IMG/VR virus record: IMGVR_UViG_3300036851_000097
Span: 1 to 39,291 of that record
Direction: 5' to 3' (one strand)
Length of the DNA stretch: 39,291 nucleotides
DNA from: a virus
In this document: positions 1 to 39,291 of the stretch, one piece after another
Layout of the letters: the number at the start of each line of letters is the position of its first letter
Numbering within the stretch: position 1 is the stretch's first letter
The notes under the pieces: generated by a model
Database searches by the model: none
Told to the model about the DNA's origin: nothing
The model's input: the letters and a program-made list of their open reading frames with translations, nothing else
Made by a program: the position numbers and the translations under genes

Positions 1-127
1 AAATATAGCCCATTATACCAGATCGAAAAGGCCGTATCCACTACTGTCTCCGAGCGCCTGCTGCTGGTCAATGTAATTCGCCAGGAATACCGAAACCGCC
101 GTATTGAAAGCAGTCGTATCCGTGACC
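1..127. repeat. Terminal direct repeat, left copy (identical to 39165..39291)
   Basis: Bases 1-127 (aaatatagcccattatacc...cgtatccgtgacc) recur base for base as the last 127 nt. This is consistent with circular closure of an assembly or a short terminal redundancy. Confidence 0.95.
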
Positions 128-1104
128 GGATTGGGCCAGGACGTGTTCAGGTACTGAGTAACGGGCCGTTGAGTAACCGGCGTTTCCCCGAAGAACCCGA
201 GGGATGTACAAGAAATCGAGAAACCGCCCGCCGTGGTGACGTACATCCGCGTAGCCCCTGCGGTCGAGTCACGGAGGAGCACCGCCCCTGCGGGAGCCAA
301 GGACGCCGCCGAACCCCCAATACCCCACGTATAGGACTGAGTAACGTCCGAGTTTGTAAATATGAGGCCGAGAATCGACGCATTGCTGTCGCTGATAACT
401 GGAGCGCCGCTTATGGTAGGCGAAGTGGCCCGCACGTTGTTTCCCGTGCCGGTGCTGGAAACGTACTGCCAAACCGTCCCGTTGCTGATGGGGACTTGTC
501 CTCCCGTGCCAACTGTGGTCAACCCCGCAATCGTCACGTTCGGAGTTGGCCCAGTTCCGCTGGTCACAATAATTGGGCTAGTCCCCGTAACAGAGGTTAT
601 GTCCCCCACTTCGGGCGTGAAATACTCGAAAGCCGTGGCCCCGGAATTCACCCGAACCGACTGGCCCGCCGTTCCCATGGCGAGTGGGAGCACCAAACCG
701 CCAGAGTCTATCGTCAAGAACGTCGTAGTCGACGCAATGGCGATGTTCGGAAGTGTGAAGGCAGTTCCCGTCACCGTCAGGGTTTGAATAGTCGGACCCA
801 GGGCACGGACGATGTTACCCGCGCCCGTGCTAGACTGATACCCCCAAGCGGTGCCGTTGCTGATGGGCAGTTGCCCGCTGGTGCCTAGAGTGGTCAGCCC
901 GGAAATCGAAAGCGTCCGAGTGGTTGTGCCGGAAGCGACAAGCGGGGAGGTGGCGTTTACCGTCGTGAGGGAATCCGCTGCCAGCTCGAAGCCGGTTTCG
1001 CCCGCGTTCACACGCAGGACTTTGAGGGAATCCCCGGAAAGGGAGCCTGTGTAGGCCAACCCATTAGCGGCGATCCAGTCTAGAATTGAAAAAGTTGCGG
1101 CCAT
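13..1104 (-). CDS. Tail fibre protein, paralogue 1 (internally duplicated ~75-aa module)
   Basis: 363-aa Gly/Thr/Ser-rich ORF. The module GLTTLGTSGQLPISNGTAWGYQSSTGAGNIVRA / GLTTVGTGGQVPISNGTVWQYVSSTGTGNNVRA occurs twice and is shared with the next ORF. It follows the tailspike gene. Its TAA overlaps the ATG (TAATG) of the ORF ending at 39177, across the junction. Confidence 0.7.
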   Translation of the reverse strand: MAATFSILDWIAANGLAYTGSLSGDSLKVLRVNAGETGFELAADSLTTVNATSPLVASGTTTRTLSISGLTTLGTSGQLPISNGTAWGYQSSTGAGNIVRALGPTIQTLTVTGTAFTLPNIAIASTTTFLTIDSGGLVLPLAMGTAGQSVRVNSGATAFEYFTPEVGDITSVTGTSPIIVTSGTGPTPNVTIAGLTTVGTGGQVPISNGTVWQYVSSTGTGNNVRATSPTISGAPVISDSNASILGLIFTNSDVTQSYTWGIGGSAASLAPAGAVLLRDSTAGATRMYVTTAGGFSISCTSLGFFGETPVTQRPVTQYLNTSWPNPVTDTTAFNTAVSVFLANYIDQQQALGDSSGYGLFDLV

Positions 1105-1105
1105 G

Positions 1106-2155
1106 TTAGCTCCCTGAAATAGCGGTGATTATCCCGTTAACAACGGTTATGGAAGTGATGGTGGTGAACGTACCGCCAGCGGCACCAGCCACTCCGCCGA
1201 CAGAGAACGAATCCGCGTCCAGATTCTCGGTAAAGACGGCGTCCCCGTCCGTCTCGATGTAGGCGCGAGTCATACCCAAAGATGAGTCGCGGAACAGGAG
1301 CGCCCCCGCAGGAGCGAGGCTAGCCGCCGAACCAGAAATACCCATAGTCCAAACCTGGGTAACATCTGTATTTTCCAGAGCGAAACCAACGATGGAGGCG
1401 TTAGAGAACGACACCGCCATAGAACCGGACCAGTTGGAAGCCGCGCCCGCGACCGTTCCCGTGAATGTAGGGGAAATCGCTCTGACGACATTTCCGGTGC
1501 CCGTGGTGCTCTCGTACCCCCAGATCGTCCCGTTGCTCATGACGACTTGGTTGGCGGAGCCTACACCCGTCATCCCGGCCAGAGTCACGTCAGGAACAGG
1601 GCCGCTGCCGGAAGTAACGATAATCGGGGAAGTCCCGGTAACGCCGGTGATATTTCCCACCGTAGGGTCGTACCACTCCAGCGCGGTAGCGCCAGCGTTC
1701 ATACGCATAACTTGATTCGCGGTTCCATAGGCGGTAAGGCCAGAGATTGAAAGTACTGGGTCAGCACCGCCAGAGGACAGGAGCGGTAACTCCGCTGTGA
1801 GTGTGGAAATCATACCTGATGCTCCTAGAAAAAAGAATGGCGTTGTAATGTTTGCCGTAACTAGTAACTGCCCCACGAAAGAATCTGGGACTAGCTTTAC
1901 CTCGGTATATCCAACTACGGAAGCGATGTAATTGCCCGTGGTTGTGATTGATGTGTAGGACGTTTGAGCCTTATAGGCAGCAAGCACCGTCCAAGAGTTT
2001 CCGTCAATAGTTCCCTCTAGGGTGATCGTCCCAGAGGTGAAAGTGCCCGCCAAGGAAAAACCAATGGAACCGAAGCCGAGGGTGGAATAGGATATACCCT
2101 GACTTCCTGCGGTTTCGATTGTCCCCGATTGGGTAAAGGCATTAATTGCGCTCAT
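1106..2155 (-). CDS. Tail fibre protein, paralogue 2
   Basis: 349 aa. It shares SPIIVTSGSGPVPDVTLAGMTGVGSANQVVMSNGTIWGYESTTGTGNVVRA and the C-terminal GISGSAASLAPAGALLFRDS block with ORF 13..1104. The N-terminal third is divergent. Confidence 0.7.
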   Translation of the reverse strand: MSAINAFTQSGTIETAGSQGISYSTLGFGSIGFSLAGTFTSGTITLEGTIDGNSWTVLAAYKAQTSYTSITTTGNYIASVVGYTEVKLVPDSFVGQLLVTANITTPFFFLGASGMISTLTAELPLLSSGGADPVLSISGLTAYGTANQVMRMNAGATALEWYDPTVGNITGVTGTSPIIVTSGSGPVPDVTLAGMTGVGSANQVVMSNGTIWGYESTTGTGNVVRAISPTFTGTVAGAASNWSGSMAVSFSNASIVGFALENTDVTQVWTMGISGSAASLAPAGALLFRDSSLGMTRAYIETDGDAVFTENLDADSFSVGGVAGAAGGTFTTITSITVVNGIITAISGS

Positions 2156-2166
2156 TGTTTATCTCC

Positions 2167-3894
2167 TTAAGTCCCGTCATAGGGATAGACTTCAAACAGG
2201 GTGAATTTCTTTGTGTTCCCGGCGTCCGAAGCCTGAACAATTGTATTGCCGTTGGCCCACGTAATCGCGCCAGCGTCCCGGTCATCACTAACGCTATTGA
2301 TGGTATTCGCAGCCGTAGAATTGATAACAGCGAATCCAGAAGATTGAAAAGTGGCTGCGCCGGTTCTGAAAACCAAAACTTCACCGTGGTAAGTAAACGT
2401 GCCGCCACTAGCGTTGCTAAGGGAACCGGAAAATACGGTAATGCCCCCCACGGTAACGCTAATGGTGGGGCTAGTCCCTGTTCCTGATCCGCCAAAAATG
2501 ACCTTCACGTACTGGTAAAGACCAATCAAGGTATTAGCTGGAATGATGGGGTCGGTCGCGCCTACAATAACCTGCCCAGCGCCTGCCGCACGGTGCGTTA
2601 GTGCCCCGGAACCGGAGTCGGCTTGAACATACCCGCCGCTCGCAATAACATTGGTTCCTGCCGTAACGGTTGTCGTAGCCGAGACGGTTGCTCCAGATAC
2701 GGATGTTCCTGCCGTGACCGAACTTACCGCTGTGACGTCGGCCCCGTTGACAGCGCCATCCACGTTCGCGTCCCCCGTTACCCCAAGGCTTAATCCAACA
2801 TTTAGATTTCCGTCAACCGTTTCATTACCGGTGATATTGGCGTCTCCGGTGAGGTTGAATTCAGCCGTCAGGTCGTATCCGAGGGGGTAATAAGCGCCTG
2901 TATTCAGGGTTCCCACGGTTCCGTAAAGGATCGTCGGCTTGCTAGCGGACGGAACAAAGGTGCCGGTGTGCGCCCAAGTACCGGGCGGGACGACGAAAAG
3001 CCCACCGCCAGCCGCAACCCATAGCGTAAAGGCGGCGGCGTTAATGTTACCAGGGGCAGCCAAGGAAGCCCCAAACCATTCCGGCCTAGTCTCTTGCTTC
3101 GCATTGGCTAAGACAGCCGTCATTGTGCCGGGGATAATATTCCAACCACCAGCTTCAACTATCCCGTTAAAAGTAACGGTTCCAGTTCCAGCCAATCCAG
3201 CATTTTGATTGAAAGCCACCGTAGGGGCGGTAAGGGTAAACCCCACGATATCACCAAATGCCCCGTATTGAATACGGAGTCTAGCGTTGTTTGCGGCGGC
3301 ATATGCGTCAGCCGCTTGAAGGCTAGACGTTTGAACCCCTACATTAGCCGGGACGTAACCGAAAGAAGCGGCGCGGACATCCCCGTTTTCGTCAGGGATG
3401 CGAAACCATTTTTTAGTCGGGTCGAAAGTCGAAGATTGGACGTAACCGCCATCGGCAGCGGTACCGGAAGTCTCGTTATAAAACATCCCATGCCCACCGT
3501 CACCGGGCGCATAGTACCCCCCTATGTAGGTGAACTGGTTTAAGGTGGTGTCCACATCGGTAAGGTCTGCGAAAGAATCAACGAATCCAGTCCCAAACGA
3601 AGATTCTCCCGCAATATTGTCCTGCGTGTAAATCGGGGCGTCCGAAGGATCGGTAACAACGAGTTTATACCCGCCAGCCCCCAAATAAATCAGGGCGCGT
3701 CCTTCGGCATCCAGAACAGCAGTATTGAACGGGGAGGGATAGGGAACCGCTAGGCCGGGGTCAGTATAAATCGCTTTGGGGGTAGTCGTTCCGGCAGCGT
3801 AGAACTTGGCTTTATATCCGTCAGCAGGGACAAGCCCATCCCCTGTCGTCGCGGGAACGAACCATTGGAACGGGGTTTGAGGCATTAAGGACAT
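2167..3894 (-). CDS. Tailspike / tail fibre with probable beta-helix body
   Basis: 575 aa. The N-terminus (QWFVPATTGDG...YKAKFYAAGTTTPKAIYTD...YKLVVTDP) resembles podovirus spike/fibre head-binding regions. The long Gly/Ala/Thr/Asn-rich body is consistent with a pectate-lyase-like fold. Position precedes the fibres. Confidence 0.6.
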   Translation of the reverse strand: MSLMPQTPFQWFVPATTGDGLVPADGYKAKFYAAGTTTPKAIYTDPGLAVPYPSPFNTAVLDAEGRALIYLGAGGYKLVVTDPSDAPIYTQDNIAGESSFGTGFVDSFADLTDVDTTLNQFTYIGGYYAPGDGGHGMFYNETSGTAADGGYVQSSTFDPTKKWFRIPDENGDVRAASFGYVPANVGVQTSSLQAADAYAAANNARLRIQYGAFGDIVGFTLTAPTVAFNQNAGLAGTGTVTFNGIVEAGGWNIIPGTMTAVLANAKQETRPEWFGASLAAPGNINAAAFTLWVAAGGGLFVVPPGTWAHTGTFVPSASKPTILYGTVGTLNTGAYYPLGYDLTAEFNLTGDANITGNETVDGNLNVGLSLGVTGDANVDGAVNGADVTAVSSVTAGTSVSGATVSATTTVTAGTNVIASGGYVQADSGSGALTHRAAGAGQVIVGATDPIIPANTLIGLYQYVKVIFGGSGTGTSPTISVTVGGITVFSGSLSNASGGTFTYHGEVLVFRTGAATFQSSGFAVINSTAANTINSVSDDRDAGAITWANGNTIVQASDAGNTKKFTLFEVYPYDGT

Positions 3895-3957
3895 TTATAC
3901 TCCGTCCAATACGGCAATTACGGTGATAATCACGGTAACGATAATCGCGTCTATCAT
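3895..3957 (-). CDS. Possible 20-aa hydrophobic peptide
   Basis: MIDAIIVTVIITVIAVLDGV. Its ATG overlaps the TGA of the upstream gene (ATGA), and its TAA abuts the ATG of the tailspike gene. It fills the only gap here. Too short to be certain. Confidence 0.3.
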   Translation of the reverse strand: MIDAIIVTVIITVIAVLDGV

Positions 3958-5297
3958 TCTTGCATCCCGTAGTAAGAGGCGCGGCCAAGGTCGAGAGCGA
4001 CTTTTGCGCCCCTCTTGGCCGTATTTGACCCTGCGGCACGGCCCACCTCGTACATGGCAGGAGCTACCTGGGGAAGCCGTCTAGCAGCAGGGGCCAAAGC
4101 AAGATAAGGCTGCCCCACACTAGCGCCGAGGAGGGCGGAAATCATTTCAGGGCCAAGAGAATAGTTGGAGATAGCCTTCTCATTAAAAGCCTCTAGGACG
4201 GGCGCAAGCTCGGCCATTTCGTCCTTGATTTTCGTATACCCTTTTTCTCCAGCCTTACCCGCCATCTTGCGGGAAAGTTGATTTTCTGCGGCGGTTCTAA
4301 ACTCCTGAGAGGCAAGGTCTAGCCCTGCGGGGGTTTTGCCTTGTACCCAGTTGGCATTTTGATCGGCCATCTTACGAAGATCAAGGAATTTTTCAGCGGG
4401 CATATATCCAAATTGGTCAGCCTGATAATGGGGATCGCGGTATGCGCCTCGATATTCGTCCAGTTGCGAAATGCCTTCTGATTTTTGCGTAGGCAAAAGC
4501 CCACCGCGACCACCGGAACGGCCAAGAATAGAAGCCTCTGCTTCCTTAATTGCAGCGGGGGCGTTCCCTTGTACTTTTGCAGCGTCAAGTATGCCCGTCT
4601 TTTCGGCATCACGCGACACCTGCTTAGCAATACCGCGCCTTTCGGCCTCTTTAAATCCACCTTTAAAAATGGGGAAAATCTTGTTTTCCAATGCTTGCCT
4701 AAACCCTGCCGTAGTCGGAGGATTCATGCCTCTTTCAAGGCGTTTAGGAGCGCGTGTAAGCAGTTGAAGATAGCCAGCAGCCGTATTCTTCACTCCTGCC
4801 GGGATAGCGTTTCCTACCCCCATTGTCCCCGTTGTGAGAGCTATTTCGCCTGCCGCCTCGCCGGGGCTTACTTCGCCAGTTGCTCCGTAGTTCTGCGCTT
4901 GGTGCTGTGCCGCCCCCTGCGCCCCTGCCGCACCACCGCGAGTTAGCCCAGCCAAAAACTTCTGCATCTTAGCAGCATTCGCGGGTACACTCGTTTTCCC
5001 CAGAGGAGTAGGAGCCATCATCATAGCGGCATCGGCCAAAACTCCACCAACCTTTTCAGCCGTTCCCGGTTTATGGGTTTGGTTGAAGCTATCGAGCCCT
5101 TCACTCTCTTTTCGAGCGGAAGGAAGTCCAGCATTAGCGAGAAAACGAAGGATGGGTTGTGACGTTGTTTCGCGAACCTTATTAACTGCGCCCCTAGCCA
5201 TGGACGGGATAGAACCCGTGACAAAAGGGGCGTTTTGCTTCAAGAAGTCACCAATATTCTCGGCTTTCTTCGGTTCGTCTAGGTATCGAATAGCCAT
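3954..5297 (-). CDS. Putative ejection/internal virion protein
   Basis: 447-aa Ala/Gly-rich ORF, coupled to its neighbours (start overlaps the upstream stop). The function is inferred only from P22-like gene order (three ORFs between the tail hub and the tailspike). Confidence 0.5.
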   Translation of the reverse strand: MAIRYLDEPKKAENIGDFLKQNAPFVTGSIPSMARGAVNKVRETTSQPILRFLANAGLPSARKESEGLDSFNQTHKPGTAEKVGGVLADAAMMMAPTPLGKTSVPANAAKMQKFLAGLTRGGAAGAQGAAQHQAQNYGATGEVSPGEAAGEIALTTGTMGVGNAIPAGVKNTAAGYLQLLTRAPKRLERGMNPPTTAGFRQALENKIFPIFKGGFKEAERRGIAKQVSRDAEKTGILDAAKVQGNAPAAIKEAEASILGRSGGRGGLLPTQKSEGISQLDEYRGAYRDPHYQADQFGYMPAEKFLDLRKMADQNANWVQGKTPAGLDLASQEFRTAAENQLSRKMAGKAGEKGYTKIKDEMAELAPVLEAFNEKAISNYSLGPEMISALLGASVGQPYLALAPAARRLPQVAPAMYEVGRAAGSNTAKRGAKVALDLGRASYYGMQE

Positions 5298-6538
5298 TAT
5301 TCAACCACCGCTGGCCTGCCATTAACGGTTATTTCGGTCCCAGACGGAAGGTTTGCGGCGTTCGCTTCTTCTTCCGATGCGAAATCCCGAACCGTTGCCC
5401 CTTCTGGTTTGCGGATTCCTTCGGGAGCCTGAGAATTCAAGTAATCCCGTATTAAGGGGGATTCCTGGTAACCAGCCTGTGGCCCGTAAAGCTGCCCCTG
5501 ATCGGCAATAGTCTCGTTATAGACTTGGACAAAACGGGCCAGTTTCTTTTTAGCCGTTTCTGGGGAATCCCCCGTGCGAGGAATAAAAGGACGCAATCTC
5601 GGATATTCAGAAACAGTAACAGCCGCGCCAGAACGGTCGTGGATAATCATGCTTCCAAGGTCTGCAATAGCGGCGCGGGTATCGACGCCTTGCGGGTCAA
5701 ACGTATTTAAAACGTATTCCCGCTTGTCTCCACCCGTCATTAAGCCCTTTAAATACCCGGTAGCGTCCTTGCTCCCCTTCATTACGCCGACATCTTTTCC
5801 ACTAAGCAAGTCAAGCGCCGCCTGCGCCTTCTTGGCGTTCTGGATGTTCTCTAGGATTTGGGTATTGGCAGAAACCGGGATAGGCTTTCCGTTTTGACCA
5901 GCGTTCATTCTCCCAGTGTTCGCGTTGAACCATTCAATATTGTTCTTAACCCGATTTTGCCGCTCAATCTCAGCCTGTTTACGCTTTTCGAACTGTGCGT
6001 CCGATTCGTCTTTTTTCTGCTTATAGGCGAAATCCGCACCCGTCTGAATCTGCTTCTGATCTTCTTCCGCCATCTTGCGGGTACGATCCTCAAGCCCTTG
6101 ACGTTCCGTAATGTTTCCGGTGCGGAAAGCATCGGCCATATCGGGGTTAATCCGCGCAAGGTCAATGGTCGCCCTGGTTTCCATGGGGTTACGTTGTTCA
6201 GGAGCACCCATAGGTCCGAAAGGCGCGTTTGACGGTCTTTGATCTTGCGAGAACTCAGGAGAGCGAACACCAACGGGAAGGTCTAAGGCACCTTCACGGT
6301 TAATGATGTAATCCCGGCGAACGCCACGGCCTTGTTCGCCTTCCCTAGTCGTTCTTTCAAGTTCTTTTTGGATAAGGGCGGTTTTGGCTAGGTCGATTTC
6401 ACCTTGGCGTAAATCCTGTGCGGCTTTCTTGGCAAGCGACAGCGCGGCGCGTGACTCGTCATCACGCTTTACGGCTTGGCCGTAATAGTCCGTATTGTCG
6501 CGGGGAATGCTCCCCATTCTTGCCAAGGAAATAGCCAT
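5297..6538 (-). CDS. Putative ejection/internal virion protein
   Basis: 413-aa charged, coiled-coil-like ORF (KKDESDAQFEKRKQAEIERQNR). Overlapping start and stop with both neighbours. Function inferred by synteny. Confidence 0.5.
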   Translation of the reverse strand: MAISLARMGSIPRDNTDYYGQAVKRDDESRAALSLAKKAAQDLRQGEIDLAKTALIQKELERTTREGEQGRGVRRDYIINREGALDLPVGVRSPEFSQDQRPSNAPFGPMGAPEQRNPMETRATIDLARINPDMADAFRTGNITERQGLEDRTRKMAEEDQKQIQTGADFAYKQKKDESDAQFEKRKQAEIERQNRVKNNIEWFNANTGRMNAGQNGKPIPVSANTQILENIQNAKKAQAALDLLSGKDVGVMKGSKDATGYLKGLMTGGDKREYVLNTFDPQGVDTRAAIADLGSMIIHDRSGAAVTVSEYPRLRPFIPRTGDSPETAKKKLARFVQVYNETIADQGQLYGPQAGYQESPLIRDYLNSQAPEGIRKPEGATVRDFASEEEANAANLPSGTEITVNGRPAVVE

Positions 6539-7311
6539 TAGTAAGCCGAAGCCCCACCGCTCAGGTAATCGTACCCACGTTTACCAAGAGAAAGAGCCTT
6601 GGAAGGATCAAAACCATCTACCGCGCCTTTAGCCATGGACCCAGCGGTGCCGTAAGCCTTGCGGTAGTTACCAGAACGGATAGCCCCAACGCCCAACTCG
6701 GTGTCGGCTTTGCCTTGTGCGCGTCCAAGGCCCAAATCAATCATGTTTTCGGTTTGACCGGGGGCGAAGTTCGCTAGCGTCTGCCCTTGCTGGAAGTCGA
6801 GCGCACGGTTTTCTGCGTTCGCGTCGTAAGCCCTGTTTTCGGCCCCGTAGTCGAAGTTCCGGTCGTCCTCGTATTGACCCCTAGAACGGTTGTAAAGCTC
6901 GTCTGAGCGCCCTGCAAACAGGTCTGAGCCGTACTTGGTTAGGTCTTGCTGGGTGCGTCCGGAGAACAAGCCCCCCTTAGATGCCGCGCCGCCCTCAATG
7001 GCCTGTTGCCCAGCCCTAAGATTGGCCTGATATTCAGGGTCTTGGAAGATGGAATTTGGGTCAAATGAGAAGTCACCCGCCTGGTATTTCTGCTGATCGG
7101 GATTGGAAAACTCCCCAGCATTGTACCTGTCGGATTGACGTTGGAAATTTTGGGTGGACGTATCATACAAGGGTTTAGCGAGGTCAATGCCTCCCTGATA
7201 CCCTTGGTCGATGTAATTACCCGCTTTGCGCGTGGCACGGCGCTCGATATTCGTGGCCTTATTCCCACCAATAATATCGGCAGCCCCGCCTACGATATCG
7301 CCAAGTGCCAT
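6538..7311 (-). CDS. Putative ejection/internal virion protein
   Basis: 257-aa Gly/Gln/Asn/Asp-rich ORF, translationally coupled on both sides. Function inferred by synteny. Confidence 0.45.
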   Translation of the reverse strand: MALGDIVGGAADIIGGNKATNIERRATRKAGNYIDQGYQGGIDLAKPLYDTSTQNFQRQSDRYNAGEFSNPDQQKYQAGDFSFDPNSIFQDPEYQANLRAGQQAIEGGAASKGGLFSGRTQQDLTKYGSDLFAGRSDELYNRSRGQYEDDRNFDYGAENRAYDANAENRALDFQQGQTLANFAPGQTENMIDLGLGRAQGKADTELGVGAIRSGNYRKAYGTAGSMAKGAVDGFDPSKALSLGKRGYDYLSGGASAY

Positions 7312-7703
7312 TATTCGCCTGCCGTTCCGCTTATAATTACCCTGCTGGAGCTAGTCCAGTTGGGCAAGTAAAGACGAGTAGTGTTTTTCTCAATGTAGGC
7401 CACTTTTGGGGCCGTGTCCGTATCAACTTTTATCAAAAACAGGGAAGTAGCGAAGGACGCAAACGGAAGGTCTAAGTAGGCGCTAGAGGCGGTAGATGCC
7501 CCCGTTAGTTCGATATTCACGTTCCAAAGCCTGCCCATTCTAACGAGGCCAGAGGTCACCGTAGGGCTACCCGTTACCCCTGAGAATACGGGTGTGAACG
7601 TCTGTAATTGCGGGTACAGATCGTCAAATAGAAGGTTTAAAAACCGCTTCCAGTTGGAGTCTATGCCTTCTACTTGTGCCGGGAATGGGAACCTTACTCT
7701 CAT
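7311..7703 (-). CDS. Virion structural protein, function unknown
   Basis: 130-aa ORF coupled to both neighbours inside the tail module. Confidence 0.55.
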   Translation of the reverse strand: MRVRFPFPAQVEGIDSNWKRFLNLLFDDLYPQLQTFTPVFSGVTGSPTVTSGLVRMGRLWNVNIELTGASTASSAYLDLPFASFATSLFLIKVDTDTAPKVAYIEKNTTRLYLPNWTSSSRVIISGTAGE

Positions 7704-9430
7704 TGCATCGTCACCCGTACTTTACGCCATGAGATGTAATGGTTCGCCACTACCGCAAGTTTGAAAACAAACCCGAAAGCAGCGCCCAAGCCAGTCCATC
7801 GAACCCTGGTCGAGTAAGAACTATTTCCCCCCATGGGTTGCCATAGTTCTTGCCCGTAAGTCATCCCCCTGTTTGTCGAGTAGGTGAGCATTACTTTAGG
7901 CCCCTCGAAAGGAATCTCGTAAGCACTTTCTGCCATGGCTAAAGCCAGATTGAGGTTGTTTAAGAAACTCTCTGTTTCTAGTGCAGGGTTAGGGGAAGAG
8001 ACATTCCACGTCCCACTAGGGTAAGTGACCTTTAGGTCGGTCAAAAAGGTGTTTATCTGGGTCAAGAAAGCAGGGAGCGTCATAGCAGGGTTCAAGCACG
8101 GAACCAAAGCCGGATTAAGAGCGGCATAAACCGCGTTCATATTATCCAGGAACTCCGGTAGCTCAATCATGGGATTGGGGGAAACAGAGGAAAAAGGCGC
8201 GGTATTGGACGATTCCCCTAAAGGCTCATTTCCTACCGTGCAGAATAGCTCCAACGACCCACAATAAGACATCCAGTCCGCTTCCTCTGGAATGACGGGC
8301 AACGTCCGCTCCCTGCGGATAGGTGCGCCATTGTCGGTATAAACGGTATTGCTTATCTCGAAAAACTTGCCGTCACGCTTGTCTAAGCCAAGGAGTTTCC
8401 CATCGTGGATAATGACACTCACATAAGGGACGGCGTACATGTGGTTCGTGAGCGCATCGCGCCACGCCCTATCATGCCATTGCTTGGTGTCATCGTCGTA
8501 GCAAATGGTCTGATTCCCGGTCCCAAAGGTCAAGACATAGAACGTATGGCCTAGAGCCTGGTAGCAGTACCCGATAGCGTCCGAAGGGTCTGAAATGGCG
8601 GCTATTTGTCTTTCCGTGGAGTGGCTGCTTAGCCTTTGTGGGCTGCCACCTTCTGTATAACGGTAAACAACCCCTTTCCCCGCCTCATTCCCTCCAAGCC
8701 AGTATATGTATCGGTTAAAGGCAAAGACGCTCTTAGGAGCCTCACAACCTATCCCAAAACCGCTTACAATCTGGGTGAAGGCAAATTGGCCGGTGTACCC
8801 CTCGGTAGTCCATACTTCAAACCCTGAATCCGTGAAAATAGTGATGGATTTCCCGGTAGAAGCAAGGGCGACAATATCCCCCACCGTATTTTGAAGGCCA
8901 ACAAAATTAGTCCCCGGCCAATCAAGAAAGTCGTAGAGAGCTGAGAATTGCCATTGGTTCGTCCCCGGCTTTACGGTAGCAGCGTAGCCGCCCGCAAAGA
9001 CCGCTTGGGAAAGCCCACCGACAAAGCCGTGTGTAGCCTCGGTTAACTCTGTAAAGGTGTTTCCAACGAACTCGAAAACATAACCGTGATCGTCATCCAC
9101 AATAAGGATTTGGCCTGATTCGTCTGGGGGGAGCGCCCCAATAATCGCCACGGGATTCTGTGTGCTCGATAGCGTACCACGGATTACCGCGCTACCGCCT
9201 ACAATCTCCTGAAAGAACGCACCACGAATACCGAACAACCGTCCACCCAAAGAGATAGACCCGCGCCCACCGTCATTTACCCCGAGGGAAGCGTATAGCT
9301 CCGCGCCGGGGGTTGGCTTTAAAGTCCAAGCGTCCCCCGTCTTTTCGGCGTAGAAGTTTAGGGTCTTTTGCGGGTCATCCTGTGGGACATTATTAGACGG
9401 CCCGACAATGGGGATATCTATGGTTTTCAC
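7700..9430 (-). CDS. Tail hub / DNA-stabilisation (P22 gp10-like position) protein
   Basis: 576 aa. The N-terminus (IPIVGPSN...DPQKTLNFYAEK) and the position after the adaptor-like ORF fit the second tail-hub protein of P22-type podoviruses. No search was run. Confidence 0.5.
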   Translation of the reverse strand: MKTIDIPIVGPSNNVPQDDPQKTLNFYAEKTGDAWTLKPTPGAELYASLGVNDGGRGSISLGGRLFGIRGAFFQEIVGGSAVIRGTLSSTQNPVAIIGALPPDESGQILIVDDDHGYVFEFVGNTFTELTEATHGFVGGLSQAVFAGGYAATVKPGTNQWQFSALYDFLDWPGTNFVGLQNTVGDIVALASTGKSITIFTDSGFEVWTTEGYTGQFAFTQIVSGFGIGCEAPKSVFAFNRYIYWLGGNEAGKGVVYRYTEGGSPQRLSSHSTERQIAAISDPSDAIGYCYQALGHTFYVLTFGTGNQTICYDDDTKQWHDRAWRDALTNHMYAVPYVSVIIHDGKLLGLDKRDGKFFEISNTVYTDNGAPIRRERTLPVIPEEADWMSYCGSLELFCTVGNEPLGESSNTAPFSSVSPNPMIELPEFLDNMNAVYAALNPALVPCLNPAMTLPAFLTQINTFLTDLKVTYPSGTWNVSSPNPALETESFLNNLNLALAMAESAYEIPFEGPKVMLTYSTNRGMTYGQELWQPMGGNSSYSTRVRWTGLGAAFGFVFKLAVVANHYISWRKVRVTMQ

Positions 9431-10173
9431 GGGTTCATTCCAGCTTTAATGACGTTCCACGGGAAAGCTGTGGGCGCGTTATTCGCCTTGCGAAGCTGGT
9501 ACGCCTGCTTCCACGTATAGGAAGCCATGACGAACTTCCCGCGCTCGGAATCGGCTTTAAGTTCCGGTGTGTCGAGCCTGCGCCACTTTGCCAGCCTGTA
9601 AGCCAGCATGTTTGTAAAGGCGTTGGTGAACCCGGAAGGAAGTTCAGCGAAGGCATATACATTGGCATTAGGATCACCCAAAGTCGTGACCCATTTCACC
9701 TTACAGGTAAACCGAATCGACCAAATGGAAGATGGGGTAGGCCAGAGGTATAAATCAGCCTGCGGCCACTTGGGGTTTAGGGCATAGTCCCACGGCTGCG
9801 CCGGATTGTTGGGGACGCTGATATTGTGCCGGTACTGCGGGAAAGTTATCTCCGTCAAGGGGAGATAGACAGGCTGAGCCCCTGGCTGAATCTGAATCTC
9901 ACCAGTAACGATTGTTTCTGGCCGAATGGGGGACGCGGGAGAGGCGTCACTTCCCGTTCCAAGCACATACTTATTTTGCCCTGGCACCGTGTCGAACTCT
10001 ACGTCAATGTCAAAGACGGGTAGAGCGATACCCTCCCCGTCCAGTTCATCAAGCAGGTTTTTAGCCCGAGCTTTAGCGCTATCGAGCGTGGCCGCATCAA
10101 TGATTTGGCCCTGTCCCAATATCCCCGACAAAGACAGGGAATCGCTATAAATCTCTTCCCATGTCGATGCCAT
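9427..10173 (-). CDS. Head-to-tail adaptor / tail tubular A-like protein
   Basis: 248 aa. Position is directly downstream of the coat region. The N-terminal pattern (SLSGILGQGQ...AKARAKNLLDELDGEG) resembles podovirus adaptor proteins. Confidence 0.5.
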   Translation of the reverse strand: MASTWEEIYSDSLSLSGILGQGQIIDAATLDSAKARAKNLLDELDGEGIALPVFDIDVEFDTVPGQNKYVLGTGSDASPASPIRPETIVTGEIQIQPGAQPVYLPLTEITFPQYRHNISVPNNPAQPWDYALNPKWPQADLYLWPTPSSIWSIRFTCKVKWVTTLGDPNANVYAFAELPSGFTNAFTNMLAYRLAKWRRLDTPELKADSERGKFVMASYTWKQAYQLRKANNAPTAFPWNVIKAGMNP

Positions 10174-10193
10174 GATAGAACCCCTCTAGCTGG

Positions 10194-10655
10194 TTAGCCT
10201 TCGAGGTTCTGAATACGCAGGACGAAGTAGCCCGCACCCGCCGTAAAGACGGTACCGGAAGCGGCCATTTCCAAAGAAATAGTATCCGTCTCGGAACCCA
10301 CGTTAAGCGCGGTGATCGCGGTAGCCGCCGTAATCTTGCCGATGGTGTCCGTATCCGCGAGAAGCAGTGTCAAGACACCCCCGGTCACGTTGGTCGTGCC
10401 GATCTCCAGGTTGAACACCTGCGAGGCGCTAGTGCCCGTCCCCGCTACCGTAGTGACGAATGCCAAAGCCAAAAGTTTGAACTTGTGGCCAACCGTGAAG
10501 TTAGTCATAAGGTCAATCGCGGCAGTCGAAAGCCCCGTCGCCAAGGAGGTGAGGGGGATCGTCAGGTTGTAGATACCCGAATACTGATCGACAGGGATAT
10601 AGTTCGTCCCGCCCGGAGTGAGGACGGTTTCGATGGATTCAGTAGAAGTTGCCAT
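10194..10655 (-). CDS. Small virion protein after the coat gene (possible decoration protein)
   Basis: I prefer the start at ATG 10655 (MATSTESIE...), which has AAGGAAA 7 nt upstream. The longer track ORF would overlap the coat gene. 153 aa, Thr/Ala/Gly-rich. Confidence 0.6.
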   Translation of the reverse strand: MATSTESIETVLTPGGTNYIPVDQYSGIYNLTIPLTSLATGLSTAAIDLMTNFTVGHKFKLLALAFVTTVAGTGTSASQVFNLEIGTTNVTGGVLTLLLADTDTIGKITAATAITALNVGSETDTISLEMAASGTVFTAGAGYFVLRIQNLEG

Positions 10656-10674
10656 GATGGTTTCCTTTTGGGCG

Positions 10675-11943
10675 TTAGCCCATATCCTTGGTGAAGGCGC
10701 GAATAACGTGGCGGTACTGCTTGATAGCAGCCCCACCAAGGAAGTCCAGACGCATGATATTGGTGAGGCTCAAGACATCGCTAGAAGCCGTGGTCTGGAC
10801 CGGCATACCGTCATAGTACGCAATACCGTTATCCGCCTTGATAAGTTCGGCTTTCTTAAGGCCGACCATGGCGAGGGAGCTTTCTTTCTTGAAGAAAAGC
10901 ATCTGGCGGTAGGTATGTGAGGCCGTGCCGTAAATAGCCACGTAGGCGGCGGTGCCGCTAACGGTAGGCAGACGCGACACGTTCTGGAGTTTCGGCTGTT
11001 CGGGGCCGTAGATGGGCTGCGTCACCGTGATGGTGCCGACACCGGAGCCGTTCAGCGTGACATCCGCCGCGACGGTGAAGCCTGCGGCGTTGCCGTTCTG
11101 TTGCTGGGTAACAGGGTTTACTTCGTTCGCGCCGGTAGTCGTACCGTTGCCAGGGAAGTAAACAATGGAGCCCGCCGTAATAACACCGTTGGCCGTACCG
11201 CCAGAGACGATGAACGAAGTCGCGCCCGTGGTCACGGTGGTCGAGAGATACATCCCCGAAGTACCAGTCGCAACAGCGGAACCGTTGGTATGGAACGGAA
11301 TCAAGGTTGTGGAATAGAAGTTCATGTCCATGGACATCTTCACCTTGCCACGGAGATACGCGGTCGCGCTGTCCGAGGTGGGGTTGAAGCTGGTAGCCAG
11401 GTCACCGGCAACAAGGGCCATATCCTGCGGCTGCATAGCCACATAGAGCCCTTCCGTAGCCATCATGTCAGCCATGGCAGCCTGAAAGTTGCCGAAGTCG
11501 GCAGCCGTCTTGATCGCCGTACCCGCCGCAATGGACGAGACGAAACGCTGACCCAGTTTCAGCTTGTTATAGCCGATCTGCGCTATCTGGGTCGCCATGC
11601 GCTTCATGCGGGCTTTGTTGACCCGATCTTCGAGCAGTTCCTCGCCGCCAATGTCAAGGTTCTCAAACTGAGCGCCGATTTCAAGGCCGGTAGTCCAGTT
11701 GGTCGCCGTGATCTGCCGCTCGGTCTGGAGAACAGGGTCATTGGAAAACGCCGTCTGCTCCATCGGGGGGGCGGGCTGATCCTCGACGCGAATAGTAACG
11801 GTCGCGCCGCTCTGATACGTCTTATCCGCGAAAGTCTTGGAGTACGATTTATCCACTACCTTAAGCAGCGGGTCTGTATCGGCTACAAGAGCCTCCACAC
11901 CTTTTTCAGCCACAAGCTGGCTGATTGAAGCAACGTTTGCCAT
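10675..11943 (-). CDS. Major capsid protein (P22-coat-like, HK97 fold)
   Basis: 422 aa, located right after the scaffold gene. Size and sequence character (RVNKARMKRMATQIAQIGYNKL..., QPQDMALVAGDL...) fit P22-type coat proteins. Confidence 0.85.
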   Translation of the reverse strand: MANVASISQLVAEKGVEALVADTDPLLKVVDKSYSKTFADKTYQSGATVTIRVEDQPAPPMEQTAFSNDPVLQTERQITATNWTTGLEIGAQFENLDIGGEELLEDRVNKARMKRMATQIAQIGYNKLKLGQRFVSSIAAGTAIKTAADFGNFQAAMADMMATEGLYVAMQPQDMALVAGDLATSFNPTSDSATAYLRGKVKMSMDMNFYSTTLIPFHTNGSAVATGTSGMYLSTTVTTGATSFIVSGGTANGVITAGSIVYFPGNGTTTGANEVNPVTQQQNGNAAGFTVAADVTLNGSGVGTITVTQPIYGPEQPKLQNVSRLPTVSGTAAYVAIYGTASHTYRQMLFFKKESSLAMVGLKKAELIKADNGIAYYDGMPVQTTASSDVLSLTNIMRLDFLGGAAIKQYRHVIRAFTKDMG

Positions 11944-11969
11944 TTATGAAAGTCCTTTTGAGGGGTTAA

Positions 11970-12764
11970 TTATTGCCACTTGTCGAAAATTTCTTCGTTT
12001 GACTTCTTGGGGCTGCCGGAAGGCTTACCACCCCCGAAGCCTGCGGAAGTGGGAGCCGCAGAAGCTGCCGCCTTCTTGGCGGGGACGGCTGCGGCCTGAG
12101 ATTCAAACTGAGATTCCAGACGGCCTACCATGCGGATAGCGGCGGCAGGGTTATTGACGGCCAACTTCCGAAGTTCGGCGGTCTTTTCTGCGTTCTTCTG
12201 CAAGAAGTGATGGATGTTCGCGGAGAATTCGGACTCAAGAATCGAGAGAACAACCGCCTCATTACGAATGTCGATGTTCTTGCGCTCGTCGTAATCAGGG
12301 TTCAGAACCTTGTAGGCATCCTGACGGGCCGAGTGTTCGTTCTGCGCCGTCTGGACGTACTGCTTGTACCCCTGTTCGCGCTGCGATTCCTGATAGGTCT
12401 TTTCGCGGGTGGAAAACTCTTGCTTGAAATTAAACCGGGCGCGGTCATCCATGAACCGCTCAAACTCGCCTTCTTTGTTGAAATCATAGTCGGCAGCTTT
12501 GGGAGCTACATCGGACTTGGCTTCTTCTTTTGCTGGCTTCGGAAGGCGGGAATCGTAGTCCTGAAAACGCTGCTCGGCGGTCTGCCGGAACTCGGAGTAG
12601 TCATTGCGAATCTGCTCAAACTCGGCCTTCGGGACATACTGCGAAGCGTCAAAGGCGGGAGCGGCATCACCCCCGGCAGGGGAACCGGCAGCAGCCGCCC
12701 CGCCTGCCGCACCATCGGGTGCAGGGTCAAGATGGAAAAGATGTTTGAAGTTCTGTGAGGGCAT
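11970..12764 (-). CDS. Scaffolding protein
   Basis: 264 aa. Ala/Glu/Lys/Gln-rich and predicted helical. Lies between the portal and the coat. Confidence 0.65.
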   Translation of the reverse strand: MPSQNFKHLFHLDPAPDGAAGGAAAAGSPAGGDAAPAFDASQYVPKAEFEQIRNDYSEFRQTAEQRFQDYDSRLPKPAKEEAKSDVAPKAADYDFNKEGEFERFMDDRARFNFKQEFSTREKTYQESQREQGYKQYVQTAQNEHSARQDAYKVLNPDYDERKNIDIRNEAVVLSILESEFSANIHHFLQKNAEKTAELRKLAVNNPAAAIRMVGRLESQFESQAAAVPAKKAAASAAPTSAGFGGGKPSGSPKKSNEEIFDKWQ

Positions 12765-12839
12765 AATCGGTTCCCCTGTTATGCCCTCAATATCACCCGA
12801 TTTTCAACCTCGGGCTATATCAACGATTATCAAAACATG

Positions 12840-13064
12840 TCAAGGCTTATCAATCGTTGAAATTACGGAAGCGAATCGCGCCAAAGTCTTTTCAGACAGC
12901 GGGCTCTTATACGTGCTGTAATTCACGTACCTAACCCGCTGAACGGTATTGATGCAGAACCCGGTCATAAAGGCAAGCTCCTTTAGTGACAGGTAATTTG
13001 AAATCATTACCCGATTCACCATAGCCGCCAATTCTTCTCTGCCCATCTTGCCCCCCTCTTCCAT
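12840..13064 (-). CDS. Small helix-turn-helix-like protein
   Basis: 74 aa. LSLKELAFMTGFCINTVQRV resembles an HTH. Lies between portal and scaffold. The start could instead be the internal Met (MGREEL). Confidence 0.5.
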   Translation of the reverse strand: MEEGGKMGREELAAMVNRVMISNYLSLKELAFMTGFCINTVQRVRYVNYSTYKSPLSEKTLARFASVISTIDKP

Positions 13065-13069
13065 GATTT

Positions 13070-15088
13070 TTAGGCCCAGTCAGTAACCGCGTTCAAACTA
13101 GCTGGGCCGTCTGACTGTTCCGGCTTTACTTCCCCGCCAGGAGTTAGGATTGATTCAGGTGTCTTTGGAATCAAATCGACCTTCTCCCTATCGGTTTCGG
13201 CTTTGTAAGCGTTGATTTCGTTAGTGTCGGCATTCTTGGCTGCCTCCAGTTCCATTTTCTTCATAGCCTCGGCGTTTCGGTTACGCTCCTTCATGAACTC
13301 CAAAGACTTGTCCGCTTGTGATTGCTTTAGCTCGTCTTGGAGTTTACGTCCCTCTTCCTGCATCTTCTGGATAGCCTGTTGCATTTGCTGTTTCTCGGGG
13401 TCATCGGCCATACCTTCAAGAAGTGAACCGATTTCCTGGGCATACCTACCCTTTTGCGCCTTGACAATGAGCGCGGGGGCACCTTTAGCCTGCATAATGA
13501 GCGGGCCTAGTTGTGGGTTTTCAACCATGTTCATAAGGCTTTCAGCCTCAGCCTCCCTGTCCGTATCGGAATCCGGCTGGGCCTCGACAACCAGGCTATA
13601 CCGCTCCATGGGATTGAAGGACAGTCCACCGGGGGCGTTGATCGTCTGCATGACGGCCTTATCGTCCTTGTCCATGAACGCCACTTGCTGCTCGGTCGTG
13701 TAGTAGTGGGGGAAGGCTTCTAGGGTAACAAGCCCCATTTGCTTGACGTACTCAAGGAAATTGAAGGTAAAGTGGTAAGAGGAAACGTCCCCCTCTTTCT
13801 TGCGCTCACGAATCGCCTTACCGGAAGTCTCGTTAGTCTTCTCCCCGAACACTGCCACGGGGATGCCCAGGATTTGCTCGATCTTCTGCACCTGGACCTG
13901 TTGAAGCTCAATCAAAAGCCTATCCAAAATGTAGGGCTCATTCTCTTGCGGGGCCGGGATAGACTTCTCACCGTCCCACGACTTGTAAAGAATGTCCATA
14001 TCCCCGATAATGGACGATGTACGAAGGTCTTCGGAACCCTTGTTAATCAGGCTCTCAAAGGGGACGATCCATTTGCTGTACGGGCTCCTTGCAAGCCGCA
14101 TCTTGATAATCATTTCAATCAAGGTGTACAAGGCTTGGGGCTCTTCGGCATCAGCGGTCAGGGGTAGCCAATACTTTTTGGTTTCCTTGCCTACATCCTC
14201 TATAATGGCCTCTCCCGTGCAAGCCACAAGGGGAGGGTAACAGCCTTTCCAATCGCCAGAACGAAGGATTGCGCTCCCCTCATCCGTAATCATGTGCCAT
14301 TCCCAGTCGTAAATAGACACGTCACGGGCGAAGGGGGTTACCCCATCATCCATCATGGCAACGCCGGTAAGGTCCGGCTTATCGGAGTCGGCAACAAGTC
14401 TTTCGGTCCCGTCCTCAAGCAAATACTCCTTCCCGCTTTCCTTGCTCCGCTTCTTCCAGTAGTACCAGAGGGACCGGGTTTTCTCGTTGGAATGCCCCCA
14501 ATCCGTCCCCGTCCTCTGCTTCCACTTCCCTTTCTGGACGTCCTCACGGATTAGAAAATCTTCCATATCATTGAAGGTAGGGGTATTGACGAACGGGTCA
14601 GGAAACACGTTGTAAGTGTCAACCACGTCCTCATACCTAAATGACTTTTCGAATCCCCTTTGGCTGGCGTAGTCCACCACGACCTTGGAGTAACGGATAC
14701 CCGCCGCAAGCTGGCCGCGCCTGGCTTGATTGTAAACCGGGCCGCATGTAGGTACCTGGATACCCCTTAGAACATCCTCGCGCTGCCTAGCCTTGGCAAC
14801 ATCCGACCCGCCCCCATTAGGGCTTACAACGGCCCTATATTTGACCTGTAATGTTTGATTGGCCTGCTGGTTCACGTACTTCTTAAGAAGGTTTGGAAGG
14901 CGGACATTGTGGGGGAGCCCAAGGGCCAATATCTCTGACCTATCCATCTGTTTCCCGAGGATGGCGAAATTCCAATGCTCCTTACACTTGTCGTATGCGT
15001 ACTTCCATGCCGAGGGGTAATCCTGTTTCTTCTCGCGAAACTCGGCTAAAGTCTTTGCCTTGACATCATCTTGGGGCGTCTTTTTCAT
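13070..15088 (-). CDS. Portal protein
   Basis: 672 aa, immediately downstream of TerL (ATG/stop overlap). The long C-terminal coiled coil (QQMQQAIQKMQEEGRKLQDELKQSQ...) resembles the P22 portal barrel. Confidence 0.85.
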   Translation of the reverse strand: MKKTPQDDVKAKTLAEFREKKQDYPSAWKYAYDKCKEHWNFAILGKQMDRSEILALGLPHNVRLPNLLKKYVNQQANQTLQVKYRAVVSPNGGGSDVAKARQREDVLRGIQVPTCGPVYNQARRGQLAAGIRYSKVVVDYASQRGFEKSFRYEDVVDTYNVFPDPFVNTPTFNDMEDFLIREDVQKGKWKQRTGTDWGHSNEKTRSLWYYWKKRSKESGKEYLLEDGTERLVADSDKPDLTGVAMMDDGVTPFARDVSIYDWEWHMITDEGSAILRSGDWKGCYPPLVACTGEAIIEDVGKETKKYWLPLTADAEEPQALYTLIEMIIKMRLARSPYSKWIVPFESLINKGSEDLRTSSIIGDMDILYKSWDGEKSIPAPQENEPYILDRLLIELQQVQVQKIEQILGIPVAVFGEKTNETSGKAIRERKKEGDVSSYHFTFNFLEYVKQMGLVTLEAFPHYYTTEQQVAFMDKDDKAVMQTINAPGGLSFNPMERYSLVVEAQPDSDTDREAEAESLMNMVENPQLGPLIMQAKGAPALIVKAQKGRYAQEIGSLLEGMADDPEKQQMQQAIQKMQEEGRKLQDELKQSQADKSLEFMKERNRNAEAMKKMELEAAKNADTNEINAYKAETDREKVDLIPKTPESILTPGGEVKPEQSDGPASLNAVTDWA

Positions 15089-16548
15089 TATCGTATCGCC
15101 AGTCTAGCCTTATAGGGGCTTTGGTAGTTTGCGGGTAAAGGCGTGTTGTTCTTAATCACGGGTTGCGCGAAGGTAAGGGCTACCGCATCCCCATCGTCAG
15201 GGGAGGATAGGCCGCGCTTCTTCATGTCCTTCTTCTTCTCTAACATGAGTTGCTCTTTGGGAGAGAAGAAGTAAAGCGGCCCTAATAGGTCTGTTCTAAG
15301 TTCCATTATTTCAGGAAGGTCAAGGCCACCGCGCATTGCGGTACGCATATCCCCCCACATTTCGGAGCGCTTATTGAAATAGTCTGTTTTATTGGTGGGT
15401 GCGGACCCGAAGTTTACTTCAATGATCTTATCGGAAGGTATTAGAACCCTTAGACGGTCAATGACGCCGCCACCGGGGCCGCCGCCGTCAATAAACAGCG
15501 TATCGGGGAAGTGAAGGCCGTAAAGTTCTGCTATCTGTGAAGCGGACTGTTGGGTATCTAACCCTCGCCAACGCTTTAGGAATTTAACCTTACGCCCCTG
15601 CCTTAAGTACACCACGTTGTAATCGTCACCAAAACGGGCAACGTCAACACCGAACACCTTGGCCTCATGCTCGTAGCCCCTGGCCTCGTACTTGACGCAG
15701 TTCTCGTAATCTTCCACACCAATGAATTCTAGCATGGACGATCTAGGGGGCAAGCCTCTTACACGAACCCGTACAAAGTCGGAGTCCTCGCCTTCATCGT
15801 CTATCCATTCCTGAATCTTGATCTTATTGGTCAGGCGAACGGTACGGCTGTCGATCTGGTGAGACTTCCAACGGTGCCTGGCCTTACCCATTGTCTCGGC
15901 AAAGTTCCCGGTGTTGCGGGTAGGGTTCCCAAAGACAAACCAAAGAATCTCCGTATCGGAATCGGTCAACGCCCCTTCGGTAACTTCCCAAATCTTGTCA
16001 GGGATAGCCGAGGCTTCGTCATAGATTACAAGGATGCGTTTACCCTTGTTGTGGAGTCCTGCAAAAGCCTCTGTGTTCTCTAGGCTCCAAGGGATAATAT
16101 CAATGCGCCATGATCGGGAGTGTTCAGGGTCTGTCGAATAAATAGCCGTAGCCGTGAGGGTGAACCATTCCTTGGTGATGCAAAGGCGGTGCCACTTGGT
16201 AAGCTCGGCCCAGGTCTTAGTCCTAAGCTGTGTATCCGTGTTGGCCGTTACGACCCCTCTAGTGTCCTCAAAGGTGGACATAGCCCAAAGGATTAGCCAG
16301 GACACTTCCGCGCTCTTGCCTATGCCGTGGCCGCTTGAGATAGCTTCCTGAATGATAGCCCCAGCAGGGTATCCGGCTTTTAACTTCTCCCCTAGGCGGT
16401 TTAGCTGGTCACGCTGCCAATCTTCCGGCCCCTCGGGGAATGCGGATAGCTCCCCCTTACCCCACTCGAAAGCATAAAGGACGAATCCTAACGGGTCATG
16501 GGTGAACCCGGCTATATCATCTACGAGTTGTGCTTCGGCGGGAGTCAT
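15088..16548 (-). CDS. terL: Terminase large subunit
   Basis: 486 aa. Walker A-like SSGHGIGKSAEVS, Walker B ILVIYDEASAI, and a C-terminal RNase H-like nuclease region (VFGVDVARFGDD). Confidence 0.9.
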   Translation of the reverse strand: MTPAEAQLVDDIAGFTHDPLGFVLYAFEWGKGELSAFPEGPEDWQRDQLNRLGEKLKAGYPAGAIIQEAISSGHGIGKSAEVSWLILWAMSTFEDTRGVVTANTDTQLRTKTWAELTKWHRLCITKEWFTLTATAIYSTDPEHSRSWRIDIIPWSLENTEAFAGLHNKGKRILVIYDEASAIPDKIWEVTEGALTDSDTEILWFVFGNPTRNTGNFAETMGKARHRWKSHQIDSRTVRLTNKIKIQEWIDDEGEDSDFVRVRVRGLPPRSSMLEFIGVEDYENCVKYEARGYEHEAKVFGVDVARFGDDYNVVYLRQGRKVKFLKRWRGLDTQQSASQIAELYGLHFPDTLFIDGGGPGGGVIDRLRVLIPSDKIIEVNFGSAPTNKTDYFNKRSEMWGDMRTAMRGGLDLPEIMELRTDLLGPLYFFSPKEQLMLEKKKDMKKRGLSSPDDGDAVALTFAQPVIKNNTPLPANYQSPYKARLAIR

Positions 16549-16576
16549 GATATTGAAATTTCAGTATCAATAAACA

Positions 16577-16936
16577 CTAAACGCGCCTTGCGTTTTCTTT
16601 CATGTAATTCAGAATTTCGTTAGAAAACCTGAACCATTCGCCACGAATCTTGAATTTCTTGTGAAGCGCGGCTTCGTCTGCCATGCTTTTATCCTCGATA
16701 ATCGCTAAAACCTTCAATGTTTCAGAATTAGCGACTTGCAACCCCAACCGCCTTTCATTGTGTTGCCCAAGTCGGCAATAGCCAATCTTGACTACATCGG
16801 TTTCCCCGGCTCGGATGAAATAAATGCACCCTAGCTTTTTTGGCATAGGTGGTTTTTTCCATGCGGTCTGTAAATGCTCTGGGACTTTCAACCCAAAACG
16901 CAAAGGCTTGATGGTCTTTCCATTCAAACTAGCCAT
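16577..16936 (-). CDS. T5orf172 / GIY-YIG-superfamily domain protein
   Basis: 119 aa. CIYFIRAGETDVVKIGY...RRLGLQVANSETLKVLA...EAALHKKFKIRGEWFRF matches the T5orf172 (MUG113-type) pattern. Confidence 0.7.
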   Translation of the reverse strand: MASLNGKTIKPLRFGLKVPEHLQTAWKKPPMPKKLGCIYFIRAGETDVVKIGYCRLGQHNERRLGLQVANSETLKVLAIIEDKSMADEAALHKKFKIRGEWFRFSNEILNYMKENARRV

Positions 16937-17427
16937 TAGACTTCCCCGCCTGTCGGAGTCCTATTTGCCGCCCGTTCTCTGGCCTCTTTGAGCCTGTCGG
17001 TAAGGCCAATTTCCAAATTACCGGAGTGGTTTAGGTCTAGTCTTTCCCCGAATCGCTTGGGCTTTAGCTTGGAAAGGAACCATTTACGGGTATCGACCTT
17101 CAATCTGGCCCTATCTACCATGTCCCCGGTTTGAGTCTCGACCTTTAAGGTGTCCCCCTCCCCCGAGGTCTTAACCTTCTCTCCCATTAAGACGGTATCG
17201 GCAATTTCTAGGGCTTCCTCAAAGATCGTTTCGGCACGAACATCTGTTGCATGGTCGTATTGTTCCTTAAAGTCTGGCTTTTCCACAATCCAGCGAAAAA
17301 ACGCCGAAAGGCTGGGCATATCATCGTCCCGACAAATGCTTCTAATACTCTCCCCATCTACAACCCTTTTTAGGATTTTTTCGGATAGTTCAGGCGTGAA
17401 GATTGTAGGCCGTCCTGCTGGCATCAT
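16936..17427 (-). CDS. terS: Terminase small subunit
   Basis: 163 aa. N-terminal GRPTIFTPELSEKILKRVVDGESIRSICRDDDMPSLSAFFRW is the typical HTH start of gp3-type small terminases. Confidence 0.75.
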   Translation of the reverse strand: MMPAGRPTIFTPELSEKILKRVVDGESIRSICRDDDMPSLSAFFRWIVEKPDFKEQYDHATDVRAETIFEEALEIADTVLMGEKVKTSGEGDTLKVETQTGDMVDRARLKVDTRKWFLSKLKPKRFGERLDLNHSGNLEIGLTDRLKEARERAANRTPTGGEV

Positions 17428-17573
17428 AGGCTCCTTTGAGCCTTAAAGTGCTTGGCAATATCGTTTACAGTGAATACGCTCCACGTCTTACGCATAACGA
17501 CCTTTTGGTGAAGAGTGAAGCTAGGGTCCCCAAATACCTCTGCGAGGAACTTTTTGGTTCGGCGCTTGTTCAT
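17424..17573 (-). CDS. Hypothetical 49-aa protein
   Basis: MNKRRTKKFLAEVFG... Its ATG overlaps the upstream TAA (TAATG) and its TGA overlaps the terS ATG. Below the ORF-track length cut-off. Confidence 0.45.
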   Translation of the reverse strand: MNKRRTKKFLAEVFGDPSFTLHQKVVMRKTWSVFTVNDIAKHFKAQRSL

Positions 17574-17758
17574 TAGGGGGCCACCTTATCCCAATTGTAG
17601 TGCGCTTTGAGCATGGTTAAAGGGGTGCCCCCCGTTCGACTTTCGATTTCAAGGGGGCCATTCTCGAACATCTGGAACACGTTTACCTCTAACCCGTCTT
17701 CTGGTTTTTCTGTGTAAACACGGTATTTGCCGGGCTCCTTGATTTCGGCGGTTTTCAT
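17573..17758 (-). CDS. Hypothetical 61-aa protein
   Basis: I prefer the start at ATG 17758 (MKTAEIKEPG...), preceded by AAGGTGGAATA. Coupled to both neighbours. Confidence 0.55.
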   Translation of the reverse strand: MKTAEIKEPGKYRVYTEKPEDGLEVNVFQMFENGPLEIESRTGGTPLTMLKAHYNWDKVAP

Positions 17759-17925
17759 TATTCCACCTTGATAGCGGTTACACCGCACTTACGAGGGTGA
17801 ATCTTGATTATTTCAAATTGCTGACCACCAATATTGAGGATTTTACTGCTATGATCGTTCGGGGTTAGGGAAAGTCCTTTAACCGATTCCAAGGCCAAGA
17901 AGAAGTATTTGCGGGGCCTAGCCAT
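17758..17925 (-). CDS. Hypothetical 55-aa protein
   Basis: MARPRKYFFLALESVKG... TAATG overlaps at both ends. Confidence 0.45.
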   Translation of the reverse strand: MARPRKYFFLALESVKGLSLTPNDHSSKILNIGGQQFEIIKIHPRKCGVTAIKVE

Positions 17926-18041
17926 TACTCCGCCTCCAAAAGTAGAACGCGGTTATAAATGTCCACTCTAATGAGCTTCCCAGCCCGATGAGCGGCCAGG
18001 GCTTCGTCTAAAGTGACCTTTATCCATTTAATGTGCTTCAT
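17925..18041 (-). CDS. Hypothetical 38-aa protein
   Basis: MKHIKWIKVTLDEALAAHRAGKLIRVDIYNRVLLLEAE. ATGA overlap upstream and TAATG overlap downstream. Confidence 0.35.
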   Translation of the reverse strand: MKHIKWIKVTLDEALAAHRAGKLIRVDIYNRVLLLEAE

Positions 18042-18226
18042 TTCGTCCCCATAGGTTTGCAATTATACCTATCGAACGCCGCCCGTTCGGATGGTTTTTC
18101 AGCATAAAACGATTTCTTACAATCTAGGCATTCCCATGGGTATGAAGCTGGCCAAGAGTCGAAAGTTACACCAGCACCAAAAACAGTATTGAGGCTTTCA
18201 CAATGGCGGCATTTCGGATAATCCAT
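18038..18226 (-). CDS. Small zinc-ribbon protein
   Basis: 62 aa with CRHC...CLDC cysteine pairs. Confidence 0.6.
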   Translation of the reverse strand: MDYPKCRHCESLNTVFGAGVTFDSWPASYPWECLDCKKSFYAEKPSERAAFDRYNCKPMGTK

Positions 18227-18492
18227 TACTTGCCCCCCATAGGTTTAGCGAGTTTAACGGCTTTCTTGAAAGACTTTAGGCGGGAAGGGTCGATGGAGGT
18301 AGCGGGAATTGCAAATGCTCGATTCAAGTAAATAGTCTCGCCGGGATTGACTGAATTAATGTAGTCAGCACCTATGAGGTTTTTTCCTATAGCTTCTTCG
18401 GTTATTACCCGCTTACCATCTGGATAAGGAAGGGTTACCGTGCTTCCAGCGGTTGGCACTCCAGCAGGGATGGGGACTTGGGGGAGGGTCAT
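18226..18492 (-). CDS. Hypothetical protein
   Basis: 88-aa ORF, coupled to both neighbours. Confidence 0.6.
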   Translation of the reverse strand: MTLPQVPIPAGVPTAGSTVTLPYPDGKRVITEEAIGKNLIGADYINSVNPGETIYLNRAFAIPATSIDPSRLKSFKKAVKLAKPMGGK

Positions 18493-18668
18493 GGCTTCAT
18501 ACCTTTTGCCTCAAACTGCTCAAGAAGATTCGCCCGTTGTTGTGGCGTAGTCTCCGCGAAAAATCCTACATCCCATTCACCGCGATCATAAATGCATTGC
18601 ATCCCAGACGGTTCCCAACTATCGGGGGCAATTATCTTGGAGTAAGTGTAAGTCTCACGTTCAGACAT
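18489..18668 (-). CDS. Hypothetical 59-aa protein (first gene of the minus-strand operon)
   Basis: MSERETYTYSKIIAPDSWEPSG... GGGGG lies 6-7 nt upstream. Its TGA overlaps the next ATG. Confidence 0.5.
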   Translation of the reverse strand: MSERETYTYSKIIAPDSWEPSGMQCIYDRGEWDVGFFAETTPQQRANLLEQFEAKGMKP

Positions 18669-18740
18669 TCGCGCCCCCGAAAAACTTTTTGATTAACTCA
18701 CAACCTAGATTCTAGAGAGGCTTGAACGAAGTTCCCCCTA

Positions 18741-18772
18741 GAAAAGAAAAGTGAGGCTCAGGGGCTTCCCAC
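18741..18772 (-). terminator. Possible leader terminator/attenuator on the minus strand
   Basis: The minus strand reads GTGGGaagcccctgagCCTCAC (5 pairs including one G-U), followed by TTTTCTTTTC, about 75 nt upstream of the first late ORF. Weak stem. Confidence 0.3.
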
Positions 18773-19123
18773 AATCCTTTACTAGGGAGATTTCGAATCA
18801 CAACCTGAGTTCCATCGGGCCATCACTCGTTCCCACCGTATCCCGTGAAGTAGGGTTTACCACACCTTCACCTGACTACCATACGGCAAGCAGCGTCTTC
18901 CTTTCCTCGGTGCTTCGTTCACGGCGAGGTGAGAAGGTTCGAGGTTTGACGGGGATTGTTTACAGCCCCGCGCCACTATGGGCAAATGTCTTTGGACGAA
19001 AGTGTGCGGGTTATCCCTAAGCTCGCCCTTTGGATACCGGGGAAGGGTTCTTGAACTACCCTACGCTAATCCGGCCCCGCATAATTCAAAATAACAAACG
19101 TCAACCATTTATACGTCACGTAA

Positions 19124-19194
19124 TTAATCTTTCTCTAATCTATCTAAAAAATAATTCAAGGGTGCCAACACTAATCTTTCTCACTAATCTATAT
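19124..19194 (+). promoter_or_regulatory. Two copies of TAATCTTTCTC-N(0-2)-CTAATCTAT (candidate operator/promoter elements)
   Basis: TAATCTTTCTC at 19125-19135 and 19172-19182. CTAATCTAT at 19135-19143 and 19184-19192. The stretch is AT-rich and lies in the divergent control region. Confidence 0.4.
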
Positions 19195-19222
19195 TGAGGC
19201 TTCACACGCAATTGGGGGCTAT

Positions 19223-19411
19223 ATGGCTAATGATAATTCAGTATCAAAAAGGAAATCCCGGTGGACGGGTTCAACCCCTCAAGAGCGGACAGCCCACGCG
19301 AAAATCATGTCGGCTGCCTATTGGGCGGTGTCGGACGAGGTTAAAAAGGCCAGAGCGGCCAAGGCTAGGAGCGGGAAAGCGGCGAAATCCGTTAAAATTC
19401 CGCAATCCTAA
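19223..19411 (+). CDS. Small basic protein (candidate DNA-binding regulator)
   Basis: 62 aa and Lys/Arg/Ala-rich. Flanked on both sides by the CTAATCTAT motif clusters. Confidence 0.5.
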   Translation: MANDNSVSKRKSRWTGSTPQERTAHAKIMSAAYWAVSDEVKKARAAKARSGKAAKSVKIPQS

Positions 19412-19431
19412 ACTATTTTCATTATTTTCGT

Positions 19432-19470
19432 CTAATCTATTGACGATAGCATAGAACGGAGATAGATTAG
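19432..19470 (+). promoter_or_regulatory. Sigma70-like early promoter bracketed by a perfect 9-bp inverted repeat
   Basis: TTGACG (19440-19445), 17-nt spacer, TAGATT (19463-19468). CTAATCTAT (19432-19440) and ATAGATTAG (19462-19470) form an inverted repeat over the -35 and -10 elements. Confidence 0.5.
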
Positions 19471-19529
19471 GTGAGTCGGCAAGAGAGCCGGACAACTCCC
19501 CGGCCAGGGAGGATTACTAGGAGCAAATT

Positions 19530-20093
19530 ATGATAACCGTAATGTGCGACAAAGAAAAAGCGACTCGGGAAATCTCCCCGGAAGATGCCCGCTCCATGGG
19601 CTGGACGCTGGCCGAACCGATCTATATGTGCGATTTCGCCGTAGGTTGCGTGGTGGAACTGCGCGAGGGCAACCATTACCACGATTCGGACTTCTACGCC
19701 ACCTACTACGATATGGATTCGGGGGCGTTCAAGGAAGTCGAGTACGGCACCACCCGTTTTTGGAGCTATCCCAATGGCGCAAACATTGATGCAACGCCGG
19801 AAATTATGGCCCTTTGGGAAGCCCATTTAAAGGCTATCAGGGACGCAGCCCGAGCGCGTGAGGCGGCGTACATCGCAAGCCTCCCCACGGTCGGCAAGAC
19901 TGTTCGTGTGGTATCAGGCCGCAAGCTGGAAAAGGGCATCAAGGGTAAAATCTTCTGGCACGGTGCCAACGGGTTCAAGACCTACTATCGGAATGGCTAC
20001 AACCAACCTAACCCCTACGAACGTCTTGGAATCGAGCTGGAGGACGGGACCAAGGTTTTCACGGCCTCAAAGAACTGTGAAGTTTTAGCCTAA
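19530..20093 (+). CDS. Hypothetical protein
   Basis: 187-aa ORF with GGAG-like RBS (aggagcaaattATG). First large gene of the plus-strand operon. Confidence 0.7.
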   Translation: MITVMCDKEKATREISPEDARSMGWTLAEPIYMCDFAVGCVVELREGNHYHDSDFYATYYDMDSGAFKEVEYGTTRFWSYPNGANIDATPEIMALWEAHLKAIRDAARAREAAYIASLPTVGKTVRVVSGRKLEKGIKGKIFWHGANGFKTYYRNGYNQPNPYERLGIELEDGTKVFTASKNCEVLA

Positions 20094-20160
20094 CCCCGCT
20101 GACGAGTCCCCCCAAGGTAAAGGGGACGAAAGCCGCTGCCGGGAGGCATGGGCTACGGGA
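20094..20160 (+). ncRNA. Candidate hammerhead ribozyme (type I topology)
   Basis: CCCCG-CUGACGA-[GUCCCC/10-nt loop/GGGGAC]-GAAA-[GCC gc UGCC GGGA GGCA ug GGC]-U-A|CGGG. All invariant core nucleotides are present. Predicted cleavage is after A20155. Confidence 0.55.
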
Positions 20161-20201
20161 ATACCGCCTAACTGGTCGTTAGGGATTGACTAGGAGATAA
20201 T

Positions 20202-20537
20202 ATGAGCAACACGAAACACACGCCGGGGCCGTGGACGGCCTACAACGAGAACAGCGAATACCCGGGCATAGAGGGGGCCACGGAAAGCGTTGTTATTTGG
20301 GGCGAAAAGGGGGAGCAGGAGGGTGTTCGTGGAGATACCCATGCCCGCCGCCTTGCCAACGCCCGCCTTATAGCCGCCGCGCCGGATATGTGCGCGGCAC
20401 TAATCCGCGCCCTCAACGACTTCGAGAACATCCGGCGCAATCTCAATACGGACGACAACGAGACGCGCGAAGATAAGTGCCTCGCGTCCATGGGGATCAT
20501 TAACGAAGTATTAACCAAAGTGGAGGGTAAACAATGA
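20202..20537 (+). CDS. Hypothetical protein (TPGPW ... ANARLIAAAPDM motif family)
   Basis: 111 aa. The HTPGPW and NARLIAAAPDMCAAL motifs recur in many uncharacterised phage proteins. RBS is taggagataatATG. Confidence 0.7.
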   Translation: MSNTKHTPGPWTAYNENSEYPGIEGATESVVIWGEKGEQEGVRGDTHARRLANARLIAAAPDMCAALIRALNDFENIRRNLNTDDNETREDKCLASMGIINEVLTKVEGKQ

Positions 20538-20779
20538 CCTACCTAACCCCCGCCGAACTCCGCGCCAAAGCGGACGCAATGGACCAAGAGACAGCCTATG
20601 CCCGCAAGGGGAAGGTTCTGATTTCCCAATACACCGGAATGGCTTGCATTCATCAAGGGGACGCAAGTTATGAGCGGGCGGTAGCTGATTACCGCGAAGC
20701 CACCGAGGCCGAAATCCAAGCCCTCTGTACTATCCCGGAATTCGCCGCGTACCTGAAAAAAGTAAGGGGGGAGGCATGA
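20534..20779 (+). CDS. Hypothetical protein
   Basis: 81 aa. ATGA overlap with the upstream gene. Confidence 0.6.
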   Translation: MTYLTPAELRAKADAMDQETAYARKGKVLISQYTGMACIHQGDASYERAVADYREATEAEIQALCTIPEFAAYLKKVRGEA

Positions 20780-21003
20780 CCCAGACAATGCTATCCATCC
20801 TTCGCCATACGGCCCATTTGGAGCCCGTAGGGTTCTCCCCCGAAGAGTTTGAATGCAGGCTATTCAACCCATCCGGCCTACTCCGAATCAACCCCGTCGA
20901 GGCCCTGGTTGAAAAGGGGTACATCGAACTGGGGCAAGACGGGTTTTACTCCCCTACCGAAATGGGGATTGAAACCATCGAAGAATACGAGGAAGAGGAA
21001 TAA
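20776..21003 (+). CDS. Hypothetical acidic protein
   Basis: 75 aa. ATGA overlap upstream and an acidic C-terminus (EEYEEEE). Confidence 0.6.
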   Translation: MTQTMLSILRHTAHLEPVGFSPEEFECRLFNPSGLLRINPVEALVEKGYIELGQDGFYSPTEMGIETIEEYEEEE

Positions 21004-21052
21004 ACCCGCACCCATACACCTATCTCCTAGTAGGGATGGGTGACCAGCACCA

Positions 21053-21091
21053 GCCGTCCGGTGAGCGGGGAGTAGGGCGGCACTTTTTTTT
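21053..21091 (+). terminator. Rho-independent terminator
   Basis: GCCGTCC...GGGCGGC stem (7 pairs including one G-U), followed by CAC and then T8 (21084-21091). Confidence 0.6.
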
Positions 21092-21107
21092 AAATAACCA
21101 CAACATT

Positions 21108-21130
21108 TTCGGAACATTCGGAACTAGATT
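21108..21130 (+). promoter_or_regulatory. Tandem TTCGGAAC repeat abutting a TAGATT element
   Basis: TTCGGAAC at 21108-21115 and 21117-21124, directly followed by TAGATT (21125-21130). This is the same -10-like hexamer as the promoters at 19463 and 31859. No -35 element. Confidence 0.3.
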
Positions 21131-21161
21131 TAAACCACAAACCAACCGAGGAGATTTATCA

Positions 21162-21584
21162 ATGACAACCGCAACACTTAACACCGCCGAGGTCGTGGAG
21201 AAGGTTCAGAGGTCGGCAAAGAAGATGCAGGAGATGCGCGAATGCCCTGAAATGAAAGTCGGGCAGTTTGCTCGTCAAGGTGACATCTATATCGAGCGCA
21301 TTTCTTCAATCTCCAAGGAAGGGAAAGAAGTCAAGTCCCACCAGCTCGCCCCCGGAACCTCCAAGGGTTCCCGTCATGTCGTGCAAGCGGAACAAGGCGT
21401 GAAGATTTTTCAATCAGCGCCGAACCTCGGAGCCCGCGCCCTGTTTCAGGTTGGCCCCGCCATCGAAGCCGCTTGCGATTTCGTTATCTCCCACCCCGAA
21501 CACGCCTGGATGAAGATGAAAAAAGGGTTGTACCAAATCTGGTATCAGCTCGATTTCCACCGCAAAGAACGGGTGAAAGATTAG
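21162..21584 (+). CDS. Hypothetical protein
   Basis: I prefer the start at ATG 21162 (MTTATLNTAEV...) with GAGGAG 8 nt upstream. 140 aa. Confidence 0.65.
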   Translation: MTTATLNTAEVVEKVQRSAKKMQEMRECPEMKVGQFARQGDIYIERISSISKEGKEVKSHQLAPGTSKGSRHVVQAEQGVKIFQSAPNLGARALFQVGPAIEAACDFVISHPEHAWMKMKKGLYQIWYQLDFHRKERVKD

Positions 21585-21587
21585 GCC

Positions 21588-23030
21588 ATGAAGATCACCA
21601 CCCTTACCCCGGCGCAAGAAGAGCGCATGAGCGAATACCGCGAGAAATGGTTGGCTATTGGACTCTCTACGGCTCCTACCGATAAGGTGGGGGCAGAGAA
21701 AGCTATGGCCGAAATTTACCGAGCAGCAGGCAAAAAGCCGCCCAAAATGTATTGGTCGGCGTCCCCTTATGTGATGATGATTGTTAGCTCTATTATGACC
21801 AATAAGGCTTTTTTGGAGAACGTAAATGCCGTCCTCAAAGCTAATGGCTTTGATCAGGTCGGGGATCAGGTCTGGGGTCAGGTCTGGGATCAGGTCAGGG
21901 ATCAGGTCGGGGATCAGGTCAGGGATCAGGTCTGGGGTCAGGTCGGGGATCAGGTCAGGGATCAGGTCTGGGGTCAGGTCGGGGATCAGGTCAGGGATCA
22001 GGTCGGGGATCAGGTCAGGGATCAGGTCTGGGGTCAGGTCGGGGATCAGGTCAGGGATCAGGTCAGGGATCAGGTCAGGGATCAGGTCAGGGATCAGGTC
22101 AGGGATCAGGTCAGGGATCAGGTCAGGGATCAGGTCAGGGATCAGGTCGGGGATCAGGTCAGGGGTCAGGTCAGGGATCAGGTCGGGGGTCAGGTCTGGG
22201 GTCAGGTCTGGGATCAGGTCAGGGATCAGGTCAGGGATCAGGTCTGGGGTCAGGTCGGGGATCAGGTCGGGGGTCAGGTCGGGGATCAGGTCGGGGATCA
22301 GGTCTGGGGTCAGGTCGGGGATCAGGTCAGGGATCAGGTCAGGGATCAGGTCGGGGATCAGGTCGGGGGTCAGGTCGGGGATCAGGTCAGGGAAAACATC
22401 TGGAAATCCGGCTTTGGCCAACACGAAGCAGGGTTTTTCTCATACATCGAATATTTTCGAGAGATATGCGGACTTACCGTTGAGTCCGAGAAACTTGTTC
22501 CTCTCATGGAACACGCGAAATGTGCTGGATGGTATCAGCCGTATGAAAATGTTTGCTGGATGTCAGAACGCCCAACGGTTTTGGAGTTAGACGATATGGG
22601 GCAACTACATTGCGAAAATGGCCCTGCGGTAGCCTACTCCGACACCTACGAGATTTATGCCATTCACGGCGTAAGGATTCCGTCGTGGATTATCAACAAC
22701 TCGGAACGCATAAACGCCCGATCCATCGAGGAAGAATCGAACATCGAGATTCGCCGCATCATGATCGAGCGTATGGGCCATGGTGCCTATATGCAGGAGA
22801 CGGGTGCTGAGGTTGTTGACGTTGATTACGTCTCGATTGGCGGCGGTTTAGAAGGGTCTATCATGCGGGCACTTCTCAAGGACAAAAACGGCCTTCAATA
22901 TCTGTGCGCTCACGATGGAAGCACGGATAGGGTCTACTATATGTCGGTTGACCCGAACGTAAAGACATGCTCGGATGCTCACGAATCGGTTTCAGGGTTC
23001 AAGGATTCTCTTTGCGTGGCCCAAGCATGA
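21588..23030 (+). CDS. Repeat-containing protein: N-domain + 45 x (D/G)QV(R/G/W) tetrapeptides + conserved C-terminal domain
   Basis: 480 aa. The C-terminal part (GFGQHEAGFFSYIEYF...RPTVLELDDMGQLHCENGPAVAYSD...IHGVRIPSW) resembles an uncharacterised bacterial/phage family that, as I recall, carries short V-x-D-x-type repeats. Not verified. Confidence 0.8.
   Translation: MKITTLTPAQEERMSEYREKWLAIGLSTAPTDKVGAEKAMAEIYRAAGKKPPKMYWSASPYVMMIVSSIMTNKAFLENVNAVLKANGFDQVGDQVWGQVWDQVRDQVGDQVRDQVWGQVGDQVRDQVWGQVGDQVRDQVGDQVRDQVWGQVGDQVRDQVRDQVRDQVRDQVRDQVRDQVRDQVRDQVGDQVRGQVRDQVGGQVWGQVWDQVRDQVRDQVWGQVGDQVGGQVGDQVGDQVWGQVGDQVRDQVRDQVGDQVGGQVGDQVRENIWKSGFGQHEAGFFSYIEYFREICGLTVESEKLVPLMEHAKCAGWYQPYENVCWMSERPTVLELDDMGQLHCENGPAVAYSDTYEIYAIHGVRIPSWIINNSERINARSIEEESNIEIRRIMIERMGHGAYMQETGAEVVDVDYVSIGGGLEGSIMRALLKDKNGLQYLCAHDGSTDRVYYMSVDPNVKTCSDAHESVSGFKDSLCVAQA
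21852..22391 (+). repeat. 45 tandem copies of the 12-bp unit G[A/G]TCAGGTC[G/T/A]GG
   Basis: 540 bp and in frame. Only unit positions 2 and 10 vary. A degenerate 46th unit (gaaaacatctgg) follows. Confidence 0.98.
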
Positions 23031-23224
23031 AATACCCTATCCAAGTCCGTCAAAACCACAAACCCTCCGCAACATACGAACGTGATGATTTACGGGACGT
23101 AAAGATCAACCGAACCACAAGGACGCGCCTAGCCTTAGACAAGGCCGAGTATGGGTTAAAGAACCTAGATGAACTCATTAACCCCGCGCTGGATGCCTTG
23201 CGCCGGGAATGGAGGAATAAATGA
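23027..23224 (+). CDS. Hypothetical protein
   Basis: 65 aa from ATG 23027, which overlaps the upstream TGA (ATGA). Confidence 0.55.
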   Translation: MKYPIQVRQNHKPSATYERDDLRDVKINRTTRTRLALDKAEYGLKNLDELINPALDALRREWRNK

Positions 23225-23373
23225 CCACCCTTCAAATCGGCCTGATAATAATCGCCGCCCTCCTTATCCTCTACATCATCCTCCGGTTTACCTTCGGGTA
23301 CAGGCGGTTATGGATGATTGAGGAAATGGAATGCGATAGGCATCACAATCATCATGAGGAAAGAAACAGATGA
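23221..23373 (+). CDS. Small membrane protein
   Basis: 50 aa. TM segment LQIGLIIIAALLILYIIL followed by a His-rich tail. ATGA overlap upstream. Confidence 0.5.
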   Translation: MTTLQIGLIIIAALLILYIILRFTFGYRRLWMIEEMECDRHHNHHEERNR

Positions 23374-23438
23374 AACGCGCCCACCTTTCCCTAATCCCCC
23401 TTTTACTGGCCCTGTTTTGGGCTGCGGATAACTTATGA
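23370..23438 (+). CDS. Possible 22-aa hydrophobic peptide
   Basis: MKRAHLSLIPLLLALFWAADNL. ATGA overlaps at both ends. Confidence 0.3.
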   Translation: MKRAHLSLIPLLLALFWAADNL

Positions 23439-23662
23439 ACACGCTGGAAATCCTGGAACGGGTGAACGATTTGGTTAAAAAATGGGAACAAGAGGTAGTC
23501 AATCAAAACCAAACCGGAGATATGGGAAGCTGGCCGGGAATGGCTTTAGAGGACTTTAAACTTCTAAAATCAGACATGGAAAAAGACTTGGACGAACAGG
23601 CCGTGCGGATGTTTGAGGAATCACAAACCTTTAACCCGTTAGACCACGAAAACCAAAAGTAA
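23435..23662 (+). CDS. Hypothetical acidic protein
   Basis: 75-aa ORF, coupled upstream. Confidence 0.6.
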   Translation: MNTLEILERVNDLVKKWEQEVVNQNQTGDMGSWPGMALEDFKLLKSDMEKDLDEQAVRMFEESQTFNPLDHENQK

Positions 23663-23668
23663 CCCGCG

Positions 23669-23687
23669 CCGGACGGTTTCCGGTTTT
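23669..23687 (+). terminator. Weak hairpin plus T4 (possible attenuating terminator)
   Basis: CCGGA cggtt TCCGG followed by TTTT. A second hairpin, CCCGA-cttt-TCGGG, follows. Confidence 0.35.
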
Positions 23688-23728
23688 CAAAAGCCGCCCG
23701 ACTTTTCGGGTATCAAGGAGAAGCAACC

Positions 23729-24328
23729 ATGAGTGAAACTAAAAGAGAGTACATCCTAACCCCGATTGGCTTTGCCAAGTGGGCGCACGTTCAAACCCCG
23801 AAACAGCCGTTTAAGGATGAACGCGGGGTTTCCAAGGGTGACCCGAAGTTCCAGATCGACGTTGTGTTTTTGGAGTCCGACCCCGAATGGTCCAAGTTTG
23901 TCGCGGCTATCCAAAAGCGCATGGCCGCGCTCCCGCAACAGGTGGACAAGAAGACGCAAAAGCCCATCGACAAGCAAGACCCTATCAAGTTTGAACTAGA
24001 CGCAAACGACAAGCCTACGGGCCGGAAGTACGTCACGTTCAAGACGGGCGAGAAGTTCCCCCCCGGTGTTTTCGACAAGTACAACGAGCCGATGAAAGAG
24101 GCCGTTGGAAATGAAAGCAGGGTGCGGGTCAGCTTTACGCCGGTTCCCTACGAGGCGTTTGGAGGGGGGTTAGCCCTTTATCTCAACGCCGTGCAAGTTC
24201 TGGAATTGGTCGAGTTCGGAAAGCGGTCTGCGGACTCCTATGGGTTCACAGCCGAACAACCGTCCAACGATTTCGGACAAGCCCCGCAACACGGGGACGA
24301 TGATATGCCGGAATTCCTGCGTAATTAA
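23729..24328 (+). CDS. ssDNA-binding protein, T7 gp2.5-like
   Basis: 199 aa. N-terminal ILTPIGFAKWAHVQTPK, a YLNAVQVLELVEF segment, and an acidic C-terminal tail ending in an aromatic residue (HGDDDMPEF). RBS AAGGAG. Confidence 0.7.
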   Translation: MSETKREYILTPIGFAKWAHVQTPKQPFKDERGVSKGDPKFQIDVVFLESDPEWSKFVAAIQKRMAALPQQVDKKTQKPIDKQDPIKFELDANDKPTGRKYVTFKTGEKFPPGVFDKYNEPMKEAVGNESRVRVSFTPVPYEAFGGGLALYLNAVQVLELVEFGKRSADSYGFTAEQPSNDFGQAPQHGDDDMPEFLRN

Positions 24329-24405
24329 AAAGCGCACCCGCTAGGTACTCCTACTGCCCGTGTAAGTCGGGCCGGGTCGTTCTAAACGTATTACAGAAAG
24401 CACCC

Positions 24406-25119
24406 ATGTCTAGATCATACACGGTAAACGACATCGAAAGACCAAGCGTAACAACCGTTCTAGGGCTTTTGGACAAATCCGATGCCCTGCTAGGATGGGC
24501 GGTTAAATGCTGTACCGAGTTTATCCGGCAACACAAAGGGAACCGTGACCAATACCCTACCCTGGACGCGCTCCTAGAAGCCGCTCAAAGGAACTGGCGG
24601 GACGTTCGCGACACCGCCGCCGACACCGGATCACAAATCCACGAAGCGATCAGCAACTACATCGAACACGGTCACGACATGTTTGGGGTAGTCCCCGAAG
24701 GAATAGCAAACGGGTTTTTGGCTTTCCTTGAATGGGAAAAGGCCAATAAGGTTACGTGGCTTAAATCCGAATTGACCGTTTACCACCCTGACCTACACTA
24801 TGCCGGAACCCTGGATGCCGTGGCCCTAATAGACGGGAAAACGTATGTCGTGGACTTCAAATCTTCGGGGGGGTTCTATGATACCTTTGGGCCCCAGATC
24901 GCGGCTTACAGGGCCGCATACATGGCTGAGACGGGGGAAGAAATCTACGGCTGCGGGATTCTTCGCCTTGACAAGAAAACGGGTATTCCAGAATGGAAAG
25001 ACTACACGAAACGGCAAGACCGGGACTTCAATTCATTCTCGAAACTTCTTGACTACTACTACGCCGCCGCGCATAGGCGCTTGAAAAATAATCCTCGCTG
25101 CGTGGAAGGGAAAATCTAG
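24406..25119 (+). CDS. PD-(D/E)XK exonuclease (Cas4/RecB/YqaJ-like)
   Basis: 237 aa. GTLDAVALIDGKTYVVDFKSS (D...D/E-x-K) and QIAAYRAAY (QxxxY) motifs. Adjacent to the SSB. Confidence 0.7.
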   Translation: MSRSYTVNDIERPSVTTVLGLLDKSDALLGWAVKCCTEFIRQHKGNRDQYPTLDALLEAAQRNWRDVRDTAADTGSQIHEAISNYIEHGHDMFGVVPEGIANGFLAFLEWEKANKVTWLKSELTVYHPDLHYAGTLDAVALIDGKTYVVDFKSSGGFYDTFGPQIAAYRAAYMAETGEEIYGCGILRLDKKTGIPEWKDYTKRQDRDFNSFSKLLDYYYAAAHRRLKNNPRCVEGKI

Positions 25120-25121
25120 CC

Positions 25122-25595
25122 ATGCTAATCAACGTAAAGCCTGACGGCACGGTATCGGATAGGGCAAAGGAGGAAACCTTTAAAGCCTATGCCCAACATC
25201 CCGGTAAGGTGATCAAGGTGGATGTAAAGGAGCAAAAGAAACGCCGTACCAGAGGCCGTGAAGGGGAGCTAGGGAATCAAGACGGGGCTTTTTTCGGGCC
25301 TATCCTTGGAGTAGTTGCAAAAGAAATCTGGCAGACCAAGGACATGAAAGAGACTTACTATCGGACATTGGAAGCGGTTTCTTTCAAGCTAGAACGTAAC
25401 CCAAAAGGAGGCGCACCGCTTAAACGGTTAGTCCACGTTTCAGACCTTGACTGCCCCGGTATGGCTACCCTAATCGACAACACTTTGATTTGGGCGGCGC
25501 AAGAACATGGGGTTTTCATTGAAGAACCAGACCCAAAAAAATCAAAGGCATGGCGGGAGCGGTTTCAACGTGAATATTTGTACCAAGGGGAATAG
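25122..25595 (+). CDS. Hypothetical protein
   Basis: 157-aa ORF, tightly packed. Confidence 0.65.
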   Translation: MLINVKPDGTVSDRAKEETFKAYAQHPGKVIKVDVKEQKKRRTRGREGELGNQDGAFFGPILGVVAKEIWQTKDMKETYYRTLEAVSFKLERNPKGGAPLKRLVHVSDLDCPGMATLIDNTLIWAAQEHGVFIEEPDPKKSKAWRERFQREYLYQGE

Positions 25596-25844
25596 ATGAA
25601 AAACCAAACAATGAGCATGGGGGCGATTTTGGTTGTAAAAATGATGCACCCAATATTTGGGACAGAAGTAGTCTGGAAGTCTCCCAGCATACCCAAGACT
25701 CCTAGGGGTTACCGATTCTTGAAAATCGGGGAGAAGGTTTTGCCGACAGACTTACTCCCATGCGGGAGACTTTGGGGAATGGCCGCTACCAGAAAGCACG
25801 TTAAAATTAAGGCACTCCTACGGCCTTATATTCGGAGGAAATAA
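25596..25844 (+). CDS. Hypothetical protein
   Basis: 82-aa ORF that abuts the previous stop. Confidence 0.6.
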   Translation: MKNQTMSMGAILVVKMMHPIFGTEVVWKSPSIPKTPRGYRFLKIGEKVLPTDLLPCGRLWGMAATRKHVKIKALLRPYIRRK

Positions 25845-26068
25845 TGCCATACCTACAATCCCACTGCGACTTTTGTGGCGAATACGTTGGTGAAGGTGGC
25901 AAGCGTACCCGCACGAATGCCCTATGCGCCGTCCACCTGAACAAGACGAATGCCATCCCCAAGAAGGCCGGGAAGAAGGTTTTAAATCATAGTGGACACG
26001 TTGCGTCCGTCCCTTCCTTTGGAGGGCCACAAGGATATAAGCGGCCTATCCATGGGAGCGGGTTTTAA
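25844..26068 (+). CDS. Small Cys-rich protein, paralogue A
   Basis: 74 aa. CDFCGE...C..HL pattern shared with the next ORF. TAATG overlap upstream. Confidence 0.6.
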   Translation: MPYLQSHCDFCGEYVGEGGKRTRTNALCAVHLNKTNAIPKKAGKKVLNHSGHVASVPSFGGPQGYKRPIHGSGF

Positions 26069-26296
26069 ATGACCAAAAGCAAGCTAATACAAGACTGCGA
26101 TCTTTGCGGAGAAACTATAAACGAGAACGGATACAGGGGGTATTATAAAGGTTTTTGCGAGAAGCATTTACACTTAAAAAAAATGCCGCCCCGTGTACAA
26201 GGTAAGCGCGGAGTAAAGGATGGCCCAGACTACGCCGCCCCAATATTCTTCTCCCACGGGCTACCCGAGGAACCCAATCATTGCGGAAGAGGGTAA
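26069..26296 (+). CDS. Small Cys-rich protein, paralogue B
   Basis: 75 aa with CDLCGE...CEKHL. Confidence 0.6.
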   Translation: MTKSKLIQDCDLCGETINENGYRGYYKGFCEKHLHLKKMPPRVQGKRGVKDGPDYAAPIFFSHGLPEEPNHCGRG

Positions 26297-26336
26297 GACG
26301 CCCATTGACTGATTTAACAAACCGAAAGGAAGCAGC

Positions 26337-26582
26337 ATGAAATCACATAAAGACCAGCACCAAGGCAAACTAAACTGGCAGGAAATCAAACTTGCTAACC
26401 GTATGACCCGATCACCTAAGAAGTGGTTTACATCCCTTGAAATATGCGGGATCACCGGATGCGTGTCGGCCCGGGATAAAATAAGGAAGCTACGGGCAAA
26501 CGGTATTGGGATTACTGACGCCCATTTTCTGCGCGAAACGGAGACAGGGGCGCATGTCTACGGCTGGCGGGTATTGCAATGA
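26337..26582 (+). CDS. Small putative DNA-binding (winged-helix-like) protein
   Basis: 81 aa. WFTSLEICGITGCVSARDKIRKLR resembles an HTH. RBS GGAAG. Confidence 0.5.
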   Translation: MKSHKDQHQGKLNWQEIKLANRMTRSPKKWFTSLEICGITGCVSARDKIRKLRANGIGITDAHFLRETETGAHVYGWRVLQ

Positions 26583-26713
26583 GCACTAGAAAACATGAGA
26601 AAAATAAGGTGTGGTTTTACCCATTTCCTCCCCAGAACCTTCCACCCAAGAAATCCACCGTTATCCTGTTCGACAAGTCAACGGGTAAACTATGGAATGA
26701 GGCTGCAAAATGA
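26579..26713 (+). CDS. Hypothetical 44-aa protein
   Basis: ATGA overlaps at both ends. Below the track cut-off. Confidence 0.4.
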   Translation: MSTRKHEKNKVWFYPFPPQNLPPKKSTVILFDKSTGKLWNEAAK

Positions 26714-26898
26714 AATCACTTGAAGACCACAACAAAGAGGCATTGGGAAGGTTTATGAACCCACCCAGAAACTTCAATGGTATAGAATGCCCTAAATGTG
26801 GCAAAGAATTAGAAGACAATCCATACATGGTTTTGACGTCGCATCCACCACAAATACCGATTTTTTGTGAATGCGGATATAGAGGGGCGCGGTACTAG
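26710..26898 (+). CDS. Small zinc-ribbon protein
   Basis: 62 aa with CPKCG...CECG. Confidence 0.6.
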   Translation: MKSLEDHNKEALGRFMNPPRNFNGIECPKCGKELEDNPYMVLTSHPPQIPIFCECGYRGARY

Positions 26899-26899
26899 C

Positions 26900-27070
26900 A
26901 TGAGAATCATTAAAGCCCTTACAATCTGCTTTATCGCGTGGATGCTGTACTTATCCGTTGACCGTGCTTGCGCGTCCCTAGACCGCCTTACCGTGGCCCT
27001 ACATGAGGATTGTTTGATAGGGGATGGGTCGCCGCCTAGGTACTTGAATTCGGTCAAGAAAAATAAGTGA
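26900..27070 (+). CDS. Small membrane-anchored protein
   Basis: 56 aa from ATG 26900. TM segment ALTICFIAWMLYL. Confidence 0.5.
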   Translation: MRIIKALTICFIAWMLYLSVDRACASLDRLTVALHEDCLIGDGSPPRYLNSVKKNK

Positions 27071-27182
27071 ATTTCCCCATGCGGGGAGCGCAATATTTCA
27101 CTATCTTTCAAAACATGACGCACGTTAACCCATTCGACAATGCCGAACCAATCCAAATTTAATCCAGCCCACCCCACGCGCA

Positions 27183-28088
27183 TTGTCGCGGTTGGCGTTG
27201 CGTCACATCCTCAACAGGGGTGGGTTCGGATTATTTGTGGAGGATTCTTTGCGTGAGCTACACCTTTTTGCAGGAGCAGGGGGGGGTATCCTCGGTGGAA
27301 TCCTTCTCGGACATACCCCCGTCTGTGCTGTCGAGATTGAACCTTACCCAAGAAAAGTCTTACTCCAAAGACAGCGAGACGGGATATTTCCAAAGTTCCC
27401 AATTTGGGATGACATCAGAACCTTTGACGGAAACCCATGGCGAGGGCTCGTCGATGTTGTTTGCGGAGGGTTCCCATGCCAGGATATTAGCGCAGCAGGA
27501 AAGGGCGCGGGAATCACGGGAGAAAGATCAGGACTTTGGGCCGAGATGGCGCGGATCATTCGCGAGATTCAACCCCAATTCGCATTTGTGGAAAACTCCC
27601 CAATACTCACTTCTCGGGGGCTTGGCGTCGTTCTCGGAGACTTGGCCAGAATGGGGTATGATGCAAGATGGGGAGTGCTTTCATGCGCCGATGTTGGCGG
27701 TGTTCACTTACGAAAACGAATCTGGATTAAAGCTGCCAACGCCGAGAAGTTGTACAGCTATGGGGGCAAGAATAACCGAAAACACGGCTCAACAGAAATT
27801 TCCAAACCTAGAGACGATTTTAGCGCGTCTCGTTCTTCCCACCATTGGGAAGAACGAGAACAAGGGAAGTTCCAAAAAAAGATATATCGGTTCAAAAGAT
27901 TTCCGTGGGGCGAAGATGTCCGAGGGATTGAGGATTTGCGAGGCCGATCCGATTTACCTGAACCCCTTATTCGCCGAATTGGTCATGATGTGGCCTTTGG
28001 GATGGACAGACTTGCAGTCATTGGAAACGGACAAGTTCCAAGAGTGGTTAAACTTGCATGGGAAACCCTCTCAGAAGGGCTTATCTAA
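27183..28088 (+). CDS. DNA (cytosine-5) methyltransferase, main frame (motifs I, IV, VI, VIII, X)
   Basis: LHLFAGAGGG (I), GGFPCQDIS (IV), FAFVENSP (VI), HLRKRIWI (VIII), IGNGQVPRV (X). There is no ATG start: the candidates are TTG 27183 or GTG 27237. No recognisable motif IX in this frame. Confidence 0.85.
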   Translation: MSRLALRHILNRGGFGLFVEDSLRELHLFAGAGGGILGGILLGHTPVCAVEIEPYPRKVLLQRQRDGIFPKFPIWDDIRTFDGNPWRGLVDVVCGGFPCQDISAAGKGAGITGERSGLWAEMARIIREIQPQFAFVENSPILTSRGLGVVLGDLARMGYDARWGVLSCADVGGVHLRKRIWIKAANAEKLYSYGGKNNRKHGSTEISKPRDDFSASRSSHHWEEREQGKFQKKIYRFKRFPWGEDVRGIEDLRGRSDLPEPLIRRIGHDVAFGMDRLAVIGNGQVPRVVKLAWETLSEGLI

Positions 28089-28095
28089 TGGCTAG
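27220..28095 (+). CDS. Overprinted +1-frame ORF inside the C5-MTase gene (TRD/motif IX-like content)
   Basis: Open for 291 codons. It contains KLPTPRS, LPTIGKNENKG and LNPLFAELVMMWPLGWTDL. In-frame ATGs lie at 27409 and 27916 (the latter gives a 59-aa peptide). Expression is unproven. Confidence 0.4.
   Translation: MGSDYLWRILCVSYTFLQEQGGVSSVESFSDIPPSVLSRLNLTQEKSYSKDSETGYFQSSQFGMTSEPLTETHGEGSSMLFAEGSHARILAQQERARESREKDQDFGPRWRGSFARFNPNSHLWKTPQYSLLGGLASFSETWPEWGMMQDGECFHAPMLAVFTYENESGLKLPTPRSCTAMGARITENTAQQKFPNLETILARLVLPTIGKNENKGSSKKRYIGSKDFRGAKMSEGLRICEADPIYLNPLFAELVMMWPLGWTDLQSLETDKFQEWLNLHGKPSQKGLSNG
27279..27286 (+). repeat. G8 homopolymer in C5-MTase motif I
   Basis: gca gga gca ggg ggg ggt. 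Loss of one G would move frame 0 into the open +1 frame. Confidence 0.95.
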
Positions 28096-29086
28096 GATTC
28101 GAAACATCAAGCCCGAGTTTTTCCGTCACGAAGAATTACAGTCGTTCGGTGCATTACCAATGCTGGTATTTACTGGATTATGGTGCCAAGCTGATCGGGA
28201 AGGGCGCTTTAACTGGAAACCAAAAACTCTGAAACTGGACATCTTGCCATTTATTGAATTCAATATGGGAGAAGTTTTAGACCAACTTCTGTCTATTGAT
28301 CTAATCCGTAAATATTCAGTCTCAGGGGCAGATTATGGCCTAATAAAAAATTGGTCTAGGCATCAATTACCGGGAAGGGATGAACCACCTAGCGAAATAC
28401 CTGCCTTAGATGGGGTGTTAACGGACTATGATAGACCCCCTAACGCCACAATTAGAGCCAAAATTTATGAGCGTGATGGTTATTCATGCTCTTATTGTAA
28501 AATAGACCTTAGAAACAGTATCCGGTCACGCTGCATAGATCATGTTATTCCCTATGCAAAGGGTGGGAAAAACACGGAAAAAAATCTTGTAACTTCATGC
28601 AAACAATGCAATTACAAAAAGGGAAACAAAACTCCTTTGGAAGCAAAAATGCCTTGGCCAGATGGTTTTGGAGAACAGTATGTTAACGGGGTGTTAACGG
28701 TTACATTAACAGACCTTCAACCAAACCGTGACAAGGAAAGGGAAAAGGGAATTGAAAATGGAGTTAGGATAAAGGATAAGGCCGAAATCGGACCATGGTT
28801 TTCAGACCCTCTCTTTTCCGAGGCTTGGAGCGAGTGGACAAAGGCTCGGAAGTCTAAGCCGCCAGAGGCTGCGTACCGGAAGCTGGTGCGAATATCTGGC
28901 TCAGACCTTACCCTCGCGATTAAAATCCTCAATGAATCTGCCGAAAATGGCTGGACGGGGATTTTTCCCCTGAAAGGACAAAATGGAACCCATTTCAAAT
29001 CTCGTGGGCAAAAGCTCGATGATGCAGCCGAATCCCTCCTTAGAGACCTCGGAGGAACGCCGGAAGGCGGTAGAAGTCCAGCTTAG
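28088..29086 (+). CDS. Replication-organiser-like protein with embedded HNH nuclease domain
   Basis: 332 aa from ATG 28088 (TAATG overlap). N-terminal ARIRNIKPEFFRHEEL...GLWCQADREGRF. HNH motif is CSYC...CIDHVIPYAKGGKNTEKNLVTSCKQCNYKKGN. C-terminal FSEAWSEWTKARKSK. Confidence 0.7.
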   Translation: MARIRNIKPEFFRHEELQSFGALPMLVFTGLWCQADREGRFNWKPKTLKLDILPFIEFNMGEVLDQLLSIDLIRKYSVSGADYGLIKNWSRHQLPGRDEPPSEIPALDGVLTDYDRPPNATIRAKIYERDGYSCSYCKIDLRNSIRSRCIDHVIPYAKGGKNTEKNLVTSCKQCNYKKGNKTPLEAKMPWPDGFGEQYVNGVLTVTLTDLQPNRDKEREKGIENGVRIKDKAEIGPWFSDPLFSEAWSEWTKARKSKPPEAAYRKLVRISGSDLTLAIKILNESAENGWTGIFPLKGQNGTHFKSRGQKLDDAAESLLRDLGGTPEGGRSPA

Positions 29087-29096
29087 ACGCATAGCA

Positions 29097-29456
29097 ATGT
29101 CTCAGGGGGCAGAACCGCCGTCTCAGGCCCGTTTAACGCTGCTGGTTGAGGACGCGCTAAGGGTCTGGAAAGAAATCCCTACAAGGTGCCTTTCTGAGGC
29201 TGTGGACGAAGGGTTGATTTTGGCGGGGAATTTCCATTGTAACCCCGGGACGGTGGCAAAAGCATGGCGGGAGCCGTCAACGGCGAAAACGCTGCAATTA
29301 GGGGGGGGGCGGCAATACGGGGCAGTGGCTTTGGCCCACGCGAAAGAATGGGACGAAATGTGGCAGGGACTAACCGAGGAAGAGCGAGTAAAAGCGCAAG
29401 AGGAACACCGGACTTTTTTCGCCGGACTCAGGAGACGAATTGTGGGGGGAGAATGA
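29097..29456 (+). CDS. Hypothetical protein (contains a G9 tract)
   Basis: 119 aa from ATG 29097. Confidence 0.55.
   Translation: MSQGAEPPSQARLTLLVEDALRVWKEIPTRCLSEAVDEGLILAGNFHCNPGTVAKAWREPSTAKTLQLGGGRQYGAVALAHAKEWDEMWQGLTEEERVKAQEEHRTFFAGLRRRIVGGE
29301..29309 (+). repeat. G9 homopolymer
   Basis: tta ggg ggg ggg cgg, inside CDS 29097..29456. Confidence 0.95.
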
Positions 29457-29614
29457 AAGACAAACACACCCATTTACGGGTTTTCGCATGGGACAAGCTG
29501 GAAATACAAGAACTGGCCGCGAAAGCTGGAAAGCCTGCGTCCAATTTTGTTGCGGATTTAATCGAGGCTTACAAGAAAGTCAACGCCGAAGCATTCACAA
29601 GGGGGATAGATTGA
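29453..29614 (+). CDS. Small ribbon-helix-helix-like protein
   Basis: 53 aa. THLRVFAWDKLEIQELAAKAGKPASNFVADLIEAY resembles a CopG/Arc-type RHH. ATGA overlap upstream. Confidence 0.5.
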   Translation: MKDKHTHLRVFAWDKLEIQELAAKAGKPASNFVADLIEAYKKVNAEAFTRGID

Positions 29615-30343
29615 GCCTTCCAACGCCGTATTATTCCGATGATGCTGTGACAATCTATCACGGTGATTGCCGGGAAATCCTGCCATTACTTGCCCCTGTT
29701 GTAGATTTGGTTCTAACTGATCCTCCGTATGGGATTAAAAAAGATGGACAGGCGCAGTCAACAGGGAAGCATGGTGGCCGAAAGGCATATGAATTTAGAG
29801 GGTGGGATAAAGAACGACCATCAAAAGAGACGTTCGACCTTATCCTTTCAGCTGCCGTCCGTCATATAATTTGGGGAGGCAATTATTTCGCGGATTTCTT
29901 GCCAGCTGAAATGAAATGGCTCGTTTGGGATAAAGGGCAACGCATAAATCAATCTGACGGCGAGTTGGCATGGACATCGCTGGGGGGGGGCGTTACGAAT
30001 TATGACGCTTAACCGAGTTGCGCTTATGACGGACGGCGCAGAACACCCAACGCAAAAACCAATGAAACTAATGTCATGGTGCATCCAACTCGCAGGAGAA
30101 ACCAACACCATCCTCGACCCATTCATGGGGTCAGGTACGACTTTAAGAGCAGCAGCCGATCTAGGGCGAAAAGCTATTGGGATCGAGCTGGAAGAGCGGT
30201 ATTGCGAGGTGGCCGCGAAAAGGATGTGCCAGACTGTTTTACCGTTGACAGATAATAATAGCCATGATAGATTTACCATAGGAGGTAATCATGGGTCACA
30301 AACAGACGGAAGAAACGAAGAAAAAAATCTCTTTAGCCAATAA
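29611..30343 (+). pseudogene. Beta-class N6-adenine/N4-cytosine DNA methyltransferase, split by a frameshift at a G9 tract
   Basis: N-terminal half is 29611(TTG)..30012: IYHGDCREIL, TDPPYG, IWGGNYF, WLVWDK. C-terminal half is 30002..30343: HPTQKP, DPFMGSGTT. One fewer G at 29982-29990 gives a continuous ...AWTSLGGALRIMTLNRVALMTDGAEHPTQKP. Confidence 0.85.
29982..29990 (+). repeat. G9 homopolymer at the MTase frameshift point
   Basis: t ggggggggg c. Confidence 0.95.
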
Positions 30344-30755
30344 GGGGAGGGTTAGAAGTCCAGAGGCAACCAAAAAGCACAGCGAAACAAGGAAGCGGCT
30401 TTTTAAAGAGGGGAAAATAAAAATCCCTTGGGCGGCGACAAAAGGGGTGATGACATGGAACAAGAAAGGCGCAGAGTCAACATCGTGGAAGGGTGGCAGA
30501 CAGACCGACAAATGGGGGTATATATGGTTACGAAGGCCCGAACATCCCAACGCGAATTCTACCGGAATGATTGCGGAGCATCGCTTGGTCATGTCGGACA
30601 GCTTGGGGAGGCCACTTCATCCTTGGGAAAACGTACACCATATAAACGCCATAAAAAACGACAACCGTTTGGAAAATCTTGCGATAGTCACAAAAAAGAT
30701 TCATCACGGGGAGATTCTATGCCCACATTGCGACAAGACATTTCTGATACGTTGA
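30291..30755 (+). CDS. HNH homing endonuclease with NUMOD3-like motif
   Basis: 154 aa. GHKQTEETKKKISLANKG (NUMOD3-like). GYIWLRRPEHPNANSTGMIAEHRLVM...ENVHHINAIKNDNRLENL (HNH_3-like). Overlaps the MTase 3' end by 53 nt. Confidence 0.85.
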   Translation: MGHKQTEETKKKISLANKGRVRSPEATKKHSETRKRLFKEGKIKIPWAATKGVMTWNKKGAESTSWKGGRQTDKWGYIWLRRPEHPNANSTGMIAEHRLVMSDSLGRPLHPWENVHHINAIKNDNRLENLAIVTKKIHHGEILCPHCDKTFLIR

Positions 30756-30783
30756 CCCCAACGGAAGATAAGGGAGGGAAAGG

Positions 30784-31044
30784 ATGAAAACTTGCCAACA
30801 TGGGGTTGATACAGGCCTCCAAAGGTATGCAATTACGCAACCTAAAAGCCTTTCCGTTGATGGAGTTAGGATTGAGACAAAAGCGGATTCGATCGTAATG
30901 GTTGAGTTTTATTGGAAGTGCTTGGATTGCGGCCCAAAGGGGAAGCCTGACAATCACGAAGAAATAATCCTTAAATACGAAAAGTCAGCAGGTCAAGAAC
31001 CCGAGCGCGGCAATCCCGCCGCCTCTGTAAGTGAGGGGGAGTAG
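30784..31044 (+). CDS. Hypothetical protein
   Basis: 86-aa ORF with RBS GGGAGGGAAAGG. Confidence 0.6.
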   Translation: MKTCQHGVDTGLQRYAITQPKSLSVDGVRIETKADSIVMVEFYWKCLDCGPKGKPDNHEEIILKYEKSAGQEPERGNPAASVSEGE

Positions 31045-31045
31045 G

Positions 31046-31222
31046 ATGGAACGAGATTTAACAACATGGATTGGGATTTTTCTTGAATTGGGACTTGCAG
31101 TTGCAGGATTTTTTATTTTTTGGTACTTGCCAACTACGTATGTTTGGTCTACTAGGATGGCTGCGATATTCGTCTTTTCGCTAGCCGTAACCGCTGCATG
31201 GTTCCTTTGGAAATATTCGTGA
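31046..31222 (+). CDS. Small two-TM membrane protein
   Basis: 58 aa from ATG 31046 (GGGGGAGTAGG upstream). Two hydrophobic helices. Confidence 0.55.
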   Translation: MERDLTTWIGIFLELGLAVAGFFIFWYLPTTYVWSTRMAAIFVFSLAVTAAWFLWKYS

Positions 31223-31309
31223 CCCCATCATTCCAAAAGCCCACCCGATACCGCCCTAAATCCGAATGGCTATCCGCTCTAATCCAGCGTCCACGAAAGA
31301 AGGTGAAAC

Positions 31310-31753
31310 GTGCCAATAACAGTAAATCCCAAAGACCTGGGACTAAAGTTCGCCCGTCAACTGAAACCCAAAAAAAGACGGGTGCTCAGTAAGGACGATG
31401 CCAAGACAGAAAAGCCTTTGCAAGAGGCTTGCGAAAAGTGGTTGGAAGATCGGGGGATAGTGTACTTGCATATCCCGCAATTCCTACTTGTCGCAGGGTT
31501 TACTCAGGGGAGTAATCCGAGAGAATGGGGGGTCAGAAATAACGCCGCAAAAGACGTTCGGGGATTTCCTGACATCTGTATATTCCACCCGAACCAAAAA
31601 GAATATTTGGCCGTGGAACTTAAATCAAGAACAGGGGTGACAACCGACTGGCAGAATAAATGGGTTAAAGCCTTGGGAGGCCATGTATTCAGGAACCTAC
31701 CGGACTTTGTAGCAGCCGTCGAACCGTGGCTATTGATAAAGCCAGATCATTAA
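31310..31753 (+). CDS. VRR-NUC domain nuclease
   Basis: 147 aa with a GTG start after GAAGGTGA. GFPDICIF...YLAVELKSRTGVTTDWQNKW matches the VRR-NUC PD-(D/E)XK core. Confidence 0.75.
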   Translation: MPITVNPKDLGLKFARQLKPKKRRVLSKDDAKTEKPLQEACEKWLEDRGIVYLHIPQFLLVAGFTQGSNPREWGVRNNAAKDVRGFPDICIFHPNQKEYLAVELKSRTGVTTDWQNKWVKALGGHVFRNLPDFVAAVEPWLLIKPDH

Positions 31754-31836
31754 AGGCCAAAATAAACCGCATGACTTCAAGGCCAAGGGGCAAAAATGGG
31801 CGGTTTGAGAGGGCGAAAAAATAGTTTACTTTTCTA

Positions 31837-31864
31837 TTGACAATCGCGTTTAGATACCTAGATT
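31837..31864 (+). promoter_or_regulatory. Sigma70-like promoter
   Basis: TTGACA (31837-31842), 16-nt spacer, TAGATT (31859-31864). Same -10 hexamer and ctaTTGAC context as the promoter at 19440. Confidence 0.5.
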
Positions 31865-31888
31865 AAGGGGACACAATAAGGAGGATTT

Positions 31889-32308
31889 ATGAACGGACAC
31901 AAGTGGACTAACGATGAATTGAAAACCCTTATGAGCCTTTGGGCTTCCGAGGTTGAGCTAATCGACATCTGCATCGAGCTTAAAATGAAGCAAGAAACCG
32001 TTTTGAAGCAAGTTCAACGGTTGCGAAAAGCTGGAATTCCTCTCAAACAGCGTACAAAAGGGCATAAGCTAGGGCGAAGCGATAAGCCTTGGTCGCAAGC
32101 AGAAATCGCGTATCTTGCTAGCCGTTGGCAGCAGGGGGCAACCGATGAAGATATAGCGGTAGAATCCAAACGGTCACTTTTTGGGGTTCGCGCAATGAAA
32201 GCAAAGCTCAAGCTAGAGGGGGTTGGCCTTGTTCTCCGTGGTGGCGGTCGCCGCCGCCTTTGGGATGCTGAAACCCTACGCGCAACCATGCTAGCCGAGG
32301 CCGTCTAA
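31889..32308 (+). CDS. GcrA-like / Myb-SANT-like DNA-binding protein (two repeats)
   Basis: 139 aa. KWTNDELKTLMSLW...QVQRLRKAG and PWSQAEIAYLASRWQQG...AMKAKLKLEG each resemble the GcrA N-terminal W-x2-E-x3-L-x2-LW fold. RBS AAGGAGG. Confidence 0.45.
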   Translation: MNGHKWTNDELKTLMSLWASEVELIDICIELKMKQETVLKQVQRLRKAGIPLKQRTKGHKLGRSDKPWSQAEIAYLASRWQQGATDEDIAVESKRSLFGVRAMKAKLKLEGVGLVLRGGGRRRLWDAETLRATMLAEAV

Positions 32309-32488
32309 ATGACCCCACAAAACACCGCCCTTTCCCTTCTCAGATCCACCTATAAACGCCTCGGTAAATGGCGATTAGTTGCTTCCGCTTGCGGTAAGGC
32401 TGAAAGCCAAATAACGGGATGGATGAAAGGTGAACCAATGTCAGACACAACGGCAGAAATCCTCATTTTAAGATTGGGGAAGAAATGA
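32309..32488 (+). CDS. Small Cro/YdaS-like HTH protein
   Basis: 59 aa. LGKWRLVASACGKAESQITGWMKG. Below the track cut-off and coupled downstream (ATGA). Confidence 0.45.
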   Translation: MTPQNTALSLLRSTYKRLGKWRLVASACGKAESQITGWMKGEPMSDTTAEILILRLGKK

Positions 32489-32676
32489 AACCTTTTATCC
32501 TCGGTACGATAGCCGTTGCGGCGTGGTTTTATTTCCTCGCCTGCGCCGCCCAAAACCCCACCGATCCAGGGGAGAACCCGGTGAAGTACAAGGAATGCGG
32601 GTTCACCCATACACCGCCTTACCGTGATAGCTGCTGGGAAACAACAAGCGCCCGTGTTGGGCAACACCGCCCATAG
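32485..32676 (+). CDS. Small putative lipoprotein
   Basis: 63 aa. Signal-like N-terminus with an FLAC lipobox-like motif. Confidence 0.5.
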   Translation: MKPFILGTIAVAAWFYFLACAAQNPTDPGENPVKYKECGFTHTPPYRDSCWETTSARVGQHRP

Positions 32677-32693
32677 GGCAAAGGAGAGCAAGA

Positions 32694-32906
32694 ATGAAAC
32701 ATGAACTATTGAGACAGGCTGTTTCTGAGATTCGGGGACTGCGGAGAAGTAACGAAATCCTATCGGCGCAAGTCGGTGTGATTGAAGTGTTCGCCGCCGC
32801 CCTCGGCATGCGTCAGAACGGCGGCATGATGGCCGAAGATTTGGTATGGAGAATCGAGCAGGAGTTGGCGAAAGAAATTCCTACAAACCCCACCTCAGCG
32901 GCTTAA
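32694..32906 (+). CDS. Hypothetical protein
   Basis: 70-aa ORF with RBS AAGGAGAG. Confidence 0.6.
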   Translation: MKHELLRQAVSEIRGLRRSNEILSAQVGVIEVFAAALGMRQNGGMMAEDLVWRIEQELAKEIPTNPTSAA

Positions 32907-32942
32907 CCCCCGCCCATAGCGGGAGAGAAGGAGTGGAAGAAA

Positions 32943-33188
32943 ATGAGCGAAGATCAAGGGCGGTCATTCAAACTCGGCAACGACGAATACTTCACGGTCG
33001 TAAGCCCGAACGGACGAATCCAGATCCATGAAAATGATGGCGACCACTTTTGCACGATGCCTACGACAGTTGAGGAAGCCGCGCACCTGAGAAGGTGGGC
33101 GTTTGATTCTGGGCTCGAAGCCGGGAAAAGAATCAAAGCGGACGAAATACGGCGCGTCTTGGGTGCTGCCAGCGAGGCCCAGCCATGA
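32943..33188 (+). CDS. Hypothetical protein
   Basis: 81-aa ORF with RBS GAAGGAG. Confidence 0.6.
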   Translation: MSEDQGRSFKLGNDEYFTVVSPNGRIQIHENDGDHFCTMPTTVEEAAHLRRWAFDSGLEAGKRIKADEIRRVLGAASEAQP

Positions 33189-33892
33189 CTCTCACCGATA
33201 AAGAGCGGGAGGCGTTAGCCCACTGCTTGGAATATCCAATCACTGAACACTGCACAACTATTGCGGGAGCCCTTGAACGGTTAGCCGCCCCCCTGCCGAA
33301 TGAACTGAAGCCCGAGGACGTGGAGTTTTTCGCGGTCGAGGTGAGCGTGAACGGCGTCAAAATATTGACCATCGAAACCGGAAGCTACGGCGGCATTTCC
33401 GAAATATCCGACTACGCGAAATGGGTTCGCGAGGCAGGGGAAAACCTGCTGGCCTTCATCGGTCCCGAGCGGGAGCCCGCAGCCCCCGAGGGCGAGACGC
33501 CGGAAGTCGCGGATGTGATAAAGGCTGCCGACTTCCTTGTTCATGTCCGACTGGTGCTGGATGCCCTGTACAACCACAACGAGGCTGTACGCGCCGCCGT
33601 AATCCAGCACTACGGGCTATCGCACAACGAACTGAATTCAATCGAGGCAGGGTTGCGCCGCCTTCGTGCGGGGGGCCGGGACGAGGGGGAGGCTCCCGTG
33701 GCATGGATAAAGGAATCTGGATACGCGCATGAGATTCTTTACAACACCAGTCGCGAGCGCTACTTGTCCGACCCCGACAGGTGCCCTAATTGGGTGCGTG
33801 ACTACACCATTCCCCTCTACCTGCATCCTCCCGCCGCCGTTCCCGAGAAGCGCGATCCAACTGAGGCTTGGGATGGCGGGAGGTTAGGATGA
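33185..33892 (+). CDS. Hypothetical protein
   Basis: 235-aa ORF. ATGA overlap upstream. Confidence 0.7.
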   Translation: MTLTDKEREALAHCLEYPITEHCTTIAGALERLAAPLPNELKPEDVEFFAVEVSVNGVKILTIETGSYGGISEISDYAKWVREAGENLLAFIGPEREPAAPEGETPEVADVIKAADFLVHVRLVLDALYNHNEAVRAAVIQHYGLSHNELNSIEAGLRRLRAGGRDEGEAPVAWIKESGYAHEILYNTSRERYLSDPDRCPNWVRDYTIPLYLHPPAAVPEKRDPTEAWDGGRLG

Positions 33893-34095
33893 GAATCGAA
33901 ACACGGATAAAGACCGCCAATGGCATTACATCGCTGCGCTCTCTCTTGCTGATTTCGGAATCCAAAGAGGAAAGTTTACTGCTTGACGCTCTTGGAAAAG
34001 AAGTCGGGGAGGACGGCTTTATCGCGGATGTAACTGGAAAATTAAAACTGTCAGACGGCTACGGCGAACACTACATCGAATTGGATGTCACATGA
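33889..34095 (+). CDS. Hypothetical protein
   Basis: 68 aa from ATG 33889 (ATGA overlap, GGAGG upstream). Confidence 0.55.
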   Translation: MRIETRIKTANGITSLRSLLLISESKEESLLLDALGKEVGEDGFIADVTGKLKLSDGYGEHYIELDVT

Positions 34096-34394
34096 ACGAC
34101 CGACTAGACGCGAATAAAATCAATAGCCTCGGACAACTTTATCTCCGCAAATTCGGAGACAGGGATTGGTGGTGGCCGATGTACGACATTGACGTTGAAA
34201 CCGGGCTTCTCCGAATCGACGTTATGAACCGCCTTGAATGCTGGAACTTCGCAGAAGTAGCGATGGTGCGCGATGATAGCGGTAAGGAATACGAACCAGA
34301 ATACTTCTATACCGAGAATCACCCGGACCGCGCCGCCGCCCGCGCCCCCTCTACCACAACATGGAGAACTGAAAATGCCGAAGAAACCCAATGA
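34092..34394 (+). CDS. Hypothetical protein
   Basis: 100-aa ORF. ATGA overlap upstream. Confidence 0.6.
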   Translation: MNDRLDANKINSLGQLYLRKFGDRDWWWPMYDIDVETGLLRIDVMNRLECWNFAEVAMVRDDSGKEYEPEYFYTENHPDRAAARAPSTTTWRTENAEETQ

Positions 34395-34605
34395 CCTGAC
34401 TGCCCTAAAGCACCTGTTTTTGGTATGTCCCGAAACAGGGTCCAGCCAGAGAATTGTCAGAGTCGAAGCCGTTGGCACAACGTGGGTAATTACGACGCTC
34501 GGGAAAGAGACGGCATGGACCCACCGCGTGAGAACGTCCGAAGCAGACCCGTATAAAGTCCGGAGATTGATGCGGAAAGCCACCCCGGCCAAAGAAGGAG
34601 AATAG
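34375..34605 (+). CDS. Hypothetical protein
   Basis: 76 aa from ATG 34375 (GGAG 7 nt upstream). Overlaps the previous gene by 20 nt. Confidence 0.5.
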   Translation: MPKKPNDLTALKHLFLVCPETGSSQRIVRVEAVGTTWVITTLGKETAWTHRVRTSEADPYKVRRLMRKATPAKEGE

Positions 34606-34606
34606 G

Positions 34607-34969
34607 ATGCAAAGCTCAATCAAGGGTATTCGCTGCCCATCATGCCGTTCGGAATCCCTGTTCGTCAACAGCGTAGGTTCGCTGACCTGTTCCGTGATCG
34701 GTTGCAAGAATCCAGCCGCGATCATGGACATGCACAATCCTGCCCCCAAACCCGCGCCGATCCCGATGCTGATCTACTGTCCCGAGTGCTCTGAGCGGCA
34801 CCTCGACGTTGGGGAATTCGCCACAAAGCCGCACCACACCCACGCATGCCAGTATTGCGGCGAGACCTGGCGGCCCGCCGTTGTCTATACGATCGGGGTG
34901 AAATTCCTCCCCGGCTTCAAAAACGGGGCCGAGGAACACGTCCGGGCCACCACGGAGTGGGAAGGATGA
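34607..34969 (+). CDS. Multi-CxxC zinc-finger protein
   Basis: 120 aa with CPSC, CPEC and CQYC pairs. Confidence 0.65.
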   Translation: MQSSIKGIRCPSCRSESLFVNSVGSLTCSVIGCKNPAAIMDMHNPAPKPAPIPMLIYCPECSERHLDVGEFATKPHHTHACQYCGETWRPAVVYTIGVKFLPGFKNGAEEHVRATTEWEG

Positions 34970-35934
34970 ATCCTGCCATAACAGGAAAGTGGGCCAAAGC
35001 GCAGGATAGGGTCTTTGAGGGAGAAGCCGAACCCGAAAGCATTTTCGAGTTCTGGCCTATCGGATTGGCCCAAGAAAAAATCACCCCTACCAATCTCACG
35101 CTTAGAAACAGGCTGATTATGGCAGATACGGTAACGGGGGGCCTTCAAAAGGCCCACGTTGCCGCCGCCATTTCCCAATTCAACGTCTTACGTCATAACG
35201 GGTACTGGAAGGAAAGCGCAAGCTACTGGGCATACACCCGTACAGGGCTAGAATGGTACCGTAACCGCCACTGGCTGCCGGGTGAGGTTGTGCAAGCCAT
35301 GAACGAACTAGACGCCTCCTACCGGGCTATTTCGGCTCCTGACGGGTCAATACCGCTTCCTGAGTGTTCAGTAGGTGGATGGGGGGCTCCTTACGAGCAG
35401 GCGCACATGGTTTCAACCCCATCCTACTTCTGTAAAAGGTGGAAGGAAGACGGGAAAGTTACGGCATACCTACTTATCGCACTGGACGCCGATCCCGAGC
35501 CCCGCCGCAATCTCCACCACCACCTAGAGGCGGGGTATTTCGCGTTTTGGGGTGAGGTGGGCCGCGCTATGGACTTTGACTGGAAAACGGCGGTTCCCCA
35601 CAAGTTGATTCCGCCTGCGGTAAAAACCAAGCCGATATATGGCTGGCTCCACCGCTGCAAGCCCTACACCTCGTTCAATTTTCAAGAATCCCTGACTTCC
35701 TCTTCCCTAGCTGAATGCCTTCCTAAAGGGGCTTTACCCCCTACATGGAGAGCGAAACCGCCGAGGGTGAAATCCCGTATGGAAGTCCTTGCGGATCACA
35801 CGATTTTCTGGTTCTCTTGGCAAACGCTTCCGTTCGTGAAGATCACAAGGGAGATTCACGTCCTATCGGATCGGGTAATAGTGAAGGAGGGGGGAACGCT
35901 AAGGAAGTCGAAGATAAGGGAATACAGGGCTTAA
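34966..35934 (+). CDS. Hypothetical protein
   Basis: 322 aa from ATG 34966 (ATGA overlap, GGAAGG upstream). Confidence 0.7.
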   Translation: MNPAITGKWAKAQDRVFEGEAEPESIFEFWPIGLAQEKITPTNLTLRNRLIMADTVTGGLQKAHVAAAISQFNVLRHNGYWKESASYWAYTRTGLEWYRNRHWLPGEVVQAMNELDASYRAISAPDGSIPLPECSVGGWGAPYEQAHMVSTPSYFCKRWKEDGKVTAYLLIALDADPEPRRNLHHHLEAGYFAFWGEVGRAMDFDWKTAVPHKLIPPAVKTKPIYGWLHRCKPYTSFNFQESLTSSSLAECLPKGALPPTWRAKPPRVKSRMEVLADHTIFWFSWQTLPFVKITREIHVLSDRVIVKEGGTLRKSKIREYRA

Positions 35935-35985
35935 AAGTCGAACCCATTGCGGCGGTTAGCGCCGAACACTAGCACGGAGATTTTT

Positions 35986-36258
35986 ATGCCGCATACGAAA
36001 CCGCCACATGTTGTGGAAGCAGAAGCTGACGAGGATTCTGCGCGTGCTTTTGCGCTGCTACTGAAAAAAGAATACAACGACGATAACGAGGCGCTAACCG
36101 CTCGCATTGCCTCTTTAGATTGGGATACCATTTTTGACTTGTGCTATCTATTCAGTGTCGGGAACGCGCTTGACCTGCACTTGGGTAGTCGATGGAGAGA
36201 TAACCGGAAAACCGGACTCGCGGGACATATTGCCTTTAAGATCAGGAACTGCTTATGA
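35986..36258 (+). CDS. Hypothetical protein (last plus-strand gene)
   Basis: 90 aa from ATG 35986 (GGAG upstream). Confidence 0.55.
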   Translation: MPHTKPPHVVEAEADEDSARAFALLLKKEYNDDNEALTARIASLDWDTIFDLCYLFSVGNALDLHLGSRWRDNRKTGLAGHIAFKIRNCL

Positions 36259-36293
36259 TCCGAACGCCGCCGTCAGGACATTTACCTTATAAC

Positions 36294-36656
36294 TTAGGCG
36301 CGGCCACCGTGCGTCAAGCTGTAATGGTTGCCGTCCTTACTCGCGAAATCGCCTCCCCATCGGCATAGGGGGTGGAGGGACTTCCAATAAGCGCCGAGGC
36401 CAGCATGGGCTTCCGCGCTGGTATGGTAAACCCATTTCCCGTTCACCCGAGAGAACAGATTCAGGTCGGCGGCCAGTTTTAGGTCATGGACGGAGTTCTT
36501 CATGTGACCACCGTCGCCGTCCGCGTCGAAAACGTCCCCCATGGATAGCGCGTATCCATTTTTGTAAGCGCGGGCGATGAGTAGCCCCAGGAGGTATGCG
36601 AAAAGGCGCTGCTTGTCGCCCAGTGTTTTGGGGTTGTCTATGTCTTTGGGTATCAT
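36294..36656 (-). CDS. Endolysin, peptidase M15 (VanY / L-Ala-D-Glu peptidase-like)
   Basis: 120 aa. SVHDLKLAADLNLF (H..D zinc ligands) and RWGGDFASKDGNHYSL are typical of M15 cell-wall peptidases. Confidence 0.85.
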   Translation of the reverse strand: MIPKDIDNPKTLGDKQRLFAYLLGLLIARAYKNGYALSMGDVFDADGDGGHMKNSVHDLKLAADLNLFSRVNGKWVYHTSAEAHAGLGAYWKSLHPLCRWGGDFASKDGNHYSLTHGGRA

Positions 36657-37093
36657 GGGGCGATCAGGATTTCATCGTACTTGTTCAAGTCTCTTGGCAA
36701 TCCGCGTCCGAACATGGAAACGGCAGCATAGACCCACTTACACCGAATCCAGCTCATACCGTCCTCGCGGGTCAAGCGAACGAGCATCTTATTAGCCTTT
36801 TCGCGCCAGTCTTTGGGAAGCGGATAGCATAATTGAGCGGCTTGAAAAGGCACATCATGAGCGCACGCCCCCCGCAAAAAGTTCTCGGTATCAATAGCGG
36901 GGCCGCTTGCGCCATCGAACGAATATCCTGCGTTAATGGTCATTAGGCCGTCTTTGTAGATCGCAAAGTATTCGTGAATGATGTCCGATTCAGGGTAAAT
37001 ATCGGTCTGGATTACTAGCGGTTCGACCAGCTTGTATTTGTAAGGGTACAGCCTTTTATAGACAAGTCGGATGGACTCCTTCACCGTTCCCAC
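36653..37093 (-). CDS. DUF1353-like protein
   Basis: 146 aa. AGYSFDGASGPAIDT...ACAHDVPF matches the DUF1353 FDGAS.P...HD pattern. Confidence 0.6.
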   Translation of the reverse strand: MGTVKESIRLVYKRLYPYKYKLVEPLVIQTDIYPESDIIHEYFAIYKDGLMTINAGYSFDGASGPAIDTENFLRGACAHDVPFQAAQLCYPLPKDWREKANKMLVRLTREDGMSWIRCKWVYAAVSMFGRGLPRDLNKYDEILIAP

Positions 37094-37404
37094 CTTCTCC
37101 CAAGACTTTTCTTTCTAGGGGCCATATAGGCCAGTCTACGGTCTGCGTCCTCGATCTTGGCAACACGGATGCCCAAGTCCTTTACCGTGTCTTGGAGGGG
37201 CTTAATTTGCCCAGCAGCAACCAATATGTCCCGCTGCATGACCATAATCGAGTCAATACGGGGGTTTTGGTTTACTTTTTCTAAGTAACTCCCCGCTGGC
37301 CCACCGATACAAATACCGATTAACCCCACCACTACGGGATTTTTGAAGGATAGGCGAACGAGTCGCCCTATCGCCTGATCGGTTTTGTCATCATTGGGGG
37401 ACAT
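37081..37404 (-). CDS. Membrane protein (holin/spanin-like by position)
   Basis: 107 aa. One TM segment (VVVGLIGICIGGPAGSYL) followed by a helical region. Lies next to the lysis genes. Confidence 0.45.
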   Translation of the reverse strand: MSPNDDKTDQAIGRLVRLSFKNPVVVGLIGICIGGPAGSYLEKVNQNPRIDSIMVMQRDILVAAGQIKPLQDTVKDLGIRVAKIEDADRRLAYMAPRKKSLGRRWER

Positions 37405-37406
37405 TT

Positions 37407-37973
37407 TTACCGAGGGTCTTTGAAGTATTCGGCGCGACGAGTTAAGGCTTCTTTGATATTGATTCTTGGTTTTAGCCTAAGCATGACCATAGAATCTGCC
37501 TCGGACATAATCTCAAAAAACTCTAGCATGGCCTTGTAATGGGGCCTGCCATTGAAGTCATGCACCGCCACCTTGCGAATTTTCATTAAAGCGCAAGTGA
37601 TCGCGCAAGCAACCCTAAACCTTCCATCTACTAAAGCAAAGTCTGGAACCTGGCGCGTCTTAGGCATCGAGTACGCCATACCCATTAGAGTAAGGTTTAC
37701 GTCCGGTTCTGTGTAAGGCCTGGTTGTGCCCGTGTCGGATTTGACGATTCTAAGGCGGCGTTGTTTTTGTGCGCACACAATGGGCGCTTGCTGGTTGACC
37801 CAATCTTTTAAGTAACCTTCGCATCCTTCGACCGCGATAACCTTCTCCACTTTGGTTTCAAGAGCCCATAAGGTCGAATTCCCCATACCCCATTCCAGGT
37901 AGGTGTGAGCCTTGGAAAGGCCTTGCAGGAATAAAGCCTTTTCCCCGTCTGTAAAATGGCCGTAGGGAGTCAT
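37407..37973 (-). CDS. Class I SAM-dependent methyltransferase-like protein
   Basis: 188 aa. YLEWGMGNSTLW (motif I-like) and DFALVDGRFRVAC resemble sugar/polysaccharide-type methyltransferases. Confidence 0.5.
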   Translation of the reverse strand: MTPYGHFTDGEKALFLQGLSKAHTYLEWGMGNSTLWALETKVEKVIAVEGCEGYLKDWVNQQAPIVCAQKQRRLRIVKSDTGTTRPYTEPDVNLTLMGMAYSMPKTRQVPDFALVDGRFRVACAITCALMKIRKVAVHDFNGRPHYKAMLEFFEIMSEADSMVMLRLKPRINIKEALTRRAEYFKDPR

Positions 37974-38686
37974 ACGGCTTTCCTCATATCTTCCGCTATG
38001 CGCCTTTTACCTTCTTGATTACGGGCATAACCTGTAAAATGAAGGCAGATAGAGTCAGCGTGAGGCTGGTTTTTTGTCCCTGCCGGGAAGTGCATGAGAG
38101 TAGTGGGTAGGTATTCCGCTTTGAGAACGCCGCGCCAAAGGAGAACTTCTAAAGCGGGTTGGTCGCAAACAGTGACGTAATCACCGTCATCATCACCTAT
38201 TGACTGTCCGTGGAAATCTCCCCAGGCTTTTGAAAACCACCCCGCAATTGCACCGGGAAAGACCATCAACCCTGTATTGATACACGGCTTAGAGAATGGG
38301 ATTGACCGAGACTCGTCCTCGGTGAAGTACATCCTATTGAAAGAAAATGACGTAGAAGCAAGGGGGACGGCGGTAGTTGAGACTCGGACCTTATCACCGC
38401 AAAAGAGAAAGTCTGGATTCTTGGTAAACACCATGTCCGAATCGACTAACATCCCATAATTACCGGATTTAAGCCCCAAACTCCCCATTGCGCTAGCCTT
38501 CATGGAAGGAGATTTAGTCAGTACCACACACGTTACGCCCAAAGCAGGATTAAAGGGGTATTCCCTATCCCCTATGCAAACCCTTTCTGCCGTGGAGCCT
38601 ACTTTCGCCAAGGATTCAAACATTATTTCAGCTAGGGTGAAATACTCCACCCCGCCGAAACAAACCGTGGCGATAACCGTTCGCAT
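37970..38686 (-). CDS. Putative glycosyltransferase (GT-A, DxD type)
   Basis: 238 aa. N-terminal IATVCFGG..., LVDSDMVF (DxD) and INTGLMVF resemble GT8-like nucleotide-sugar transferases. Confidence 0.5.
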   Translation of the reverse strand: MRTVIATVCFGGVEYFTLAEIMFESLAKVGSTAERVCIGDREYPFNPALGVTCVVLTKSPSMKASAMGSLGLKSGNYGMLVDSDMVFTKNPDFLFCGDKVRVSTTAVPLASTSFSFNRMYFTEDESRSIPFSKPCINTGLMVFPGAIAGWFSKAWGDFHGQSIGDDDGDYVTVCDQPALEVLLWRGVLKAEYLPTTLMHFPAGTKNQPHADSICLHFTGYARNQEGKRRIAEDMRKAV

Positions 38687-39177
38687 TACTTCTTGACTTC
38701 CTCGGCTGGGCCTTCTTGAACATCGAAAAAGACCTCGATGGCCTCTAGCTCAAATTGTGGCAGCTTGGCGAGAACGTTGGAAGGAATTTTGACTTTTGGT
38801 TTTTCTTCCGTCCACTCCGCTTCTCCCTCTTTAGCGTTCAAAGCATCCACGGCTTTTAGGTATTCCTCATATTCATCGCTGCTCATTAGAGCGGCTTCAA
38901 TGATCCGCGCCCCGGCATTGGGGAAGTTGGCGGGAGCCTCTTTGGAATAGATGAAAAATATGCGGTCATGGTCGCGCTTATACTCTACCGTGGCCTTTTC
39001 AACCGCCTTGGAAAGAGTAAAGGCGGCCTTACGGGTAGCCAGGTCGCATTTTTGCGCCGCATATTGAACGATCTTGTAAAGAAGGTCACCCCCGAGCATG
39101 GAATATGGAAATTTAACGAGCATACTTTTCCCCTTGTAGAAGGCGGGAACACCCCGCCATAATGAAATATAGCCCAT
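38686..39177 (-). CDS. Hypothetical protein downstream of the tail fibres (through the junction)
   Basis: 163 aa. Its ATG (39175-39177, equivalent to 11-13) overlaps the TAA of ORF 13..1104. Acidic C-terminus. Confidence 0.6.
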   Translation of the reverse strand: MGYISLWRGVPAFYKGKSMLVKFPYSMLGGDLLYKIVQYAAQKCDLATRKAAFTLSKAVEKATVEYKRDHDRIFFIYSKEAPANFPNAGARIIEAALMSSDEYEEYLKAVDALNAKEGEAEWTEEKPKVKIPSNVLAKLPQFELEAIEVFFDVQEGPAEEVKK

Positions 39178-39291
39178 TATACCAGATCGAAAAGGCCGTA
39201 TCCACTACTGTCTCCGAGCGCCTGCTGCTGGTCAATGTAATTCGCCAGGAATACCGAAACCGCCGTATTGAAAGCAGTCGTATCCGTGACC
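39165..39291. repeat. Terminal direct repeat, right copy (identical to 1..127)
   Basis: Exact 127-nt identity with the window start. Confidence 0.95.

Follow-up and report, generated by a model that had tools for sequence, protein, structure and literature searches.

The stretch of DNA analysed here (hereafter the window) comprises all 39,291 nucleotides of the IMG/VR virus record IMGVR_UViG_3300036851_000097 and has the appearance of a complete phage contig. The minus strand carries the terminase, portal and structural genes from position 13 to about 17400, and the terminase is about 50% identical to those of the Pseudomonas phages UFJF_PfDIW6 and AF and of enterobacterial P22-like prophages. 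A long plus-strand block begins at 18751 with small genes of unknown function, runs through a hammerhead motif and continues with more genes, including those for a Gp2.5-like single-strand-binding/annealing protein (23729-24328) and an exonuclease (24406-25119). The motif lies in a spacer of 108 bases (20094-20201) between two genes of this strand. The upstream open reading frame (19530-20093) encodes 187 amino acids, while the downstream gene encodes 111 amino acids and belongs to a family of unknown function (PF27050, Phage_P22_Y8K6; phrog_1273). Judging from the gene order, with small unknown genes followed by the Gp2.5-like protein and the exonuclease, the flanking genes would be early genes. 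No open reading frame of at least 40 amino acids spans the spacer, and a promoter and terminator scan of 20094-20201 returned neither promoter-like nor terminator-like sites.

Directly after the upstream stop codon, the plus strand carries the parts of a hammerhead in type I order, namely the 5' strand of stem I, CUGANGA, stem II, GAAA, stem III, H17 and the 3' strand of stem I (Table 1). The topology is type I, with an open stem I and with loops closing stems II and III. Stem I has 4 bp, stem II 6 bp, and stem III 4 + 4 bp with one 2x2 internal loop. The hammerhead three-way junction is the minimum-free-energy fold of 20094-20160, and the folding z-score, taken by itself, is unremarkable at -1.35. 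A first-pass annotation, made from the letters of the window, had described the invariant positions, the three helices and the type I topology, and direct reading of 19900-20400 shows this description to be correct base for base at 20095-20159 (+). Direct reading and folding also bear out the GNRA cap that it had placed on stem III and the intergenic site within a same-strand gene block. The scissile bond was placed by established hammerhead numbering; the sequence, the descriptor and the pairing of the covariance model (both described below) support the same position, 20155/20156, as had been predicted earlier. The distance of 46 nt from this site to the ATG at 20202 had likewise been counted correctly, and the hairpin CCUAAC/GUUAGG followed by a ribosome-binding site is present where it had been located. 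The dinucleotide UA ahead of the cleavage site is also seen in several relatives of the element. The pairs adjoining the core (C20156-G20098, G20106-C20127 and A20131-U20154) are all intact, in agreement with the no-mispair criterion of Perreault et al. 2011 (PMC3088659).

Table 1. Features of the spacer and its borders in window coordinates. R1 is the covariance model described in the text.
Feature	Coordinates	Strand	Basis
TAA stop codon of the upstream gene 19530-20093	20091..20093	+	direct reading; ribozyme starts 1 nt later
Stem I, 5' strand CCCG, pairs with 20156-20159	20095..20098	+	sequence, fold, R1
Catalytic core strand C3 U4 G5 A6 C7 G8 A9 = CUGACGA	20099..20105	+	sequence, R1
Stem II hairpin, GUCCCC 20106-11 / GGGGAC 20122-27, 6 bp, closed by G10.1-C11.1	20106..20127	+	sequence, fold, R1
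Loop II, 10 nt, CCAAGGUAAA	20112..20121	+	sequence
Candidate pseudoknot, 5' half GGUA, in loop II	20116..20119	+	analogy with the 4-5 bp stem I sub-class
Core G12 A13 A14 and A15.1 = GAAA	20128..20131	+	sequence, R1
Stem III hairpin, proximal: A15.1-U16.1 (20131, 20154), GCC 20132-34 / GGC 20151-53	20131..20154	+	sequence, fold, R1
Stem III, distal: 2x2 internal loop (GC/UG), then UGCC 20137-40 / GGCA 20145-48		+	sequence, fold, R1
Stem III cap, GNRA loop GGGA	20141..20144	+	sequence, fold, R1
H17 = A20155 and predicted scissile bond 20155/20156	20155..20156	+	hammerhead numbering
Stem I, 3' strand CGGG	20156..20159	+	sequence, fold, R1
Candidate pseudoknot, 3' half UACC, 2 nt past stem I	20162..20165	+	offset as in relatives (1-3 nt)
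Local hairpin CCUAAC-UGGUC-GUUAGG, 5' UTR of the downstream gene	20167..20183	+	sequence, fold
Shine-Dalgarno AGGAG 20192-96 and ATG 20202 of the downstream gene	20192..20204	+	direct reading

The motif was compared with chance expectation using two patterns. The core together with stem II has a single match in the window, and not one of 100 dinucleotide-preserving shuffles contains it. A strict type I descriptor (CUGANGA; a stem II with 4 bp or more and a closing G-C pair; GAAA; A15.1-U16.1 plus 3 or more bp of stem III; any base but G as H17; a stem I with 4 bp or more) has one match on the two strands of the window and none in 80 Mb of composition-matched Markov-1 random sequence, which places the expected number per window below about 0.003.

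Rfam 15 has no match in the window at its gathering scores. In E-value mode, the type I model RF00163 (Hammerhead_1) aligns to 20093-20145 with 22.9 bits, where the gathering score is 34. The E-value of this match is 0.0023 on 301 nt and 0.3 when the whole window is searched. No other Rfam family appears in the window at an E-value of 0.3 or better. The model treats stem III as a short insertion and consequently takes CGGGAG (20141-46) as the 3' strand of stem I, a choice that does not make a valid hammerhead. The first-pass annotation had proposed that a sub-threshold covariance-model score would refute the ribozyme. Literally, the score does fall below the threshold, but the proposed test is invalid because control copies fail it too: the Rfam library at gathering score found none of the roughly 35 canonical type I hammerheads in 20 viral loci, returning two tRNAs only, and four textbook hammerheads in one locus (L064) reach only 25-30 bits with Hammerhead_1 in E-value mode. 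Since canonical phage type I copies are also sub-threshold in Rfam, 22.9 bits says nothing against the window element. A sub-threshold score is the norm for phage type I hammerheads and reflects a weakness of the model, which makes this criterion uninformative here.

For a model suited to phage sequences we turned to IMG/VR viral contigs, where pattern scans yielded 15 loci and then at least 120 loci, and the descriptor classed at least 100 distinct sequences in the listed loci as type I hammerheads. From 51 of these viral-contig hammerheads with compatible element lengths, the window being excluded, we built the covariance model R1, which comprises 15 base pairs. Run as a full model (positions 1-60) with filters off, R1 matches the window at 20095-20169 with 26.2 bits and, on a rough calibration, an E-value of 8.7e-6, and its alignment is exactly the pairing first described for the element. 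The second-best match in the window has 8 bits, from which it follows that the window holds a single hammerhead; no further one was found in it by the descriptor or by R1. Across 100 sources, R1 detects 98 hammerheads at 24-70 bits among the matches listed, so that the window's score stands near the bottom of the family range. Other low scorers also have long stem III hairpins (L009, 28.4 bits; L012, 29.3 bits; L004, 30.5 bits), and in a larger R1 search with default filters the window match was dropped. When the 98 viral hammerheads are aligned to R1, 99.3% of the cells are paired and 13 of the 15 pairs show double changes. This alignment has a covariation score of 0.766, while shuffles reach 0.14 and slid controls 0.05-0.10; the value is a family-level one that describes these 98 hammerheads and not orthologous spacers.

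The position of the element within its spacer is also that of the family. Among the matches listed, 46% of the type I hammerheads start at most 5 nt from a stop codon on their own strand, and the next start codon lies a median of 41 nt beyond the cleavage site. The corresponding values in the window are 1 nt and 46 nt. The placement of the window element is typical of phage type I hammerheads, and in both architecture and placement it resembles at least 100 of them from viral contigs. These computations establish the motif, how it fits the class and where it is placed.

Further, the viral hammerheads follow a rule of coupled lengths that the window shares. Among the matches listed, a 6-bp stem I goes together with a stem II of 4-5 bp and a short loop, while a second group combines a stem I of 4-5 bp with a stem II of 5-8 bp. 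Only in the group with the 4-5 bp stem I is loop II complementary to the 8 nt directly 3' of stem I. The best Watson-Crick run between loop II and the 3' tail has a mean length of 3.05 bp in this group, compared with 2.29 +/- 0.12 for permuted partners, a value reached by 0 of 500 permutations, and runs of at least 4 bp occur in 38% of the group versus 7%. The pairing begins 1-3 nt past stem I in the relatives and differs between phages (UGGC:GCCA, UGGU:ACCA, UGCGA:UCGCA, GGAUA:UAUCC, UGAU:AUCA). With its 4-bp stem I, 6-bp stem II and a candidate pseudoknot at offset 2, the window fits the sub-class. By analogy with these relatives, the complementarity of GGUA (20116-19) and UACC (20162-65), which the first-pass annotation had overlooked, is suggestive of a 4-bp pseudoknot, although a complementarity of this length at one single locus could be coincidental. 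According to PMC3088659, pseudoknot-type tertiary contacts occur in all three hammerhead topologies and are required for fast cleavage. The link between stem I length, stem II length and pseudoknot could sharpen future hammerhead searches.

The local hairpin at 20167-83 bears on the interpretation in several ways. It is followed by GAUUGACU, and the lack of a U-tract on its 3' side means that it is not an intrinsic terminator. Reading any hairpin of the spacer as such a terminator was rejected, as none is followed by a U-tract and the scan of 20094-20201 was empty. The 3' arm of the hairpin, UCGUUAG (20176-82), can alternatively pair with the core strand CUGACGA. The hammerhead fold is the minimum-free-energy fold of the nascent RNA until about 20175; once 20176-85 is transcribed, the fold with core and UCGUUAG paired is predicted to be 2-4 kcal/mol more stable, in an estimate that considers secondary structure only and leaves the pseudoknot and tertiary contacts uncounted. 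In this competing fold, the base-pair probability of stem I is about 0, while stems II and III stay. We rejected the core complementarity of 20176-82 as a conserved regulatory feature, given that such complementarity is distributed in length across 119 relatives just as it is in a reversed-sequence control. The lack of enrichment in the family makes it probably a coincidence at this locus. A distal extension of stem I, CCUAAC (20089-94) with GUUAGG (20178-83), was rejected as a family feature as well (4.29 vs 4.25). The element also lies between two copies of a 7-nt direct repeat, GCCTAAC (20088-94 and 20166-72). Its reading as a target-site duplication was likewise rejected, such repeats not being significantly enriched in 121 family members. 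We treat the stem I extension and the direct repeat as coincidences, either of which may have a role at this single locus.

A blastn search of 19500-20600 against 50,697 phage records gave no match, nor did viral contigs scanned with both flanking proteins yield a relative. When 23 window proteins were compared by tblastn with 153 hammerhead-bearing loci, there were distant matches to terminase, portal and similar proteins, and neither flanking gene had one. After homologues of the upstream gene (35-55% identical) come spacers of 4-14 nt, or one of 83 nt that is AT-rich, in which the hammerhead motif is absent. As for homologues of the downstream gene, 79 of 80 viral PF27050 loci lack a type I hammerhead, the sole exception being L232 with three copies, and none of the six closest contigs with such a homologue carries a hammerhead. 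Two metagenome pattern scans for close copies of the ribozyme gave 0 and 5 matches, none of them related. In the phage records, viral contigs and metagenomes searched, no orthologous spacer was found. The hammerhead is sporadic and not conserved with its neighbouring genes, and the neighbouring genes of prophage hammerheads have been described as "not constant" (PMC3088659).

Based on its sequence and class fit, the plus-strand segment 20095-20165 is very probably a type I hammerhead self-cleaving ribozyme within a same-strand polycistronic phage transcript. During transcription, stems II and III would form and the 4-bp stem I would close the three-way junction, whereupon GGUA in loop II probably pairs with UACC just 3' of stem I and would keep stems I and II parallel. 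The core would then catalyse cleavage, in which the 2'-OH of A20155 attacks the phosphate next to it. Hammerhead cleavage leaves a 5' product that ends in a 2',3'-cyclic phosphate and a 3' product that begins with a 5'-OH. Cleavage between A20155 and C20156 would split the mRNA between the upstream stop codon and the next start codon, 46 nt ahead of the latter. The upstream RNA would retain the compact ribozyme body with the cyclic phosphate at its 3' end, and the downstream RNA would start with the 5'-OH, followed by the small hairpin and the ribosome-binding site. The likeliest effect would be to uncouple the decay of the two halves, as has been proposed for prophage hammerheads, and to make their translation independent as well. 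We infer the cleavage, the pseudoknot and the effects on stability and translation of the two halves from hammerhead chemistry and from the prophage experiments of PMC3088659. That the hairpin at 20167-83 or the 5'-OH stabilises the downstream fragment, as the first-pass annotation had suggested for the hairpin, is plausible as a speculation and not a computed result.

Several other explanations have to be weighed against an active, mRNA-processing ribozyme. It is unlikely that the RNA is hammerhead-shaped and yet catalytically weak or inactive in its context, with stems II and III serving as a stable intercistronic structure, for example as a barrier to 3' exonucleases or as a spacer that uncouples translation. 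In this case, the weak 4-bp stem I would lose to the pairing of the core with 20176-82, and indeed the alternative fold is favoured by the predicted energies once 20185 has been transcribed, with stem I lost and stems II and III persisting. The low scores with Rfam and R1 point in the same direction, as do the internal loop of stem III and the long loop II, both atypical for the family. However, every invariant nucleotide of the core is intact, which would be unexpected in a mere pair of hairpins, and a 4-bp stem I is normal in the pseudoknot sub-class. Moreover, the core complementarity lacks enrichment in the family, the energy model omits the pseudoknot and the tertiary contacts of the core, and folding during transcription would give the ribozyme a head start. 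The same competing fold could instead make the ribozyme a kinetically gated switch in place of a constitutive cutter, a model that we consider quite improbable. UCGUUAG (20176-82), located 17 nt past the complete ribozyme, could then trap the core, and a ribosome terminating on the upstream gene would cover stem I and the core, since the ribozyme begins 1 nt past the stop codon. If this model were true, the share of transcripts that is cleaved would be set by how fast transcription, upstream-gene translation and ribozyme folding run relative to one another, which would tune the balance between coupled and uncoupled expression of the downstream early genes.

An active hammerhead might also have a role other than processing mRNA for expression, as a remnant or part of a small mobile or duplicating RNA or DNA element, or in cleavage and ligation leading to circular or spliced RNA. 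We regard this as very improbable, even though the element is absent beside homologues of both flanking genes and thus sporadic like an insertion, 3-6 related copies exist on other phage contigs, and ligation and circularisation have been raised as possibilities (PMC3088659). The direct repeat GCCTAAC would suit an insertion, but flanking repeats in the 121 family members have a mean length of 4.09, against 3.95 +/- 0.09, and reach at least 7 nt in 5 cases, where 2.1 are expected, which is no significant enrichment. Perreault et al. did not detect spliced or circular products (PMC3088659), and the single hammerhead of the window makes excision or circularisation between two sites impossible. 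Finally, a chance occurrence of the hammerhead consensus without function is hardly credible. The locus itself shows no sign of conservation in the collections searched, the folding z-score is just -1.35 and the Rfam E-value on the whole window is 0.3, all of which such an occurrence would explain; against it stand the absence of any descriptor match in 80 Mb of random sequence and of the core pattern in 100 shuffles, the E-value of 8.7e-6 with the independent model R1, and the location of the element between genes, on the coding strand and directly past a stop codon, as in the family. A type I ribozyme that cleaves the transcript between the two genes is the reading that we prefer.

The closest known systems are the intergenic hammerheads of phages and prophages reported by Perreault et al. 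2011 (PMC3088659), which occur in all three topologies, often with pseudoknots. Several of those in prophages cleave in vitro and in E. coli, and processing of long phage transcripts was the role proposed for them (PMC3088659), although the function of phage hammerheads is still called open (PMC8782182). Type I members of this class (PMC3088659; Rfam clan CL00010, RF00163) have the same core, junction and open stem I as the window element, and the class shares with it the location between same-strand phage genes, a predicted pseudoknot between the stem I region and loop II, which is a candidate in the window, and the proposed function. The window copy differs in its score below the Rfam gathering threshold, its longer loop II (10 nt) and its internal loop in stem III; it is single and not clustered, and its contig has no close relative in the collections searched.

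Among the IMG/VR loci, L015:441-497(-) and L124:4158-4218(+) share with the window the stem I CCCG/CGGG and a stem II of 6 bp. Both have a stop codon directly upstream (TGA in L015 and TAA in L124) and a gene downstream, and UA or UC precedes their cleavage site, comparable to UA in the window. They have a short pairing of loop II with the 3' tail, GCA:UGC, starting 1 nt past stem I, while the offset in the window is 2. Unlike the window element, they have a loop II of 4 nt, a plain stem III hairpin of 4-7 bp, unrelated flanking genes and R1 scores of 38 and 41 bits. Other loci carry clustered copies, with three of type I in L232, three of type II in L198 and at least six of type I in L001, compared with one in the window. 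These hammerheads are also intergenic, on the coding strand and just upstream of a start codon, but in all three loci multiple copies bracket single genes. In L232, the three copies bracket consecutive genes, and one of them is directly upstream of a PF27050 homologue, as in the window, whereas the copies in L198 are located around the gene block and are circularly permuted, that is type II and not type I. Terminators and intercistronic stabiliser hairpins likewise place GC-rich hairpins in intercistronic spacers, but plain hairpins of this kind would not explain the intact 11-nt hammerhead core of the window.

The Rfam type I model at gathering score misses this phage group, and automated annotation therefore under-reports phage hammerheads, while a simple model trained on viral contigs finds about 100 of them, with covariation that is strong among the matches listed; this lesson may outweigh the locus itself in importance. 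The clean anatomy of the locus, with a single copy directly past a stop codon and 46 nt before a start codon, makes it a convenient test of the uncoupling of neighbouring cistrons, and it adds one well-formed example to a class with a proposed biological role in phages. The length of loop II and the internal loop of stem III are minor variations on this class, and the window element is a real and fairly ordinary new example of the known intergenic phage hammerheads.

The alignment of 96 hammerhead ribozymes from viral contigs (A2) comprises two sub-classes that are distinguished by stem length. The first features a stem I of 6 bp, a stem II of 4-5 bp and a short loop, and its members show no excess complementarity of loop II to the 3' tail. 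The second sub-class has a stem I of 4-5 bp and a stem II of 5-8 bp, and here loop II and the 3' tail form a covarying pseudoknot of 3-6 bp that begins 1-3 nt past stem I.

Rfam 15 was used to scan 20 phage loci (L001, L015, L044, L064 and 16 further viral loci) holding approximately 35 canonical type I hammerheads, and none of these were found at gathering scores. Textbook copies score only 25-30 bits with RF00163, for which the gathering score is 34, and some type I copies are taken by Hammerhead_3 at 20-29 bits. Given these misses and the low RF00163 scores, type I hammerheads of phages are systematically under-annotated.

Several viral loci carry hammerheads in multiple copies (see table), including loci that encode homologues of PF27050 (Phage_P22_Y8K6), the family of the gene downstream of the ribozyme in the window. 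In L232, the three hammerheads bracket two consecutive small genes, and the start codon of the PF27050 homologue lies approximately 7 nt beyond the end of the third. These copies have a few bases 5' of stem I in common, which suggests that they originated by duplication inside the genome. In L198, three type II hammerheads are placed around a gene block with a PF27050 homologue, their elements following the order GGUC-GAAA, stem III hairpin, stem I hairpin and CUGAUGA-GACC; the covariance model R1, built from 51 viral-contig type I hammerheads excluding the window, matches them at model positions 13-46. The array in L001 was found again in L003, L005, L007, L008, L010, L011 and L014. Separately, at viral locus L012 a type I hammerhead (200-275) is located directly 3' of a match to the Rfam chrB-b RNA (144-196, plus strand; 31.5 bits, below the gathering score of 36.5).

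Features of the hammerhead loci and of the sequence around the ribozyme in the window
Feature	Location	Strand	Remarks
Type I pseudoknot hammerheads, 3 near-identical copies	L232: 361-417, 893-962, 1425-1488	+	Stem I GCCA/UGGC
Type II hammerheads, 3 copies	L198: 862-935, 1185-1250, 1973-2035	+	Partial R1 matches
Type I hammerheads, at least 7 in 5 kb of one viral contig	L001: 5678-10576	+	Descriptor and R1 matches
GCCTAAC, exact 7-nt direct repeat	Window: 20088-20094, 20166-20172		Flanks ribozyme and candidate pseudoknot tail
UCGUUAG, 3' arm of downstream hairpin	Window: 20176-20182		Complementary to core strand 20099-20105

The first copy of the direct repeat in the window contains the stop codon of the upstream gene; across the hammerhead family, direct repeats at the flanks show no significant enrichment. 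UCGUUAG can pair along its full length with the catalytic core strand CUGACGA, one G-U pair included, and a secondary-structure model predicts this fold to be 2-4 kcal/mol lower than the hammerhead fold. Complementarity of this type to the core is not a feature of the family.

The window (1-39291) appears to be an entire metagenomic phage contig, with a GC content of approximately 52%, no tRNA genes and gene blocks diverging at about 17400-18750. No close relatives were present in any collection searched. The terminase shares approximately 50% identity with its counterparts in Pseudomonas phages UFJF_PfDIW6 and AF.

Follow-up and report, generated by a model that had tools for sequence, protein, structure and literature searches.

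Here, we present an analysis of a 12-bp tandem array in a 39,291-nucleotide viral DNA (IMG/VR record IMGVR_UViG_3300036851_000097), all of which was analysed and which we refer to as the window. Using comparisons across the family, we show that the array reads as a block of translated tandem repeats inserted into a DUF6745-family protein, the product of an accessory gene in the phage early region (Table 1). More broadly, it is a typical, if long, case of the fast-evolving, length-changing arrays that occur in thousands of DUF6745 proteins from phages, as yet uncharacterised. Taken as a whole, the data are in our view best explained, with somewhat better than even confidence, by an insertion in the DUF6745 globule that changes in length and that, by analogy with gp54 of mycobacteriophage Tweety, would act in conflict.

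Table 1. Features of the array-bearing gene and its partner gene (window positions)
Feature	Position	Strand	Basis
His-rich partner gene, ~110 aa, phrog_27831 (RQGD..., G.xH, HxEH, ...VxD)	21252..21584	+	phrog_27831, E=8e-9; start uncertain, 21252 or 21162
Complete gene, 480 aa: N-domain, 45-unit tetrapeptide array, DUF6745	21588..23030	+	ATG ORF, Pfam PF20530, phrog_31813
N-terminal domain, ~70 aa, conserved	21591..21797	+	Local HMM residues 2-70, E=2e-32; phrog_31813 residues 5-72
Tandem array, 45 x 12 bp, G[A/G]TCAGGTC[A/G/T]GG, encoding [D/G]-Q-V-[R/G/W]	21852..22391	+	
DUF6745 domain (PF20530)	22398..23021	+	Pfam residues 271-463, E=1.4e-28; local HMM residues 276-478, E=1e-96

The array lies between two conserved domains. 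An earlier sequence-only reading of this DNA had recognised a conserved C-terminal domain, and the motifs that it quoted belong to Pfam DUF6745, which matched at 100 bits (cut-off 27). The N-domain, with the pattern LTxxQE..W..GLST.P.D...AE....Y..AG..PP...W..SP, was recognised by a local HMM derived from 114 members of the family, and phrog_31813 covers residues 5-72 and 283-464 of the ORF, i.e., the full-length architecture. A search of NCBIfam returned nothing but a sub-threshold low-complexity match of the DQVR run to GvpQ. Because only this frame joins both conserved domains, we read the array as translated. The same reading had described all six frames as stop-free across the array, which is incorrect: the three forward frames and one reverse frame are open, and the other two reverse frames contain 45 and 20 stops. 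The JGI gene call on the contig comprises the last 174 aa alone of the 480-aa gene, and no product is recorded for it.

Based on Tandem Repeats Finder, the array (21852-22393; period 12, 45.2 copies, score 832) is the only one in the whole window, and parsing it unit by unit gave the 45 in-frame units at residues 89-268 exactly as claimed, a copy number that derives from one metagenomic assembly. Parsing also bore out that ten of the 12 unit positions (1, 3-9, 11, and 12) do not vary across the 45 units and that only two do, with A in 34/45 and G in 11/45 at position 2, and A in 20/45, G in 16/45, and T in 9/45 at position 10. No synonymous site varies, every unit keeps the Gln-Val core, and the array is composed of six residues (Q45 V45 D34 G27 R20 W9). 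The expected run of eight DQVR units was found at units 17-24, all of which are identical (8 x GATCAGGTCAGG). This run accounts for the longest exact internal repeat (95 nt); the second longest is 83 nt at a 96-nt offset.

In-frame arrays of short units between the N-domain and DUF6745, variable at the fourth (x4) and first (x1) residues, are a recurrent, not a universal, feature of the family. PF20530 comprises 7801 representative clusters at E<=1e-3, and the N-domain was found in 114 of 167 DUF6745 representatives. The 12-nt unit of the window array is carried by 90 IMG/VR stretches, in which nearly all arrays not cut by a locus end are in frame between the two domains. At the equivalent site, relatives often have in-frame 12-bp units and some have 9-bp units, with 0 to ~60 units and one case of ~140. 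In ~100 arrays, the x4 codon departs from consensus at its first base in ~45-65% of units and the x1 codon at its second base in ~15-50%, with almost no variation elsewhere in the unit (ten positions); the variable bases fall at codon positions 1 and 2 always and at position 3 never, and the two codons read NGG (Gly/Arg/Trp) and then GNY (Asp/Ala/Gly). The first residue is Asp/Gly in the window array and Asp/Ala elsewhere in the family. Synonymous sites are uniform inside each array and different between lineages, such that one peptide core has several DNA spellings (SV, 6 hexamers; AV, 5; QV, 3). This combination of lineage-specific spelling and within-array uniformity indicates that the variation is shaped by protein-level selection together with concerted evolution. 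Nothing matched when the locus was compared by megablast with 50,697 phage records, when sister phages were sought in metagenome and viral contigs using exact flank sequences, or when related IMG/VR loci were sought with the C-domain alone.

Within the family, the number of units changes between otherwise identical loci. Two arrays (L004 and L107) differ by exactly one 12-nt unit with 0 differences in 780 nt of flank, and two others (L244 and L245) are nine 9-nt units apart with 0 mismatches in 1198 nt; in a further pair (L114 and L115), the flanks are ~97-99% identical and the order of the array is scrambled. Length polymorphism among relatives, which the sequence-only reading had anticipated, is thus evident for the DUF6745 family from the first two pairs; the searches turned up no close relative of the window's own phage. 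The eight-unit identical run and the 83-nt duplication support that the window array also expands and contracts by whole units, and such gain and loss could proceed via replication slippage or unequal recombination. As had been suggested, a change in copy number would keep the reading frame, since the array lies in a coding frame and its unit length of 12 bp is a multiple of 3. The homogeneity of the array had been taken as a sign of very recent or ongoing expansion. It is not simply a mark of very recent expansion, because the two-position variability recurs in ~100 arrays of divergent lineages. Rather, this recurrence points to a process of continuing homogenisation in which polymorphism would be maintained.

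In the AlphaFold2 prediction for the natural repeat-free homologue P0009, the N-domain and DUF6745 together make up one compact globule (pLDDT 90.7, pTM 0.81). In the model of the window protein, both domains have pLDDT >90 and the array is modelled as long helices with a pLDDT of 44-78. Given the single globule of P0009, we infer that the array projects from a surface loop into which it is inserted, within a single fold, and is not a linker between independent domains, which revises the earlier proposal of a length-variable linker. The 180-residue array would exit and re-enter the globule as a long projection, probably helical or flexible, and its length and R/W/G-D/G surface pattern could change without disturbing the globule. 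Because a strict 4-residue period misfits canonical coiled-coil geometry and 15% Gly disfavours helix, the array may instead be disordered. Foldseek searches with both models returned no match in the PDB at E<=1e-3; in BFVD, there were two matches at this threshold, i.e., the DUF6745 protein of Microcystis phage Ma-LMM01 and a fragment from an uncultured phage, and the third match (E 2e-3) was also a DUF6745 protein. Profile searches of PDB sequences with the DUF6745 protein and its partner gave no meaningful match.

Because many homologues lack repeats (e.g., P0009 and P0015), the basic fold does not need the array, which could be the product of a neutral or selfish low-complexity expansion, in which a slippage-prone repeat without a function of its own grows and shrinks in a tolerant surface loop. 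Array lengths between 0 and ~140 units, unrelated ~200-aa inserts at the array site in bacterial homologues, and the low AlphaFold2 confidence in the array all fit this explanation. However, such an expansion does not account for a peptide pattern that is conserved between lineages using different codons, nor for the confinement of x4 to G/R/W (89% of x4 residues) and of x1 to D/A/G/S. It also leaves unexplained why polymorphism is kept at the identical two codons in ~100 arrays with homogenisation elsewhere, why frame-breaking arrays are rare in complete genes, and why the same array is also found outside DUF6745 proteins, in another, unrelated family and as ORFs standing alone. On balance, we consider neutral expansion unlikely.

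The array could also be real and its copy number inflated or collapsed by short-read assembly. Its origin in a single metagenomic contig, the 96-nt run of identical units together with the 83-nt internal duplication, and the position of many related arrays at contig or locus ends, where assemblers would break, are compatible with such an artefact. By contrast, at 95 nt the longest exact repeat falls below the usual lengths of reads and k-mers, the aperiodic order of the units provides unique paths, and arrays of 45-61 units recur in many independent assemblies. We regard such an error in length as improbable, and the array could be resolved by reads of at least 150 nt.

We find it highly improbable that the array is primarily a DNA-level element with incidental coding, be it a cluster of GATC sites (Dam/SeqA/MboI), an iteron- or centromere-like binding array, or a G-rich structure-forming tract. 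The origin iterons of phage lambda, which are located within gene O, provide a precedent for such an arrangement. The sequence-only reading had counted 34 GATC-bearing units, and there are indeed 34 GATC in the 540 bp of the array and 90 in the remaining window. The complete invariance of synonymous sites inside the array, the 44 GGG tracts (one every 12 nt) with a GC skew of +0.47, and the position of the hypervariable bases (unit positions 2 and 10) next to a GGG triplet in 12-nt and 9-nt arrays alike would also agree with a function in the DNA. However, GATC arises only where Asp-Gln is spelled GAT-CAG and is absent altogether from 50 of 91 related arrays; therefore, we regard it as a by-product of codon usage and reject a Dam/SeqA site cluster, as GATC is not conserved across the family. 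Moreover, of the two DNA methyltransferases that the same reading had attributed to the phage, we found one, a C5-cytosine enzyme (27183-28085; PF00145), and no Dam-type methylase among the 31 window ORFs scanned against Pfam, which do not include every small ORF. Iterons like those in lambda O are rejected because the peptide is conserved where the DNA unit is not, with equal peptides encoded by different units in other lineages. Finally, arrays without GGG (e.g., SAV[DRGH] and DAV[RHG]) vary at x4 all the same, and the absence of variation from third codon positions also argues against selection on the DNA.

Targeted hypermutation, in which a diversity-generating retroelement (DGR) or other site-directed mutator writes both variable positions, has in its favour that only two nucleotides per unit vary and that the Tweety paper remarks on a likeness to VR2 of the Bordetella DGR phage (PMC2884959), but we give it almost no credence and reject a DGR variable region, as we detected no copy of the unit (template repeat) outside the array within the window and no reverse transcriptase among the 31 ORFs scanned, the adenine at unit position 5 is constant and the G/T at position 10 is not explained by adenine-specific mutagenesis, and linked multi-unit blocks indicate duplication rather than independent mutation.

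The preferred reading, a translated insertion that changes in length by whole units, concerns a gene with a defined neighbour. The partner gene lies immediately upstream, and its stop codon ends three bases ahead of the DUF6745 ATG. The partner protein has four conserved His residues. A phrog_27831 gene adjoins the DUF6745 gene on the same strand in 52 of 94 viral loci and is present in 39 of 67 genome loci; the reciprocal check starting from the partner recovered the association in 3/3 contigs. A cultivable carrier is Paraburkholderia nemoris LMG 31836, in whose prophage (L174) the gene with an [A/D]QV[R/W/G] array likewise adjoins a partner gene. No other conserved neighbour was found, and the surroundings are those of phage early or accessory regions, with HTH, RusA, DnaB, NinG, methylase, and integrase genes nearby. 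PADLOC returned no match for the DUF6745 protein or its neighbours. Reasoning from Tweety gp54, we speculate that the DUF6745 protein, probably together with its His-rich partner, acts in phage-host or phage-phage conflict, and that the length and pattern of the array would tune the target bound or the mode of binding.

A broader idea, which is possible and which we hold only tentatively, is that short in-frame arrays with a hypervariable [G/R/W]-[D/A/G] dipeptide (NGG-GNY) are a general self-diversifying "tunable antenna" of phages. DUF6745 would carry this antenna in thousands of phages of many bacterial phyla, it would have been re-used in at least one unrelated family and in stand-alone small ORFs, and together with phrog_27831 it would form a counter-defence or exclusion cassette with a specificity reset as slippage alters repeat number and pattern. 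If so, these arrays would correspond, at the level of the protein, to contingency loci, and Tweety gp54 would become one instance of a general pattern. Our literature search found no paper mentioning DUF6745 and no description of the arrays, of their variability at two positions, or of the neighbouring partner gene. There is also a consequence for annotation, as gene callers mis-annotate DUF6745 array genes (here as a 174-aa fragment) and assemblers tend to break at the arrays.

Several known systems resemble the window array in part. Pentapeptide-repeat proteins (A[D/N]LXX beta-solenoids such as MfpA/Qnr) have a superficial likeness to it in units such as ANLx, DNLx, and ASVx and in an invariant central hydrophobic residue; a pentapeptide-like beta-solenoid or DNA mimic is rejected because the period is 4 (or 3) and not 5, AlphaFold2 predicts helices, and there is no Pfam pentapeptide match. 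Bacterial contingency loci share slippage-prone repeats and rapid, reversible, heritable variation. However, their units are not multiples of 3 and switch genes on and off, whereas the 12-bp units of DUF6745 arrays (9-bp in one subfamily) preserve the frame and alter the length and pattern of the product, and the window array is not a phase-variable locus of this kind. VR2 in gene bbp36 of Bordetella phage BPP-1/BMP-1 is reported to be an in-frame tandem repeat in a non-essential gene with 9-20 copies between isolates (cited in PMC2884959); it differs in being a 24-bp element (19-bp repeat and 5-bp spacer) in an unrelated protein. The DUF6745 protein of Ma-LMM01 (PF20530/PHROG 31813) is a true homologue that shares the N-domain and the C-domain.

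Of the known systems, Tweety gp54 comes closest to the window protein, as an analogue and not as a homologue. This non-essential gene of the phage early region, like Che8 gp57 and PMC gp51, has unique N- and C-terminal regions around in-frame 12-bp units (48, 26, and 15 copies), in which third codon positions are invariant and the first and second positions of two codons vary, and copy number is unequal between close relatives (PMC2884959). Phrann gp29/gp30 is a prophage defence of the (p)ppGpp-synthetase-like kind, and Tweety gp54 mutants able to evade it are reported to be altered only in repeat number (PMC9262239). The window array shares with gp54 the tens of in-frame 12-bp units, the unique termini, the invariant third positions, and the two variable codons. 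Gp54 differs in its repeat, AA[G/W/Q][S/Y], in its N-terminal region of ~140 aa and C-terminal tail of ~40 aa, and in having no known phrog_27831-type partner. It has no Pfam family and no match to our local N-domain or DUF6745 HMMs at E<=10, and because no homology is detectable, the analogy is one of organisation only. Tweety gp54 is the only tunable repeat protein in phage counter-defence that has been studied experimentally; if the analogy holds, DUF6745 proteins would be a second class, unrelated to gp54 and far larger (the 7801 representative clusters), and distributed over many phyla. The DUF6745 arrays have a clear evolutionary signature, in that each unit has two hypervariable bases and yet synonymous sites are completely uniform; the partner gene is defined, and the geometry of the insertion is predicted.

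The array in the window is real, translated, slippage-driven and hypervariable. Tandem Repeats Finder detected it as the single array across the 39,291 nt (21852-22393, period 12, 45.2 copies, score 832), and parsing of 21852-22391 as 12-mers yielded 45 units of the form G[A/G]TCAGGTC[A/G/T]GG, thereby reproducing the in-frame repeats described in the sequence-only reading (Table). As that reading had also claimed, 10 of the 12 positions are invariant, variation is confined to position 2 (A in 34 units, G in 11) and position 10 (A in 20, G in 16, T in 9), eight identical DQVR units follow one another (units 17-24), and 34 GATC occur within the array; the rest of the window has 90. Contrary to that reading, not all six frames are free of stops, as two minus-strand frames hold 45 and 20. 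Exact internal repeats reach 95 nt, and a segment of 83 nt is repeated at a 96-nt offset; both directly record duplications of one unit and of eight units. Given these lengths, reads of at least 150 nt could be enough to resolve the array. The copy number of 45 is based on one assembly; an assembly error could have changed this count but would not account for the array itself. On its coding strand, the array contains 44 GGG tracts, and the GC skew is +0.47. In this and most related arrays, with 12-nt and 9-nt units alike, the variable bases abut a GGG triplet (N-GGG-N); arrays without GGG vary at the same codon too.

Features of the window that relate to the array, its partner gene and the methylase region
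Feature	Coordinates	Strand	Remarks
phrog_27831 member (E=8e-9)	ORF 21036-21584, likely start 21252	+	directly upstream of the DUF6745 gene
Array	21852-22391		residues 89-268 of the 480-aa ORF 21588-23030
JGI gene call P0001	22506-23030		174-aa fragment, starts inside DUF6745, skips the array
C5-cytosine DNA methylase	27183-28085
Second HNH/NUMOD3 homing-endonuclease-like ORF	30291-30755		~1.2 kb beyond the first HNH ORF

The Pfam check suggested earlier for the region after the array identified DUF6745 (residues 271-463, 100 bits, cut-off 27), and PHROG 31813 matches this domain plus residues 5-72. The family has 7801 representatives at E<=1e-3 in a library of 1.84 billion proteins, and a profile search gave 1097 proteins at E<=1e-10; the architecture common to homologues is an N-domain of ~70 aa, short repeats in variable number and DUF6745. 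A literature search found no paper that mentions DUF6745 or describes repeat arrays in DUF6745 proteins. Automatic gene callers, such as the one that produced P0001 from the window's own contig, evidently pass over the array, and family members are probably under-annotated.

A query of 2.75 DNA repeat units matched 90 IMG/VR stretches, and where the ORF is uncut by the locus end, almost all arrays are in frame between the N-domain and DUF6745. In the best 80 of 320 relatives retrieved via conserved C-domain peptides, the linkers consist of tetrapeptide units almost throughout, with D/A/G/S at the first residue (x1), Q/S/N/A at x2, V/L/I at x3 and mostly G/R/W at x4. The longest arrays have ~140 (L167), ~61 (L131) and 59 units (L020 and L101) in a ranking by a repeat-rich query, which biases the list towards long arrays. 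Among 124 representatives sampled without bias, the spacer between N-domain and DUF6745 measures 58 aa at the median and 154 aa at the 95th percentile; the window spacer of 203 aa lies in the top 1.6% and, therefore, the array is long but not unique. Altogether, the window array, though long, is typical of the large and uncharacterised phage family to which it belongs. One DUF6745 subfamily with a different N-terminal region (L241, L243, L244 and L245) has the 9-nt unit GCC-NGG-GNC, encoding A[W/R][D/A]; thus, what stays constant from one array type to the next is the NGG-GNY dipeptide. In protein P0029 of locus L175 (38.4-kb contig, binned as Planctomycetota), the repeat type shifts from DQV[W/R/G] to GPS[L/R/Q] to SG[A/T]K along one array, which may be compound or frame-shifted, being open because all three plus-strand frames are without stops.

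Comparing about 100 arrays, we found that the units of an array vary at two bases only, i.e. base 1 of the x4 codon (~45-65% non-consensus) and base 2 of the x1 codon (~15-50%), while the ten remaining positions, all three synonymous sites among them, show essentially no variation within arrays. Between lineages, the synonymous sites vary (six hexamers for the SV core, five for AV and three for QV), and 89% of the x4 residues are G, R or W. These sequence patterns together indicate that the peptide core is under purifying selection, that units are rapidly homogenised by concerted evolution, and that two residues are kept polymorphic. Three pairs of loci provide direct evidence of unit turnover: L004 and L107, from different samples, have 0 differences over 780 nt of flanks and arrays one 12-nt unit apart; L114 and L115, with flanks ~97-99% identical, have arrays that differ at 28 hypervariable positions and by a 24-nt indel; and L244 and L245, of the 9-nt-unit subfamily, have 0 mismatches over 1198 nt and one 81-nt (nine-unit) indel. 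Thus, the comparison of repeat number in related phages, proposed from the sequence alone, revealed unit-count differences at the level of the DUF6745 family, in the first and third pairs. We conclude that slippage-driven unit turnover as the evolutionary mechanism of the array is well supported.

It is unlikely that the array merely expanded neutrally within a tolerant loop, as this would leave unexplained both the conserved peptide grammar and the re-use of the array in a second family and in stand-alone ORFs. A role at the DNA level, by way of GATC and Dam, iterons or G-tracts, is disfavoured because the DNA unit differs between lineages while the peptide stays, and GATC is missing from 50 of 91 related arrays; moreover, the 31 window ORFs scanned include no Dam-type methylase and only one confirmed DNA methyltransferase, the C5-cytosine enzyme, where two had been claimed. 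That a DGR writes the variation is also disfavoured, given the absence of a template copy in the window and of a reverse transcriptase among the window ORFs scanned, and substitutions in the window array that are not adenine-specific.

The AlphaFold2 model of the window protein, built with 118 aligned sequences, has a mean pLDDT of 80 and a pTM of 0.63, with pLDDT >90 in the N-domain and DUF6745. The array, for which a structure prediction had been proposed, was modelled as a pair of long helices (73-187 and 203-272) separated by a break; with its pLDDT of 44-78, this part of the model is unreliable. The natural repeat-free homologue P0009 was modelled as one compact unit with both domains (pLDDT 90.7, pTM 0.81). 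As to the earlier idea of a linker between N- and C-terminal domains, the compact P0009 model does not agree with two independent domains. Based on these models, we suggest that the array is an excursion out of a surface loop and not a tether joining independent domains, a reading that is moderately supported. Bacterial homologues (Obscuribacterales, cyanobacteria and others) have ~200-aa non-repetitive inserts where phages carry the array. At E<=1e-3, neither model matched a PDB fold, and the two BFVD matches were the Ma-LMM01 DUF6745 protein and a phage fragment; the next BFVD match (E 2e-3) is another DUF6745 protein. A PDB sequence profile search with the window protein gave nothing. The DQVR run (residues 153-184) has a sub-threshold match to the gas vesicle protein GvpQ of NCBIfam (38.6 bits versus a cut-off of 100) and weak matches to several helical Pfam families, all most likely low-complexity matches.

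Outside DUF6745 proteins, the same kind of 12-nt array, [D/G/S/N]QV[W/G/R], of ~9-27 units lies inside a different protein family in five IMG/VR loci (L036, L061, L064, L075 and L080). This family has an N-terminal region of ~160 aa (CxGVAIFANNKKA..HSD...), a C-terminal region of ~55 aa (ATSYWAVK..HWFFDFLKLGVMIVF.KGKAKVFGKKGK.LGEYD) and no Pfam match. Small stand-alone ORFs made up nearly entirely of DQV[R/W/G] repeats occur in L006 and L012 (same contig), L044, L022 and L034, where the array appears to be a separate gene product; several such ORFs are in tandem at L006 and L012, and they adjoin a repeat-free DUF6745 gene at L006 and L044.

Clustering of neighbouring genes at 94 non-redundant loci brought out a single conserved family, phrog_27831, a His-rich family with at least 7418 members and no Pfam, NCBIfam or PDB matches. 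This partner of ~110 aa (consensus RQGDV..P..LA.GE.TGH.H...H.EH..I.LPPG.Y.V..QREY.PE..RRVAD) is encoded on the same strand as the DUF6745 gene, abutting or overlapping it upstream or downstream, at 52 of 94 viral and 39 of 67 genome loci; in the window, its stop codon ends three bases 5' of the DUF6745 ATG. In the reverse direction, the gene next to each of three partner genes on long contigs encodes a DUF6745 protein (3/3). Obscuribacterales, cyanobacterial and other MAGs have a non-repetitive insert of ~170-260 aa at the phage array site (genome contigs L187, L189, L195, L197-L199, L205, L208, L215 and L216), and at these loci a partner gene was not detected next to the DUF6745 gene. The window phage encodes a P22-like portal, HNH and VRR-NUC nucleases and a C5 methylase, and in two relatives the DUF6745 gene lies amid early/accessory genes (HTH regulator, RusA, DnaB, NinG, methylases and integrase). 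Within 27183-29086, the methylase ORF aligns to profile positions 4-190 of 324 only, and an HNH endonuclease-domain ORF overlaps its 3' end; the methylase may be interrupted by a mobile endonuclease.

Tweety gp54 has unique termini around 48 units of AA[G/W/Q][S/Y], encoded by a 12-bp unit in which third codon positions are fixed and the first/second positions of two codons vary; Che8 has 26 copies and PMC 15, and the gene is missing in the related phage Llij (PMC2884959). Escape from the Phrann gp29/gp30 defence maps to gene 54, where the mutants have altered numbers of repeats, leading to a 'tunable' model (PMC9262239). Tweety gp54 has no Pfam match and no match to our N-domain or DUF6745 HMMs, placing the window protein outside the gp54 family. 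In organisation, however, the window array follows the Tweety gp54 pattern in a new form, and by analogy we speculate that the window protein may also resemble gp54 in function and act in counter-defence.

Follow-up and report, generated by a model that had tools for sequence, protein, structure and literature searches.

A 39,291-nucleotide stretch of viral DNA (IMG/VR record IMGVR_UViG_3300036851_000097, positions 1 to 39,291; hereafter the window) carries a DNA (cytosine-5) methyltransferase gene that is also open in the +1 frame along its whole length. The question raised by this locus is whether the second frame is coding and, if so, what it adds to the enzyme. The two overlapping frames are located as the initial annotation had placed them, at 27183..28088 (301 aa; frame A) and 27220..28095 (291 aa; frame B, +1), sharing 869 nt on the plus strand, and all the peptide motifs quoted in it are found in the sequence. 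Its central proposal, namely that there is genuine coding in the +1 frame, which supplies the recognition modules and the motif IX absent from frame 0, has gained strong comparative support.

Frames, starts and ribosome-binding site

The start codons were set from an alignment with 65 homologues. Frame A, the catalytic (large-domain) subunit, comprises 279 residues (27249..28088) from a TTG start assigned by homology to a TAA stop at 28086-28088; its mechanical open reading frame extends upstream to the TTG at 27183. Frame B, the second subunit, comprises 280 residues (27253..28095), from a GTG start to a TAG stop at 28093-28095. The B start thus follows that of A by 4 nt (NTGAATGAG), and the two have in common a Shine-Dalgarno-like GGAGGA at 27240..27245, which ends 3 nt from the A start and 7 nt from the B start. 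On the source contig, the publicly annotated gene is B, with 280 residues from 27253 (P0001, 100% identical over 280 aa).

The TTG and GTG starts of the window are weaker than the ATG/ATG pair of most homologues. Among the 65 genes, the B start is an ATG at +4 in 51 and a GTG at +4 in four, the remaining genes having a B-frame ATG a few nucleotides upstream. The Asn-2 codon of A is AAT in 50/50 genes, which creates the ATG of B. A Shine-Dalgarno-like core is present in 26 of the 44 homologues with the NTGANTG layout, ending 3–6 nt (8 nt in one case) before the A start and located 7–10 nt upstream of the B start. We also considered whether translation is coupled to an upstream gene whose stop is the TGA of A-TGA-ATG; an upstream B-frame open reading frame of at least 60 aa ends there in only 9/49 loci, and coupling is therefore not the general mechanism. 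A promoter and terminator scan around the gene yielded nothing useful.

Division of the methyltransferase motifs between the two frames

Frame A contains in one chain motif I (27258-27287), motif IV with the catalytic PCQ (27465-27491), motif VI with ENSP (27579-27602) and motif VIII with RKRIWI (27705-27728), as a DNA (cytosine-5) methyltransferase does, while the recognition domain and motif IX are not on the same polypeptide as these catalytic motifs. The region from motif I to motif VIII (27258..27728) is strongly conserved in the consensus of the 65 homologues. It is also the only part covered by the Pfam match to PF00145 (3e-30, residues 26-211 of the 301-aa open reading frame) and by the alignment with M.HhaI (residues 15-168), both of which comprise motifs I–VIII only. 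In addition, A matches phrog_363 (2e-64) and TIGR00675 (2e-21, under its curated cut-off). Motif VIII is followed by a basic, low-complexity linker (27729..28004), described as such and as devoid of motif IX in the initial annotation, which is borne out: motif IX sits in B, and A has no consensus between motifs VIII and X among the 65 homologues. The sequence of this linker is unconserved and its frame is held open, with 0 stops observed vs 151 expected under B-synonymous shuffling of 58 genes. In two homologues (L126 and L130) the linker is longer in step with the B recognition region. Finally, the C-terminal part of A forms the motif X region (DRLAVIGNGQVPRVVKLAWETL; 28005..28070), conserved in the 65 homologues as rvDRlkAiGNGQVP.VaalAw.iL and containing IGNGQVPRV, which matches the GNxVP signature. 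In the homologue L128, the segment homologous to this region aligns with motif X of Phasih gp65, a single-chain enzyme.

Frame B begins with a leader of 95 residues (27253..27537), which is open, near-neutral at the amino-acid level (ω_B 0.85 [0.65-1.09]) and predicted to be disordered, with AlphaFold2 (AF2) pLDDT values below 50 for residues 30-89. It contains a conserved FSDIP motif (27304-27318), whose D and P are encoded at 4-fold degenerate sites of A that are 0.91-0.95 conserved vs 0.26 expected. The leader is shortened or absent in phage Lily, phage S72 and the homologue L031; stop avoidance and the conserved start suggest that it is translated. The core (residues 96-159, including HLWKTPQYSLLGGLASFSETWPEWGMMQDGECF; 27538..27729) overlaps motifs VI–VIII of A and is under purifying selection (ω_B 0.33 [0.26-0.40]). 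The 4-fold sites of A that encode W113, P132 and G135 of B are 100% conserved vs 26% expected, and AF2 predicts beta hairpins in the core, with 10-residue block means of pLDDT of up to 84.

The core is followed by the putative target-recognition region (27730..27957), built of xPTP modules, which in the window are KLPTPRS (27730-27750) and LPTIGKNENKGSS...FRGAKMSEGLR (27835-27933). The motif G.lPTP is conserved in B at positions where A is not, and the number of modules ranges from 1 to about 6 among homologues. Modules of the same kind, LLPTPxAxD, are found in frame in single-chain actinophage enzymes. Motif IX of B (LNPLFAELVMMWPLGWTDL; 27958..28014), recognized in the initial annotation as a variant, aligns with motif IX of Phasih gp65 in a comparison of profiles (hhalign probability 88%, E 2.7e-6), and the 4-fold sites of A across it are 0.8-1.0 conserved. 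From the recognition region through motif IX, the block means of pLDDT are 74-92. Judging from short motifs and a single profile match of 24 residues, the recognition region of B appears to be homologous to the in-frame recognition domains. The chain ends in a tail (QSLETDKFQEWLNLHG...; 28015..28092) that overlaps motif X of A; its W265 and H269 are nearly invariant and are fixed via 4-fold sites of A (GTG, 1.0; GCA, 0.97).

Significant family matches, proposed as a check on the +1 translation, were obtained: B matches phrog_1008, labelled DNA methyltransferase (4e-17), and 370 database proteins, and a Pfam and NCBIfam search of B gave no match. In the Phasih enzyme, a genuine single-chain relative, motifs IX and X are likewise missed by Pfam, so the silence of Pfam on B is uninformative; a hand-made A/B/A composite scored no better against Pfam than A alone. 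Among 50%-identity clusters, the B profile matches 24,163 at E<=1e-3 and 5,106 at E<=1e-30, and the near relatives listed among the 370 proteins are without a Pfam domain and named "hypothetical protein" at most. Regarding structure, the model of B alone is moderately confident (mean pLDDT 57 over the full length and 69 in the core), a PDB profile search gave only a chance match (E 0.49) and a Foldseek search with the core model found no PDB match at E<=0.001. Given this moderate confidence and the lack of a Foldseek match, no structure-based link from B to a known small domain could be drawn.

Selection on both frames and spread of the layout

Eighty viral loci were collected using protein A alone as the query. 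Frame B is open in 80/80 of them, with stops only just before its start and at its 3' end, and the third frame contains about 14 stops per gene. In 65 non-redundant genes, 16 stops were observed in the +1 frame of the gene body vs 299 expected from synonymous shuffles, and the +2 frame showed no depletion (882 vs 810 expected). For the gene of the window alone, the +1 frame remained free of stops in 0.12% of 5000 synonymous-codon shuffles of A (mean 4.6 stops), and the +2 frame has 14 stops vs 13 expected.

The constraint shifts from A to B along the gene. In successive segments (codons 1-95, codons 96-165 and the last, which encodes the recognition and motif IX part of B), ω_A rises from 0.11 to 0.24 and 0.52, and ω_B falls from 0.85 to 0.33 and 0.24. 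Likewise, the rate at sites synonymous in A and nonsynonymous in B declines along the gene (0.41, 0.23 and 0.19), and that at sites nonsynonymous in A and synonymous in B climbs (0.05, 0.17 and 0.41). The constraint on synonymous sites of frame 0 that the initial annotation had asked about is indeed present where conserved residues of B are encoded: 4-fold sites of A encoding invariant residues of B are 90-100% conserved vs 26% expected, and ω_B is 0.24-0.33 in the core and C-terminal parts. Both frames are thus kept open by selection, with purifying selection in complementary parts and a conserved start for each. The second frame bears all the marks of an overprinted partner: it is depleted of stops, it has a conserved start and it is under purifying selection that goes beyond what A imposes.

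Some 140 independent loci, taken from genomes of isolated phages, from IMG/VR contigs and from bacterial assemblies, have the same frame layout, and none of them shows scattered stops in frame B; the +1 frame is free of stops in every homologue examined, apart from those at the 3' end of B. Prophages of many bacterial phyla likewise have an open frame B. A very large family of phages and prophages shares this conserved dual-frame layout, which annotation pipelines enter as a single gene. A regular-expression classification of motifs by frame assigned 74 loci to the layout of the window, one to a single-chain layout and one to the type of L128, with about half of the loci unclassified. In Escherichia coli, a homologue is present in only 4/5426 genomes; the copy that was inspected, annotated as a pseudogene, is interrupted by stops in both frames.

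Natural variants depart from the common layout. In L128 and L039, motif X is on B instead of A, and the B chain of L128 carries motifs IX and X in one frame, aligning with the IX–X part of Phasih gp65 (E 2e-7). In phage Lily, where B is annotated in GenBank as "g62 internal gene", and in phage S72, B starts internally. The shortest natural B proteins, of 147-199 aa, retain the core and the recognition region. Taken together, the L128/L039 and Lily/S72 variants point to assembly of the two chains in trans.

A probable two-chain enzyme and its alternatives

All the motifs of the single-chain relatives are found in A and B combined, and the locus is most probably a fully dual-coding gene for a heterodimeric DNA (cytosine-5) methyltransferase, a reading drawn from comparative sequence analysis. 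One mRNA with one ribosome-binding site (GGAGGA, 27240-27245) would serve two starts, TTG 27249 and GTG 27253. Frame A would give the large catalytic domain, comprising motifs I–VIII, a throw-away linker and motif X, and frame B a mostly unconstrained, disordered leader followed by the conserved beta-rich core, the xPTP modules and motif IX, which would together constitute a small DNA-recognition domain. The two chains would then assemble in trans into an active enzyme, in the manner of M.EcoHK31I alpha/beta, M.AquI alpha/beta and artificially split C5-methyltransferases. We infer that B is translated from the ribosome-binding site it shares with A, that the two proteins physically associate and that the pair is active as a methyltransferase. 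A broader reading, to which we would give an even chance as a whole, is that a single ribosome-binding site routinely launches both proteins and so fixes the ratio of catalytic to recognition subunit; that the leader of about 95 codons is near-neutral and disordered and exists only because translation must cross it; and that the layout is ancient and spread over many phyla, and may be the ancestral state from which some single-chain Dcm enzymes of phages derive, those that still have a B-like relic after motif VIII in their +1 frame.

Phage genes embedded in the +1 frame of another gene, with products that form one complex, are exemplified by Rz/Rz1 of lambda, where Rz1 has a start of its own within Rz and covers only a portion of it; these spanins are unrelated to methyltransferases. 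Two-polypeptide and split C5-methyltransferases have been reviewed (PMC2836561, PMC3404938). M.EcoHK31I, cited as a precedent in the initial annotation, is a fair one, as its second polypeptide is encoded in an alternative frame inside the first gene. The likeness is one of layout, in that overlapping frames of a single gene encode two polypeptides, and extends to the partition of the motifs, the large chain carrying I–VIII and X and the second chain IX (PMC2836561, PMC3404938). However, M.EcoHK31I beta has 61 residues and contains motif IX only, the recognition domain being on alpha (PMC3404938), whereas in the window B matches A in length (280 vs 279 aa), starts 4 nt after it behind the same Shine-Dalgarno sequence and also contains a conserved core and the recognition modules, A being without a conserved recognition domain. 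The locus is therefore a wider variant of that precedent. In M.AquI, alpha contains motifs I–VIII and beta the distal variable region and motifs IX–X, and both chains are required (PMC3404938). The split in the variable region is shared with the window, and the L128/L039 variants have exactly the M.AquI partition; in the window, unlike in M.AquI, motif X is on the catalytic chain. A co-extensive gene overlap is not described for M.AquI in PMC3404938, whereas here the second chain overprints the entire first gene.

The single-chain relatives Phasih gp65 (Mycobacterium phage) and PFR1 Orf45 (Propionibacterium phage) have the same motif set, namely motifs I–VIII, LLPTPxAxD modules, motif IX (xxPxFxEWMMGxPxGW) and motif X (GNGxVPQQ), but all in one frame; their +1 frame contains only a short B-like open reading frame (SETWP...SSLPTP) directly after motif VIII. 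A phage methylase gene with an insertion that conceals an HNH endonuclease in another reading frame has also been described (PMC11855218), although in that case the hidden product is a mobile homing-nuclease insertion, neither a methylase subunit nor spanning the whole gene. Our full-text literature search found no description of family-wide dual coding, which may still have been published before.

Among the three mechanisms put forward in the initial annotation, only the extended overprinted beta subunit survives. Phase switching at a G8 tract was tied to the run in motif I of A (GGG GGG GGT, 27279..27286), which is no part of the mechanism: the longest G run is G5 in 39/65 homologues and reaches G8 or more in 3/65. 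Programmed ribosomal frameshifting or transcriptional slippage would join motifs I–VIII of A to the recognition region and motif IX of B, and lead back to motif X of A, in a single-chain methyltransferase. In L128 and L039, one +1 shift after motif VIII would indeed give the canonical order of motifs I–VIII, recognition, IX and X, and the candidate site att-aaa-g lies directly after motif VIII in the window. This site is, however, peculiar to the window among the 65 homologues, which have no conserved slippery sequence after motif VIII, and the majority layout would require two shifts, +1 and then −1, within 290 nt. Since shifting also leaves unexplained the first 160 or so codons of B, stop-free and with a conserved start, the stop-free but unconserved linker of A and the variants with an internal B start, we regard it as very unlikely. 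No more credible is the reading in which only a short C-terminal peptide of B is made, for example the 59 residues from the in-frame ATG at 27916, upstream of motif IX, with the rest of the +1 frame untranslated. The 61-aa M.EcoHK31I beta is a precedent for it, ω_B of the leader is near 1 and some lineages have an N-terminally shorter B. Against it, no homologue has a stop in the +1 frame ahead of 27916, where 4-5 stops per gene are expected, the core (ω_B 0.33) and xPTP modules that lie there are under purifying selection, the 5' start of B is conserved, with AAT in 50/50 genes, and even the smallest natural B (147-199 aa) spans the core and the recognition region. The 59-aa peptide is thus not needed, the conserved unit being the full-length +1 open reading frame with its own start.

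Novel accessory roles are common among overprinted viral proteins, and B might have a role other than methylation, perhaps anti-defence or regulatory, leaving A to act alone with relaxed or no specificity. The absence of a Pfam, NCBIfam or PDB match for B would agree with this, and the basic linker of A might bind DNA non-specifically. We nevertheless hold it to be improbable, if slightly less so than the two preceding readings: B has the motif IX and xPTP modules that are in frame in single-chain relatives, A is without conserved sequence between motifs VIII and X, and the location of motif X on B in L128 and L039 means that A is incomplete without B. As for an artefact or chance, two compensating indels could in principle split an ordinary gene and yield the pattern in a single sequence, and moderately long shadow frames do occur at a GC content of about 50%. 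Both are effectively refuted by the repetition of the layout in about 140 independent loci, by the rarity of an open +1 frame among shuffles of the window (0.12%) and by the family-wide stop counts (16 vs 299 expected, with +2 not depleted).

The heterodimeric, dual-coding reading would account for a large group of short "Dcm" genes of phages in which a recognition domain seems to be lacking, the missing half being in the other frame. Gene callers keep one frame, B on the source contig, where the methyltransferase is lost, and A elsewhere; consequently, thousands of database clusters consist of B-frame proteins, the near relatives listed being named "hypothetical protein" at most. A codon-optimised synthetic A would destroy B and should be inactive, which bears on methylome engineering and on phage and host-range work. 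The family represents a natural, deeply sampled system of two proteins sharing about 800 nt, in which recognition modules expand while the linker of the other frame stays open, and two starts 4 nt apart behind one Shine-Dalgarno sequence make dual out-of-frame initiation directly testable. If the broader reading holds, this overlap would be among the longest and most widespread same-strand gene overlaps of the prokaryotic virosphere, and one that standard annotation and synthetic recoding would overlook.

The two products and their database matches

Both ORFs of the initial annotation, 27183..28088 (301 aa, frame 0) and 27220..28095 (291 aa, +1), were verified in the window sequence, together with all the motifs quoted from the two frames. 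The frame 0 product (A) matches Pfam PF00145 at 3e-30 through motifs I–VIII alone (profile positions 4–190 of 324), matches residues 15–168 of M.HhaI, and appears to be the large catalytic domain, with motifs I–VIII and X. The +1 product (B) carries motif IX. B has no match in Pfam, NCBIfam or the PDB sequences, but the concern that the +1 translation might belong to no family was not borne out: it matches phrog_1008 at 4e-17, two small PHROGs at its C-terminus and 370 database proteins. A profile search with B reached 24,163 clusters (50% identity) at E ≤ 1e-3, 5,106 of them at E ≤ 1e-30. The best match, P0001 (100% identity, 280 aa), is a gene call on the 38.7-kb source contig (Logan SRR11829677), where the caller retained B and discarded A. 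In thousands of contigs, gene callers picked frame B and passed over that of the methyltransferase. B, but not A, matches phrog_1008, which is labelled “DNA methyltransferase”, and the near relatives of B among the listed matches have no Pfam domain and are named “hypothetical protein” at most.

The B profile aligns with LHPAFPEWMMGWPAGWVT of gp65 from Mycobacterium phage Phasih, a single-chain enzyme with all motifs in one frame (probability 88%, E 2.7e-6). B homologues contain one to about six “h-x-PTP-x-A-x-D/G” modules, putative target-recognition elements; single-chain actinophage enzymes have such modules too, in frame and between motifs VIII and IX, and these short motifs suggest that the recognition regions are homologous. 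In the AlphaFold2 (AF2) model of the B core (145 sequences), the recognition/IX part has block mean pLDDT values of 74–92; a Foldseek search of the PDB with this model found nothing.

Openness and constraint of the two frames

A full-length +1 ORF is found inside the annotated methyltransferase genes of two distant isolate phages. A further 80 IMG/VR loci were retrieved with protein A as the sole query, so an open B frame played no part in their selection. The scattered +1 stops that might have been expected in homologues are absent: in 80/80 loci, B-frame stops are confined to a TGA or TAA directly 5′ of the B start and to the 3′ end of B, the only place in the gene body where the per-position listing has any. 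This 3′ stop lies a few codons 5′ of the A stop in most loci, and ~80 nt before the match end in L091. The third frame has a mean of 14 stops. Bacterial assemblies gave 18 prophage loci, from hosts that include Acinetobacter, Verrucomicrobia, Planctomycetes, Spirochaetes, KSB1 and Nitrosomonadaceae; only in the most distant of these loci, L140, is B not open.

For 65 non-redundant genes, shuffling of synonymous codons in A predicted 299 B-frame stops, against 16 counted, and in the +2 frame 810, against 882 seen. In the window alone, 0.12% of such shuffles leave the +1 frame stop-free. With the B protein fixed and its synonymous codons shuffled, 151 A-frame stops were predicted in the linker between motifs VIII and X (58 genes) and none was seen. 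The two controls show that each frame has been kept free of stops precisely where the protein it encodes is least conserved.

The A consensus of the 65 genes is strong through motif VIII, disappears in the linker and returns at motif X. The conserved blocks of B, G.lPTP and lnP.w.EwlMgWPigWTdL.PLe.dKFq.Wl..Hg, overlie the start of the blank linker and continue into the pre-X and X region of A. The fourfold synonymous sites of A are second codon positions of B, and the constraint that the initial annotation had suggested looking for there is present: pairwise identity at some sites is near 0.26, the value expected at saturation, versus 0.9–1.0 at those coding FSDIP, W113, P132, G135, motif IX, W265 and H269 of B.

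An OLGenie-style count over 14 independent close pairs, bootstrapped across pairs, gave ω_A 0.11 and ω_B 0.85 [0.65–1.09] for codons 1–95, 0.24 and 0.33 [0.26–0.40] for codons 96–165, and 0.52 and 0.24 [0.15–0.37] for the rest of the gene. From 5′ to 3′, the A-synonymous/B-nonsynonymous rate drops (0.41, 0.23, 0.19) and the A-nonsynonymous/B-synonymous rate climbs (0.05, 0.17, 0.41). Along the gene, constraint moves from A to B, and over the first ~95 residues of B the frame is kept open with nearly neutral amino acids. This leader is predicted to be disordered (AF2 pLDDT <50 for aa 30–89) and is absent in some lineages: L031 has only 147 open codons in the B frame, and B has 199 aa in phage S72 and 163 aa in phage Lily. 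In a simulation with A fixed, B identity was in excess in all three regions, a statistic inflated by sequence relatedness.

Start codons and neighbouring features

The 5′ consensus is NTG-A-ATG-AGC, in which the NTG starts A (27 ATG, 13 GTG, 7 TTG) and B starts 4 nt downstream, with ATG in 51/65 genes and GTG in 4/65; the remainder have a B-frame ATG a few nucleotides upstream. Asn-2 of A is encoded by AAT in 50/50 cases and never by AAC, which creates the ATG of B. A Shine–Dalgarno-like core, seen in 26/44, ends 3–6 nt (8 nt once) before the A start, 7–10 nt before that of B. Because the window reads GGAGGA-ttc-TTG-C-GTG at 27240–27255, this layout would place the true starts at 27249 (A) and 27253 (B). 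Coupling of the start to the upstream gene was rejected as a general explanation, since it fits just 9/49 loci.

The product of the next gene (28086–29086, 332 aa) has an HNH nuclease domain, and its N-terminal part resembles replication-initiation proteins. The ATG of this gene, at 28088 and within the last codons of B, overlaps the A stop (TAATG), which suggests translational coupling to frame A. Elsewhere in the window, a 12-nt tandem repeat at 21852–22393 (GATCAGGTCAGG, 45 copies, 91% matches) codes (D/G)QV(R/W/G) units in a 480-aa ORF (21588–23030). Since its period is a multiple of three, two more ORFs arise, one of 254 aa on the same strand and one of 336 aa in antisense; both are repeat artefacts and not overlapping genes.

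Natural variants and relation to split methyltransferases

In L128 (Spirochaetia MAG, 1001–2174), A ends directly after motif VIII (170 aa), and B (389 aa) contains the leader, core, four xPTP modules, IX and X in one frame, aligning with Phasih IX–X at E 2e-7. L039 (1361–2735) is similar: motif X follows IX in frame B, after a ~100-aa insertion, and A ends after the linker. In L126 and L130, which have three to four modules in the recognition region of B, the A linker lengthens correspondingly and stays open. For Paenibacillus larvae phage Lily (KP296792; L122), GenBank lists the B ORF (904–1395) as a hypothetical protein noted as “g62 internal gene”, which is not discussed in the P. larvae phage genomics papers searched. 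Motif X thus appears able to reside on either chain, and B to have either a 5′ or an internal start.

An indel artefact or chance is ruled out by ~140 independent loci and the shuffle controls. Programmed frameshifting, proposed at att-aaa-g, would join A and B into one chain; it was rejected, as the common layout would require two shifts, neither the open B leader nor the open A linker is accounted for, and no slippery site is conserved among the 65 homologues. Phase switching at the G8 tract likewise fails, the tract not being conserved in the same set, and a 59-aa peptide from the ATG at 27916 would leave out the constrained core and the recognition modules upstream. Motif IX on B and the L128 and L039 variants make it unlikely that the function of B lies outside methylation. 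Two polypeptides assembling in trans would be the sole explanation fitting all layouts, with motif X on either chain and B starting at the 5′ end or internally.

The single-chain genes of Phasih (L120) and Propionibacterium phage PFR1 (L143), with recognition modules, IX and X in frame, also have a 116–161-aa +1 ORF (1495–1980 in L120, 989–1339 in L143) with SETWP..G.M..G...SSL(L)xTPxxS directly after motif VIII, where their A frames are little alike; ~30 mycobacteriophage records match. The ORF may be a relic of a re-fused dual-coding ancestor, or a second product. The homologue in an E. coli PCP07014 lambdoid prophage (L141, 1054–1834) has stops in both frames, 4 nt or less apart (1417–1423), directly after which each frame reopens; PGAP, which reports an internal stop, annotates it as a pseudogene. 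In L013 (1497–2792), an insertion in frame A breaks the motif IV region (GGFPCTEICVANN...) and A extends ~180 aa past motif X; the 254-aa B of this locus is intact.

The known two-chain C5-methyltransferases are M.AquI, with motifs I–VIII on alpha and IX–X on beta, and M.EcoHK31I, whose alpha has motifs I–VIII, X and the recognition domain and whose 61-aa beta, with motif IX, is coded in another frame within alpha; artificially split enzymes, cut in the variable region, also complement (PMC2836561, PMC3404938). The M.EcoHK31I precedent holds for a second chain with motif IX in an alternative frame, but not for the extent of B or its recognition modules. By analogy the window enzyme would work like both, although it has the defining layout of neither: the frames of its two chains cover the same stretch, and the second appears to use the ribosome-binding site of the first. 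No description of this dual-coding family turned up in the literature searched, although one may be published elsewhere. From its sequence, we class the locus as a putative new variant of the split C5-methyltransferase, and a very widespread one.
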